In this document: positions 1 to 64,000 of the stretch, one piece after another
Layout of the letters: every line of letters starts with the position of its first letter
How positions within the stretch are numbered: position 1 is the first letter of the stretch
Source of the DNA: Vicugna vicugna
Lineage: Eukaryota
Reading direction: 5' to 3'
Assembly (NCBI GenBank): GCA_013265495.1
Contig: MU057640.1
Span: 505,303-569,302, forward strand
DNA length: 64,000 bases
Notes under the pieces: model-generated
Database searches by the model: none
Seen by the model: the letters and a program-made list of their open reading frames with translations, nothing else
Told to the model about the DNA's origin: nothing
Program-made: the position numbers and the translations under genes

Positions 1-3000
1 CTGCTAGGCTGCCCCTTTCCTGATCCTTTGGACAGAGATAGCATTATTTTGTTGGGGCTTTTTTGGTCTATGTTTGTTGGTGTTTCTGGGTTATCAGCTT
101 TCCAAAACCCAGTCTGGGATATGTAAACCAAAAAGAATGCCCAGGGAACTCACCACTCTGTTGTTCCTTGGGTGAGAATGTCCCTAGCTGGTCACCCTTG
201 TTCTCTTTACCCTTTCGTGTCTTACTTTTTGTTGTATAAACAATGTCTAGGAGTTTTATTTGTACTTAGTGGGAGCAATATGGAAGAGTATATCTACCCC
301 ATCCTTCCAGAAGCAGAAGTCTCTGGGTTGCTTTTTTTGTTTTAAAAAAAAAAGTTAATGGCTTTATATGAAGTATAACTGACGTAGTATAATCTGCACA
401 TATTTAACAGATACAGTTTGTTAAGTTTTTACATGTGTTTACCCGTGAAACCAGCACCACAGTCAATATAGTGAACATATGCATGACTCTCAAAAGTTTC
501 CTTTTGTCCTTTGTAATCCCACCCTCCTGTTCTTCCTCCTACCTCTACCTTTCATCACTTCCAAACTGCAGGCATGCTTTCTATACTGGAATCATACGAT
601 ATGTACTTCTTTTTTTGGTGGCTAGTAGGATGTGGTCTTCACTTTTTCTCAGCCTGGTTATTTTGAGATTATCCCTATTCTAGCAGGTATCAATGTTTCA
701 TTCTTTTTTATGCCAAGTAGTATTCCATTGTATGGCTATATCACAGTTAGTTTATCCATTCATCTGTTGATGGATGTTTGGGTTTGTTTCCAGTTTTTGA
801 CTATTATAAATAAAGCTGCCACGAACATTTGTGTATAAGTCTTTGTATGTACATATACTTTCATTTCTCCTGGGTAAAATATCTAGGAGTATAATGGCTA
901 GATCATAAAGAGAGATATATGTTTAACAACATAAGAAATTGCCAGGCTGTTTTTCAAAGTGGTTGTACCATTTTATGTCCACTCCAGCAATGTATGAAAA
1001 TTCCAGTTTATCTGTATTCCCACTAACACTTGGTATGGTCAGTTTTTTTTTTTAAGTTTTAGCCATTCTAATTGTTCTATAGTGATATCTCATTGTGATT
1101 TTACTTTATACTTACCTAATTAATGTTGAGCATCTTTACATGTGCTTATTTGCCATCCATATATATTCTTTGGTAAAGTGTTCAAATCTTTGGACCATTT
1201 TAAAATTAAGTTGTTGGTTTTCTTATTAATAAAATTTGATAGTTCTTTATATGTTCCAGATACAAGACCTCTCCAAATTTGTCTTTCTTTTTCAAAGTTA
1301 TTTTGGCTATTTTAGGTCCTTTGTATTTCCATATGAGTTTTGTAATCAGTTTGTCAATTTCTACAAAAAATCTGCTGGGATTTTGATTGGGATTGTGTGA
1401 AATCTAGATCAACTTGGGGAAAACTGACAGTTCTCAATATTGAATCTTCTAACCCATGAGTATAATATTTCTCCCCACTTATTAATGTCTCTTTTAATTT
1501 TTCTCATCAATAATTTTTAGTGTCAGTGTATAGGTCATTCACATTTTTGTCAAATTTATTTATAAGTACTTAATATTTTTGATAATATTGTAAACAAATT
1601 TTTAAAAATTTAAATTTCTGATTTTTCTTTGCTAGTATACAGAAATAAAATTTTTTTATGTGTATTTGTCTTGTATCCTGCAACCTTGCTCTACTTGTTT
1701 ATTAGTTCTAGTAGCTTTCTATAGGTTGCACAGCATTTTTTACATAGTTGGTTAGTGAAAAAAGAAGACTTTTCTTTTTGATATGAATGAGTTTTGTGTA
1801 TTTTACATGTCCATCACACTGGCTGGAATGTTCAGTACAATATTAAGTAAAAATTGTAAGAGTAGACGTCCTTATGTTGTTCCTGATCTTAAAGCATTCA
1901 TTCTTTCATGATTAAGTATGATGTTAGCTGTAGGTTTCTTGTAGTTTTGTTTTGTTTTGTTTTTTTTGTAAATCAGATTGAGGATTCTCCTATTTCTAGT
2001 TTGAAAGTTTTAAGTCAAGATTGGGTATTAGATTTTGTCAACTGATTTTTCTGAGTCTTTTGAGATGATCATGTGACTTTGCTTTTGTAGTTTGTTAATA
2101 TGAGTTACATCGATTGATTTTTGAATGTTCAACTAACATTGCATTACTAGGATAAACTCTACTTTGTCATGATATATTATCCTATTTATATATCATTGGA
2201 TTCACTTTGCTAAAGTTTTATTAGAATTTTTGCATCTACGTTCATGAGAGATATTGATCTATAGTTTTCTTGTGTTTGTGTCTAGTTTGGGATTCTGGAT
2301 GATATTGCCCTCATGTAATGAACTGGGAAGTATTCCCTCCTTTTCAGTTTTCTAGAAGAGTTTATGTAGAATTCGTATTTCTTCCTTAAATGCCTTGAAG
2401 CCTTCACCAGTGAATACATCTGGGTCTGGCAGTTTCTTTAAACTATAAATTTAATTTCTTTAATAGATGTAGAATATTCAGGCTATCTACTTCATCTTGA
2501 GTGAGCTTTGGTAGTTTGTGACTTACATGGAATATGTCCTTTTCATCTAAGTTGTCAAAATTTGTTGCAGAAAATTGTCCATACTATTGTATTATCCTTT
2601 TAATATCTGTAGAATCTGTAGTGGTATCTCTTTCTTATTCCTTATATTGGTAATTTGAATCTTCTTTTTTACCTGATCAGTCTGATTAGAGATTTGTCAG
2701 TTTTATTGATCTTCTGAAAGTAATAGCTTTTGGAGTAATTGATTTTCTCTTTTTTTTTCTGTTTTATATTGTATAGTTTTGTTTTGATCTTTAATTTTCC
2801 TTTCTTTTGCTTACTTTGGATTTAATTTACTCTTTTGCTTTTTTCTTAAAGAAGAAACTGAGTTTAATGATTTGTAATCTTTCTTTTCTAATGTAATTTC
2901 TCCCTAAATATAAATACTTGCTTTAGTCTCATTTTATAAATTTTGATATTGTGTTTTTATTTTTATTCAATTGAAATACTTTCTGATTTCCTTTTTTTTT

Positions 3001-4074
3001 CTTCTTTTGCCCATGGATTATTTAGAAGTATGCTATTTAGTTTCCAAATATTTGGGAGATTTTGCAAAGATATACCTGTTATTTATATCTAGTTTAATTC
3101 CATATGGTCAGAGAATACTCTGTATGACTTAGACCCTTTTAAATTTACTGGGGCTTGTTTTATGGCCCAGAATATGGTCTATTTTGGATAAATGTTCTCT
3201 TCTCTTAATTTACTGGGGCTTGTTTTATGGCCCAGAATATGGTCTATTTTGGATAAATGTTCTCTTTCATCTGGAAAAGAATGTGTACTTTCTTATTGTT
3301 GCTTGGAATGTTCTAGAAATATCAATTAAATCAAGTTGTTGATAGTATTGCTCAAATCAACATTCTTACCAATCTTTCTATTTGTCTGTAAACTATAAAT
3401 TATCCAGAAAGAATGGAAATTTCTGACTATAATTGTGAGTTTGACTATTTCTTCTTACAGTTCTTTCAGTTTTTGCTTCATGTGTTTTAAAGTTCTGTTA
3501 TTAGGTACATAAACATTTAGTATTGTTATGTCCTCTTGATAAATTGATCCTTTTGTCATTATATAATGACTTTTTAAATTTCTACTAATATTCTTTCCTC
3601 TGAAATCAACTTTCTATAGTATTAATATAGCTATTCCATCTTTCTTTTAATTAGTGTTAGCATGGTATATCGTTCCCCATTCTTTTAATTTTAACCTATT
3701 TGTGTCTTTATGTTAAAAGTAGGTAGCACTTAGCTGTGTCTTGCTTTTTTAATTGTAACCTGTTGATTTTTTAAAATTAATTGCACTTAGATCATTTATA
3801 TTTAATGTGATTATTGTTATCGTTGGGTTTAAATCCATCACTTTGCTATTTGTTTCCTCTTTATATGTCTGATTTTTCTTCATTTTCTTCCTTTTTGGGG
3901 GTTAATTGAATTTTTAATTATTTCATTTTATCTCTTTTGTTGGCTTGTTAACTCTAACTCTGTTTTGTTATTTTAATGATTGCTTAGTGTTTATAGTATG
4001 CATCTTTAACCACAGTTTACCTTTAAGTGATATTATAATACTTGATGAATAGGATATGGACTCTATAATAGTAT
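1..4074 (-). mobile_element. Old L1M-class LINE-1 fragments, degenerate and antisense to DPF3 (at least two pieces: a 3' end from about 350 and ORF2-derived sequence)
   Basis: T-rich + strand with antisense L1 hallmarks such as 'tagtattccattgtatgg', 'ggttgtaccatttt' and 'tctgctgggattttgattgggattg'. No long ORF. Boundaries approximate. Confidence 0.88.
3142..3266. repeat. Perfect 60-bp direct duplication (3142-3201 and 3207-3266) with a 5-nt spacer
   Basis: aatttactggggcttgttttatggcccagaatatggtctattttggataaatgttctctt occurs twice with a period of 65. Confidence 0.95.
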
Positions 4075-4568
4075 TGTGGTAAACAGAATAATGCCCCCCA
4101 CCCCAAAGATGTCCACATCTTAATCTCTGAAACCTATGAATATGCTACTTTACATGGCCAAAGGGACTTTGCAGATGTCATTAAGTTAAGGACCTTGAGA
4201 TGGGCAGCTTATCTGAGATTATCCAAATGGGCCTCATATAATCATAAGGGTCTTTAAAAGAGGGAGGCAGGAAGTCAGAGTCAGAGCAGGAGATGTGACA
4301 ACAGAAGCAGAGGTTGAAATGATGCAGTGGAGGAAGGGGCTACAATCCAAAGAATGTAAGTGGCCTCTAGAGGCCAGGAAAGTCAAGGAAATAGATTCTC
4401 CCCTGGAGTCTCCAGAAGGAATGCAGTTCTGCTGACACTGTGATGTTTGCTCAATAAGGCTGAGTTTTGACTTCTGACACCTCTGGAACTGTTAAGTGAA
4501 AAATTCATGTTGTTTAAAACCTCTCAGTTTGTGGCAATTCTTTATAGCAGCAATTGGAAACTAACACA
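4075..4568 (+). mobile_element. MaLR solo LTR (MLT1D-like) inserted into the L1
   Basis: TG...CA termini (tgtggt...aactaacaca), 494 bp, MLT1 motifs 'gggactttgcagatgtcattaagttaagg' and 'gattctcccctggagtctccagaagg'. Flanked by a near-perfect 5-bp TSD, agtat/agtgt. Confidence 0.9.
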
Positions 4569-4573
4569 AGTGT

Positions 4574-6465
4574 ACTCTAAAATAAAAGTATTGGCTATGA
4601 CCTTTGTGCTATTGTTATACATTTTATTTACACCTATGGTACAAACCTCATACTGCATAGCCATTATTTTTGTTTAGCCAATTATCTTTTGAAGAGTTTT
4701 GAATAATAATTAAAAACATGTTGTATAATTACTGATGTACTAAGCCATTTCTGATGCTCTCTGTTTCTTGGTGTAGATATATATTTGGATCTAGTATTAA
4801 TAAAGGATTTCCTTTAACATTTCTCATAGTGTAGATTTGCCAATGATTTATCCTTTCAACTTTTGTATGTCTGAAAATATCCTTAGTTTGCCTTAGTTTT
4901 TAAAAATATATGTTTGCTGGGTATAGACCCTAGATTGACAGGTTTCTTTCATCCCTTTCAGTACTGTAATGATGTTGAACCACTGTTTTCATGCTTGCTT
5001 TGTATCTGATGACTAATCATCCTTATCTTTATTCCTTTATGTGTAATGTGGGTCCTTCCTCTGGCTGCTTTTAATAGTTTCTCTTTATCACTGTTTTTGA
5101 GCAGTTTTGCTTGTGATGTTCCTTGTTACAGTCCCCCCCCCCCAGATTTCTTGTGCTTAGTTTTGTTGAGCTACTTGTAATCTGTAGGTTTATAGTTTTC
5201 ATCAGATTTTGAAAATTTCCAGCCTTTTTCCCTACAAGTATTTTTTCTTCCCTCTCTGCCCCTTAGGGACTCCAATTATACATATGTTAGGCTCTTTGAA
5301 GATGTCCCACTATGCTGTTCTCCTCCTCCTCCTCCTCCTCCTTCTTCTTTAAATTCTCCTTTCCCCATGGGTTTTATTTTGGATAGTTTCTGTTGCTGTG
5401 TTTTTAAGTGTACTGATCTTTTCTTCTGCAATGTTTAATCTGACATTAATTCCATCCAGTTTTTTTTCTTAATCTCACACATTGTAGTTTTCATTTTTAG
5501 AAGTTGAATTTGAATCTTTTAAAAAATATCCTATTTTTAGCTTTTGAACAACTGAAATACGAATAATAACTGTTTAAATGTTCTTGCTTCTAACTCTAAT
5601 ATCAGTGTCAATTCTGGTTTGTTTTCAATTGATTTTTTTCCCTCTCATTATAGGTCATATTTTCCAGCTTCTTCACCTGCCTTCTATTTTGAATTGGATT
5701 CCCACCATTGTGAATTTTACCTTGCTGGGTGCTGTATATATATTTTTATTCCTATAAATATTCTGGAGCTTTGTTTTGAGACATTGTCAAATTACTTGGA
5801 AACAATTCAAACTTTTCTTGTCTTGCTTCTAAGATTTGTTAGGTGGAACTGGAGCAGTGCTTAGTCTAGGTCTAATTATTCCCTATTAGTGAGGCAAGAC
5901 CATTCTCTATACCCTACCCAGTACTCCATGAATCATGAGGCTTTCCCAGCTTGCTGGTGGGACCAGACTTTTCCCAGCCCCCTGTGAACTTAAGGCACTG
6001 TTACGTCTAGTCTTACCAGGTGGTTCTTTCCTCAGTATTGAGTAGTTTCCTCACAAGCATGCAAGCTTAGCACTGAGCTGATTACTTGGAGAGGACCCTT
6101 TGTGGATCTCCACAGTTCTTTCTCTGTGCAGCTCTCTTCTGTTTACTATTCTGTTTCTTGAATTCTAGTCATCTGGATCTTCCCAGACTCTCAGCTCTTT
6201 CTCTTCAACTTAGACTCAGGGAGTTTTCTGGGTTCTACCCATGTTCCTCTTCCCTGTGCTGCAGTCTGAAAACCCTCTCGAGGCAGTAAGCTGGGGCAAT
6301 CATAGGGCTCATCTTTTTAGTTCCAGTGTCTCAGGGATCACTTCCCTTCATTGTCTGATGTCCAGTGTCTTAAAAACTCTTGTTTCATTTTCTTCTCTCA
6401 TTCCTGGTTTTAGGTGGGAAGGTAAGTCTGATCCTTGATACACTGTCTTAGCCAGAAACAGATGT
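4574..6465 (-). mobile_element. Continuation of the old L1M element (ORF1/5' region, degenerate)
   Basis: Antisense L1 ORF1/5' region motifs such as 'ctctggctgcttttaa' and 'gggactccaattatacatatgttagg'. Boundaries approximate. Confidence 0.75.
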
Positions 6466-6469
6466 TCCT

Positions 6470-7115
6470 TTTATATTTCAATTTAATTTAATTTTGAAAT
6501 CATATAAAATATTTACATGGTTCTAAAGTCAAATCTACAAAGCATGGTATATTCAGAGAGAGAGTCTAGCTCTATTTCTGTTCTTCTACACTGTTTCTTT
6601 CTTTTTTCTAAAGGCAACTTTCTCTTCTACTTGTTAATATTATGTTGTTATTTGTTCTCTGTAAGTAGCTTTAAGAAATCTTTTTTGTATATCTTTCTGT
6701 GAAAAACTCCTATGCAAACACACAATATATGTATATATATATATGTGTATATCCTCATTTGTTAAAGAAACAATAGTATTTTATACACACTATTCTCCAC
6801 CTTGCTTTTTTCACTTAATAATATATCCCATTGCAGTGTATATTTCAATGGCTTCATTATACCCATTGTGTGGATATACTATTGTTTATTCAACCAGGTC
6901 CCTATAGATGGACTTTGGATTGTTTCCAGTCTTTTTCTAGGTTTGAAAATACTACAATAAATGCATATTTTTGTATTTTTGCATATGAACCTACAATATA
7001 GATTCCTAGAAGTGGAATTGCTGGGGCAATCAAAGGGCAAATACATATGCAATTTTGCTAGAGATGTCAAATTTCCCTTCATAGGGTTGTGCCATTTTGC
7101 ATTCTCACCAGTTGT
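6470..7115 (-). mobile_element. L1ME-like 3' fragment
   Basis: 'tagattcctagaagtggaattgctggggcaatcaaaggg' and 'ccattttgcattctcaccag' are antisense ORF2 C-terminal motifs. Confidence 0.75.
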
Positions 7116-10100
7116 GGATGAGATTGATAGGTATATTTCTAATAGCAGACTCTTTCAACAGCATAGTAGACTTCTTCATGGAAGGGTTAGGGCTAGAATT
7201 ACTTCAATGGAGCCCAGGGTGGAGACTCAAGTCAGGGATATTGGAGAGGCAGCTCCTGTATCAGGTAAGAGTCAGATCCAATAACTTCTAAGCTCCCCTC
7301 TCACATTATAATGTTATTACTGAAGAAAGATCTCTTGACAAATTTAGAAAGCATGTCCTGGTGAGTATCTGATTCTCCACACATCTTCTGTGCCTTACTA
7401 CATTGTTTTTATATCACCAAGGTGCTTTCTCCATGAGCAATTTTAGTTGGTGATAAGAAAGGACACAATAAATTCCACACGTGGCTTGATGGAGGAGAGT
7501 GGATGGACTGGGGACTCTTTTCCTAAGTGTTTTGGTATAGGGAGCTGCTTTCTCAAGGGCAGGACTCTGTGTTTTAAGCCTTCTGTGTGTGGACCAGCAA
7601 TGGAATGGCTCGGAGGAGAGTTCTACAGGATAGTGGAGAGGTTTCGAGTGTGGACTGGGGACTAGGCTACCCTTATGATCTATGTGACCCTGCACCAGTT
7701 ACTTAATCACTGTTAGCCTCACTGTCCTCATCGTTTAAATGTCTCGTAGGCTTGTTGGCACAATGAGATAACAGTGAGTGTGAGGTGTTAGCCTAGGACA
7801 GAGTGAGAGCTCAGGAAATGTTAGCTACCGTTACTGTGACAGCTTTTGAGTGCGAAGGGACCAGTGAGGGGCCTGGGAACCTCTGGGCCAGAAGAAGCAG
7901 GCAGCATTCTGGATTTGAGGTCTACTTTGCTAGCAAAGTCCTGGCACATGGGACACGGAAATTGACTCTTAGAGAGAAGCTCATGGAGAAGAAGGGGAGG
8001 GGAGGCAGAAAGGGGATGCTTGGTGAGCCAGATAGAGAGCCATGCTGAATGCCCAGGACTGCAAACTTTCAGGGAAGAGAGAAGGCATTCTTCTCTCTTC
8101 TCTCTGCTGTACACCAGAAATTGAAACAACATGGCCAGGGATGGTTCAGGAGTGCTTCACTGAAGAGGTGGTCCGTGAGGTGAGGGCTGCTCTTAAACGA
8201 GCCAAGAGGAGAGGGGAGGGCAGAACACCAGAAATGACATGCTGTAAGTACTTGTGAAATACATCATCCCAGCCCCTCAAGTCCTACCTAGGGGCTTATC
8301 ACTCATCCCTCCAGCTCTGTAGAGTTGGTCCAAATTGGCATTTTCAACCACAGATATTAATGGAGCACTTATTATGTGCTGCACCCTGGGGAAATAAACA
8401 TGAGTAAGTTTTGATCTCGTGTAAAGTTCCTTGTGTGGGAGGCTTTCGAACTACAGCTGCTTTGGTGAATCTCTGATATTCTGGTTCAGTAGGATTGGGC
8501 TGGAACCAGGCCTATCTGTCCTTTTCAATAACTGCTTAGGCGGTTCTGACACGCAGTCTTGGTGAAGAATCTCAGGCTCATGAGCAGGTGTAGTCACTGC
8601 CTCTTTCCCCTAACTCCCATTCCCCTCCAGTTTTTGTCTTCACAGTTTGCTCTCCTTCAGACCCAGCCAGGTGGATGGGATGGATGGTTGGGATGAAGAT
8701 ACTTGTCTACTCTTGGGACAGTGGGTGGACACACTGATATAAATACACAACAGGAAGGTTGGTTTTTATTCAAAATAAGGACGAGGCGAGATTCTGTCCC
8801 GATAAGAGTTGACCAACAGTGGGACAGCGTCCTTCAAAGTAATGAGCTTGCCACTGAGGGAGGGTTCCATGGCAGCCAGGCGGCCAACTCCCTGAGCTGC
8901 TACAGGCAGAGCCCTTCCCTGGTGGGCTTGAACTGCCGTCGCTCAGCTCCCTTCAGGGGAAGAGGAAGCCACTCCAGTGTTTCTTTTCAAATCGTTCCCA
9001 TCCCATTTCACCTTCAGAATTCTTAATGGCTCACGCTGTATCTGTCAGAGGTGCTCATAACACTCAGGATCCACCTGCTGAACCGGGGCCACGCGTGTAA
9101 CAAGCGGTCTGTCTGGAGTCTGCCGACTGTGCAGGCGTCGAGCTCATCCTGCTGAATTTTCCTGTGGAGCCAGTTCTCCCCGCAGCCAGTGTGTGAGTTC
9201 CTGTGTGGATGTGTGTGCGTGCGCGTGTGTCCGTCATGTCTGTGCTTGCACATGAGTGTGAGTGTTGTACCTGGAGTTGCAGCTCAAAGTAATAGAAAAG
9301 CAGTTTGCTCATTGGGGTGTGTGAGTGGAGGGGGAGCTGTGGCCTTGGTTACCGAGAGGGCTGGTCCCCGCTCTTGTCTCCCACCTCCCTCTCCCCTCCT
9401 CCATATCCCCCCGGCCCCAGGCTCACTCCTTCAGGTTAATTTCCCTGGTTGCAGCTGTGCCTCCATCCCCCGCCTCCCCCTCCTCCCTCCTCCATCTACC
9501 GCACACACGGGCTTTGAGTTATGTGCCTCCTGTTCTAATGAGATAAACAACATAACTCTCACGAGGCTCTGCTCATCCCTCTATAAGTGGAACTCCAGGG
9601 CTGAACGTGTTGGCCCTATAAAGGCACCCTGGTGCCTGTCAGCTCAGGGAGGAGGGCAAGGAAGGGGGCGGGAGCCCTGAGAGAGTTCTTGGGGCCATTT
9701 GCTTGTTGATACCAGTCGAAGCAGACATCAAAGGGAGGCCTGTTTCCATCCTTGTGGCTAATGGAGCAAAGAGCAGCCTTGTCAAGCCGGTGGGGGCCTT
9801 GTCCTGCCACGTGGGCAGAGAGTCCAGGCTTGTCTGAGTCAGCTAGCTCATGATAATTAATAACTGGCATTTGTATGAGGCTTCATGGTTATAAAGAGCT
9901 TCTTGAATATCAGCTTATCCCCACGACAGTCCCTGTAAGGTAGGTATTACTAACACCCTTATCTTACAGGGGAGGTGATGGGCTCAGAAAGGTGTGGTGA
10001 GATTTCTAAGGTGACAGAGAATGGGTTTCGAGGGCCTGTGCTCTTCCTCTCAACTGTGGAGCTTCTCAATCCAAAGTTTAAGAATGAAATAGACAATCCC

Positions 10101-12894
10101 TTCTTCTAGACATTCAAACTTCTTCCTAAAATGGACTCTCCCCGGAAGGTGGACCTGCAGCTACAAGCTGAGTGGCCCGAGGCAATCTTGGTGCCCCTGA
10201 CCCACAAGTGCAGTGACCACATTCTCAGGGAGGTCAGAGGAACTGGACAAGTGTCGACAGTTTCGACTTCTTATCACTTAGTATTACTTGAGTATGCAGG
10301 TCTAGACCAGTTCCTTCTCACTCGCCTGCCTTTGGTCAGGTTGGAAATACCAGTGAAGTAGCCTGTGGGACCAGAAGGAGTCTAAGACACAGATTCCCAT
10401 CTTGGGGTGGGTGAGGTGGGTTCTGTGCTCAGTTCTGAGCTCTTCTTCTGGGGTCCCTCTTGGATGGTTTGGATGTGGGTGGAGGACTCTCCTGGAGCCA
10501 GAAACAGCAAGGCCAATAGTCATTCCCTTCTGCATTTCCCAGGCTGGTTCTCTTCTGGTTGAACCAGTATTTCTTGATGTACCTTCCAGGCACTGTGCTA
10601 AGTGTTGTGGATACTTGAGATGGACATGGCTCCTGCCATCCTGGATCTTATGAAACTAGTGGGGATGACCGTCTAGTAAGCAGGCAATTAAAGAAGATGC
10701 TTTGGGAAAAATACCGGGAACCCACTGGAAAAACCATTAAACCAGTCTTGGTACATGAGAGAGAACACCCAGGCAGTGACTAGCTGATGCTTAGACATCC
10801 AGAGGTTCTTTGTCAGATTTGGTAACAATCTATAAGTTTCTTAAAAAAACAGAATCGTTCACTTTTCCCTGCCCTGTCCCCTGCCACCTATATTCAGATT
10901 GGGTAGGTCTGGCATGGATTTTGAGCATTGGTGGTAATAAATTCTCCAGGGGATTTTTGGCTTCAGCCTGGATTAAAAATCACTAATACAAGAAGAGTGG
11001 GGTTTATGGGACTAGTTCTGGGATATGGAGCAACAGACTAGCCCTTGTACTTGACCTTCTCTGGAATCCTGGGGAACACCAGCCTCAGAAGTGGCCAGAC
11101 ATCTGGAAGGGAATCCAACTCAGTGTATGCATTTGAGAATTATAGGATGAGAGGTGCCATGGTCCTGGAGTGAACCACACCGGAAACGTCAAACTATTCC
11201 CAGTGATGCCCTCCTCAAACAGAGGTCAGAACTGGACCTCACATGAGACGGAGACCAAGCTTACTTTTTCTGATTGATTTCTATAAACCAGCCAGTCTAG
11301 TCCTCCGAGTCAAGGAGCTCAGAGCTTCAGGATCCTTCTACTGTGCAGAAGACCTTGCAGTTATCAACAAAATCAAGTATTAGAATGACTCTAGGGTGTG
11401 ATGGGCCCTTAGCTCATAACATCAGAGATTTTTCCGGAGCCTCTAGGCTCCATCACCCTCAATGGTTTCTAAGAATCAAAAGGTAGGGGTGGAAGGGTCA
11501 GGACTCCCAACTTGTTCACAGCCTAGCAACCTGTGGGACCAGCTGTGTGATTAATAATGAAACTTAGCACATAAAAAGAATTTGAAAATTTTGTTTCCTT
11601 TAGTGCTGGAATAGTTGCCTCTGCTTTGGATCCAAACCAAATGGGTAGAAATGACAAGTATGAATGAAAAATGAATGGATGGATATATAGCAATAAAACT
11701 TTTGTAGATTTTTCTCTGGAAAGTGCAAAAATGAAGCCAGTTTTTCTCTTAACTTTTAAAATTGGAAGACAGCAGATGGGAACAGGGTTGTGATGTTTTC
11801 TCAGCCCCATGGTCCTAGGCCGAGGAAGTGGCCCTCTCATGGGAGGCTGCCTGCATCTAACAGTTGTCACGTGCCACGTGTATCTACAGAAGACTGAGTT
11901 GTGACTTTGATGAAAGTGAACTGGAACATTTCCGTTCATTCATTCATTCAAACAGCAAATGTTTAGTTTGATTCTTCTCTGTGTTGGGCACGGTTCTGGC
12001 TCTGGGGATTCTGACGTGAGCAAGACAAGGTCCTGTCCTCGCGAGGCCTTTCACTCTGGCGGGGGTGGGTCAGTTGGCTTGCTGGTTTATTAGGGGGTGC
12101 ATTGGGCAGTCTTCTTAGTCTGCAAATGACCTGACCAGTCTTCAGCCCTCTTCCTCTCCCCTCAGCCTCCACCCTGCCTTTTTCTCTGGGAATAGACCAT
12201 GGTCTAGTGTGGGGAGTCCATGTTCCTGCAAGGCCTCTGGCTACCACGCTACGCACCACAGGATCCACAAGTGTGTGGCCTGATGAGGAGGAAGGCTCCT
12301 CCGGGCTGCTTGGCATGACAGATGATGCTGGTGCGGAACTGTGGTGTCAAAGGCCAAATCTAAGTGGAGACTCCTGTTGGGAGACAGTGTGACACGTTTA
12401 AGCCTGGCCACTGGACTCCTGTTCATTTCTTTTTGTGAGGCCCAGGAAAGGGCAGGGATGTACGTCTGCCAGCTGTGCAGGCACGGAGCCTGGTCTCAGG
12501 AGCAGGCTTATGTTCTGATGGAGTTTGCACAGGGCTCCCTTTGGCTCCAGCGAGTTGCCTAAAGCCATCAGTGGGTGGAAGAAGCCAGTGGGTAGGAGAT
12601 CTGGCTCCTTGATCCTGTTTACTTGAAATGTTTCCCAGTCTGGGCTGTCTGTAGGTAGATGGACTGACCTCTGCTGCTCCACCTGGAGGGGAACCTGCTT
12701 GACCTGGACAGAGGGGCAGTCGATGGGCAGTAGCTGGATACGCACTGCCTTGGAAACCCCGTGATAAGGTTAAATCTGGAAAAGTCCCTCTTGTGGTTTG
12801 AAGGTTCCTCTGATCTTCTTCCTGGGCCAGGAGAGAAGAACTGGTTTTGGTCACAGTGATGGCTCATTTTGGCATGTGCTTGCTGAGACAGCAC

Positions 12895-13040
12895 TGTGGA
12901 GCAGACAGAGCAAGGGTCCTGGGGTCAGATGACCTAGATCCTACCTCAGCTCCACCGTCTACCAGCTGTGTGACCTCTCACTGTGAATGAAACAGTTAGA
13001 CAGGGTTGGTTTCCAAGGCCCTTCCAGCCTGGAGCCTTTA
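12895..13040. mobile_element. MIR/MIR3 SINE remnant just upstream of the exon 3 acceptor
   Basis: 'accagctgtgtgacct' core and 'aaggcccttccagc' 3' motif. Confidence 0.65.
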
Positions 13041-13065
13041 ACCTTTACACTGTCTCTGTCCACAG

Positions 13066-13173
13066 GCCTCGCCCCGGGCCAGCTGTACACGTACCCTGCC
13101 CGCTGCTGGCGTAAGAAGAGACGATTGCACCCGCCTGAGGATCCGAAGCTGCGGCTGCTGGAAATAAAACCTG
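13066..13173 (+). CDS. DPF3: DPF3 coding exon (exon 3 by human numbering): (G)[35 protein letters not shown], end of the Requiem/d4 N-terminal domain with basic KKRR
   Basis: Acceptor tgtctctgtccacag|GC and donor CCTG|gtcagt; 108 nt, phase 1/1. The peptide sits in ORF 12987-13433 and is recognisable as d4-family; the [15 protein letters not shown] segment is the DPF3 version. Confidence 0.97.
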
Positions 13174-14257
13174 GTCAGTGCCCTGTGGATCTTGGCTGGG
13201 CCTGTGATGGGAAGGGTGGGGAGTGCGGGGCTGCTTTGTCCATAGAGCTGAGTTTTCCAGGACAGTGTGTCCACGTGGTGCTCTCAGGAATAACCAGGTC
13301 CATGTGCACCCCCCCACACCGGCTTCCCTCTCTCTGGGGGTCTCAGGCCTTCCCCTTTCTTTTGTCTTTCTCTTGCTACCCAAGGAGAGGAAAGCCAGCA
13401 GGCGCAGAGTGGGAACGGGCCCAGCAGGAATGACTTTTGCAACAGAGTGGAAGGAACTGCAGCCCTTTAGAGCCGGGGGTACCTTCCTGTGGCTTCGAGT
13501 AAAGCAACCTTGTCCCGGACTGTGTGTTTCTAAGGAGGACAGTGAACCCTGTACCCTCTCCCCCCTTACTGTGAATGAACTTCTGGAGCATCTTACATGA
13601 AAAGGGCCAGCCACTAAAAACAGAACCCATCTTGGACATGGGAATGTAAGAGTTTCAGTTCAGAGTTTGCCTCTAGGTGATGTTGATTGCTTTGTGGCCA
13701 TGCAGAAGGAATTGGTTAGTCTTCTTGACTACTGATCTGTTATTACACTTCTGACCGGATGGCCATCTTTAGACCTCGTGGGTTGCAGCGAGGCCAAGGG
13801 GTTGCCCTGGGTCCTTAGCTTTAAGGGAACCTCTGGTCTGGGGGATGCCAGAGCTGGGACATGACTCAGAGTGGTGGCAACCGTGCTGTTAAGTGGAGCA
13901 AAGGCAGAGCTGACATACCCCCTTCCACTGTCACCAAACAACACAGATCTGGCAAGGCTGGTTGCCTAGTGATGTCACCTCACTCCTGCCTTTCCACACT
14001 GGCTCCTTACGCTGCCTTTTCTCTGCAATATCTCTGCTTACAGCTGTTGGGATTCTTTCTCACGTTTCCATTGTTAAGCATGCTTTGATTGTTCACTTTA
14101 ACCCAGATTTCACTTGTGCAAAAGTTTTGTTTGTTAGGGGTAGGTGCTCCACCCAAGTTCTCAAATGGTCTTGCACAATTTACAAACCCTTGCAAAAACT
14201 GAGGTTGTCTCAAGCTCCCTGAGATGCAAGTTGTGGGAGAGCCAAGTCTCCCGAAGC

Positions 14258-14560
14258 ATGATAATGTAAGCCACATGTATCATTTTATGTTTTCTAGTCT
14301 CAGCATTCAAAAAAAAAAAGAAAAGAAAAGAAAAAGAAACAGGTGAAATTAACTTTAACAATATTCTATTTAATCTAATGTAATATATCATTTCTAATGT
14401 AAACAATATAAAAATTATGAATGAGATATTTTACTTTTTTGTTATTATTTTTAACTCCAGTGTATATCCTACACTTTTAACACATTTGAATGCAGACTAA
14501 CCACATTTCAAGTGCTTGATTGCCACACATGGCTAGTGGTGGCCATATTAGTCATTGTGG
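14258..14560. mobile_element. hAT-Charlie MITE, MER33-like, followed by a MER5-like element to about 14730
   Basis: 'aaacaggtgaaattaactttaa' and 'ccacatttcaagtgcttgattgccacacatggctagtgg'. Confidence 0.75.
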
Positions 14561-15204
14561 TTCTAGAATTACACTCAAAGTGTGGTCTTGACTAGCAGCA
14601 CTGGGACCTTGGTAGAGATGAAGAATCTTGAGCTTCACCTCAGACCCTCTGCGTTAGAATTTGCATTTTATCAGATCCCCAGGACTGCATCCCCAGAATG
14701 CATATCCAAGTGTGAGAAACACTGGCTTTGAAGACTTACAGGTGGCGAGACCACCAGTCAGTATGACATGACTCCACACTGTCCCTGTTTCTTTATTAAA
14801 CATAAATAATTGTCGATATGAACAATTTATTTTGGAGGTGGGGGCTCCCTCCTTACCTGTTCCAGACCCATTGGTCTTGGTCTCTTGGACGTGGCATGGA
14901 TGAGTGATGAGGTAATCCCTGGTTTGATTCTTAACTGGACCAATTTAATTCTACCCCACTCAGAGCTTTGCAGTAGGTGCTATGGCGAGAGGGGGAGCAC
15001 ATTCACTGGCTGTGTGGGCTTTGAGCGAGGGTACTATTCTGTCACTAGTTGGATGTGCATCCATGTTGGAGTATGTGAACCCACTGGGTATATCTCCCCA
15101 CCTGTAAATAGCACAGTGGTACCTGGGATTCCTAGACAGCCTCGCAGCTTCCTCATAAGGATCAAATGAGCCATGTGTAATGGTATTTGCTTTTTCTTAC
15201 CCTT

Positions 15205-15640
15205 TCAATTAAAAATCAAAAAAAATTTTTGAGTAGGTAATACAGTCACATGTTTTGACATTCCAAAGGTATAAAAGGATATATTGTATGGTGAAAAATA
15301 AGACGCAGTCTCTGAAGAGGCATCGATAGTACCGTGTTTTGGGGGATTCTTCAAGAGAGAGTTCATACACGCACCAGGAATTACATCCATATGACCTTCC
15401 CCTCCTTTTTGCACACAGCGTAACCACCTTGCACTTTGCCCTTTCCATTAAAAAATGTGCCTCAGGCATTGGCCGTGTCAATATATAGTTTCCTCATTTC
15501 TTTTTCACAATTACACAATATTCCATTGTATGATTGCATATCTACTTATTTAACCAGGCTGTTCCCAATTTTTGTTTCTAATTTTTCCAATTTAACCAGC
15601 AATGCAATGAATATTTTACATGTATGTGAGGACATCTCAT
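15205..15640 (-). mobile_element. L1ME-like 3' fragment
   Basis: T-rich start and 'tattccattgtatgattgcat' motif. Confidence 0.55.
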
Positions 15641-16089
15641 ATGTAACTTGTTAATTTAAATGATTTTATTATAAATACTTGACACCAATTTAGTCTTTAT
15701 TCTTTTTTAAAGTCTCTTCTTAATATTCATATAAAAAGTATTTATTAAGAACACTTTATATCAGACTTATTGGATGGTCTTCTATAAAATCAAAGACATA
15801 TAGTACTGTAAAATACCTCGGACATCATTAATTACAATTCTTTATTTCATTGAAGTCCAGACAGGTTGAGAGACTTGCTCAAATTCACACAGCAATTCCT
15901 GTGGGAACCGGCAGAAAATCCAGGTTGCTCGATTTCTCTGTTCAGTGCTGTTTCTGATTCCTCATGCTGCTGCTGGTATGCTAACTTAAGTTTCTTTAAA
16001 GAAATTTCAACAAGTTTTTTCCCTTAAAAACTTTATTTTATGATTGTAAAACTAATACATTAATTATTAAAATGCACCCAAGAGACGGT

Positions 16090-16470
16090 TGACATTTCTT
16101 CAGTCATAAATGTCAGACACTTAAGTTGGACTACCTTAAGCAAAAAGAGGGAAATAGGTTCATGTAACACTGAACCCAGCGTTGATCTGGGCTTCAGGCA
16201 AAGCTGCATCCAGGGGCTCAAACATCGTAGTGAGGGCTTTGTGTCTCTCTTTCTACCTCTAACACTCTCTTGTCCTCATGGGACAAGCAAAGTAGCCACC
16301 AGCAGCCATAGACTCAGCACTCATCATACCCAGCAGAAAGGCTGTTCCCTTCAGTAGCTGTGGCAGAGAAGTCTCTGGAAGGACTGATTAGCTGAGTGGG
16401 TTTAGGTCTACCCCACCAATTACTGCCACTGAGGAGATGGGGCACTCTGATTGAATCCTCCTTATAATAA
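16090..16470. mobile_element. Old MaLR LTR remnant (MLT1J/K-like)
   Basis: 'ggcttcaggcaaagctgcatccaggggctcaaac' and 'ggactgattagctgag' motifs. Confidence 0.55.
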
Positions 16471-17744
16471 CCAGTATCTGAACAGCACACTAGTTTACAA
16501 AATTATGAAGCATTTTCATTTCTATCACTTCCTTCGGTGATATAACCATAGCCCTGGGAACTGGAGAAGGAATGAAGGGGTAAAAGTGTTATAAGCTCAT
16601 TTAATAGGCTATTGGCAAAGCCAAGCTGGATTTACTGTGCTGCTCACGAATCTGATAACCTATATTCTCACTATTGGTAGGGACTGAGGCTAGAAGCTGC
16701 TTTACCAGTGTCTGGTCCTTTTGTCTACAGACTTTTAACACAGGCCTCCTAGTGCTGAATGTGGAGAGGGTAAAGGAAGACTCTGGGGCTGGCAGTGTGC
16801 TGTAGCCAAGTGCCCAGTGGCACCGTATCTATATCTGTGATCACATGAAAGGTTTCTTGGGCTTTGCCTTCACGTTTGGGGCAGAGGCTCAGGTGGCTGT
16901 TCCAGGCCTCAGCAGGAAAAGGCCCAGTGTCAGAGATGGCCAGGGACCTGTGGGACGACCCTCTCTGGAAGGATGAGCGCCAGGCTCATTGAGGATGTGC
17001 CCTCAGAGGTGTAGCCATATCTCATGGTGGCACAAGACCCTAGCCAAGTCGGGTCCACCCAAGGCAGGCTGGCTGCTCCACACCAGCACCTAGCAGGCGC
17101 TGAGAAACAGTAAGCTGTCCAGGGCTTTTCAAATGACAGAGATCCTCCTCAGTGAACTTGTTCCCTCTCTGGGTAATCAGACCTACTACTAAGCCTACTG
17201 AAAACAAAAACAAAAGCCCCAAAGCCTTGGGCCACACGTGTGTCGTTTCTGTATCATGTTCTGAGTCTGTACCACTGGGCCGGGCCTGACTCTTAGGATA
17301 TACCTCCTCACCAGCCTGTGACTGTTAAGTTGTGAATAAAGATGCCTGGGGAGTGTCTGGGAGTCAGTGATGGGGCCCCTCGGGCTCAGACCTCAGAGCA
17401 TCAGGGCCCGTCTAGAGAACACACAGTAGCGTGACCAAGAAATGTACCACTCTCTTCCTGGAGGTGACACACGTTTGCGTTTGAATTTTTCACACAAGCC
17501 AGAGTTTCAGAAAAGGTTCTTCATCCAGGGTCCCAACTAGCCCGTATGGCATCTTTGTGCAAATGTAGAAGGCGGCGCCCCCTCTGGGTGGACGTTTATA
17601 AACAGCGCCCCTTCTGGTGGGTTAGGAGAGCACACACTGGCTCTCAGCCCTTTTATGTCCCCTTGGCAGGGGTCCCTGTGCAGGTACCTACCATGTGCCC
17701 ACCTCTCAGAGATGGAGGGAGAGGCTGGGGGCCTGCTCTCTTTT

Positions 17745-18110
17745 GCACACTGAAGTGGAGTTGGATGTAACCTTTTTGAAGGTCAGTGCATAGCACCTAT
17801 CAGTATTTAAAAATCACATGCCATTTGACCTATAAATTCTATGGCTAGGGAATTTATCCTATAAATTAATATATAGTCAGAATGTATCAGGTTGTCCACT
17901 GTGGCATTGTTTGTAAGAACAACAAACAAAGAATGAAAACAACCAGAAGGTGCCTTAGTAGGGGACTAGTTAAATATATAGTACATTCATACACTGAAAT
18001 ACTATTCTGTCCTTTAAAGGAACAAGTAGAAAAAGTGGAAAGACATCCAAGCTATATTTTAAGTGGAAAGAAAGAAAGCAAATTGCACAATATTATGTAT
18101 AATCCTCTTT
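17745..18110 (+). mobile_element. L1ME-like ORF2 C-terminal/3' fragment in sense orientation
   Basis: 'atgccatttgacctataaattc', 'tagggaatttatcct' and 'gtacattcatacactgaaatactatt' correspond to the degenerate ORF2 tail (PFDPAIPLLGIYP...WYIHTMEYY). Confidence 0.7.
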
Positions 18111-20419
18111 GGGCAAACCTTGTAGAAAACTGATAATCAATTTGTCCATCTTGGGCTGAATCTCTTTAAATCTATAGAAACTGAAAGAGTGAGTTTATGT
18201 TGAAAGAAAACCAATGAATGAGCCAGCCAACCCTTGGCACCCCTCTACCACCCAGGCCCTGTGGATGCCCATCCTCTCCTCTCTTGGGCTCCACCATCAG
18301 CGCCTTGTGTCCTCAGGGGAGGGAGAGAGAATTTCCCCTGATTAGTGAGAGATGGGGCATTGGCCTGGAGCGGAATTGTCTCAAGGCATGAGTTTCCTTC
18401 CATGTCAGACCTTTTTATGCGTAATAAGGAGATGCCACAAACAATTTGCCATGGAAACACCCAGTTTGCCCCTCCCATCTTCCTTTGTGTCCCTGCCTGA
18501 GTCCAGCCAGTGGTGGGCAGCTTTCTGCAACAAAGGCCAGGGTATAATGTGGGTTAGAGTGGTCCTTGACCCCAGGTCTTCAGAGCCGAGAGCTTTGTCA
18601 GGAAACCAGGTCAGGGCAAGGGGAGGGGGTGTCCATTCAGGAATGCTAAGGGGCCTTGGAGAAGGGCTGAGGGCAGGGCTGCAGAAACATCCACTTCTGG
18701 TTCAGCCCCACACAGCACAGAGCTTACCTGTGACATCTCGGAGCAGGAGCGGGGAGCAGATTGTGGTTGCTGTGAAGTCGTTTGTTTCTGGGCTAAATTA
18801 TACACTGATGGAGTACTCCCCAGGCCTGCTGTCCTCATCCCATCTCCCTCACTGTGAATGTGCCATCCTGCCTATGTTTCTTTACTTACTTGCTGAAAAT
18901 ACAAATGTGTCTGTGTGGGGGTGGGATGGGGCTGAGAGCTGGGGAGAGCTCTTTGGAATTTGAAAGCATTCTCAATGTCCCTGGACCTCTGTGTTTCTCA
19001 CGCCTAACATTACCCCTCCAATCAGTCTTGAATAAACATCTTGCAACCTCCTACCTGCCTGGGCATCTGAAGGACAACACATACAGCATTATTTCTCTCT
19101 GCTGACTGACAATGGAGTTCAGTGTTCCCTGCAGCTTGCACTTGGCTGCAGAGGCAAATGCAAGGTGTTTCAAGGCGCAGCCATCACAATTCAGGCAACA
19201 TGAAGACTTGGGTGGGGACTGGTGCGGAGGCGGGCCTCCCCTGGACTGTTTCCCCAAGAATGGAGCTCTGTCCTTGCAAAGGGAAAGCCGAGATGGCAGG
19301 AGAGAAAGGTGGGTGTAAATATCCAGCAGAAGGCCCTGAAGCAGGGCAGATATTGGGCAAAAGCCAGCTGATTAAAAAAGAGCCTTTAACTTCACTGTTT
19401 TTTTTTTTTTAATGAAGAAAAGGAAAAAGGCTGAGAACAAACTTTTACTTGTGTCCTGGATTAAATGCACAGGTAGTCTGCTTAGATCAGTTTAGCATCT
19501 TCTAACCCCAGATTTTTTGGTTCCTGTGGTCTAGAGCAGATTTTATCTTTGTTATGTATAGAGGTTGGGAAAACTGTGGCATTGAATTAGGAAGTTAATT
19601 TCCCAGGGGATATCAGTGGTGAAGCCAAGGAAAGAACCCTATGGGGGAACCTACTTACTGGCGCCATGTTGCTCCAGGACTCAATACACACGTTCATCCT
19701 GGCATCATTGGATCAGCAGGCCTCCTGGAATGTACCTGGGGCCTTGTAAATCCCTTTTGCTCCAGGACACTTGGGGAGCAGCATGGCTCTTTGCCACCCT
19801 TGCCAGATTCCAAGGGTGATGAGAAGGAAGGAAGCCAGGAATAGGGTTCTGGTTCTTTCCCTTGTGTTTTTTGGCAGCCACCCAATGACTGGGCATGGAT
19901 GACCAGGATAATCACCGCCCTACCACATGTTGTTGGGGGAACATGAACAGTTGGGCAGGAACCCTGTGGAGATGATAGGCTAGGGTGCCCCAAAGCAGCG
20001 GGTGCCATCGCCAGCCAACAAGCAGTCACAGGACCCTTGGAGGGGTACCCCCAAGGGGGCGGTCCAGGCACAGAGGCCTGAGTCCTGCCTGCATGGGCAG
20101 CGGTGGAGAGGCCGGCTTTGCCCGCCTAGGGTGTCCTGGCCACACTGCACTGCCAGAAGTCTACAGATGGGAGCAGGCTGCGGCCAACTTCCCCAGCTTT
20201 TGAAAATCCTGAATCTTAATTAGTTCCCTACTGCTTTTGTACATGGCCCACATTCTAATAGTCCCCGGCTCCTTCCACCATTTGCTCTCTGATGTTCGGT
20301 GTGATTTCTCTTCTCCTCGAGACAGTCTCCCCGACTCCTCCAGCACCCTCCCCATCCAGAAACAGCTTAAGGAACGCCAAAGTGCCAAGCATGTAGCCCC
20401 AGATTGATGAGCCTGTCAG

Positions 20420-21080
20420 CTGGCTCCCTGTGCCCCCTGCCTCCCCTCCCCCGTGTGCTCCGCACAGGGATGAACCGGGGGCGGGGGTGGGCGAGATGCA
20501 GGGACGCCGAGGAAGGGACCCGTGGAGCCCCCGGCCAGGTGTGAGCCAACGGGCAGCGTGACCTTCTCCCGGCCCGTGCAGGAGTCTGGCTGTGTCCTTC
20601 CGAGGGGGAAGGACGCTGGGTTCCCACCCTCATCTGTCAGAGCTTATCTGTCTCTGCGAGGGGGGTTGCCTGAGCTTGGTACGGCCGGGAGAATGGATGC
20701 CTTCAAGTGCATCAGGGGGAAATGACCAGTCATTTATCTCTTTCCTGCCGTGTCAGAGCTGCCGCCATCCATCGTGGAGGCCGCAACAGCTGCTTCTTCA
20801 GCTCTTGTTGGCGTCGTGAGCAGGAGAGCCGGAGAGTGGTGGGCAGGCCACGCCAGCCCCGGCCCCGTGCCCGGGCTCCTTACGCTCCTTTTGCCTTCCA
20901 GGCGGTCTGGGGAAAGGAGCCGGGGCCGAGGGCCCGGGCCGGGGCGCCGGCACTGTGTGCGTTCGGCGGGGCTCTGGGCGCTTGGGCTGGCGCAGGAAAC
21001 GGGCCGCAGCTGGGAGTCGGCCGGGCGGCCCGCACACCTGCTGCTGAGCTTCCCGGACCGTGGTTTGCATTCGGACCCAG
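20420..21080. promoter_or_regulatory. Intronic CpG-island-like GC-rich segment
   Basis: Dense CpG and GC content, especially 20810-21060 (e.g. gggcccgggccggggcgccggc), against a CpG-depleted background. Confidence 0.65.
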
Positions 21081-22779
21081 CAGAGTCACGTTTAGGGCAA
21101 GGGCTGTAAGACTGAGGAATCGCCTTGTTACACCAGCGCCTGTTCACCTGTATCTCTCCCCAGTGCACACGTTTGAGGGCAGGGGCCCACCCGATACTCC
21201 ATCTGTAACCCCAACACCCAGCACGGGCTTGGCACATAGTAGGCGGACAGCAAAGATTTATTCAAGGGATGAAAAGAAGAAAGGTGCCTGGTGTCTGGTC
21301 TCAAGCTTGTAGAACATGGCTTGGCTCCCATCATGCCCACATCCCAGATGACTGAGGCTGAGCAGGAGAGGAGGCACCTTTGGCAGCTGACCTGGCCTCT
21401 CCATCTGATTCCCAGCCTGGGCTATGGGGCTCTGTCCCAGCTTTGCCATCTTTGGTTTGGGGTAGTAGGGGCCTCCACTGTGCTGAACAGCTGTGCTCTG
21501 CAGGAGAAAAGGCACCAAATAGGAATCACAAGGTCTGGGTTCAAGTTCAGACCCCTCTACCTACTGGCTTTGTGATTTTGAGCAATAACCACTCTAACCT
21601 TGATTCTTCATCTGTGAAATGTGGGTCACTGCAGCTGCACTGCTTGCTTCCCCAGGGTTGTTCTGACAGTCACGTGGGATGGTGGAGCTGGAGGGCTTGG
21701 CCAGTGTGAGGAGGCACTGTGATGCCACCTCTGTGCTGTCCTGCTGGCTGGGCCGAGGGGATCTCAGTTGACGCTGTCTCTGTCCCTGGCACCAGGGATG
21801 TGCTCACTGCAGGCAGCTCACCACCCAGCTGGAAGAACATGTGCTGTCTGGTCAGCATGGGAACCCATTTCTGCCTTAGAATCTTTTAAAAGCCCAAGTC
21901 TAGTATCTTTTATATCAAGGAGAGAAGGCCTGGCATCTGGCTGTGGGATCCACCTTTACCAGAACCACAGCTTTCCCAGACTCACCCCTGTGTCCCAGAG
22001 CTCAGTCCTCTGGCACCGTTGCCGGGGGCACAGAGATAAATTTGGAAGGCTTCCTCTCTGCTTTTACTAACACCTGTCATCTCATGGTGCTAGGCCAGGC
22101 CTGTGTGGCTGGGTCTTTTCTCCTGCCCTTGGCCTAGGCTGATCTGCCTTCTTAGAGAACCGCTCCTCTGTGGACTCACTCTGTATGGCTCTATATACCT
22201 TTGCCCCTTGGCTCTCGGTCCCCAGCCTCCACACCCGGCCTCTATCCTGGTTCACTGGGTGGGGATGCCCCTGCTCAGGGGCCAGGCAGCTGCCCTCTGG
22301 CTGTACTTGGCAACCAGGACGTAGGTGCTGCGAAGGCAGGGCTTGTCTGTATCACACATGCCCTCTCCTAAGCGCTGGCTGGTTGGCAGGGCTCCACGCC
22401 TATTGCAGTCACTCCTAACTGGTCTTGCTTCTGCCCTCGCCTTCCTTCAGTTGTTTTCTGAGTGTTAAAATATAGGCATCAGAATGTCGCTCTTTGCTTG
22501 AAACTGCCCGTGGCTTCAGATGGCACTCAGAGCAGAAGTCAGCATTCTCGTAGTGGCCCGCACAGCCCTTCAAGGCCCGGGAGCTCTCGGGACTGGGCTC
22601 CTGCTCTGCCCTCAGGCTCACTGTGCTCTAGGCAGACAGGCTCCGGCTTCAGGGCCTTGGCGCTGATGGCTCCTTTGTCTAGAATGTCCTTTCCTGGATG
22701 GCAGCATGGCCCCCTCCCTGCTCCTTCAGGTTCTGGCTTTCCTGGCCACATCTAAAGCTGCAGCTACCCTCCCCTGACC

Positions 22780-23000
22780 CCTGGGACTCCAGCTTCCTCT
22801 CCTCTGCTCGGTTTCTCTCCAAAACACCAATTACCATCTGTCATAGTATGGGTCTTGCTTGTTTATGTCTTGTTTCTCCCCTACTAGAATGTAACTTCTG
22901 TGAGGGCAAGAACTTTTGTTTTTTGTTCTCAGCTGTGTCCTCAGCACCTAGAACAGAGCCCAGTACACAGTAAGTGCTCAATAATGACTTATCAAGTGAA
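22780..23000. mobile_element. L2 LINE 3' end
   Basis: 'ctagaatgtaacttctgtgagggcaag' and 'cagcacctagaacagagcccagtacacagtaagtgctcaataa'. Confidence 0.8.
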
Positions 23001-25714
23001 TGGGAAGAGCAAGGTCTTCCAGGTGGTTCTGCTGTGATTTCCAAATCTGCAGGACAGCGTCCCCTGGACTAGAGCAGCATCTTGCCCTCCCAGCCGTGCC
23101 TCGTCCTCAGCCTCGCCTATCCTCTTAACTGCTCCAGACTTGGCTCCTTCACTTCCATTCCCCCTGGGCCCACGCCCAGGCTGGGGGAGCTGTGCCTCCT
23201 GGTACCTGATGGTCTGAGAGTGTCAGAAGGCGAGGAGTTTGGCCGAGAAGCACAAGGAGATGGAGACATTGGGAAGCAAAAAGGAGGGTGCTCCCCCATT
23301 AACTGAGCATCCTCCCCTGCAGATGCTATAAGTCCATTATCTCTTCTGGCCCCGTAACAACACCAGGATATGAGCTCTCCAGCTCTACAGATGAGGAGAT
23401 CAAGGCCAAGTGTGCAGTGCATGGTACTAGAGCTGAGATTTCACCCCAGACAGCTTTTTGCACTTTCCAGTGATCTGTATTCGCTCGATCCATTTCCCGA
23501 CTCAATCCATTCCCACCATCCCTCGCCTCCCTCACCTTCCTGCTAAGTTGCACTGATGTGGCCTGCTGACCAGCCCAGTGGCGAGCTTCCTTTGACAGTG
23601 TGGGTGTTTTCCTGTTCTCAGGGGGGAGGGGAATGCTCATCTGTGTTGCCGATCTCTGGGTACTGCCGACAGGGGCCCATCCTTGTGTGCTGGCTTAGGG
23701 GCAAGTGGGTAGGCACAGCAGAGAGTGGGGACCACCTCCTGGGGGAAGGATCAGTCCTTCTGTTGTGTGGCTGTCCTGGGCTTCTAAACAAGCAGTAACA
23801 AGGGCCTGCAGGGTGCAGCCTGGGCAACGGGTCCTCATTGTGAACCTCATCTATTTTGAGCTTTATGAATCACAAAACAGGGAGTCCAGGGTAGCCAAGA
23901 AAATGGCACCCCTGAGGAATGAGCAGATGGATTCCCGGGCCTGCCACCATCTCAGGAAATCAGGGCTTTGGCCCCCTCCAATCTCTTCCCCTGTGGGGTA
24001 AGAGATAACAATACCCCCTTCTCTGTCCCCATGAGCCTTTATCTGATGGGGATAAATGAAATAATGACTCTTAAACTTCTTGCTCCTTGGGAGTAAGTTG
24101 ATGTGTAAATCTAAAGAAATATGATGAGCTTAACTCCTCAAAATAATAAGCACCCAGAAGAGAAAACTGCACATTTGTATTTTTAAAGAAAAACTAGGGG
24201 CAGGTTAAAAAAAAAATTCTGAGCACTCATGATGTAGCAGGAAGATTGTCTGCCATTGTCTGTGGGATTCTTCCCTCCCCTTGCACCATGACTCTATCTC
24301 CAGGCTCCTGCATCAGGGAGAGCTCATGATGGATGGACGGATGGATGTGCCTTGTCGGGGTGTTTCACCACGATTTCCCTTGGGGCAGTCTGTCTGTTGG
24401 CAGAGCACAGCCTCCCAAAAGATGGTATCTCTTGCAAACTCGACAGCTAACAGACAGCTCCTCTCTTTGTATATTTCCCCAAAGAAGAACTGTCTTAATC
24501 TGTTTTTTATATGGCATATTTTATTGTAATCCATATATGACTTGCAGGTCCCCAGTCCTCCATCCTGAGCCAAAAAATGCATGAGGAGTTAGAGGCACCG
24601 TGAGTCCATGACATCTAAGCGTTTGCATTTTTAAATGACCTGGGATTTAATTACTCTCTGTGCTCCCATGTTGCACTTTCGGGCTTGTCTTGCCTGCATC
24701 CTGTTAATGAGCTCAGTGGCTCCAACAACCCAGTGGAAGCCTTGCATTCAATGCGTTGGGTGGCAGGCTTGGGGCACCTGTGTCAGAAGCTTGTGGCTTT
24801 GATCTTCACCCGAGAGGGTGGCTGCCCTGTCCACAGCCTTAGAGAGAAGCCATTGCTCTTCACTGGTGATTTTTTTTTTTTTGGCTTTGCTTTTATTTGT
24901 GCTTTTCTTTTCTTTCTATTTTTTTAGAAAGACTTTCTATGCTTCAATCCTTGTTTGTCTAAGAGGTTTTTTCTTATTTGGAAACTGATTTGCTTCGGTT
25001 TGCACAGAAGCTGTCTCTGGTGTGATGGATCGTGCTGGAAGTCACCCAAGGAGTATCTCTGTTCCCAATTAGAAGTGGAGGCTGAGCTGCTTACAGGGGC
25101 CCGGGGAGGCGGCTGGCTTGGGTGACAGCTGCTGCCGCTCTGGAGAGAGTAACGATCCGTGGGTTTATATCCATGTGAATAAAATCAGGCTAATTTAAAG
25201 ATGAATTATGTGTGTGTGTTTAGACCATTTTCTTTTAACGTTACATGTTGGATGGCTCCTGTCCGGTTATGTGGTCCCCAAATTTGTGCGAGGGTCAAAA
25301 TGAATACGCTTATAAAGCATTTCTCAATCCTATATCCAGATGAGTTGTATTAGAATAAAACTGAATCAAGGAAATCCCTAAGGGCTTCATGGGGAATGTG
25401 TCTAGGACATACGTTGTGCAAGAGCTTGGACCCGTTACCTTATTTTTCCTTCACTCTGGGACCTCCTGTGGTCAGGAGCCAGAGAATGTACCCTCTGCTG
25501 CTTTGTTGGGAGGGCACTGGTTAGCCTGTCACTCTGACCTTGCCAGCTTTACCCATAGTGCTTTGAAACCAGGGTTTGCCAGGGGTCAGCGAGAATGCTG
25601 TTCTGGAATGGCGCTCAGCCGGGTATCAAGTAGACAGCATGAAGAACCATAGTTAATGTCCTTCCATTTTTTGGAAGCAAAATCATAGCACATGTTGCTT
25701 TTAATGCTATAAAC

Positions 25715-26038
25715 CTGCACTGTTTAATACGGTAGCCACCAGCCACATGTGCCTATGGAACACTTGAAATGTGGCTAATCTGAATTGAGATGCTCTGTGA
25801 GTGTAGAATATACCCTAGATTTCAAAGACTTAATGTGAATAAAATAATGTAAAAAACCAGAATAATTTAAAAATATTGATTGCATGTTGAAATGATATTG
25901 TTTTGGATGTACTGAGTTAGATAAAATATATATATTAAGATTAATTGGACCTGTTGCCCTTTACTTTTGTAAATGTGGCTACTAGAAAGCTTAAAATTAT
26001 ATAAACGGCTTGTACTATATTTCCTTTGGACAGCACTG
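25715..26038. mobile_element. MER33-like hAT MITE, opposite orientation to the copy at 14258
   Basis: 'ggtagccaccagccacatgtg', 'cacttgaaatgtggct' and terminal 'tttggacagcactg'. Confidence 0.8.
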
Positions 26039-27549
26039 CTGTACCATTAAAATCAGAATCGTCCAAATTTTGATAGTAATAACATGTAGCATTTATATGG
26101 CACTTAGAACATCCCAGGCTCTTTACACATATGATCTCCTTTTGAATCTTAAGTTTTGAATAGAAAAAAAAGCAAAACAAAAATTCAGCCTCATTTCCTA
26201 TTCTGTTTCTCATACTAGTTTTTGTGGATCTTTGTAGAATTTCTTTAAGCAGCGTATTACCATGTTTAATTCTCACACCAACTCTGTGAAATAGATACAG
26301 TCATCATCCCCGTTTAACACATAAGGAAACAGATGTAGAGGTTTAAGTAACTAGCCTGTGGTCCCTTGGCTAATAAGTGGCAAGGCCAGTATTTGACTCC
26401 AGGAGTTTCTGAAAGCAGAACTTCTATGAGCCAATTAAATATTTTGGTTAACTAGGTAAGGATAATGCCACTCAATTTCTCTGGAATTCTGGGAGTCTCT
26501 GTCTTTCTGTGCTCTACTTTCCTCAACAAGGGATTGGACTCAAGATGCTATTGGGGTTCCTCCTAGCTCTTTGCAGGTAAGAGAGCCCATTTCAGTCTTA
26601 CCGTATTGGTTCTCATTTCCCTCTTTCTTCTGACACTGTGCCCATCTTGTCAAGGACCAGAGAACTGAGCAAGTAGACTGAATGATGGGAAAGCAGGATG
26701 GAGGAATACTTAGCAGAGGAGGAAGGAGGAGCAGGAGAAGGAGGCGGAGGGAGTTCAGCAGTGATGGAAAGTTCTGTGTGGGCTCAGTACTGTTGTGTGG
26801 GGTGAACACCACGTGGGGATGTTCGTACACAGCTGAGCTCAGAACCGTGACACACACCTGCCCTCAGCCTCAGCAAAGATCTGCCTTTTATCCCGAAATA
26901 TGAGAACTATGGAGAGGGTCTAGGAATGCAATGGACGTGCACAAAGATTAGGAAAAACCTTCCTTTTCATGGAAGGACCAACGCAAGGCAGAGTGAAGTC
27001 CATACAGTCTAGAGATTAGGTGAATGTAATTCTGAGGTAGGTTGGGATCAAGGCTGGACTTTGCTCCTTACCAGCTGTGTGATATTAAGCAAGTTCTACA
27101 CCTCCCTAAGCTGCAGCATCCTCATCTGTAAAATGGGACGATAACTGTGCTCACCTTGGGTGGCGGAGGGGATTAAGTGATAACACAGCAGTAACAGGTG
27201 CCATGTTGTGAATGTTTACCGGGTGCCAAGCAGTCTGCGTGTACACAAATGTATTAACACTGGTCAGGGCTCAGCCTGAGCCTGCAAACTACTACTAAAG
27301 ATATAGCCAGTGAGGCTTTTGTCGCCCTGTTAACCATGTCTAGGAAAGATCATTTGGCTGCATTCTTGTCCTGTTGTGTGGCTTTCCGTGAAGTTACTTA
27401 ACTTCTCTGAGCTTCAGGTGACTCATTTATAAAATGATTAAAGCAGATGATCTGTGAGGCCTTTTTCAGCTCTAAAATACAGTGCAATTCTGGAAATAGG
27501 ATTTATTTAGTGTTGAGAAGGCTAAGGGGGATACTAGAATATGAACTTC

Positions 27550-27584
27550 ATATATATATATATATATATGTCATATATATATAT
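27550..27584. repeat. Interrupted (AT)n microsatellite
   Basis: Read directly from the sequence. Confidence 0.9.
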
Positions 27585-27789
27585 GAGTATTAAAAGTTTG
27601 AAGGATGCTGAAGAGCTGTTTCTCTTTTGACTGAGGACGGGACATGAGGCGACACATTTTAATCATTTTAAATTAGACATTTGGAAGCCTTTTCTGACTT
27701 GGGAGAAAGAGTAATATGTCATCGGAGCAAGCTCTCGAGTTGCACATTGAACTCGTTGAAGCAGACTGTTGACTATTTTTCTGACACTT

Positions 27790-28085
27790 ACATGTAACTT
27801 TATCACACAGGCCTCCCCTGACCCCCTGACCTAAAGTAAACACCCCCGCCTCCCACCATATTCTTCCTTTGCATTTCACTCTGTTTACCTCCATAGCATT
27901 TATGACATTTTTAAATTGCATATTTATTTTGTATTTAGCATTTAATGTCTGTCTCTTTAGATTGTAAACCACCTAGAGGCCTGGCTGGTCGTTATTTGGT
28001 TCACCTCCTATATACCAAGTCCCAGCACAGTGGTTGTCACATAGCAGGTGGCAGTAAATGTTTGTTGAATGAATAGGTGAGTGAG
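27790..28085. mobile_element. L2 LINE 3' end
   Basis: 'ttagattgtaaacc', 'cccagcacagtggttgtcacatagcagg' and 'taaatgtttgttgaatgaat'. Confidence 0.75.
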
Positions 28086-28369
28086 TTTCAGAGGTGGCTG
28101 ATTTGGTGCTAGTGCTTTTTGATGGAGATGGATCCTCTGTTTGACTTTCATGTTAAGAAAACTCCCAAAGTCCTTATCTCTCAAGGGACTTTAGGTACTG
28201 TTTCTCCTTCCCGCCATTGTATTCTGGGGGCTGGTCACACATAGGTGTAAGTTTCTTTAGTTTTAATGGGCTGCCCCAGCACTGAGCACCGAGCACCGTG
28301 GGCTGGTCAGCCTGTGCCTGGTTCTGGTGGAGGAGACGGGGGGGAAGGTGGAGTTCCACTGGAGGCACA

Positions 28370-28840
28370 ATAAAGGCCAGTGGAACACAGCTTGATTGTG
28401 CTGGTTATTTCCGTGTACTCCCCCAGATCCGCCCTTTGTCCTTCTTTACACCGCCCTGTGCCCCGGGAAGCTGACCCCGGTGGCTGCATCAGTGAGGCTC
28501 CCTTGCCCTCTGGCTCCTGGTTGAGGTTGGCCATTGGCCAATGGGAGGGCAGAGCAGGAAGACGAGGATGGAGGGAGAAAGAGATTGGGCCATGTGTCCC
28601 TGCGCCCGGTTCTCTGGCATGCGCGCTCAAGAGTCATGCTGCAGCCACAGCCCCTACTGGGAGCACTCCATGGCACACTCTCTAGGTCTCGCAAACGCTC
28701 TCTCTGTCCCTCCGGGAAAAGCAGTGCTCATGGCTCCCTGCTGTTAATTCCCCTGGGTGCTTCACCATTCCTTGTTGTCCCTTACTCCTGTCCACACCTC
28801 TGTAAACAGTCCTCACACTGAACTCTGTACAAATGGGCCG
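28370..28840. mobile_element. ERVL LTR remnant (LTR16-like)
   Basis: 'ctcccttgccctctggctcctggttgaggttggccattggccaatgggagg' is typical of the LTR16 family. Confidence 0.6.
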
Positions 28841-29912
28841 TTCACTCCCATGACTGTTTGCTCGGGCACCACACCCTCAGATCTTGCACCCATCTTAACC
28901 TGATGCAGGGAGGGGACTGTGCATCTAATCACAGTGGGGTATGAGGTACAGGATCAGAGGAGAGGTTGGAGGAATATTTTGTAGTAAATCCAAATGTGAT
29001 CACCTGTACCTGAGGTTTCTGTTTCTGGGGAAATACAAAAAAATCCCCAAGAACCTACTTTGGGTTACAATTTGGGGGGATGTCATGAGAAGGGAGCTCT
29101 GTTTCTCCCTTGGTTTCTCTCATGGGCCGGGCTGGCTCTGGCTGCCACTGCTCCAGTGGCCCCATGACCTCGAGCCCCAGGAAGCCCATCAAACTCTGAT
29201 GCCTTCAGAACAGATGCCCCGGCGTGCGGGCACTGCCGCTCCCAGCTGCTGGTCTGGGGCCTGTGAGGCATCTGCCCTCGTTCTTTTTCTTCCCTTGGCT
29301 TTAGAGGCCTTTACTTCCCTGGTGAGTTGATTAGAACAGCCTCTCTGAAGTTGAAATTGCTTTTCGTGGGGTAGACTGGAGCTGGGCAGCCAGCATGGCC
29401 GGGGGAGGTCGTGGAGTCACCAAACAAGAGCTGGCCTAGAGGGAGAGGATGATAAGACCGAGACCGACATTGGTGTACCGCTTTAGAGTGTTCAAAGCAC
29501 TTTAATGTGAAGGAACACATTTATGTGCCACGAAATGGCCTCATGGGGGGCTGGGCATTGTCACCCTCACTTTGTAGATGTGGAAAAGGGCTCGGGCATC
29601 CTCCAGTGCCTCGCCCAAAGTCACAGGGCTGGAGAGTGGCAGAAACAGGACGGAGACCCAGGTCATCTGACCCCACGTCCGTCTGGCGCCCTTTCTGCTC
29701 TGCTTCTGCTGTCTCTGAGGGAGCAGGCAGGGTTGGGCTCTGTCTCTGAGACTGTGAGCTGGAGACAGAAAAGCTCCAGTGTTGGGAGGAGAGAGCCCAG
29801 GCTGTTGAGTCCTCCCCAGGAGCTCCAGTTCCTGCAATGCCCTTGGGGGCCCCTCCTCCTGTCCCTCCTGCTTCGAGTGACCTGAGGCTGCTTTTCTGTC
29901 CTTGCTTTTCAG

Positions 29913-30040
29913 AAGTGGAGCTGCCCCTGAAGAAGGATGGGTTCACCTCAGAAAGCACCACCCTGGAAGCCTTGCTCCGCGGGGAGGGGGTCGAGAAGAA
30001 GGTGGACACCAGGGAGGAGGAAAGCATCCAGGAGATACAG
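29913..30040 (+). CDS. DPF3: DPF3 coding exon (exon 4): (E)VELPLKKDGFTSESTTLEALLRGEGVEKKVDTREEESIQEIQ
   Basis: Acceptor cttgcttttcag|AA and donor CAG|gtattt; 128 nt. Joins the previous exon as G|AA=Glu and ends in phase 0. The peptide is in ORF 29837-30094. Confidence 0.97.
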
Positions 30041-31179
30041 GTATTTCTGTGCTTGCTGGGGGGACGCCCCCGAGCACCACCGCTGTGCTCCTGAGAACTC
30101 CAGCCCCGGCTCTGGTCCTCCTATCACGGAACAGGGCTGTGCCTCAGCTACTTCGGGGCGCCTTTGCTGGGGAGCTCGCAAATTCTTTTCTGATTTAACC
30201 TGTCCCCGTTTCCCCTCCTCTCCCTGTTTATCCATTCAAAATGCAGTTTGGGAGCCTACTGTGCAGCAGGCACTGTTCTAGGTCCTGGGGGGTGCAATGG
30301 TGAGCAAAACAGACTGGGTCCTGTTCCCCAGGGAGCTGAGAGTCCACAGTCCAGCTCTGAACTCTCGGTTGTCTGCACCAGCCTGTCCAGAGTGATTCCC
30401 TTCTCCACCCCATCCTCGGCGCCAGTACACCAGCCGTCTTATCCTTTCACATCACTGCCCACTCCTTCTTCAAGGCCAGTTTCGAAGTCACCTTCCTGGC
30501 AGGGTCAGTGGCTCCTGTCCCCGTGTGTTCACCATCCTCTGTGCACAGCGGTACTAAGGCGGTCACCATGCAGGGTCACCATTCAGGATTATAATGGTGC
30601 ACTCTGACTGTTTCTTATTCATTTTTCTTGACTCCCCAATGTCGAATCCAATGGTTGGCACAGAGGATTGTAATAATATTAATTAATACAAATAGACATA
30701 ATAGTCCTAAATATTAAACATAATTAAATTATTAAAGTTAAATTACATTTATAGTTTATATTGAATTTTTATATTTTATGTTGTACAGTACATATGATAA
30801 AATTATGTTTATTAATTTTACTTCCAATTTGATATTTACAGATTAATTTATTAGCATTATAATTAAATTACTAACAGTTACATTTTTGGTTTGCTTTGTA
30901 AGTAGCACCAGTGTGTGAATTTCACTGAGTCAGGGACCAGGCAGGCGGTAGTGTTCACCATCGTACCCTGGGGGCCTTGCACCTTTGGGCAGAGTCAGGT
31001 GTCCCTAAAGGCAGTGAATGAGTCAATGAATGTGGCCTTCTCTGCTGTTCCTGCGTTCAGATGAATCTTTTCTATTCAGTCGAGTCTTTTCTATTTGGTT
31101 GTCACAACATGGCTTATCTTTGCTCCCTCCTCAACTCTGAGCCCCAGCCCCAGTAAAGATCCTTATTGACTGTGACCTT

Positions 31180-31930
31180 TGTTTGACACACTTTGGAGTT
31201 GTCTTCAACCCCAGTCCTTCTCTCACACCCAATATCCATTCATCAGGAATCCTGTCCGCTGTGCCCTCAATGTAAATCCAGAGCGTAGCCCCTTCTCACC
31301 ACACCCACCTGGTCCAGGGCACACGCATCTCCCGTCTGAACTCTTGCGGTAAAGTGATCCCCCTACTGATGGTTGAGAGGGAGCCCTTGCCGTGCTCAGA
31401 ACCCGCGCTGGCCCCTGTTCTCTGGAGTATGAGTCACGGCCCTCCTACCTCTCTCCAACTCACTGCTTCCTCTCTTCCTTCCTTCCTCACTCGTCTCCAG
31501 GCCACCACCTCCTTCTGCTGCCCCCCCCCAACACACTGGCCCGCTCCACCCTGGGCTTTGCTCTGGCTGTAGAGTCCTCTCCCCACACATCTGCTGGGCT
31601 CTCACTCTCACCTTCTTCAAGGTTTTGCTCCTGTCCCTCCTTCTCTGTGGAGTTGACCCTGACCACTGTGTGCAACACCACATCCTGTGCGCCTGATTCT
31701 TACATGCTTTCCTCTCTCCTTTTCCCCCGTAGTTTTGTCACCATCTAACAGACTTCATAGTTTTCTGATTTATTATGCTATGGTTTATTTTCTCCTCCAG
31801 TAGCATGTAAACTCCTCAACGGCAGGCCTCTTTGTTCATCTCGCTCACTCATGTACCTCAAGCACCTATACACTGCCTGACACGTAGTAGGTGTGCAACA
31901 GATGTTTATTGTGTGGGTGCACGAGTGAAC
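31180..31930. mobile_element. L2 LINE 3' portion
   Basis: Pyrimidine-rich L2 body ending 'tagcatgtaaactcc...gcctgacacgtagtagg'. Confidence 0.75.
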
Positions 31931-32849
31931 AGATTCCTAAGAGTTGCCCGTCCTTGGTCCGTCCCTTCTCCGACATGTCCTCCTCTGCTAGCTGACCTTT
32001 CATCCCCAAACACAACTCTGCTTGTGCCACGCCCTTGTTTAAAAAACTTGGCTAAAACACTTTTGTTTCCTGCTAAATAAATCTGAAATGATGAGTGTGA
32101 TCGTCTTGAGCCCCCTCTCCCTGCTCCTAACCTAGTTTTCAGGCTTATTTCCCACAGTTCCTTTACTCCCTCTGTTCTGCAGCCTCTTCCCTCCGTGCCT
32201 CTGGTCATGCTGTGCCCTTTATCTGGCGTAGCTTTTCTTCCATCTCCACGTGCACAAATTCCACCCATCTATTAGGCTCAGCCCTGTTACCACCTTCCCC
32301 ATGAAGCCTTTCTTGATAACCGCCCTCCCTTTCCCCCAGTTCTCTTTTTACCACCGGCATTTAGGGCACCTGGGAGTTTCTTCTTCTTCTAATTCCTTTT
32401 TTTTTTTTTTTGCTATTCATGTATTATCCCCCATTTTTGGACTTTCAGATCTTTGAAGTCAATGTCTGTCCCATCTAGATTGCCCATTAGAGTAGTTTTT
32501 GCTTGGTTAGTGTAATTTGACCGAGTCAGTGAGTGGGACAGAACCATTGCCCAGAAGCCTTGATGCTCCAGTGACAGTCAGCCCTTTCCCTTTCGAGCTG
32601 GCAGTGGGTTCAAGTCCTTCTCAGGCAGCGTTGGGCCAGTATATGGGTTGTCATTGTTGAATCATTATCATCACCATCATCCCTGATGTAAACTGAATGC
32701 CTACTATGTGCAAAGCATGAAAGCCACCATCTGCTGTGCTAGAAGCCAAAACCAGGACCAAAAGCCAGATGAGTTTACATGTTCTTATTGGCTTTGATTA
32801 TTAAAATCAAGTGCACATCTAGCAAATGGTCTGTTTTGTTCATTTTCCC

Positions 32850-33495
32850 ATTCATTTATTTGCTCCATCAAAGTTTATCGAGTGTCTCCTCTGAGCAGGC
32901 GTGGTGTCGGGTTCTGGGGAAATGGAGAAACCAAGAGAGACCTGTCCCCTCCACTCATATTCTGTTGTGACATAGAGACAGAAAGCAAGGACACAGACAA
33001 AATAATTGCATTTCAGGATACTTGCCTTGAAAAGAAAAGAGCATGAAGATTCAGTATAAGAGGAGGGACAGATTCTAGGTAGTGTCCTAAGGGAGACAGG
33101 GACTTAACTCAGTCCTGTGAGATGAGAAGGAGCTGAGCAAGTGAGGAACCTGGGAAACAGCATTCTGGGCAGAGGAAAGTGCTCCTGAAGGCCTCGTGAT
33201 AGGTCCCAGCTCATCGTGTTGAAAGAACAGACAGAAGGCCGGTGTGGTTGGTGCACAGAGCTGAGGAGAGAAGGGCCCTGGCGAGGTGGGCAGGGCCAGA
33301 CCTGCAAGAGGCTCTCGGTTTCATGAGACATGAAAAGGAAGCCATTTGGAGGATTTTAACCAGGGCAGTGAGTGTGTGTTTCCTCCAGATCCCTCCAGCC
33401 ACTATGTGGAAGAAAGACGGGATGCAGGGCCCGCAGTGGAAGGAGGGAAATCAGCTAGCAGGTTTTCGCACTGTTTCAGGCCAGAGATAATGGAG
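32850..33495. mobile_element. L2 LINE fragment, opposite orientation to 31180-31930
   Basis: Begins 'cattcatttatt'; contains 'gcattctgggcagaggaaa' and 'ggaagccatttggaggatttt'. Confidence 0.75.
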
Positions 33496-33523
33496 TCTTT
33501 AAAAGGGAATTCCTTCTTTTTTT

Positions 33524-33525
<2 letters not shown>

Positions 33526-33554
<29 letters not shown>
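33526..33554. repeat. (CA)n microsatellite
   Basis: Read directly from the sequence. Confidence 0.95.
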
Positions 33555-33555
<1 letters not shown>

Positions 33556-34689
33556 CCATGAACCATTGTTAGCATCACTGTAAAGACTGTTTAGAGTAAC
33601 AAGGAGAAGAGTTATTTTAAAATGTGTTTATTTTTCAGATAATGTCCTTGGACAGGGAATGCATGAGTTACCGGGGGATCAGCCGCATCTCTAGTTGGAC
33701 ACCCTTGCCCTTCGTTGCTAATACAGGACGCCCCCTCTGCTTCCTGAGCCCTGAATAGAGCTTTGTTTGTTAGGAACTCCCGGCTCCTCCCGACTTATGT
33801 AGAGAGGCCTCTGGTGTCAGGGCCACGTTGCAGGAGATGCAAAAACACAGGGAATGCTGCTGTCACATCTGAGGCCTGGGGCTTGGACTGGAGGTTCTAG
33901 AGATACAGGGAAGCCAGTGGGAAGAGAGAGAAGTCAGCTTACTCCAAGACACTGAGGCCATGCGGCACGTCTGGGGACTCGTGCAGCTAGTGCAGCTGCC
34001 TTCACTGATTTTTCACCTTCCAACCCAGAGTCCATATTGCAGGCAATAAATACCTTCATAATGAAAAACGAGCTTGGAGTCAGAATGGCACTGAGATGCC
34101 AGAGGCAATGACCTTTAAATTCGAGGCACTTGGAACTTACCACGATTAAATGACTTCAAGACCCAGAAAGTTAGCGATGGCTATACAAACAGCAACCACA
34201 GGCACAACAACACCTCGTATTTATCCTACGTCTTTGCACGGAAGACTTGTCATTGTATCACTAGTGTCCCCACCTACAGTTCAGAGAGGCTGGCCTAGCT
34301 GTGGGCCAGAGGTCGTCTCCAGCTGCTGCTGCTGCCTTGTCGGATGGCGAAGGTCGGCCTGGAGACCCTAAGTGCTGCCAGCTGACGACTTTCCACAAAA
34401 GCATAGCAGAGAAGCCAGACAAGAATTTACTAGTCCCGTTTTGAGTTCCTTGGGAGGATTTGGTAATTGGCAATATCCTGACCCCTGTCATGGGAATGGG
34501 GCTCTATGACAAGAAGCAGCGGGAGAATCTCGCTGGAAACTCGCCTCTGGGCTTCCTGCTCGGAGGACAGGCCAGGGGCGTCGTTAGGATGCTGCCTGAA
34601 CAGTGATGGTGATCCCAGAAGGCGGTACCGTGCATACTGCTTTCTAAGCCTTTTCCCAGCTTGTGTGATTGTCATATCATCACCACAAG

Positions 34690-35215
34690 GATGGGTGGAT
34701 GCTGTTATCCTGTACAATTTGGTGCCCACCTGCCTTTCTAGCATCATCTTATGCCAGTCTCTCCCTGAGACACTGAACTCTCATCGCACTGGCCTCTTTC
34801 TGCTCCCTGGACAAGCTGTGTTCCCCTCCCTGCATCAGAGAGCTTGCTCATGCTGTTCCTTCTTCCTGGAATACTTTTTCTCCTTCCCTCCCCCTGGTCC
34901 CTATTCCCAAGGTTAGTCTCTGTTCATCCTTTCCATCTCAACTCTCTTAGTTCATTTCCTCAGGTAAGCCTTACCTGACCTCAGATTAGGTAAAGTTCCC
35001 TTCTAACAGCCTGTCTTAGAGCCTTGAACTTGCCTGTCACAGTTTGCATAGCAGTTGTAACTATATGGTTATATACGTGGTTTGAATCTGTCTTCCCTTC
35101 ATTAGACTGTAGAGTCCATTTGGGGCCAGGACTATAGCTGTTTTGTGGCTGGTCCAGCACAGCACCTGCCATGTCATCAGCCCTGGACAAATGTTTGTTG
35201 ATAGAATGAATGAAT
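34690..35215. mobile_element. L2 LINE 3' end
   Basis: 'ttagactgtagagtcc', 'ccagcacagcacctgcc' and 'aaatgtttgttgatagaatgaatgaat'. Confidence 0.75.
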
Positions 35216-36226
35216 TCCTATTTGATAATTGGGGGAATCTGAGGCATGAAGTGATGAGGACTCACCCAAGGTCACACAGTGAGCCTATGAAGAACACCCA
35301 GGGTTCCTGACGTGGAATCCAGTGAGCTCCATGCTCTTCCCCTTCCCCAACTTCCACTCTGGGGGCTGGGTCCTTTTCCCTCCCTTAAACCTAGAGATAC
35401 ACACCTTACCTCCCCTTTCCTTCCCTCCCCCAAAGGGAGTGAAGTGCTCAGGTCCTATAGGAAGTACCATAATACACCTTGGAATTCTCAGACACAAGGG
35501 CTGAGAAAGAGATGGAAAGCTCTGAGCTGATGAACCTGACCTTGCTTTGGATGCGCTGTGTGATCCTGAGCAGTCGAAACTTTCCCGCCTCAGTTTGTTT
35601 ACCTAAAAAGAGATTGGATTCTCTGCTGCAGTGTGACTCACAGGGCTGTTAGAATTAAATTCATGATCTTTAAGCTCCATTACAAGTAATGTGCTGTAAT
35701 GAAAATCCATTTCTCTTAAAAAAAAAAGATGGAAGATGATTAATGACACATTAATGTCAAATTCTGGTGAGATGAACAGGAAGTTACTTGTTCTCATCAA
35801 ACAGGGCAGGGTTCCAGGATGCCAGGGAAAGGAGAAACACATTTTCATCTTTGAGGTGGCCCTTTAGGAACAAGAGGACAATTACATTAGAGTAAGTTTT
35901 GACCAGACATCCTGGGCCCACGTAGGAGAGTATCCCTGCCAAAGTATTCTCTTTTTAGAAAACACTTCTTGGGCAAATAGAATTGAAAAAGGTCAGCGTT
36001 CTGGGAGAATGTGGCTGACACGGTCCTGGGGGTTTGAGAGAGAGATGGTACCGCCGAGAGCTCCAGCTCCGGGCCAGCATGTTGGAGGCCTAGCTTCCCA
36101 AGCAATGGCTGCATCTTCACTGTGTTAAAAAAAAATACCAAAAAATCAGAACACCCCAAATAACCCTCTGATGGTTTTCTCCTTCGCATTTTATTTCTCA
36201 TCCCCTCTATTTTCTTGTCCTTTCAG

Positions 36227-36322
36227 AGGGTTTTGGAAAACGATGAAAATGTAGAAGAAGGAAATGAAGAAGAGGATTTAGAAGAGGATATTCCCAAGCG
36301 GAAGAACCGGACCAGAGGACGG
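36227..36322 (+). CDS. DPF3: DPF3 coding exon (exon 5): RVLENDENVEEGNEEEDLEEDIPKRKNRTRGR, acidic stretch plus basic NLS-like segment
   Basis: Long polypyrimidine tract ending tttcag|AGG and donor CGG|gtaagc; 96 nt, phase 0/0. The peptide is in ORF 36215-36454. Confidence 0.97.
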
Positions 36323-36416
36323 GTAAGCTGGGGATGCTGTGAGGGGGCAGAGAGATCAGGGAGGCTGGCGCCTGGTGAACAGCCAGTCCCCAGGTCCAAA
36401 GGCCCACTGCAGCTAG

Positions 36417-36565
36417 CGGGGAGGGCACAGCTCAGTTGTAGAGTGCGTGCCTAGCTTGCGTGAGGTCCTGGGTTCAATCCCTAGTAACTTCATTAAATAA
36501 ACAAACAAATCTAATTACCTCCCTCTCCACCCCCACAAAAAAAAAAAAGTAAGAAAAGAGAAAAA
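36417..36565 (+). mobile_element. tRNA-derived SINE of the camelid Vic-1 type, with long TSD
   Basis: Head ggggagggcacagctcagttgtagag (A box), B box ggttcaatcc, 'ctaattacctccc' and A-rich tail. Flanked by ccaaag[g/t]cccactgcagctag at 36396-36416 and 36566-36586. Confidence 0.9.
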
Positions 36566-37689
36566 CCAAAGTCCCACTGCAGCTAGACAGAAGTCTCATC
36601 CATGGTCTTCCTGCAGAGCACCCAGAGAGGAGACCTGCAGATGAGCGTGTATCCCAGGTGATAACCTGCAAGAGTTTAGAGCTGGCACGAGAGGGAAGAT
36701 GAGGCAGAGGGCGCCCCGAGGGGGATGGGGAGGGTCTGGGGAAGTGGGGTGGGGTCTGGATTGGGGTGGAGGATGAGGAGCCTGGGACTGCTGTCCCCAT
36801 TCCTCAGTCGTAGAAGGAGGCTGAAAGCATCCTGTCCCTGGGGCCATCCCAGAATGACAGGGCGAGGACACTTGCTTTGGGGTGTGTTTCACTAGGCAGA
36901 GAGTGGAGCAAGCTGGGAAAGCGTGGGGACCATAGCTGATGATTCCCAAGTGGGTGTGGCAGGGGCTTTGGAGCCTTGTGGGCCTGGAATGTGGCTAGAA
37001 AAGGCCAGAAGCCTGGGGAATGGCTGAGGGGAAATCCGTGGTAGAAGGAATGAAAATATGATGGTGACCCTTGAGGGGAGGGAGCCAAACCTGAGTGGTG
37101 CTCTCAGGCAATCTGGTTGGTCCTCCAGAGCCCCCAGGTTCAAGCCCGAAGGGGTTTTCTGTGGTCACCTTCAGGGGTCTGTGCGAGTGTCTGACAGTAA
37201 CCAGGTGGAACGGGATCCCTGAGGATGAACTGCTCTGGGTCCGGAGAATCACCTCTTTGAGGCCTGCCCGGCTCCTTCAGGCTCTAGGCAGGATGCTTAC
37301 CCCTCTCATGGACAAGAGGCTAGTCCTGGATGCCCTCTGGGCTTGTGATAACTGCGCCAAGCCTCTCTGTTCCTGTGGCTCTTGTGCCTGAATATACATC
37401 AGAATCACCACGAGAGCCTATTGGAATGCAAACTCCCAGGACCCACTCCCAGAAGCTCTGATTCAGGAGGCGGTGGGGGGAGGCCTGGGGAGGCCTGGAG
37501 AGCTGTATTATAAGTAAGCCCCTAGGTGACTGGTGCAAACGATCCGGTGCTGCCCACACTGAGTGACGATGCTCCGGCGCCGATGGGACCTGGAACTTCT
37601 CCATCTGGGCAGGGCAGCCCTTTGATGCTGCACACCGTATACAGTCAGCACCCAGTTTCAGCAGTGATCTGTATTTTGACACTCTTGTT

Positions 37690-38470
37690 TTATCTATTCT
37701 TTACTCCCATGTGTTGTTAGTTTGTATGTTTTTTTTCTCGGTTTGTTATTTTGGTTTTTTGGGTTGTTTTGGTGGAGTATTTGAAAGCAAGTCCTAGACA
37801 TTTTATCTTTTATCCTGCTCACACTTCAGTGTATATCTCTAACAGGTATCATTATTGTACTCAATAAGAGTAACTATTCTAATATCTATTATCCAGTCCT
37901 TAATCGTTTCCCACTGATTTTCTCAAAAATCCCTTTTTACAGTTGGATTGTTTGAAACTTAAGTCTCTGGTATTCTATAATCTACCCCTTCCTTGCTACT
38001 CCCTACCACACACACAGTTTTTTCTCCTTGCTCTTTGTTTGTTGAAGAACCTGGGAGGCTGGTCCAGTAGAATTTCTCATATTCTAGATTTGGCAGACTG
38101 GTGGTGTTTAATGTGTCCCTCCATTCTCTTTATTTTCTGAAAACTGGTGGTTTGATGAGATACTTGATTTGTGTGTGTGTGTGTGTGCGTGTGTACATGT
38201 GTGTGTGTAAATATTTTTTGGTGGAGCTAGAATCTTTCCTAGCTGTGATATGTGCTTCTTATTGCTTCACATCCAGAGACATATGCTGTTCACTTGTTCT
38301 GTCTTCAGTGGTGGTTAAGTTGATCATGGATTTAGGTGTTGTCAGCTTGATCTCTCCTTAGAAAGTACCCCATCATGCTGTCACCTAATCATCTTAGTGG
38401 CCACTGATGAACTTGCCTGGACTCATGACTGCATTGGGGGTTACAATATAATGAATTTCTAATTCCATCA
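37690..38470 (-). mobile_element. Old L1M 3' UTR fragment with an internal (TG)n tract
   Basis: 'ttgaaagcaagtcctagacat', 'tagaatttctcatattctagatttggc' and 'ttctaattccatcatt'. Confidence 0.6.
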
Positions 38471-39324
38471 TTAAAAGCAGTTTTAGAGTGTGGAGTTTAT
38501 TTGCTGTGTACCTCTGGGTCTGCTTCCATCCCTTCCCTTAACCCAAACCAAACTTACTGCAACCTAGACATTGAACTTATGGTCAGCAAACATGAATGGT
38601 GTCTCTTCTCTGTAAGAACACCAGCAGAAGCAGCAGCCCCAGCCGTTTGAACTTTCTGTAGGCTTCCTGTCCACCAGACAATGTGATGAGGCTCTTTACA
38701 CTTCTGTTGGGACTGAGAGGCAGTCTAAGGCTGTACACCTCAGTGCCTGGTGGTCCCTGAACCACAGCATCAGTGTCACCTGGGAGCTTGTTAGAACTGC
38801 AGAGCCCAGCCTCCACCCTAGATGGACTGAATTAACACCTGCACTTTAACAGGACCCCCACCCAGGTGCTTTGTGTGCTCACTGAAGAAGTTAAGGCTAA
38901 GGTAGTGATGACAAGAGCAGTCTCTGCATTGTTTGAACCATGAGTTCAAATCCCAGCTCCACCACATACTAGGCTTTGGGTGAGTTATATAACTTCTGTG
39001 ACCTTGACCAAATTATATAAGTATTCCAGGTCTCAGTTTTTGCATCATTAAAATAAGGGTAATAATATGCTACCAATTTTGAGTACTTAATAAAGGCTAG
39101 ATGTTTCTAGGAGGGTGCAAGCAAAGGGAATAACTTTCAGAACTTTGACAATGGAGATTCCCTGACAGGTGAGGGAAATTCAGACCTAACAATTAATAAC
39201 TGTGTCTATGGCAACTTGAGCCTAACAAATCACCGCTCTTTAAATTTCATGAAATTCCTGTGAGCCATCCATGTGAGGATTATCATTCAGTTGATCAATC
39301 AGTATTTGTGATGCACTGTGGTGC

Positions 39325-39847
39325 AGCCCGGTGCATCTCAAACTTTAATGTGCATGTAAAGCACCTGGTGATCTTGTTCAAGTGCAATTCTGATGCAGTA
39401 GGTCTGGTGGGTGGGGACTGAGATCTTGCTTCATTAGCAAGATCCCAGGTGATGCCAGTGCTGCTGGTCTGAGCACCGCACTTTAAATAGCAAGAGTTTA
39501 GAGCAAAGGTTCTCAGTTTTTTTGGTCTCAGGAATTCTAAATTTAAAAATTACTGAGAGCTCCCAAAGCTATTGTTCTAGTGGGTTATAACTAGTGATAC
39601 TTCCCATATTAAAAATTAAAACAGACAAAATGTTAAGAATACACGAGCACTCAGAGTGATGGCACCATCATATCAGGTAGCCTCTGGAAAACTCCACTGT
39701 GCATTTGTGAGGGAATGTGAGTGAAAACTTTCAAGTAACATTTTAGTACTATTACAAAAATAGTTTGGACATTGCAGACCACTGAAAGGGTCTCAGGGAC
39801 ATCTCCCCACCCCAAGGATCCCTGGACCACTATTGAGAACAACTGCT
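39325..39847. mobile_element. MER5A-like MITE (about 39325-39500) abutting a Charlie1-derived hAT element (about 39503-39847)
   Basis: 'tctcaaactttaatgtgcat...gatcccaggtgatgccagtgctgctggtc', then 'ggttctcagtttttttggtctcagg' to 'ggaccactattgagaacaactg'. Confidence 0.75.
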
Positions 39848-39989
39848 ATAGAGCAACTAGCCTTCTGCTTGGGGCTGAGTCTGTCCTAGTCGAGAGTTGC
39901 AGGAAACTCATGACTTGAGCACAAGTGGGAAATATTTGAGAAGCTGTTGGGCTATTGCCCCACATCTGAGCAATTTTTAAAGATTCAGG

Positions 39990-40370
39990 CAGGACAAGAA
40001 AGTGACAGGGATTTAGGATTAGGAAAGTGTAAGGAACCCAGGCAGCTTCTGGCCTCAACTTCTCCCTCTTTCATTCTTTTCCTGTGAGATTGCCTTTCCT
40101 GCTTCTCTGTGCACATGGCTCCATAGCTTCTGAATTTATGAGTCCCCAGTTCAAGTGACCATTTCCCAGTTCAGAGTCCCTTGGAGGCAGAATCTGATTG
40201 GCTCAGCTTGGGTCAGGTGTCTCCTCCTGAACCAGCCTATCATCTGGTGGCCAGTGGGGCAGGGCTGTGTGGTACAGTCGTGGCTGCTGTGGCCCACCAG
40301 TGTGTGAACGGGGAGGTGGAGCAGGGAAGGGTGGCATGGGATGGGCAGTTCTCAGAGAAGGGACACTGAC
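39990..40370. mobile_element. Old MaLR LTR remnant (MLT1J/K-like)
   Basis: 'gaatctgattggctcagcttgggtcaggtgtc'. Confidence 0.6.
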
Positions 40371-42540
40371 TTCTTTTGGACGTCAGCTTCAAAGTTTTCT
40401 GTAACAGATCCTGGAAACCTGGGCCTCTGCCTTCTACTGGCCTTGTGACTAAGGACAAGTCATGAACCTTCTCAGAACCTGTTTCATTAAGTGCTAAATG
40501 AGAGTCATAATATTACTTGGTTAAACTCAGATGGTGTTGTTGGGATTAACTGAGCTAATTTATGTGAAAGAGCTTTGGACGCTGTGTGCCCAGCAATAGT
40601 GCTACATGTCAGGAGTTCATAATAAAGTATGAAGTGCCATCTTTGTCCTCCAGGATCTTGGAATTTAATTGAGGAGAGAATGCTAATAGCCATGATACAA
40701 TTAGAAAGCAGCAGGCTTCTGACTGTGCACTAACCAAACGCAGTAAGAGTTCAGAGAAAAGAGAGATCAACTGGGCAAGGGGGGGAAGGAATTTATCGAG
40801 CACTTCCTGCAGACCTAGCGCTGTCCCCTGTGGTTTTGCACCTCTACAACAACTGCAGTAAAGATGTTGCTCTGCCCATTTTACAGCTGAGAAAACTGAT
40901 GCTTAAAGAAATAACTTGTCCAAAAACACATAGCTGGTGTTTAAGCCTATGTCTGTCTGACTTTAGAGCTGATGCTAGTTTTACTTCTCAACGTGGCAAG
41001 AGGAAGATCCTTGCAGGAGTGGCGTGTTAGCAAAACTAAAGCTTGCACCAGATGTGGATGGGCAGAGGAGAGGCTGGTCCATGACAGGGATCAATAAAAA
41101 CAAAGACTTGGATATAGCATGAGCATGAGGTCATCCTGGTAGGATTGGCACTAGGTTGTCATCGGATGTGTCAGTGAGTTTTAGACGGCAGTGAATGAAT
41201 GTGTAAATGAATGAATGACCACGGGCTCCTGTCCTTTACTCTTTTTGCCTCGTTGGTCTGGGAGTCACGCAGGATGGACTGGGTAGGGCAACGCGGAGGT
41301 AGAACCCTAGCTGGTGGGTTCTTTGAGCAGTTCCGGGGGTTAATTGATGAGCCCCTGGATTAAGATGTGAAATTGAAGGGAAATGCCTTTGGAGGAAGAC
41401 ACAATAGTACTTGGATACAGAGAATGAAGGAGAAGAAACAGATGACTGACTTACTGACCGGCTGACTGATGGATTGATTCATTTATTCAGCAAACATTTA
41501 TTAAGTAAGTGCCGCTTATGTGGCTGGCTCTGTGTCAGGTTCCGGGCATAATGGTGGCCCAAATAGGCATGTTTTCCACCCTTATGTGGGGAGACAGAAA
41601 ACCAGCAAGTACACCAACACATGTATGGTATAATGTCAGACAGTGCCAAGTGCTAAGTGCTGTGACAGAACCTGAAGCTGGGTAAGGGAAAGAGGACGAT
41701 GGAGGGGAAGCGAGAACATACGTTGGTCAGGAGGGCTTCCCTGAGGAGGTGACATTTGAGCAAGACAAGCAGGATTCTGAGTTTCCAGGAGACTATGAGG
41801 TGCTGCAGCCACAGGAAGCACCCCTGGCCTGTCCGCTCAGTGCCCTATAGCCATGATCCCTGTTTCGCAGTTGAGGAAACTGAGGTGCAGGGAGAGAGTG
41901 GGGGCAGCGGCCACCCTGCTGGCCAGCCCTGTGCGTGAGATTAAACCCTGTCTCCGGGCTGCTCCCCCAGACGCCCGGTGCTTCCGGCTCCAGCGCTCCT
42001 CCTCGTCTCCCCCGCGGTATTTTTAGTCTCCCAGAGCCCCTGCCCGGCTCTGCTGCTGCCTCTGTCATTCTGCTTGACTTGCTTTCACTTGCTCAGAGGC
42101 GGCAGTGACAAGGCTGTGGGCTGCACACATCAAGCTGTCCCCGGCTTCTCCGAGGGGGCGGGGGGCGGTGGTGAGGGCTGCTGAGGGTGACCACCCTCGG
42201 CGTGGGCAGGCGGGAAGGCCTGTCAGTGCCTGGGGGTGACGGCCAGTGCCGCACAGCTCCCTCTTTGGGTCACCTCTGAGTCACGAGGGCGAGGGGAGGG
42301 GGCTGCTGGCTGTCGTGTATTCAGGGGTTGGGGGTGGGGAGGCAAAGAGGGACTGAGCCCTGGAGGGGAGGGGAGGAGAGGGCTGGCATTTTGTAATTCG
42401 TTTTGGAGTGAGACAGCTGAGGAGGTGGTGGTGCTGGTAGCTTGGAGGTGGTGTTGATTGTGAGGTGTGTGTGTTTGGGGAGAGTGTGAGCATCATGGGG
42501 CAGGGGGACAGGCCTTTCCACTGTGGTGTCCCCAGTGAAA

Positions 42541-42542
42541 GT

Positions 42543-42579
<37 letters not shown>

Positions 42580-42590
42580 CGCGAGAGAGG
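42541..42590. repeat. Compound (GT)13(GA)n microsatellite
   Basis: Read directly from the sequence. Confidence 0.95.
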
Positions 42591-43339
42591 GAGAGGGCAC
42601 TTCAGGCCTTTTGACCAAGAAGTCCCCCTGGGCCACTTTTCCAGGCCAGGCCCCTGGGACCGCCCCATTTTCCCTGCACACCAGGTGCTGCCATGTCTTA
42701 TTTCTGGTCTGCTGCACCTTCCTTTCTGTCTCCAGAGACCCCAGCAGGCCCTTCCCTTGGTTGGGAGTTTACTGCTTGCTACTCATTACCAGAGAATGAC
42801 CTGGAGGGGGCTGGGGTGCAACACACGTGACCAGTGTGGGACTTACAAAGGTTTAAAAATAAACCTTGCCACGTTCTTGTAGCCACTGTCCTGGGGCTGC
42901 TGAGCTGCCAGCTCCCTCTCTGCTGCTCTTCTCTGTCCCCAGAGGTAGAGCTTATCCCACCCCACCCCAGGTGATGCTGACCCTGTCTGGAGATGCACAC
43001 GGGGTGGTGGTATCAAGGGTCCAGCCCCAGGAGACCATGAAGTGTCAAGGTCTCTGTCTCTGGCTGGAGCCCCGAGCTGCATGAAGCTCACCCTGTGGAC
43101 CAGGCTGAGCAGGGGAGGGCGGAGCTCCCCGCATGCCCTGATGCCAGGCCTGGCTGGCTCTTGAGAGGCTTGAGCTACAGGGAGCGTGAGCACAGGAGTC
43201 TGGGGTGATGCCTGCAGTTACTCTACTTGCTCTAACACGCCCCTCAGCTGGGCAGCTGAGGGGAGCTGGGTTGGCATTTCCATGCAGTGTCAGCAAAGCT
43301 GGAAGGCTAAGGAGTTGGGGGGAGAAGTCCCGGGGCAAC

Positions 43340-43660
43340 AGCAGAGTATGGGACTTCGGTAGATCTAGGCTTCACAGTCAGACTGTCCTGAGTGGCCTGG
43401 CCAAGTGACCTTGTGTAAGCTACTTAACCTCTCTGTTGTCTCCTAATCTGTAAAATGGAGGTTAATAGTAGTATCTCCTTCCTGGGGTTGTGAAGATTTA
43501 GTGAAGTGACACAGGTGAGTAGCTGAGTGATTTGAGCAAATTCCTAACCTCTCTGGGCCTCAGTTTCCGGGCCTGTAAAATGGGGTTGGTATAGGTACAC
43601 ATGTTGTATGAAAGTTGAATGAGGAGAGATGGGTAAAGCACTAAGGGCCTCACGTAAGAC
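43340..43660. mobile_element. Two tandem MIR SINE remnants upstream of exon 6
   Basis: Two MIR cores: 'ttaacctctctg...tctgtaaaatgg' and 'aacctctctgggcctcagtttcc...tgtaaaatgggg'. Confidence 0.8.
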
Positions 43661-43717
43661 CCGCTCAGGAGTGACTGGAAGCGTAACAAGCATCCCGCTG
43701 TTCCCCTGTCTCCCCAG

Positions 43718-43796
43718 GCCCGTGGCTCTGCGGGGGGCCGAAGGAGGCATGACGCCGCCTCTCAGGAAGACCACGACAAACCTTACGTCTGTGACA
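43718..43796 (+). CDS. DPF3: DPF3 coding exon (exon 6): ARGSAGGRRRHDAASQEDHDKPYVCD, ending after the first Cys of the C2H2 zinc finger
   Basis: Acceptor ctgtctccccag|GCC and donor GACA|gtaagt; 79 nt, phase 0/1. Translated by hand (this frame is not in the ORF track) and in frame with the preceding exon. KPYVCD is the typical start of a C2H2 finger. Confidence 0.96.
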
Positions 43797-44124
43797 GTAA
43801 GTACAACAGAGGCCGCCTTCCTGCCCCGGCCCCACTCTTCCCCGTGCTTCCCTGGTCGTCAGCCCCGTCTCAGGCTCCCCGCTCCTTCTCTGGGGCCCAC
43901 ACCACGCCTCCCTCCTCCCCACAGTCACCACCTCACCTCCTGTTGCTGCAGCTTCTGGCCCCGGTGTTTCTGCGTGAGGGAGGAGCAAGCCAGGGAGGCC
44001 TCCCCACCTCGGACGCCGTCCTGCTCTCTCTGCAGTGCCTTCCTTCGTGGCTTTCCTCCGGCTCCCTCTCTTTCACGGTCTCTGTCTCCTTAAGATTCAT
44101 CCTCTATTTCTTTCTCTGTTTCAG

Positions 44125-44166
44125 AGAGTTACAAACAAAAGCATAACTCAAAATCCTCCGACAAAG
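44125..44166 (+). CDS. DPF3: DPF3 42-nt alternative (cassette) exon: (K)SYKQKHNSKSSDK(V)
   Basis: Acceptor tttctttctctgtttcag|AG and donor AAAG|gtactt; 42 nt, phase 1/1, no stop codon. It resembles the 14-aa zinc-finger insert I recall from DPF2 long and non-mammalian DPF3 isoforms. Confidence 0.85.
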
Positions 44167-47100
44167 GTACTTGGCTCCTGTGGCTTTTCATTTGTTTCCC
44201 TTTAATTTCCTTTCTCTCGCTCTCCCTCCTGTCCTAGGTAGGGCAAGTTATGAATCTTTCTCTGACGATGACTTAGTTTAATAAATAGCCCTCGGTCCGT
44301 CTCTAGCCTTTCTTGCTTGCTTCAGAAGCATCTTTTGGCCAAGTGATTGCCTGGCTCCTGGGTTTAGGGTCAGCAGACAGGGCTGGGGAGCGACTGAGGG
44401 GCAGAGCAGCCAGGGGCACTGGTGGTGGGTGGACCTCCAGAGACCCACGGCTTCAGAGGGACTGCCGTCAGCTCGAGAGAGCTCTATCTTTCTCACCTAC
44501 CAGAGCACTGGGTGCTGGGCTGAAAATCCTTGCTCTAGTTATCTTCTCGCCAGATCGGGTACCATCTGCTTGCTTCATGGCAAGGGCAGCCCTCAAAACT
44601 GCACTCCCTGACCATCTTGCCTTCCCACCTTTTCCTCCTTGAGGATGCAGAGCGCCGCCGTGGGCGAGAATGGGGCTGCAGTGAGGATGGCAGGGCTGCC
44701 CATCTTGCCAGTGTCTGCGGTCTCTTTGAAAGCGGGAGAGAACCAGGGGAAGAAGCGGGCACAGGGAGTGTGTTGCGGGTGGTGCCATTTTCCTCCCTCT
44801 CCACTGGCCTCTTGTGATTTCAAAAAGTTGTTCTGTGCCCAGTGGGGTGGCAGCTGGTTGGAGAACATTTTGCTAGAAGAACTCAAACTCCATGACCCCC
44901 ATTTGGCTGCTTAATACACCGTGCAGATGACATTCCTGAGAGAACTCCTGCAGGTAACATCTCCATCCCGGGGCAATGCTGGTCCAGGATGAGGAGGGAG
45001 CAGGGCATGGGGTGTGGCGTCTCTTGGCAATACCAGGAAGTGCCTGCTCCCGCCTGGGTCTTGCTTCCTGGACGGGGTGCAGTTTTGTTGTGACGCAAGC
45101 ATGCTAGCCTTTGGGAGCCTGGTTCTGGGCTTGGAAGGGTCCTCAGCCCCCCGGGGAGCAGACTGTCCAGCTGTGTCTGGCCGGAGCAGCCCAGCTATCA
45201 AGAATGCCAACAACTGCTTTGGAGCTGGAGCACTGCCACGCCATTCCTCTTTCAAAAAGCTGTGTTTTCTTCGGTGATTTTCTGCTGTGGCAGATAGTGG
45301 GATTACTTCTCGCCCTCTCCTTCTAGCTTTCCCTGGATTCTCAGCCGGTAGTAATCCCAGGCACACCCGTGCGCCCTTCTCCCCCCTGCGGTCAGCTCCT
45401 CCCTTCTCTCCTTTGTCTCAGACCTCTGCCTCCTTAGTGTTTCCTCCACGAAGCACCCTTTGTGGGTGTCCCTCTTGCCGGGCTCTCCTCCTCTCCCCCG
45501 AGCTCCTGTGGCTTTGTGCAGGGACTCTCAGTGCCATTTGATGTTTACTGGTCCCCTCCCCACAGGGTCTTTTCCTCTCCCTGTTTACCCTGTGGTGCTT
45601 GGGAGGCCAGATTGCAGGCTTGATGATGTTGGCTTTCTGGAAGTCTCAGCGGCTGCCGTCTTGGCTCTGCCTGCACAGGCGCTGCCTCCCTTTTCCTCCC
45701 TCGGCAGAGCAGGGTCCACTGTGAAATGCCCTTCTCTATTCTGCTTCTCTTAGGAAATTGTGTGGCAGCTCAGTGATTAATAGACTTTATTTTTATCTGG
45801 TGCCCTTCAGACATGTGATCCTTTGGGATAGGAATGACCTTTGGAGAGGTCACGAGGCCTACCTCCCACTCCTGAACTGTGCAAGGAATGCTTTTAATAA
45901 TCTCTAATGCATCCTAAGTAGAGAGGTGTCTGGTCACCTCCTTGAATGTCCCCAGGGATGGTGTTACCACAAGCTGCCCTTTCTTCCATGATTCCAACTG
46001 TGCTTTGAATGATTGTTTTTTTTTTTTTCCTTAATAGGAGCTGAAATTTTTCTCTCCTACAGGCCCCTTTAGCTTTTGTGGATCTTTCCCCAACAAATAG
46101 GCACACTCAGCATTTCTTCTGTGCTGGAGGCCCTCTTACCATCCGCTTGTATTCTTGGTGTACCTAGAGACACAGCCCGTAATTTCTGCAATGGCCTGCT
46201 CTGAATTCCTTTCCAGGTTTAGTTTAAGCTCAGCGCTCTCATTGGAAGCAGCACCAAGGCCAAGTGGTTCAAAGAGTAACAGACACATTTCCTTGTTTAT
46301 TTTACACATCGGTTGTTAACACCACCCACGTCTGTAGGGAGTAGAAGTGACTGGCCACCCCGTTGTGCTGTGCACCGTCTCAACCCCTTCCTCCTTCAGT
46401 GCCTGTCCTGACCCCCCGGCTAATGCCTCTGCAGGTGTGTGCTCTTTTCTACTTATGCATCTGATGGTTTCTTCTTCCATAAATCACTCTGCATTCAGCC
46501 CTATTGACTCTCCATAAAGAGATACAATAATATGTGACTTCAATATACAAGATTCAATAAAGGCAAATTTAAAGACATTGCCAACTAGTTAAATTTCATT
46601 CTCCACAGATTCGCAATCCCTGCCGTTTTTGTATCGTCTGTGGTTTGATTTGCATAATCCCCACTCCATCTTTCGAGTTATTTATGAGAATATTAAGTCA
46701 CCTCGGCCCCCGCCACCCCTTTCTGGGTTTATGTTGGAGTAGTTATAGCCATTTTTCCGGTGGGATTGTGTTTAACCCTTACTGGTATATATTCCTACAT
46801 AGCTGTCCTGCTCTGTTCTCGGTCCAAGTTTCCCTTTCAAGATGGGTGGTTGAAATATTATCTTAGCTGCTAACTTCAGGTGATAGATAGTTTGCTTGTT
46901 ACCTCTCACTCAGCCATTGAATTTATTCCATCTCAGAGAAATATTAAATCATCTGAACATAATTTATTTTTTACCCAATCCGTGGTGTGTGTGTAGGTGA
47001 ATACTTCCATTTTCCAGTACGTAACCCATCTCTATTAATTATTCTGGAAGTTCACCAAGCTTCAGGATGAAAGTTCTGTTTCTTCCCTTTTAATCTTTTT

Positions 47101-47297
47101 CCAAAGGGAAAGTTTTCATTACCTACAAGCAAAGCACCCTCATGTGAATTTGTAGGAAAGGCTGTCAGTGTGGGTCAAAGTGTGGACCTGGATGAACTGT
47201 GCAGAGATAACTGAGATGCTTTTTAAAATGTGGGTTCCCAGGCTTCACATCTGAGCTCCGGCATCAGAAGCACTCGGAACAGGCCCAGGAACCTGCA

Positions 47298-47708
47298 TTT
47301 TTTTTTTTTTTGATTTCTGACTGGTATTTTATTATTTGTATATTAACATTTGGTGTGGAGTGAGGTTAGAAATTCATGTCATAGGTGGTCATTTGAAAAA
47401 GACCTCTAACTCCAACACTTGAAAAATTCTGCTTTTTTGGGAGGTAGCTATACAGTGATGCTCCTGATAACAAGATGGTATTTTTTTTTTTCATTTGCGG
47501 TCTGTTTTTTTTTTTTTAACATTTTTTATTGATTCATAATCATTTTACAGTGTTGTGTCAAATTCCAGTGTTCAGCACAATTTTTCAGTCATTCATGGAC
47601 ATATACACACTCATTGTCACATTTTTTTCTCTGTGATTTATCATAACATTTTGTGTATATTTCCCTGTGCTATACAGTGTAATCTTGTTTATCTATTCTA
47701 CAATTTTT
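47298..47708 (-). mobile_element. 5'-truncated young L1 (47518-47708) with a probable 3' transduction (47312-47504), inserted in a MER5-like element
   Basis: On the minus strand: L1 3' UTR, AATAAA, A13, 193 bp of non-L1 DNA, AATAAA, then A14. The MER5-like flanks rejoin across the insert. Confidence 0.8.
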
Positions 47709-48409
47709 AAAGAGCTTCTCAGGAGATACTTATGATTACCAACTTTTGAGAATGACCAGTCACTTCATTCGAATTTGAAGGCTTCTGGCCTCTGACTGAT
47801 CAGCCCTTTTATTATTCCCTGCTTTTCGCATCTGGAAGTTCTGGAGTCTCCAGGAATTCTCCAGGCAGAGTGCCACTGGCTTACGTTGTTGTTTTAGTTG
47901 GTCTCTTTAGAATCTTTCCTTTCCTGTTCTTTCAACATTGATACAAAACTCAGCAGTCCAATGTAAAAATCCAGCGATCCAGCACTTGACTTTAATTTAC
48001 TTAACAGCTTTAAATCCTAATAATACCATTAACTCCCTCTTATAGATAGGATGATAATTGGGGATAGACATATGAAAGAAACACTTGGATTTGGGCTACT
48101 GGGGTATTTTAAACATCATTTCAAGAGTTTGCTACTCCTTTTCCTAACTTTTCTCAACCCTGGATTTTCTGTTACCATTCCGGGGCAGACTCCTGGTGAG
48201 AGACCCACTTTTCCATTTTCTTTGTTCAAGGAGCATCATAGGAAAGAAGATGGTGGTGGTGGGGTGATGCTCAGGGAGAGGGAGGATATTTGGTTTCTGC
48301 ACCTCAGCTATTTAGGGAGGAGCAAAGCACCCACTTGCCCTTCTGCTGGGCACAGTGGAAGTGACTTGTGCGGTTTTAATTTTTTTTCTCTCCCCAATTT
48401 TTCTTTAAA

Positions 48410-49075
48410 AAATTAATTTTAATTTAATTACATTGTAGAAAGAACGCTTAACCGGAGATCTACCCTCTTCAGTTTTTAAGTGTGCCATATGTATTATTGA
48501 AATAGGTAGACACTGTTGTACAGCAAATCTCTAGCGCTTACTCATCCTGCTTGAAGGAAACTTTATGCCTGTTGGTTAGCAATTTCCTATCACCCTCTCT
48601 CCACCAACCCCTGGCAACCTCATTCACCACTCCTTGATGCTATCAATTTGGCTATTTTAGATAACTCATATAAGTGGAATGAGGCAGGAGATGTCTTTCC
48701 ATGACTGGCTCATTTCACTTAGCATAATGTTCTTAAGGTTCACTCACGTTACTGCATATTGAACAATTTCCTCCATTTTAAAGGATGAATAGTATTCCAT
48801 TGTATGTATATACCACATTTGCTTTATCCCTTCATTCATTGATGGACATTTTGGTTGTTTCCACATCTTGGTTATTGGGAATAATGCTGCAATGAATATA
48901 GGAGTGCTAATATCTCTTTGAGATCTTAATTTCATTCTAGTTTTATTTTTAATTTTTCAAGGAATCTCCATTCTGTTTTCCATAGCAGCTGCACCATTTT
49001 GCGTTCCCACCAGCAGTGCACGAGGGCTCCAACTTCACATCCTGGCCAACACTTGCCTTTTGTTTCCAGCTTTTT
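48410..49075 (-). mobile_element. L1MA/L1MB-type 3' end with frameshifted ORF2 C-terminus
   Basis: ORF 48744-48935 (TPIFIAALFPITKMWKQPKCPSMNEGIKQMWYIHTMEYY) and ORF 48949-49152 resemble the L1 ORF2p tail. Confidence 0.9.
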
Positions 49076-50835
49076 CTGATTATGATAATAACTCTTCCTA
49101 ACAGAGGCTTATGTGTGCAGAGCACTGTGCGAAATAAGCATTTTATATACATTGTTTCTGTAAATCCCTACACTAACCCTAAAGATGAGAGGCAGGGACA
49201 ATTGACCTCATTTTTGCTGTGAAGAAATAGGGTCAGAGAGATGAAGAGACATGTCCAAGGTCACACAGCTGGTTAATGTTAAAGCTGAGATATAAATCCT
49301 CGTTTCTTCAGCTCCAGAGTCAACACACCATAGGACATCTGCACAAAGGGCTGGTTAAATATACCTTCCTCCAAACTGATACGGAATTTGGTTCTCCAGA
49401 GAGGTGAGGCAAAAATATGCTGTTAAAGTGAGTGAATGAGCAATCACCCTTTATTTATGAGGTGAAGCCTTGTCCACTGTTGACAGACGCTGTCAGGTGT
49501 CAGGTGGGCAAGCTGGCATCAGGTAGTAATTGTAGCTGAAGTGGAATGGAGTAGTTTACATAATTTTGAGCCTTTTAAATTTAGATATGTTAAAATCACC
49601 CCCACCTGCATCATCAACTGGGTCATTAGGTCATTAGTGACTAAAGGCAAATAGACATGACTGAAGCCTTCCTGGGAATGTGACTCACCTCTGAGTTGTG
49701 TCCGGTCCTCACACGCCAGGAGTGATCCCTCCCAGCTCAGCCTCCATATCAGCGAGAACTTTGTCCTCTACCACCCTCATGCACAGACGTGTAGGTCTTG
49801 ATTGTGTGGCCTGTGACTTCACAGGGTTGCCTCCCTTCTCAAAATCCGGTGGGGTGTAACTCTGGCCAGTTGGGCGGCGTCAGAATAGGGTCTAGGCCCC
49901 TTCCTGCTCTCCTGGGTGGTGGTGTACTGGAGGGGGAATGGAGAGGCAGAAAGCAAAGAGTCTGGGGGTATAGTCCTGGTTCTACCCTTTAGTGGCTGTG
50001 GCACCGTTTTCCTTCTTCATCAGTCTGGGCGAGCGCCTTTCTTGAGTCTCTAGTCTTCCATCGCCCCTTCCCCACACTGCGGGCTCCCGTCTTCCCAGGC
50101 TTAGCACTGAGGCTCTTTCCCTGAGAGACCAGGTGTCAGGCTGTGGGATGCGGTGACTGCTGCGTGGGCTGGCTAGGTGGGCGTGCGGAGCAGCCCTGGC
50201 TTGCTTGCTCCCAGGGCGGTCCAGAAAATCTGCTTGACCTCAGCCTCCTTAAAGTCAGTCTGGTTTCCCTGGTCCCTGAGTGCACAGAGAGAATCAGGTG
50301 ACTGTGGCAGTCTTATTGAAAAAATGTTTGAGGGCATTAAGGCCCCGCATTCTCTAAGGCTCATGTGCTTTTAGCTTCACGCCACAGTAGAAAAGCCGAT
50401 AAGGCAGCCTTCAGGCTGGCTGCCCCTGTCGCAGAAGGGGAGCCGGGCTCATCACTCAGTTGTTGCCACTGTTATCTTGCAGGTCCTTGCATGGGGAGGC
50501 TCTGTGTCCCAGAAACTTGATGTGTAGAGCATGGGATTGATCCTTGGATTCTGAGTGCATTTGTTCTGGCAAAGCTGGGTTTGTTTAAATATTTAAATGC
50601 CCTCATGTCATGGTCACTCGGGTAGCAGGTTGTCCCAGCAGGGCTGGTCAGAGACAGGGCTGGGGAGAGGCTGACGTTTCTCTCTGATACCCTCAGAACC
50701 CCATTTCGCTTCTCCCTTTGCTCCTGCTGCCTGCCCTCCCCAGCCCCCGCCCTGCCCCTCTAGCACTCTCGAGAACCTTGCCATTGATCACCAAACCTAG
50801 GTTTGCCTTTTCTGGGCTGTCACCCACAGCCTCTT

Positions 50836-50874
<39 letters not shown>

Positions 50875-51156
50875 TTGAAGTGTAGTTGATTTACAATATT
50901 GTGTTAGTTTCAGGTGAATAGCAAAGTGATTCGGTTTATATACATATATATATATAACATACGTATATATGTATTTCTGATTCTTTGCCATTATAGAATA
51001 TTACAAGATATTGGGTATAGTTCCCTGTGCTCTACAGTAAATCCTTGTTGTTTCTCTGTTTTATACATGGGAGTGTGTATGTGTTAATCTCATACTCTTA
51101 ATTTATCCCTCTTCCTGCTTCCTCTTTGAAACCATAGTTTGTTTTATATGTCTGTG
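50836..51156 (-). mobile_element. 5'-truncated artiodactyl-type L1 3' end with a (TAAA)n tail
   Basis: (TTTA)n followed by 'ttgaagtgtagttgatttacaat...tagttccctgtgct'. TSD caca[g/c]cctctt at 50825-50835 and 51157-51167. Confidence 0.9.
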
Positions 51157-53399
51157 CACACCCTCTTGAATTATTTTCTCATCCAGTCAAAAATAGTATA
51201 CATTCACTGCAGGAAACTCAGAAATTACAGATAAGCATAAAGGGAAAAATAAAAATCACCAGCAATCCCACTCGTTAGAGATAACTTCCGTTTTGTTTTG
51301 TTGTATCCTTTTTTAGGATTTTCTCTCTCTCTATCTCTGTCCGCGCACACCAAATATCATCCCCCAATAAAGAACATACCATTTTAACCTGTTCCCCCAC
51401 TCAACCACACATGAGAGACATCCTTCCATGTCAACAGAGACATTTTTATGTCAACATTTTAGGGCCATGTGGTGTTCCGTGATATGGCCATGCCCAGTGT
51501 GTGCAATCATTGCTCCACTTGGACATTTAGACAGTTTAAAATTTGTTCACTATTAAAAATAATATTGCAGCTAAATGTTTGCATAATGCTCTTATTATTT
51601 TCTAGAAGCAGAACTGTGAGGTCAAAGGACCTGGTGCATAGCCTTTGGTTTCTCTTATTTCAAGTCCTGGGGGCGGGGGTGGGGGGTGAGGAGGGGCCGG
51701 GTCAGGCAAGCAGGTTAGAGAGCGCTGTGCCAAGAAGGAAGTGCGCTGACTTTGAAGTGATGAGAAGCCGAAGGTCAGATTGTTATTCAGAGCTTTTCAA
51801 GAAAATCATCTTGCTGTGGGAGTGTCCCTTGTCCTGAGGTATGGAGTGGGGCTGGCACACGGTTAGGAAAGCTACGTGTGATAATGCATATAAAAATGTT
51901 TGCACACGGTTTGTGCTTAATGAGTGTTTCTCACACCTTTGCCTTTCCCTCATTTCCTCTGCCTCCAGTGTAGTTGGAAAGATAAGGCTGACAATAAGTT
52001 TAGGAGTCACGGAGGAGGCAAAAGTTTGTTGACTTACATTATGGGCCAAGAATGTTCTATGGGTTTCATCTCTATTAATTCTTTAATCCTGGAGAAAGTA
52101 CCAGGAGATAGATGATATGATCATCGCCATCTTATGGATAAAGAAACTGCTGAGAAGAGGGGTGAATGATCTTTTCAGGGTCACACAGTAAATAAGTGGC
52201 AGAGCCAGGATTTGGTCCCAGTCAGCTCTCCTCTGCAATCTCCCCATCCCCTAGTCACTCACCTCTTCCTGGAATCTGCCTTACCTTGTACTTTCCTCCG
52301 TGTAGGCTACCTCACACGTCATATGATAACAGTTTGTCTATTTGTCTGTTCTTTAAGCTGGACTGGGAGCCTTCTGAGGGCAGGGACCATGTCATATTCA
52401 GCTTGCTTCCCAGAGCCAGTTGGGGTCGCTCCCAAAATGTTGATGAACGTGGGGTGCATGTAGCAGGACAGAAGATAGACCAGCGTGGCCAGAGTGTTTG
52501 GGTAGGGAGGCTGGGGGGAATAGAGTTGGGCAAGGACGCTAGGAATGCCAGGCTGAGTTGCTTAGAGTTTGGCCTGCAAAGTCAGAATCATGGATGATCC
52601 TGGGGACATCTCTGGAATGGTTCATCTGTAGGATTAGGTGTTCAGGGGAGAGAGCCCGAGGCCTGTGGCTAAGGGGAGACTTTTCCAGTCAGGAAGAAGA
52701 CATGAAGTCTGGACGATGATGACAAAAGGGATGAAATGGATGGGGCAAACAAGAAAGACTTTGTGGAAGAAAAATCCACAGAACCTGGCAGAGGACAGAC
52801 AGGGTGTGGAGTATAAGAGAGAGGGAGGCGGCAACGAAAGACTCTTGAAGTCTTGAGCTTGGGTAGTGGAGACATGAGGGAGGCCTAACTGGAATATTCT
52901 AGAGGAGGAGGTGATTTGGGGAGTGCTGAAACACTGACATATGGGTTTGTGGAAATGGCAGGACATCCAGGCACAAGTGTCTAGTAGATGCTAGTTAGTG
53001 AGGAACTTATACCAGTGTCCTAGGTGGATGGGGGCTACTTCGGGTAAGGGCCAACGAGCAGCACTAGGTAGGCTGAGACTGACAAGTAAAGCATCTGAGG
53101 GAGCGTTTATGTCAGATATTCACCCAGAGATCCCAAAAGAGAGCACACTGGCCAGATTCCCAAATGTTTGGGGGCTGTCACACTTTATGGTATTGCATCT
53201 GATTTTTTTTTACCTTTTGCTATTTATATTCCCCAGAAATGTTGACAATTATATTTATTATTTAAATGATTTTTAATGAGTATTTAACAAAGAATGATAT
53301 TTTACTCTTTAAGCTAATTACGGACATGCTAATGTATGACTCAAGAGAATAAGAAATCAAAGACCCTGTGTCTACAAGGGATGGTGGCCAGAAGAAGAT

Positions 53400-53975
53400 G
53401 GCCCTTCAATCAGAAGCCCCGGATTTAAGTCTTTGCTACATCACTCCCCAGCCCTGACCTGGACAAATCCCAACAACCTCTTTGAGCCTCAGTTTCTTTT
53501 TCTGTCAAGTGAGGACAATAAGATTAACCTTAGAGGGTTTTCAAGAGGATTAAATGAGACTGTGTGTACAGATGATTAGTTCACTGCCTGATTTCATAAA
53601 TGCGCTCAATAAATATTTATTTTCTTTATACCAAGTCAGGAAAGGGTTCTTATTTCATATTTTAGGTTGAGTCCTCAGTTTTGTTCTATGCTCTGGCTGC
53701 AGGAGTTGTCAGGGACCAGAGAAGCATTCTGTTAGCTCTAAAAGAATGATCAGAAATAGCTAATGTTTGTCGAACATTTGTTATGTGCCAGGCAGTGTGC
53801 TGAGTACTTTATAAGGATGAACTCATTCACTTCTCACCATATCCATAAGAGGTACAACTATTATTATCCCCATTTTACAGACAAGGAAACTGAGGCTTGG
53901 AGAGATTAAGTAAATTGCCCAAGGTCACACAGCCAATTAGCTGACCTAGGAGAGCTGACCCCAGAGTTCATCAGA
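53400..53975. mobile_element. Two MIR SINEs in opposite orientations
   Basis: 'aacctctttgagcctcagtttc' and 'cccattttacagacaaggaaactgaggct...cccaaggtcacacagc'. Confidence 0.85.
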
Positions 53976-56829
53976 ATTATATTACGCTGCTTCTCTGTAG
54001 GGCAGGAAAGAGTTCCACAAACAAATTTAATGCTTTGATTTGGGGAGTTTCTGCATTTCTCTGCTGGGGTTCCAGAGTCAGGTTATAGAGTATTTTGAAA
54101 TGAAAGCCTTGTTGCTTATCTCCATTCTTCCTGTGTTTTTTTTCTTTTCTTTTTTTTAAAACGGGAGTCATATTTACATACAGTAGATTTCTAAAATATG
54201 CAGAATGCCCTCCCTTGATGAAGACACAGGACTTGTGAATCACTGGCATTTGATGGCTTCTGGCACTGGGCTCACTCCTAATACATGGGTCAGAGCCAGG
54301 CCCTGAGGAATGTGGCTTTGAAAAATCAAGATGTTACACCCCAGCCCTATTCCAGCCCCCTGTGTTTCTGACCAGAAGAATTTAGCTTAAAATAAGCATC
54401 AAGGGTGGCCTGGAAGAAGGCATGAAGCTCCAAGAAGGCAGCTGTGGACCTGGCTGGGAGGGTGGGGAAAGGGGTGTAGGCAGCCCCTCGGTGGAGCCTA
54501 TGGCTGGAAACCTATGTGTTTTTCTGTCATAGTTGAGGGACTAATTGCTTCTGGAGGCACATAGACCTCGGACGGCCCCGAGAAACAGATTCATGAAGTG
54601 TTGGAATGGAAAGACTTAGAGATCATCTGAGGCACCTGCCATATTTTACAGATGGGGACACCGAGCCCAGAAAGGCATGGGGTTTGTCTAAGGGTGCATA
54701 GCTGGTTAATATCAGAGCCAGGGCCAGACCACAGATCTGCAGAGGGTCACCCACGAGCGGGTCAGGGAGGGAAGCCTACCTGGGCTTACTTGAGAGGATC
54801 TTTTTGGCGCCTAAATGTTGCAGGACCTGGGCCATTTATAAAACCACGACTTTTATTGCTTGAGCTCTGTGGAACCATCATTAGCTCTCAAGAAAAGCCT
54901 GGGCATCTAACATAGTCATGGGGCTAAACACCCCACCCAGAGGACATAAGTCTGAGCTGGTGGCTGTCTGCAGTGTCCCTTGGGTTTTGTCTCAAGCTAT
55001 TCACAGCCAGGCTTTTCTGACCTGGGGTTCCTCCCCATGTTGGTGTAGACATTCCTCCGCCCCCTAGATGATTCTGCAGAGAGAAGACCGAGGGTTGTTG
55101 GGAAGATATGGGGATCCCCAGACATTTGAGCTAGTCTGGTAGGGTATGTTTCTTCTGTCAAAATGGCCCCAAATTGTATCTGTCCTGGCCTCAGCAGAAT
55201 GTAAGGGCTCCACTCAGAAGGGCTGCATGGAAGAGAGTTTAATGATGGAGTGATTGTGTAGGTGTGGGCAGGATAAAGGTACCAGAAGGGCGAGGGGCGC
55301 CCTCCCCATCCCTGCCCGAGGAGCAGGGAGGACATGTGGCTCCCAGGGAGGGCTGGAGTGGCGAGGAGGGGAGCCCTCGCACCAGGGATGCTACTCGGGC
55401 AGGGATGGGCAGGGCACAAGTCTTCAACCTTTCTTCTTACACTCCATTCTCCTGCCAGTGCCTCTCCATGGCCAAATTCCACCAGAAACAGAAGGCAAGA
55501 GGCCAAAGAGGTCAGCCCCAGGCACTGGGAGGGGTGGCGAGTGGAGAATGACTAGCACATCTTCTAGTCCTGAGTTTAAATCCTGACTCTGCCATTAAAT
55601 AGTGAGTTGCTTCAATGCTCCCAGACTCAGTTTCCATCTCTGTAAAATGGGTTGAGCTGTTGTGCGATTCAATGTGTGCCTACCCTATAGTCTGTCAGTA
55701 TGATGCCTTGGAGACATCTGCCAATGACAGGCACTGCTGGGTCGATTTTACAGATGAGGAAGTTGAGCTGCAGGCAGAGGGAATTGGTGTCCTCAGGGCT
55801 GTATGTAAGTGCCATGGGGCAGAGCTGGGAAAGAGATGCTGCCGTGACTCCCAAGGCCCAGGCTTTGTCTCTTGGCCGCTCAGACGCTCATCCCGTAATT
55901 GCTTTCAGTTGCTGCTTTCAGGCTCTCGGAAACCACTGGCTCAGATACCCACTGCGTGCTCCAAGTTGGGCTGATGAAAATGTGCCAGAGTCATTAAGTT
56001 ATCAGTGGGGAAGGCGGCCGCTTCTCCCCGGCAGGAAGGATTCTGCTGTCTGCTGCAGCCGGCTTTGTTCACACAAACTGCCCCTGATTGTTGTTCCTCC
56101 CCCTCCTCCCTCTCTCCCTCCTCCTCCTCTTCCTACCCCATCCCCATAAGAAGTGAGTGGTAGAGGGTTGGTAGGGGTGGGGCGGTGCTGTAAATAATCT
56201 GGGGCAGCACTGAAGGTATTCATAACTCCAGGCAGGAGGTCCTGCCTGGAGAATCCAGCTCTGGATTGGGAAGTGGGCAAGCACTAATTCTGCAGCTTGA
56301 CAGATGGATCTGCCCCTGGGGGAAGGAGAGAGAGGAAGGCAAGCTGGACCTTCCTTATTGTCACAGCCATTCCTCTCCATGTGCGCCGCGCCAGGAACCC
56401 ACGATCCAGGTGCGCACTGCCAAGGTGAAAAGAAGGACCTTGGTCGTGCACAGACAGGGTTGACTGGTCCCAGGGGTGATGGCTGCAGAGGTGCACAATG
56501 CCAAGGAGCTCGCCCTGGGGAGGGAGACTGGAGTGGGAGAATGGGGACACAGCCCTCTCTGAATGCTTCAGCAGTCTTGGGGCTCTGTCTGATTCCGCAC
56601 GACAGATCATTCCAGAGTGAGACTGCTGACATGATAAAAGGATAGCAGATGGTTCTAATACTTTATTTTCAGAATGTATCTTTCCCAACATTCTTTTTCT
56701 TGCAACTTCATCACCCCAGATTTCAGAGGAGAACCTCCTAGTCCCCTCCCCCCCTTTCCCTTTAGGGTTTATTCCCTTTAGGGTTTATTCCCTTTGCGGA
56801 TCCATTGTGATGGCAGTGTTGACAATAAC

Positions 56830-57060
56830 AGCTGACAATGGCTGAGGCTTACTGTGAGCCCTGCACTGTTCTACGTGTATTCTCTCATGTAGGCTCACAA
56901 CTGCGGTAGGGGTGCTGTCATGATCATCCCCGTCTTCCAGAGAGGGTGTTGAGCCACAGAGAGATTTAGCCACTCACCCAAGATCATACAGTCCGTCAGC
57001 AGCAGAGCTGAGATTTGAACCCAGACAGTTCAGATTCAGCCTACCCCCATACCAGTACAG
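56830..57060. mobile_element. MIR SINE
   Basis: 'cccaagatcatacag' and 'gcagagctgagatttgaacccagacag'. Confidence 0.8.
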
Positions 57061-57303
57061 ATCCTGCCTCTCTGAAGGCAGGGTTGACCCAGAAGTAGGG
57101 CCAGAGCCATTGGTGGCACTAAAATGATCACTGCTGAGTGGCTAGCCCCTCTGGCCAGCTTTCCTAAGTTACCTCAGAAGGGAATTCGACTCCCAGCTAG
57201 AGCTGGGTGAGTCCTGCATTCGCTGTGGCAGCTCTTGCACGATCAGGTTGGCTGTTTGGAATAACTTAATCCCAGACCTCCACCCCCTGCCCCGGTAGGT
57301 TTC

Positions 57304-57481
57304 CAGGACCAGATACACAATTTATTGTGCCCAGTGCAAAGTGCAAACGAGGGGCCCTTTGTTTAATAAGTATTAAAAATTTCAAGATGGTGACAGCAAA
57401 GCATCAGATTAAGTGTGGGGCCCTTCTGGGCATGGGACCCTGTGTAAATACACAGGTCACACGTCTACGAAGCTGGCCCAC
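57304..57481 (-). mobile_element. MER45A-like hAT-Tip100 MITE
   Basis: About 178 bp, from caggacc through 'aatttcaagatggtgacagcaaagcat' to 'gaagctggccc'; matches the recalled MER45A consensus in reverse. Confidence 0.8.
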
Positions 57482-59213
57482 AAGTGTTCAGAGTGGCAGG
57501 AAGAAGTGATGAGATACATAGAGAAGGTGAGACGGTGCTGGATTTTCCATCTCTCCCAAACCAGTCAAAGCAGGATTTCCAGGGCATTTCTTTTCATCTC
57601 AGTGTAGCAGTCTGATCCAGATACACTTCAGCCAAAAATAAATCTTAGAAATCTCTTGTCCCCAGGATGCAGTTATTTGGAGGACTGGGACGTGGGTCAG
57701 CAGCTTTGCTTTGGGGTCAGGCATCTTGCTCCATGAACTCCCATCTCTCCCAACCATGCCTTTCACTTTATAGCCTCCTTTCCCTTTATAGCCTACAATT
57801 CTGCCCAAGGACCTACTCTGTTAAAGGTCAAGCACCACTCGGCCTCCCTGGACCCCACAGTCCCATCTGCCCACCAGGCTGACTTTGCTCTCCACAGCCA
57901 GGCTGGAAGGAATGGCCTGTTGGCCCCGTCCCCACTTCCTTATTTCCAGAAGCAGCCTGGCTCGCTGCAGTCTTGTTCTCCACGAGGTTACAGATGCCCT
58001 GCTCACTAAGGTGACTTCCTAATTGTCAAAGCCAGTGGTTTCTTCTCAGTCCTCATCCTTCTTGGCCCTTCGAAGGCATCTGACATTATCCTGGCTCTGC
58101 CTCTGTGAAACGGGGGTGCAGGTGGCTGGGAGTAAGTTCACTTGAAGCACCAGCATGTGCCTGGCACGTGGAACACACTCAGTTGCTGTTAGCAGGGGCC
58201 GTGACTGGTGGTGTCATTATTACTGTCACCTGCAAACCGTGATCCTCTGGCTTAAGTTACTCACTCCTGTGTGAGTCTTAACATAGTTTTAAAATTGGTT
58301 TCTCTTTCTCCACCAGACTCTTAAGATACTGATATTTTCCGAGTTCTAGCCTGTGTCCACACCTGTCTTCCTTCTCTCCACTATCTCTCCTGCCACTTCT
58401 CTTCCTATCCAGAACTTCCACAGCCACCCTGCCAACTCCAAAATCCACATGTCTTTGCCAAGCTCCAGTTGGATAAGCCAACCCCAGACTGAACTCATTC
58501 CCTTCCTTCTCTAAGTCTGATTTTCTTCCTACATACTTCCACCCAGTTGCCCAAGTCAGAAACCTGGGTATTTCTCCTGCGTCCCATAGCTGACATCGAG
58601 TGCAGGCTCCCGTGCTGATCGTGGAGCTGCAATAGTGTGCATGCCTGCTGCTGCGGTAGGGGAGCTGTCATGATCATCCCTGTTTTCCAGAGAGACACAT
58701 ACTGATGCATGAATAGTCCTAGGCAGGTAACACACTGGGGTCCTAAGTTTGATTGGAAAGACTTCCCTGGAGAAGGACATTGGAACTGAGAACTGAAGGA
58801 TGGTGAAGCATTAATCAGGCACGTTGGGGCTGGAGGACATTCTGGGCAGTGGGAAGAGCTTGTGCAAAGGCTCTGTGGTGGAAAGAAAAGTGTTTGAGAA
58901 ATGAAAAGGCCAGTGGGCAGGAGGGCTGAGAAGGAGGCGGAATGTGGCCCCGGTTGAGACTAGGGAATTGGGTGGGGGTGGTTGGAGGGAGGGTGGGTAG
59001 ATGGAGGCTGAATGGCGCCTGGCAGGAAGGCCAAGTTAGTGGTAGTCGTCTGGGCTCCTCCTTGCTGCTTACTCCCACCCGCTCCCCCTTATTCCAGATT
59101 CTCTCTCTAGGCTCTTTCCCATCCCGAAGTCCTCATTGTTCACACATTGGAAATTAAAATAGTCTCTGCCACCTCCAAATTCATCTTCTACACTATAGTC
59201 TTAAGCGGTATTT

Positions 59214-60053
59214 TTTAAAAAAATTAAAGTATAGTTGACTTACAATGTTATGTTAGTTCCAGGTATACAGCAGTGATTCAGTTATACATTTATATATATA
59301 TTCTTTTTCATTATAGGTTATTACAAGATGTTGAATATAGTTCCCTGTGCTATACAGTGGGACCTTGTTGTGTATCTGTTTATATATAGCAGTTAGTATC
59401 TGCAAATTCCAAACTCCTACTTTATTGTTACCTCACCTTTCCCCTTTGGTAACCATGTTTGTTTTCTATGTCTGTAAGTCTGTTTCCATTTTGTAAATAA
59501 GTTCATTTGTCTCATTTTTTTAGATTCCACATATAAGTGATATATGATATTTGTCTTTCTCTGTCTGACTTACTTCACTTGGTAGGATAATCTCTAGGTC
59601 CATCCATGTTGCTGCAAATGGCATTATTTCATTCTTTTTTGTGGCTGAGTAGTATTCCATCATGTGATGTGTGTGTGATACACCACAAGTTCTTTATCCA
59701 GTCATCTATTGGTAGACATTTAGGTTGCTTCCATGTCATGGCTATTATAAATAGTGCTGCTGTGAATATTGGGGTGCATGTATCTATTTGAATTGGAGTT
59801 TCCTCTGGATATATGCCCAGGAGTAGGATTGCTGGATCATACAGTAACTCAATTTTTAGTTTTTTAGGGAATCTCCATATTGTTTTCCCTAGCGGCTGCA
59901 CCAAATTACATTCCCACCAACATTGTAGGAGGGTTCTCTTTTCTCCATAGCCTCTCCCATGTTTACTGCTTGTGGACTTTTTAATGATGGCCATTTGTAC
60001 CGGTATGAAGTCATACCTCCTTGTAGTTTTGATTTGCATTTCTCTGATAATTA
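59214..60053 (-). mobile_element. 5'-truncated L1 with ORF2 C-terminal coding remnant
   Basis: ORF 59629-60039 (MQIKTTRRY...[10 protein letters not shown]...[12 protein letters not shown]...WKQPKC) is the L1 ORF2p C-terminal domain. TSD ttaagc[g/a]gtattt at 59201-59213 and 60054-60066. Confidence 0.95.
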
Positions 60054-60066
60054 TTAAGCAGTATTT

Positions 60067-60550
60067 CTAAAATGTAAATCTGATTAAGTTGGTCCTTAGG
60101 GTACAATCCCCCCTGGCTCCCCATTGTCAGGATGAAGTCCTGCCCACCTTCCTCTCCTTAGTCCTCCTCATGCCCACCCCCATGCCCCCTTCCCACTGGC
60201 TTTACTGAATATCCTGCAGTTCCCCAAAGGTTCTGACAGAATGTGCTTTGGTGCTCTCATGCCCTCCTCCTTTGTCTGCCCGGTCATGTTTACTGTCTCA
60301 CAGCTGCAGCTCATCTACCTCCTCTGGGAAGCCGTCCCCATCACCCCCTCAAGCCTGTGTGCTGACCCCTCCTCTTTGCCTGGCACATGCTCCCATTAGT
60401 GCGTTTTTCCCCGCTCCCTCCTTGCTAGTTGACGTGTATGTCTCCTCTTTCTAGACTGTGGACTCCTGGAGGGAGTGGACTGGGGCTCTTTTATCTTTGT
60501 TCTCTGGTGCCTCAAGACTGGGCACATGTTAGGTATTTAGTAAATGTTTT
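60067..60550. mobile_element. L2 LINE 3' end (host of the L1 above)
   Basis: 'tttctaaaatgtaaatctgat', 'ctagactgtggactcctggaggg' and 'cagtaaatgttt'-like terminus. Confidence 0.7.
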
Positions 60551-60804
60551 CTTGACCTTCATCACCTGGTGATGAAGGAATGCCATGCTATAAGCAGGTG
60601 GAGAAAAATGGATCTCTATCCGGAAATCTCTGCCTATAAGGATCGTGGTTAAGGGGTCCAGCTTCCAGGATGTCCCTGTGCTTTCTGGTTCTGTTTCTTC
60701 TAATAACCAAACTCAGGTCTCAGGGCTTCCTCCTGCTGCCCCCGCCTGCCACTTCCACCCAAGGGCAGGCAGAGTCAAGCCTCCATATATTCTGTCTTCC
60801 GGCA

Positions 60805-60985
60805 GAGTGTTTCTCAAACTGTAGTGTGCATCAGAATCACCTGCGGGGCCGTTAAAACAGATTGCCGGGCCCCACCCCGAGAGTTTCTGATTCGGTAGGT
60901 CTGGGGTGGAGCCCAAGAATTTGCATCTCTAACAACTTCCCAGGTGATGCTGATGGTCTGGGGACCACTCTTTGGGAATCTCTCT
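60805..60985. mobile_element. MER5A MITE
   Basis: 'ttctcaaactgtagtgtgcatcagaatcacctg...gggccccaccccgagagtttctgattc...cccaggtgatgctgatg'. Confidence 0.9.
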
Positions 60986-62269
60986 TCTAGCAAAAGGATC
61001 TGTTCTAAAAAGAACTACTCTTTCTGGTGTTGGGGAAGGAGACTTAGGGAGCTTTTATCTTGGGTTTAGTTTTGTAGGTTTTAGGAACTGTTAATGCGAG
61101 ATTGATGTGGATAGATGGATCCGATTCTCATGCTTACCTCCTCCCCAATCTCCTGGCGTTCCCACAAAGTGCTGCCGTGTTCACCCATCAACTATTCAAT
61201 GGATGTGTTTTGAAGGTGCAAAATGTGCATGGCAGTGTGTGAGGTGGAGTTGTTGCTATGAAGATGAAATCAGTAGGAAGCTGTCCTTAAGAGAGGTCCT
61301 CCTGTACAGTCAGAACTATAGTTCAAGGAGATCAAACAAGAAATGCCTGCTTGGATGGGTAATGAGTTCCCCATCAGTGGAGTTGTTCCAGGAAGGCATC
61401 TAGAGTGTTCATGGGAATAAAGCAATTTGATAGATAACTAGACCACATGACTCTTAAAATCTTGAAATTCTGATTAAGGAAGACAGTGGTAATTGACAAA
61501 ACAAAGTGGCACAAATAAAATTCTGTGGAGGGTGCAGTGGGGAGATCTGTAGAGGCAGCTGAGGCTTCCCCATATAAATAGTGACATACTGTTTTTATTT
61601 TTAATAAACATTTATTTCTCACTAGGAGTATGCTTGCTAACTAAATGGATTTATATCGAATGACCCCATAATTTGCTGCTTATTGACCTTAGATCATTTA
61701 AAAGTTTAGATAGAAAAAGCCACCAGCAGGGCCACAGTGGGGGTCTTCACGTGTCTCACTTCCTGAGTCAAATGGAACTGATGTGTGTAGTGCCATGTTG
61801 TTATTTTTTGCAATGCTTACAAGAGAGAGGAAGCCATTTGTAGGACTTGAATTTATAGTCACTAGGTCACCAACCTGAATTTCAGACTCTCACCTTAGTA
61901 AGAAAGTCCAGCCACTTGCCAGATTCCATAGTAGAGGAAAGGGTCGAAGTCCCCTTTCAGGAGGGCCCAGCACTTAAGATGTGGCAGGCCACTCTGAAGC
62001 CCCTCACCCCTCACTGCCGTTTATTGAGCATCTATTATGTACTATGTACTGAGTGTGATACTATACAATTATTATTAATAATCCTTCAAGGTAAGTAGTA
62101 CTGTTATTTCAGATTTAAGAAAAAGGCACAGAGATAATTACCTCCTCCCAAAAAATCAAAAGTAAAAAAAAAAAAAGACACAGAGATTATGTATCTTGTC
62201 CAGTTTCACACAGCAAAACTCCTCAGTTCATTTTTGGAAGTCAAGATAACCATAGAGATGAAAATCATG

Positions 62270-62790
62270 ATAAAAGGTGGGCCAAAAATTGTAGCTCTAT
62301 CTCAAGTCTTAGTATGGATGCAAAATACAAAATTAGAATATAGAATGCAGCAGTGTATCGAATAGATACTATGCTTTGACCAAACGAGGTTTATCCTAGG
62401 AATGCAAGAATGGCTCCCTAGTCAGAAGCATTAGGAGATCAATATAATTCACCATATCAACCGACGAAAGGAGACTCATATATTAGCAGATGCTGAAAGG
62501 GTGGCTAATAAAACTCTCCTATAATAAAACTCTACGTCAGGAGTAAGAGGACCTACTTAAACTTGATAAAGATGAAAAACTAGCTACTTATATCACATAA
62601 ATCCAACTTCATTAAAATAGGAAAAGCTTGCTTTTTCCATTTAAAAATGTTGTCTCGATATTCTTACAAACAAATTAAGCTAAGAAGATAAAAAAGTTCA
62701 TATAAATATGAGAAAGAAGAGATGACATTATTTTTTGCCAATGGTTATAATACCTGAAAAACCTCCGAGATCCTAGTAAGGAAGAAAGCC
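62270..62790 (+). mobile_element. Degenerate L1 ORF2 reverse-transcriptase fragment in sense orientation
   Basis: 'gaccaaacgaggtttatcctaggaatgcaagaatgg' (about DQVGFIPGMQGW), 'aattcaccatatcaacc' (IHHIN) and 'agatgctgaaag' (DAEK). Confidence 0.75.
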
Positions 62791-63529
62791 CTATCAGAAG
62801 CAACGAGGAGATGGGGTGAGATGGCTGGGTCCCTGCTCTCCTCCACACTGTGGCGGTCTCGCAGCTGGTCAGCGCCTGGCAGTGGGATTTGAACCCAAGT
62901 CTGATAATGAAGTCTGTGCTCTTTCCACCTTGTGAAGTGTTCACACTCTCTGCTGTCGCCCAGTCACGTGAAAAGAGAGCCTCTTCAAGCTGGCAAGCTC
63001 GGGGGCTCCAGCAGATCTGGTGGGGATGGCTCTGCTGGGAGAGGTGGGGACAAGATGAGAGGGTTGGCACCAGGTTTTTCCTGGAAGACCCTCAGGCTTC
63101 TGCTACCATCAGTGCCACCCCTCCAGGGGCTGAGATATTGGGCTTTGTGGCTGAGGGAAGGGTGCAGATAGTGGTCCAGTCTTAGCCACTTAGCCAGACT
63201 TCTGCTTCTCAGGTACTGAGCAGCCAACCCACGGAGCTGCCCCTTTCTTCTTGGCTCCAGGAAGCCGTATTTGTGTTGCTTGTTGTCCTTGTCTCCTACT
63301 GTCCACTTGAGAGGTGGTGCCTACCAGGACACATACTTAGAGATTTGGGGTATCAGACGCTTCCCGGGCCATCAAGGGCATGAGTTCTTGGTTGCCACAT
63401 CTACCAAGGATGCCTCGGACTCATGTTTTCATGATGGAAGTGGAATGTGTTTTTCTGGCACAAAATCACTGGGTGATACCTTAAAAATATAACCCATATA
63501 AAGCTTTTGTGCTTCATGCAGAGTCAACC

Positions 63530-63930
63530 ACAGAGTGGTGAAAGGAGTACCGCATGGGAAGCCAGGAGACTGGGCTCTCTGCCACAGCTAGCTGTGTGTC
63601 CCCAGGCAAACCACTTAGCCTTGCTGAGCCTCACTTGTCCCATCTGTGCCATGGGGTGTTGGAACTCAGTAGATTCCCAGTGTCTTTTAACTTCAAAGTT
63701 GTTACAATAATTATCACCCTTATCATGTGCCCAGCTCTGTTCCAAGTGCTTTGCATAGAGATGAACTCATCATAACCCTTTAGCTAAATACTATTATTAT
63801 TCCCATTTTCCCTGTGAAGAAACTGAGGCCCAGAGAGGGCAAGTGACTTTCCCAAGGGCTCACAGCTAGGAAATGATGGTACTCTTACACTGTTTAACTC
63901 CCAGCCTCTACTTGTATGGCTGTACTTTAC
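63530..63930. mobile_element. MIR3/MIR SINE pair
   Basis: 'ctgagcctcacttgtcccatctgt' and 'gaagaaactgaggcccagagagggcaagtgactttcccaagggctcacagct'. Confidence 0.8.
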
Positions 63931-64000
63931 CTGGGGTTGTTTTGCTGTAGTGATGTTGGTTCCATCCGGTGGGATGGGGGGTGTTGGGAGTAGGAGACTT

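Follow-up and report, generated by a model that had tools for sequence, protein, structure and literature searches.

An optional 42-nt exon between the zinc-binding cysteines of the DPF3 C2H2 finger and its counterpart in DPF2

DPF3 exons 3 to 6 and the cassette exon

The window, by which we mean the whole 64,000-nt stretch of Vicugna vicugna DNA analysed here, contains exons 3 to 6 of mammalian DPF3 on the + strand, together with a 42-nt cassette exon and its splice signals. Exon numbers follow those of the original prediction and of the human DPF3 gene. The features are as follows.

13066..13173, + strand: DPF3 exon 3, 108 nt, AG/GT bounds; it encodes the end of the Requiem/2-3 domain, and 36/36 residues are identical to dog DPF3 P0150 (tblastn)
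29913..30040, + strand: DPF3 exon 4, 128 nt; its named protein matches are DPF3
36227..36322, + strand: DPF3 exon 5, 96 nt
43718..43796, + strand: DPF3 exon 6, 79 nt; it ends in phase 1, past the first zinc-binding Cys (KPYVCD plus one base)
44020..44124, + strand: CU-rich polypyrimidine tract and 3' splice site, with a branch-point-like TTCAT at 44096-44100
44125..44166, + strand: cassette exon, 42 nt, phase 1/1; inclusion gives C-D-KSYKQKHNSKSSDKV-C
44167..44172, + strand: donor GTACTT, non-consensus at +4 and +5, like the DPF2 donor GTAGCT (also at +4 and +5)
44173..44237, + strand: U/pyrimidine-rich tract, with a peak at +40 to +60 (95% pyrimidine) as in DPF2, ending in TAG

The gene is the chromatin-remodelling gene DPF3 (d4/BAF45c) rather than DPF1 or DPF2 (BAF45d, ubi-d4/Requiem), because exon 4 matches named DPF3 proteins and exons 3 to 6 align with dog DPF3; the same assembly has a DPF1-like and a DPF2-like locus elsewhere, on different contigs. 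Exons 3 to 5 match pig models exactly. In the same assembly, exon 7 starts at window-equivalent position 64124, 124 bases beyond the window end and 19,957 nt from the cassette, and its first bases are TT-TGC. Among the 314 collected proteins, the exon 7 peptide is matched exactly by the camel model alone, from which exon 5 differs by one residue; this pattern fits a camelid and speaks against pig as the source. The camel DPF3 model P0189 skips the cassette.

The original prediction of an AG/GT-bounded, stop-free exon of 42 nt and phase 1/1, lying 328 nt past an exon 6 that ends in KPYVCD plus one base, was confirmed in coordinates and frame. The acceptor ends in TGTTTCAG (TTTCAG) and the donor boundary is AAG/GTACTT. 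A loose filter for AG..GT, in-frame, stop-free segments gave three candidates in 43800-63900, of which the cassette had the best donor match, 5/7 on a crude consensus count; the donors of exons 3 to 5 also score 5/7 on this count. When the dog DPF3 model P0150 was aligned to the window by tblastn, 12/12 residues were identical at 44130-44165. Other AGs surround the acceptor. The exon opens AGAG past it (44123-44128), with frame-shifting tandem AGs at +2 and +4. In the upstream tract, the AG at 44034-44035, behind a clean CU tract, is out of frame and would give a 131-nt exon, and the AG at 44093-44094 is in frame and would give a 72-nt exon that is present in no collected protein model.

Because the intron between the two Cys codons is in phase 1, skipping keeps the canonical finger and inclusion adds 14 residues between the Cys pair of the single zinc finger of DPF3 with the frame unchanged. 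In the skipped form the split codon encodes I and the finger is the canonical C-D-I-C-x12-H-x4-H, while in the included form the split codon encodes V and the spacing becomes C-x16-C. This shift from C-x2-C to C-x16-C had been predicted and was reproduced with exon 7 taken from the same assembly. The original prediction placed exon 7 correctly outside the window but gave its start wrongly as TC-TGT, an error that leaves the C-D-I-C outcome unchanged. In a sequence test against the canonical C2H2 spacing (C-x2-4-C-x12-H-x3-5-H, Pfam PF00096), the skipped form fits and the included form does not. The Pfam zf-C2H2 profile matched the skipped form weakly (E 0.013, below the cut-off) and matched none of three included forms; as a comparison of sequences, this result is a restatement of the spacing change.

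AlphaFold2 models built from 24-row alignments had a mean pLDDT of 40.2 for the included form and 35.0 for the skipped form, with the finger region below 50 in both, and are therefore too poor for use. A reference for the skipped form is PDB 3IUF, the C2H2 finger of DPF2 in a 48-residue chain, to which the exon 7 peptide matches with E 4.5e-15; none of the four matched PDB sequences is a solved structure of the included form. The included sequence C-D-K-S-Y-K-Q-K echoes C-G-K-R-Y-K-N-R of exon 7 (P0150 residues 200-223) in having a Cys, three residues and then Tyr-Lys, as if the insert mimicked the second strand of the finger, a likeness of four residues only.

Conservation of the exon and of its insert

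Both skipped and included forms exist among the protein models of other species. The 15-residue spacer of the window is identical in P0150 and P0151 (dog/dingo/wolf) and in P0200 (star-nosed mole), and the RefSeq DPF3 models XP_025298148.1 and XP_048969611.1 (Canis) and XP_012579848.1 (Condylura), which are predictions from those species, carry the same KSYKQKHNSKSSDKV. It is from these models of other species that we infer inclusion in Vicugna vicugna.

Two samples of proteins were considered. The 242 proteins obtained from exon 4 and cluster look-ups form a sample that is unbiased towards the insert and incomplete in its placental part. In 54 of them the site is not covered; of the others, 173 skip the exon, 10 show a 15-residue spacer and 5 some other spacer. 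The 10 carriers comprise 4 marsupial and 3 bird proteins, 2 from the dog family and 1 from the star-nosed mole; the last three, which are the placental ones, have the window peptide. The finger is covered by 254 of the full set of 314 proteins (180 skipped forms, 68 with a 15-residue spacer, 6 other), but this set was partly gathered by the insert query, so that its ratio of skipped to included forms is not a frequency. Further carriers obtained with the insert query came from sharks/rays, lungfish, teleosts, salamanders, frogs and additional birds, along with many DPF2 models and one protein from a hagfish. By motif, 41 of the 68 carriers are of DPF3 type and 27 of DPF2 type, and carriers named DPF3 include sharks/rays, lungfish, teleosts, amphibians, birds, marsupials, dog and mole. 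A midpoint-rooted tree of 24 insert-bearing proteins, built with no outgroup, divided, with support of 100/99, into 6 rows of DPF2 type, including the hagfish, and 18 of DPF3 type. This split is most simply explained if the exon is older than the DPF2/DPF3 duplication.

Going by these models, the cassette is a real, vertebrate-wide optional exon of DPF3. A chance pseudo-exon might be imagined from the three short AG..GT in-frame segments that passed the filter in 20 kb, but the identical peptide in other mammals' models, the homologues across vertebrates and the unique genome-wide match to DPF2 exon 7 leave this idea practically no probability, and we regard it as refuted by conservation.

The placental record of inclusion is sparse. 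The model named 'isoform X1' is usually the longest, and among 21 such placental models hand-picked from the collected proteins the exon is included in one. Exon 4, cluster, insert and short-protein queries together collected no insert-bearing DPF3 model from a primate or rodent. A search of short transcript-derived proteins with the insert gave 111 matches, comprising 2 included forms (bird DPF2), 4 skipped forms, 104 intron read-throughs or fragments and 1 match without the motif; no insert-bearing mammalian DPF3 was among them.

Neither the exon nor its effect on the finger is new: both are found in annotations of other species and have been published as a trait of the family. The available text of a 2024 article in Int J Mol Sci (PMC11678306, section 2.4.1) describes vertebrate d4 'Ins' isoforms, in which an included exon adds a conserved stretch of 14 aa between the two Cys. 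In its Table 3, the insert isoform is given for dpf3 of zebrafish (curated NP_001104639.1), medaka and frog, and for dpf2 of all vertebrate classes tabulated as well as lamprey, with curated mouse and human exon 7 isoforms of DPF2; dpf3 of mouse, human, chicken and lizard is entered there without it. The same available text contains no test of regulation or function of the insert. The novelty implied by the original prediction was thus not borne out, and as a discovery the exon is ordinary, being both annotated and published.

The insert itself is conserved as a basic segment. Across 26 distinct inserts, K6 is present in 26/26, Q5 and K10 in 25/26, and position 4 is always K or R, giving a basic core of aromatic-K-Q-K-x3-K with a net charge of +2 to +5 for the whole insert. 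The first insert residue is K here and also in dog, mole and salamanders; most other vertebrates have N, and the DPF2 of this genome has D. The insert also contains a His, which had been suggested as an alternative ligand; it would then replace the first Cys or add a ligand, creating an alternative zinc site, and the finger would not be disabled. The His is frequent (61/68 records, and His7 in 21/26 distinct inserts), but it gives way to Y or F in salamander DPF3, to R in a mormyrid fish and hagfish, and to Q in two paleognath DPF2 models, whereas the finger's own C, C, H and H are invariant and the K, Q and K flanking the insert His are better conserved than the His. We give this alternative site a small chance, and a ligand role for the His appears unlikely from these substitutions. 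Better conservation of the basic core than of the His favours a basic surface loop.

Flanking tracts, DPF2 exon 7 and candidate PTBP control

The tract upstream of the cassette is about 78-79% pyrimidine and contains 18 TCTT/TTCT/CTCT/TCTC motifs, a count reached by 0.13% of 105-nt windows in the 64 kb and at 2 of 87 acceptor-like sites, the cassette included; the motifs are enriched relative to shuffled sequence (p=0.04). The downstream stretch 44167-44237 is 79% pyrimidine, a level reached by 0.46% of 71-nt windows, with 33/71 T. It has 6 CU motifs, a count reached by 8.6% of windows and not above that expected from composition (shuffle p=0.57), so that this tract is pyrimidine/U-rich and not specifically UCU/CUCU-enriched. 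The predicted UCU/CUCU-rich tracts on both sides were accordingly found upstream, but downstream only the pyrimidine richness held. Two more acceptor-like sites in the DPF3 introns, at window positions 6214 and 58413, have upstream tracts with 23 and 15 motifs.

We also looked for TGCATG, GCATG and ACTAAY in 43830-44700 and for TGC in the 80 nt preceding the acceptor, as motifs for RBFOX, QKI and SRRM4-type control, and found none of them; their absence around the cassette gives no sign of control by these factors.

A search of the 2.03-Gb assembly with 44020-44320 gave only one other match, the DPF2 locus (81% over 63 nt, E 3e-7). The DPF2 exon 7 of this genome is likewise 42 nt long and of phase 1/1, is placed at the same site between the Cys pair, and is identical to the DPF3 cassette at 32/42 nt. 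The two exons share a basic insert and a long upstream CU tract, which in DPF2 has 16 motifs and 73% pyrimidine as compared with the 18 motifs and slightly higher pyrimidine content in DPF3. Their donors are alike in being non-consensus, and the pyrimidine content at +40 to +60 is 95% in both. The introns differ in length: the upstream one is 514 nt in DPF2 and 328 nt in DPF3, and the downstream one is 1,005 nt in DPF2 and about 20 kb in DPF3. The upstream 150 nt of the two genes align better than shuffled sequences (p=0.017). A likeness of the downstream flanks was rejected, the alignments being no better than shuffles (p=0.5, 0.27). At the DPF1-like locus of the same assembly (L002), the Cys-Cys intron is 200 nt long and G-rich, and translation revealed no counterpart of the cassette in it. 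A degenerate cassette pattern gave 0 matches in metagenome contigs.

The original prediction that DPF2 has an exon at the same position repressed by PTBP1 agrees, as to the position, with the sequence comparison above and, as to the repression, with the available part of a preprint by Nazim et al. (bioRxiv 10.1101/2023.09.10.556946). There, PTBP1 is shown to repress DPF2 exon 7 by way of CU elements that flank it, together with a weak 5' site, and the exon, whose product is DPF2-L, retargets BAF complexes in neuronal differentiation; the four mentions of DPF3 in that part concern BAF composition only. In 12 of the 13 supplementary files of PMC4755740, Dpf2 exon 7 is a top target with a dPSI of 0.75 on PTBP1 knockdown, and Dpf3 is absent from the splicing tables, appearing in the expression table only (FPKM 6-7 in NPC and motor neurons). 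The supplements of PMC10164156 list DPF2, but not DPF3 (baseMean 2084), as differentially spliced when PTBP2 is depleted. Both PTBP target tables may miss an unannotated exon; SpliceTrap is named in the table heads of PMC4755740. Neither DPF2 nor DPF3 was found in the available supplements of PMC6952364 and PMC3896118 or in the searched parts of PMC4317164 and PMC5989265. The accessible text of the review PMC11701043 has nothing on DPF3 splicing, and that of PMC9363427 nothing on the cassette. In the accessible full-text literature, we found no study of how the DPF3 copy is regulated or what it does. DPF2 exon 7 has PTBP1 CLIP, knockdown and functional data, whereas none were found for its DPF3 copy. 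By analogy with DPF2, repression of the DPF3 cassette by PTBP appears plausible.

Possible roles of the exon in placentals

Taken as a whole, the following account seems to us probable. The exon would be an ancient cassette of the d4/BAF45 family, older than the DPF2/DPF3 split and absent from the DPF1 of this genome. By homology with DPF2, it would be skipped by default through a presumably weak donor and pyrimidine tracts on both sides that may be bound by PTBP-type repressors, and it would be included in neurons, where these repressors are expected to fall. Inclusion would break or loosen the zinc knuckle and expose a basic loop, and this loop may change the partners or chromatin sites of the DPF3-BAF complex, as reported for DPF2-L. 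Inclusion in placentals is probably minor or limited to a few cell types.

It is unlikely, though well worth weighing, that the exon is real and ancient but in placentals is near-silent or under non-PTBP control, for example U-rich TIA1-type enhancement of the donor, with no neuronal switch like that of DPF2. TIA1 prefers U-rich tracts, and the T-rich downstream tract, which is devoid of CU-motif enrichment, would suit such control. The out-of-frame AGs at the AGAG exon start and the single inclusion among the 21 placental X1 models also speak for this reading, as do the mouse and human rows in Table 3 of PMC11678306, which have no insert isoform. DPF3 is further missing from the two PTBP target lists that hold DPF2 (PMC4755740, in the files available, and PMC10164156), but these lists depend on annotated exons. 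The identity of 15/15 residues in dog, mole and this genome, however, implies continued selection, and few tracts in the 64 kb are as CU-rich as the upstream one, which matches that of DPF2.

The downstream tract raises another alternative. The stretch 44173-44285 contains an acceptor-like TAG followed directly by GT, a 14-codon phase-1 frame and two stops, and could be a decoy, a recursive site or a terminal exon. If the tract were the working 3' splice site of a short terminal exon, from 44238 onward, DPF3 would be truncated before the finger is complete and the locus would carry an early-termination switch. Its parts are in order, with TAG at 44235-44237, a branch-like yTnAy at 44202, 14 codons up to a stop at 44279-44281 and AATAAA at 44280-44285, and an AATAAA within 80 nt occurs at only 2 of the 87 acceptor-like sites in the window. 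Even so, we regard this arrangement as very improbable: the peptide is found in 0 of 425 collected proteins, the feature was noticed post hoc, an intron of just 71 nt would lie between the cassette and this exon, and the flank shows no alignment to that of DPF2 beyond the level of shuffles, as given above.

We put forward a wider proposal tentatively and with more doubt than belief. Placentals may keep a largely unannotated 'DPF3-L', and a shared PTBP-timed switch may break the fingers of both DPF2 and DPF3 in some neurons, so that neuronal BAF complexes would exchange the finger for the conserved basic loop in a coordinated way in both paralogues, and among the d4 subunits DPF1 alone would always have its finger intact. 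DPF3-L, if real, has been overlooked because most placental annotations are without the exon, and splicing pipelines that depend on annotation could miss the DPF3 cassette. An intact DPF3 twin under purifying selection bears on the idea of a family-wide switch and on compensation by DPF3 in studies of the DPF2 exon; if the proposal is true, DPF3-L could buffer deletions of DPF2 exon 7.

In the protein alignment, the bird DPF3 models P0243 and P0105 have another optional basic segment, of 13 residues, between exons 5 and 6.
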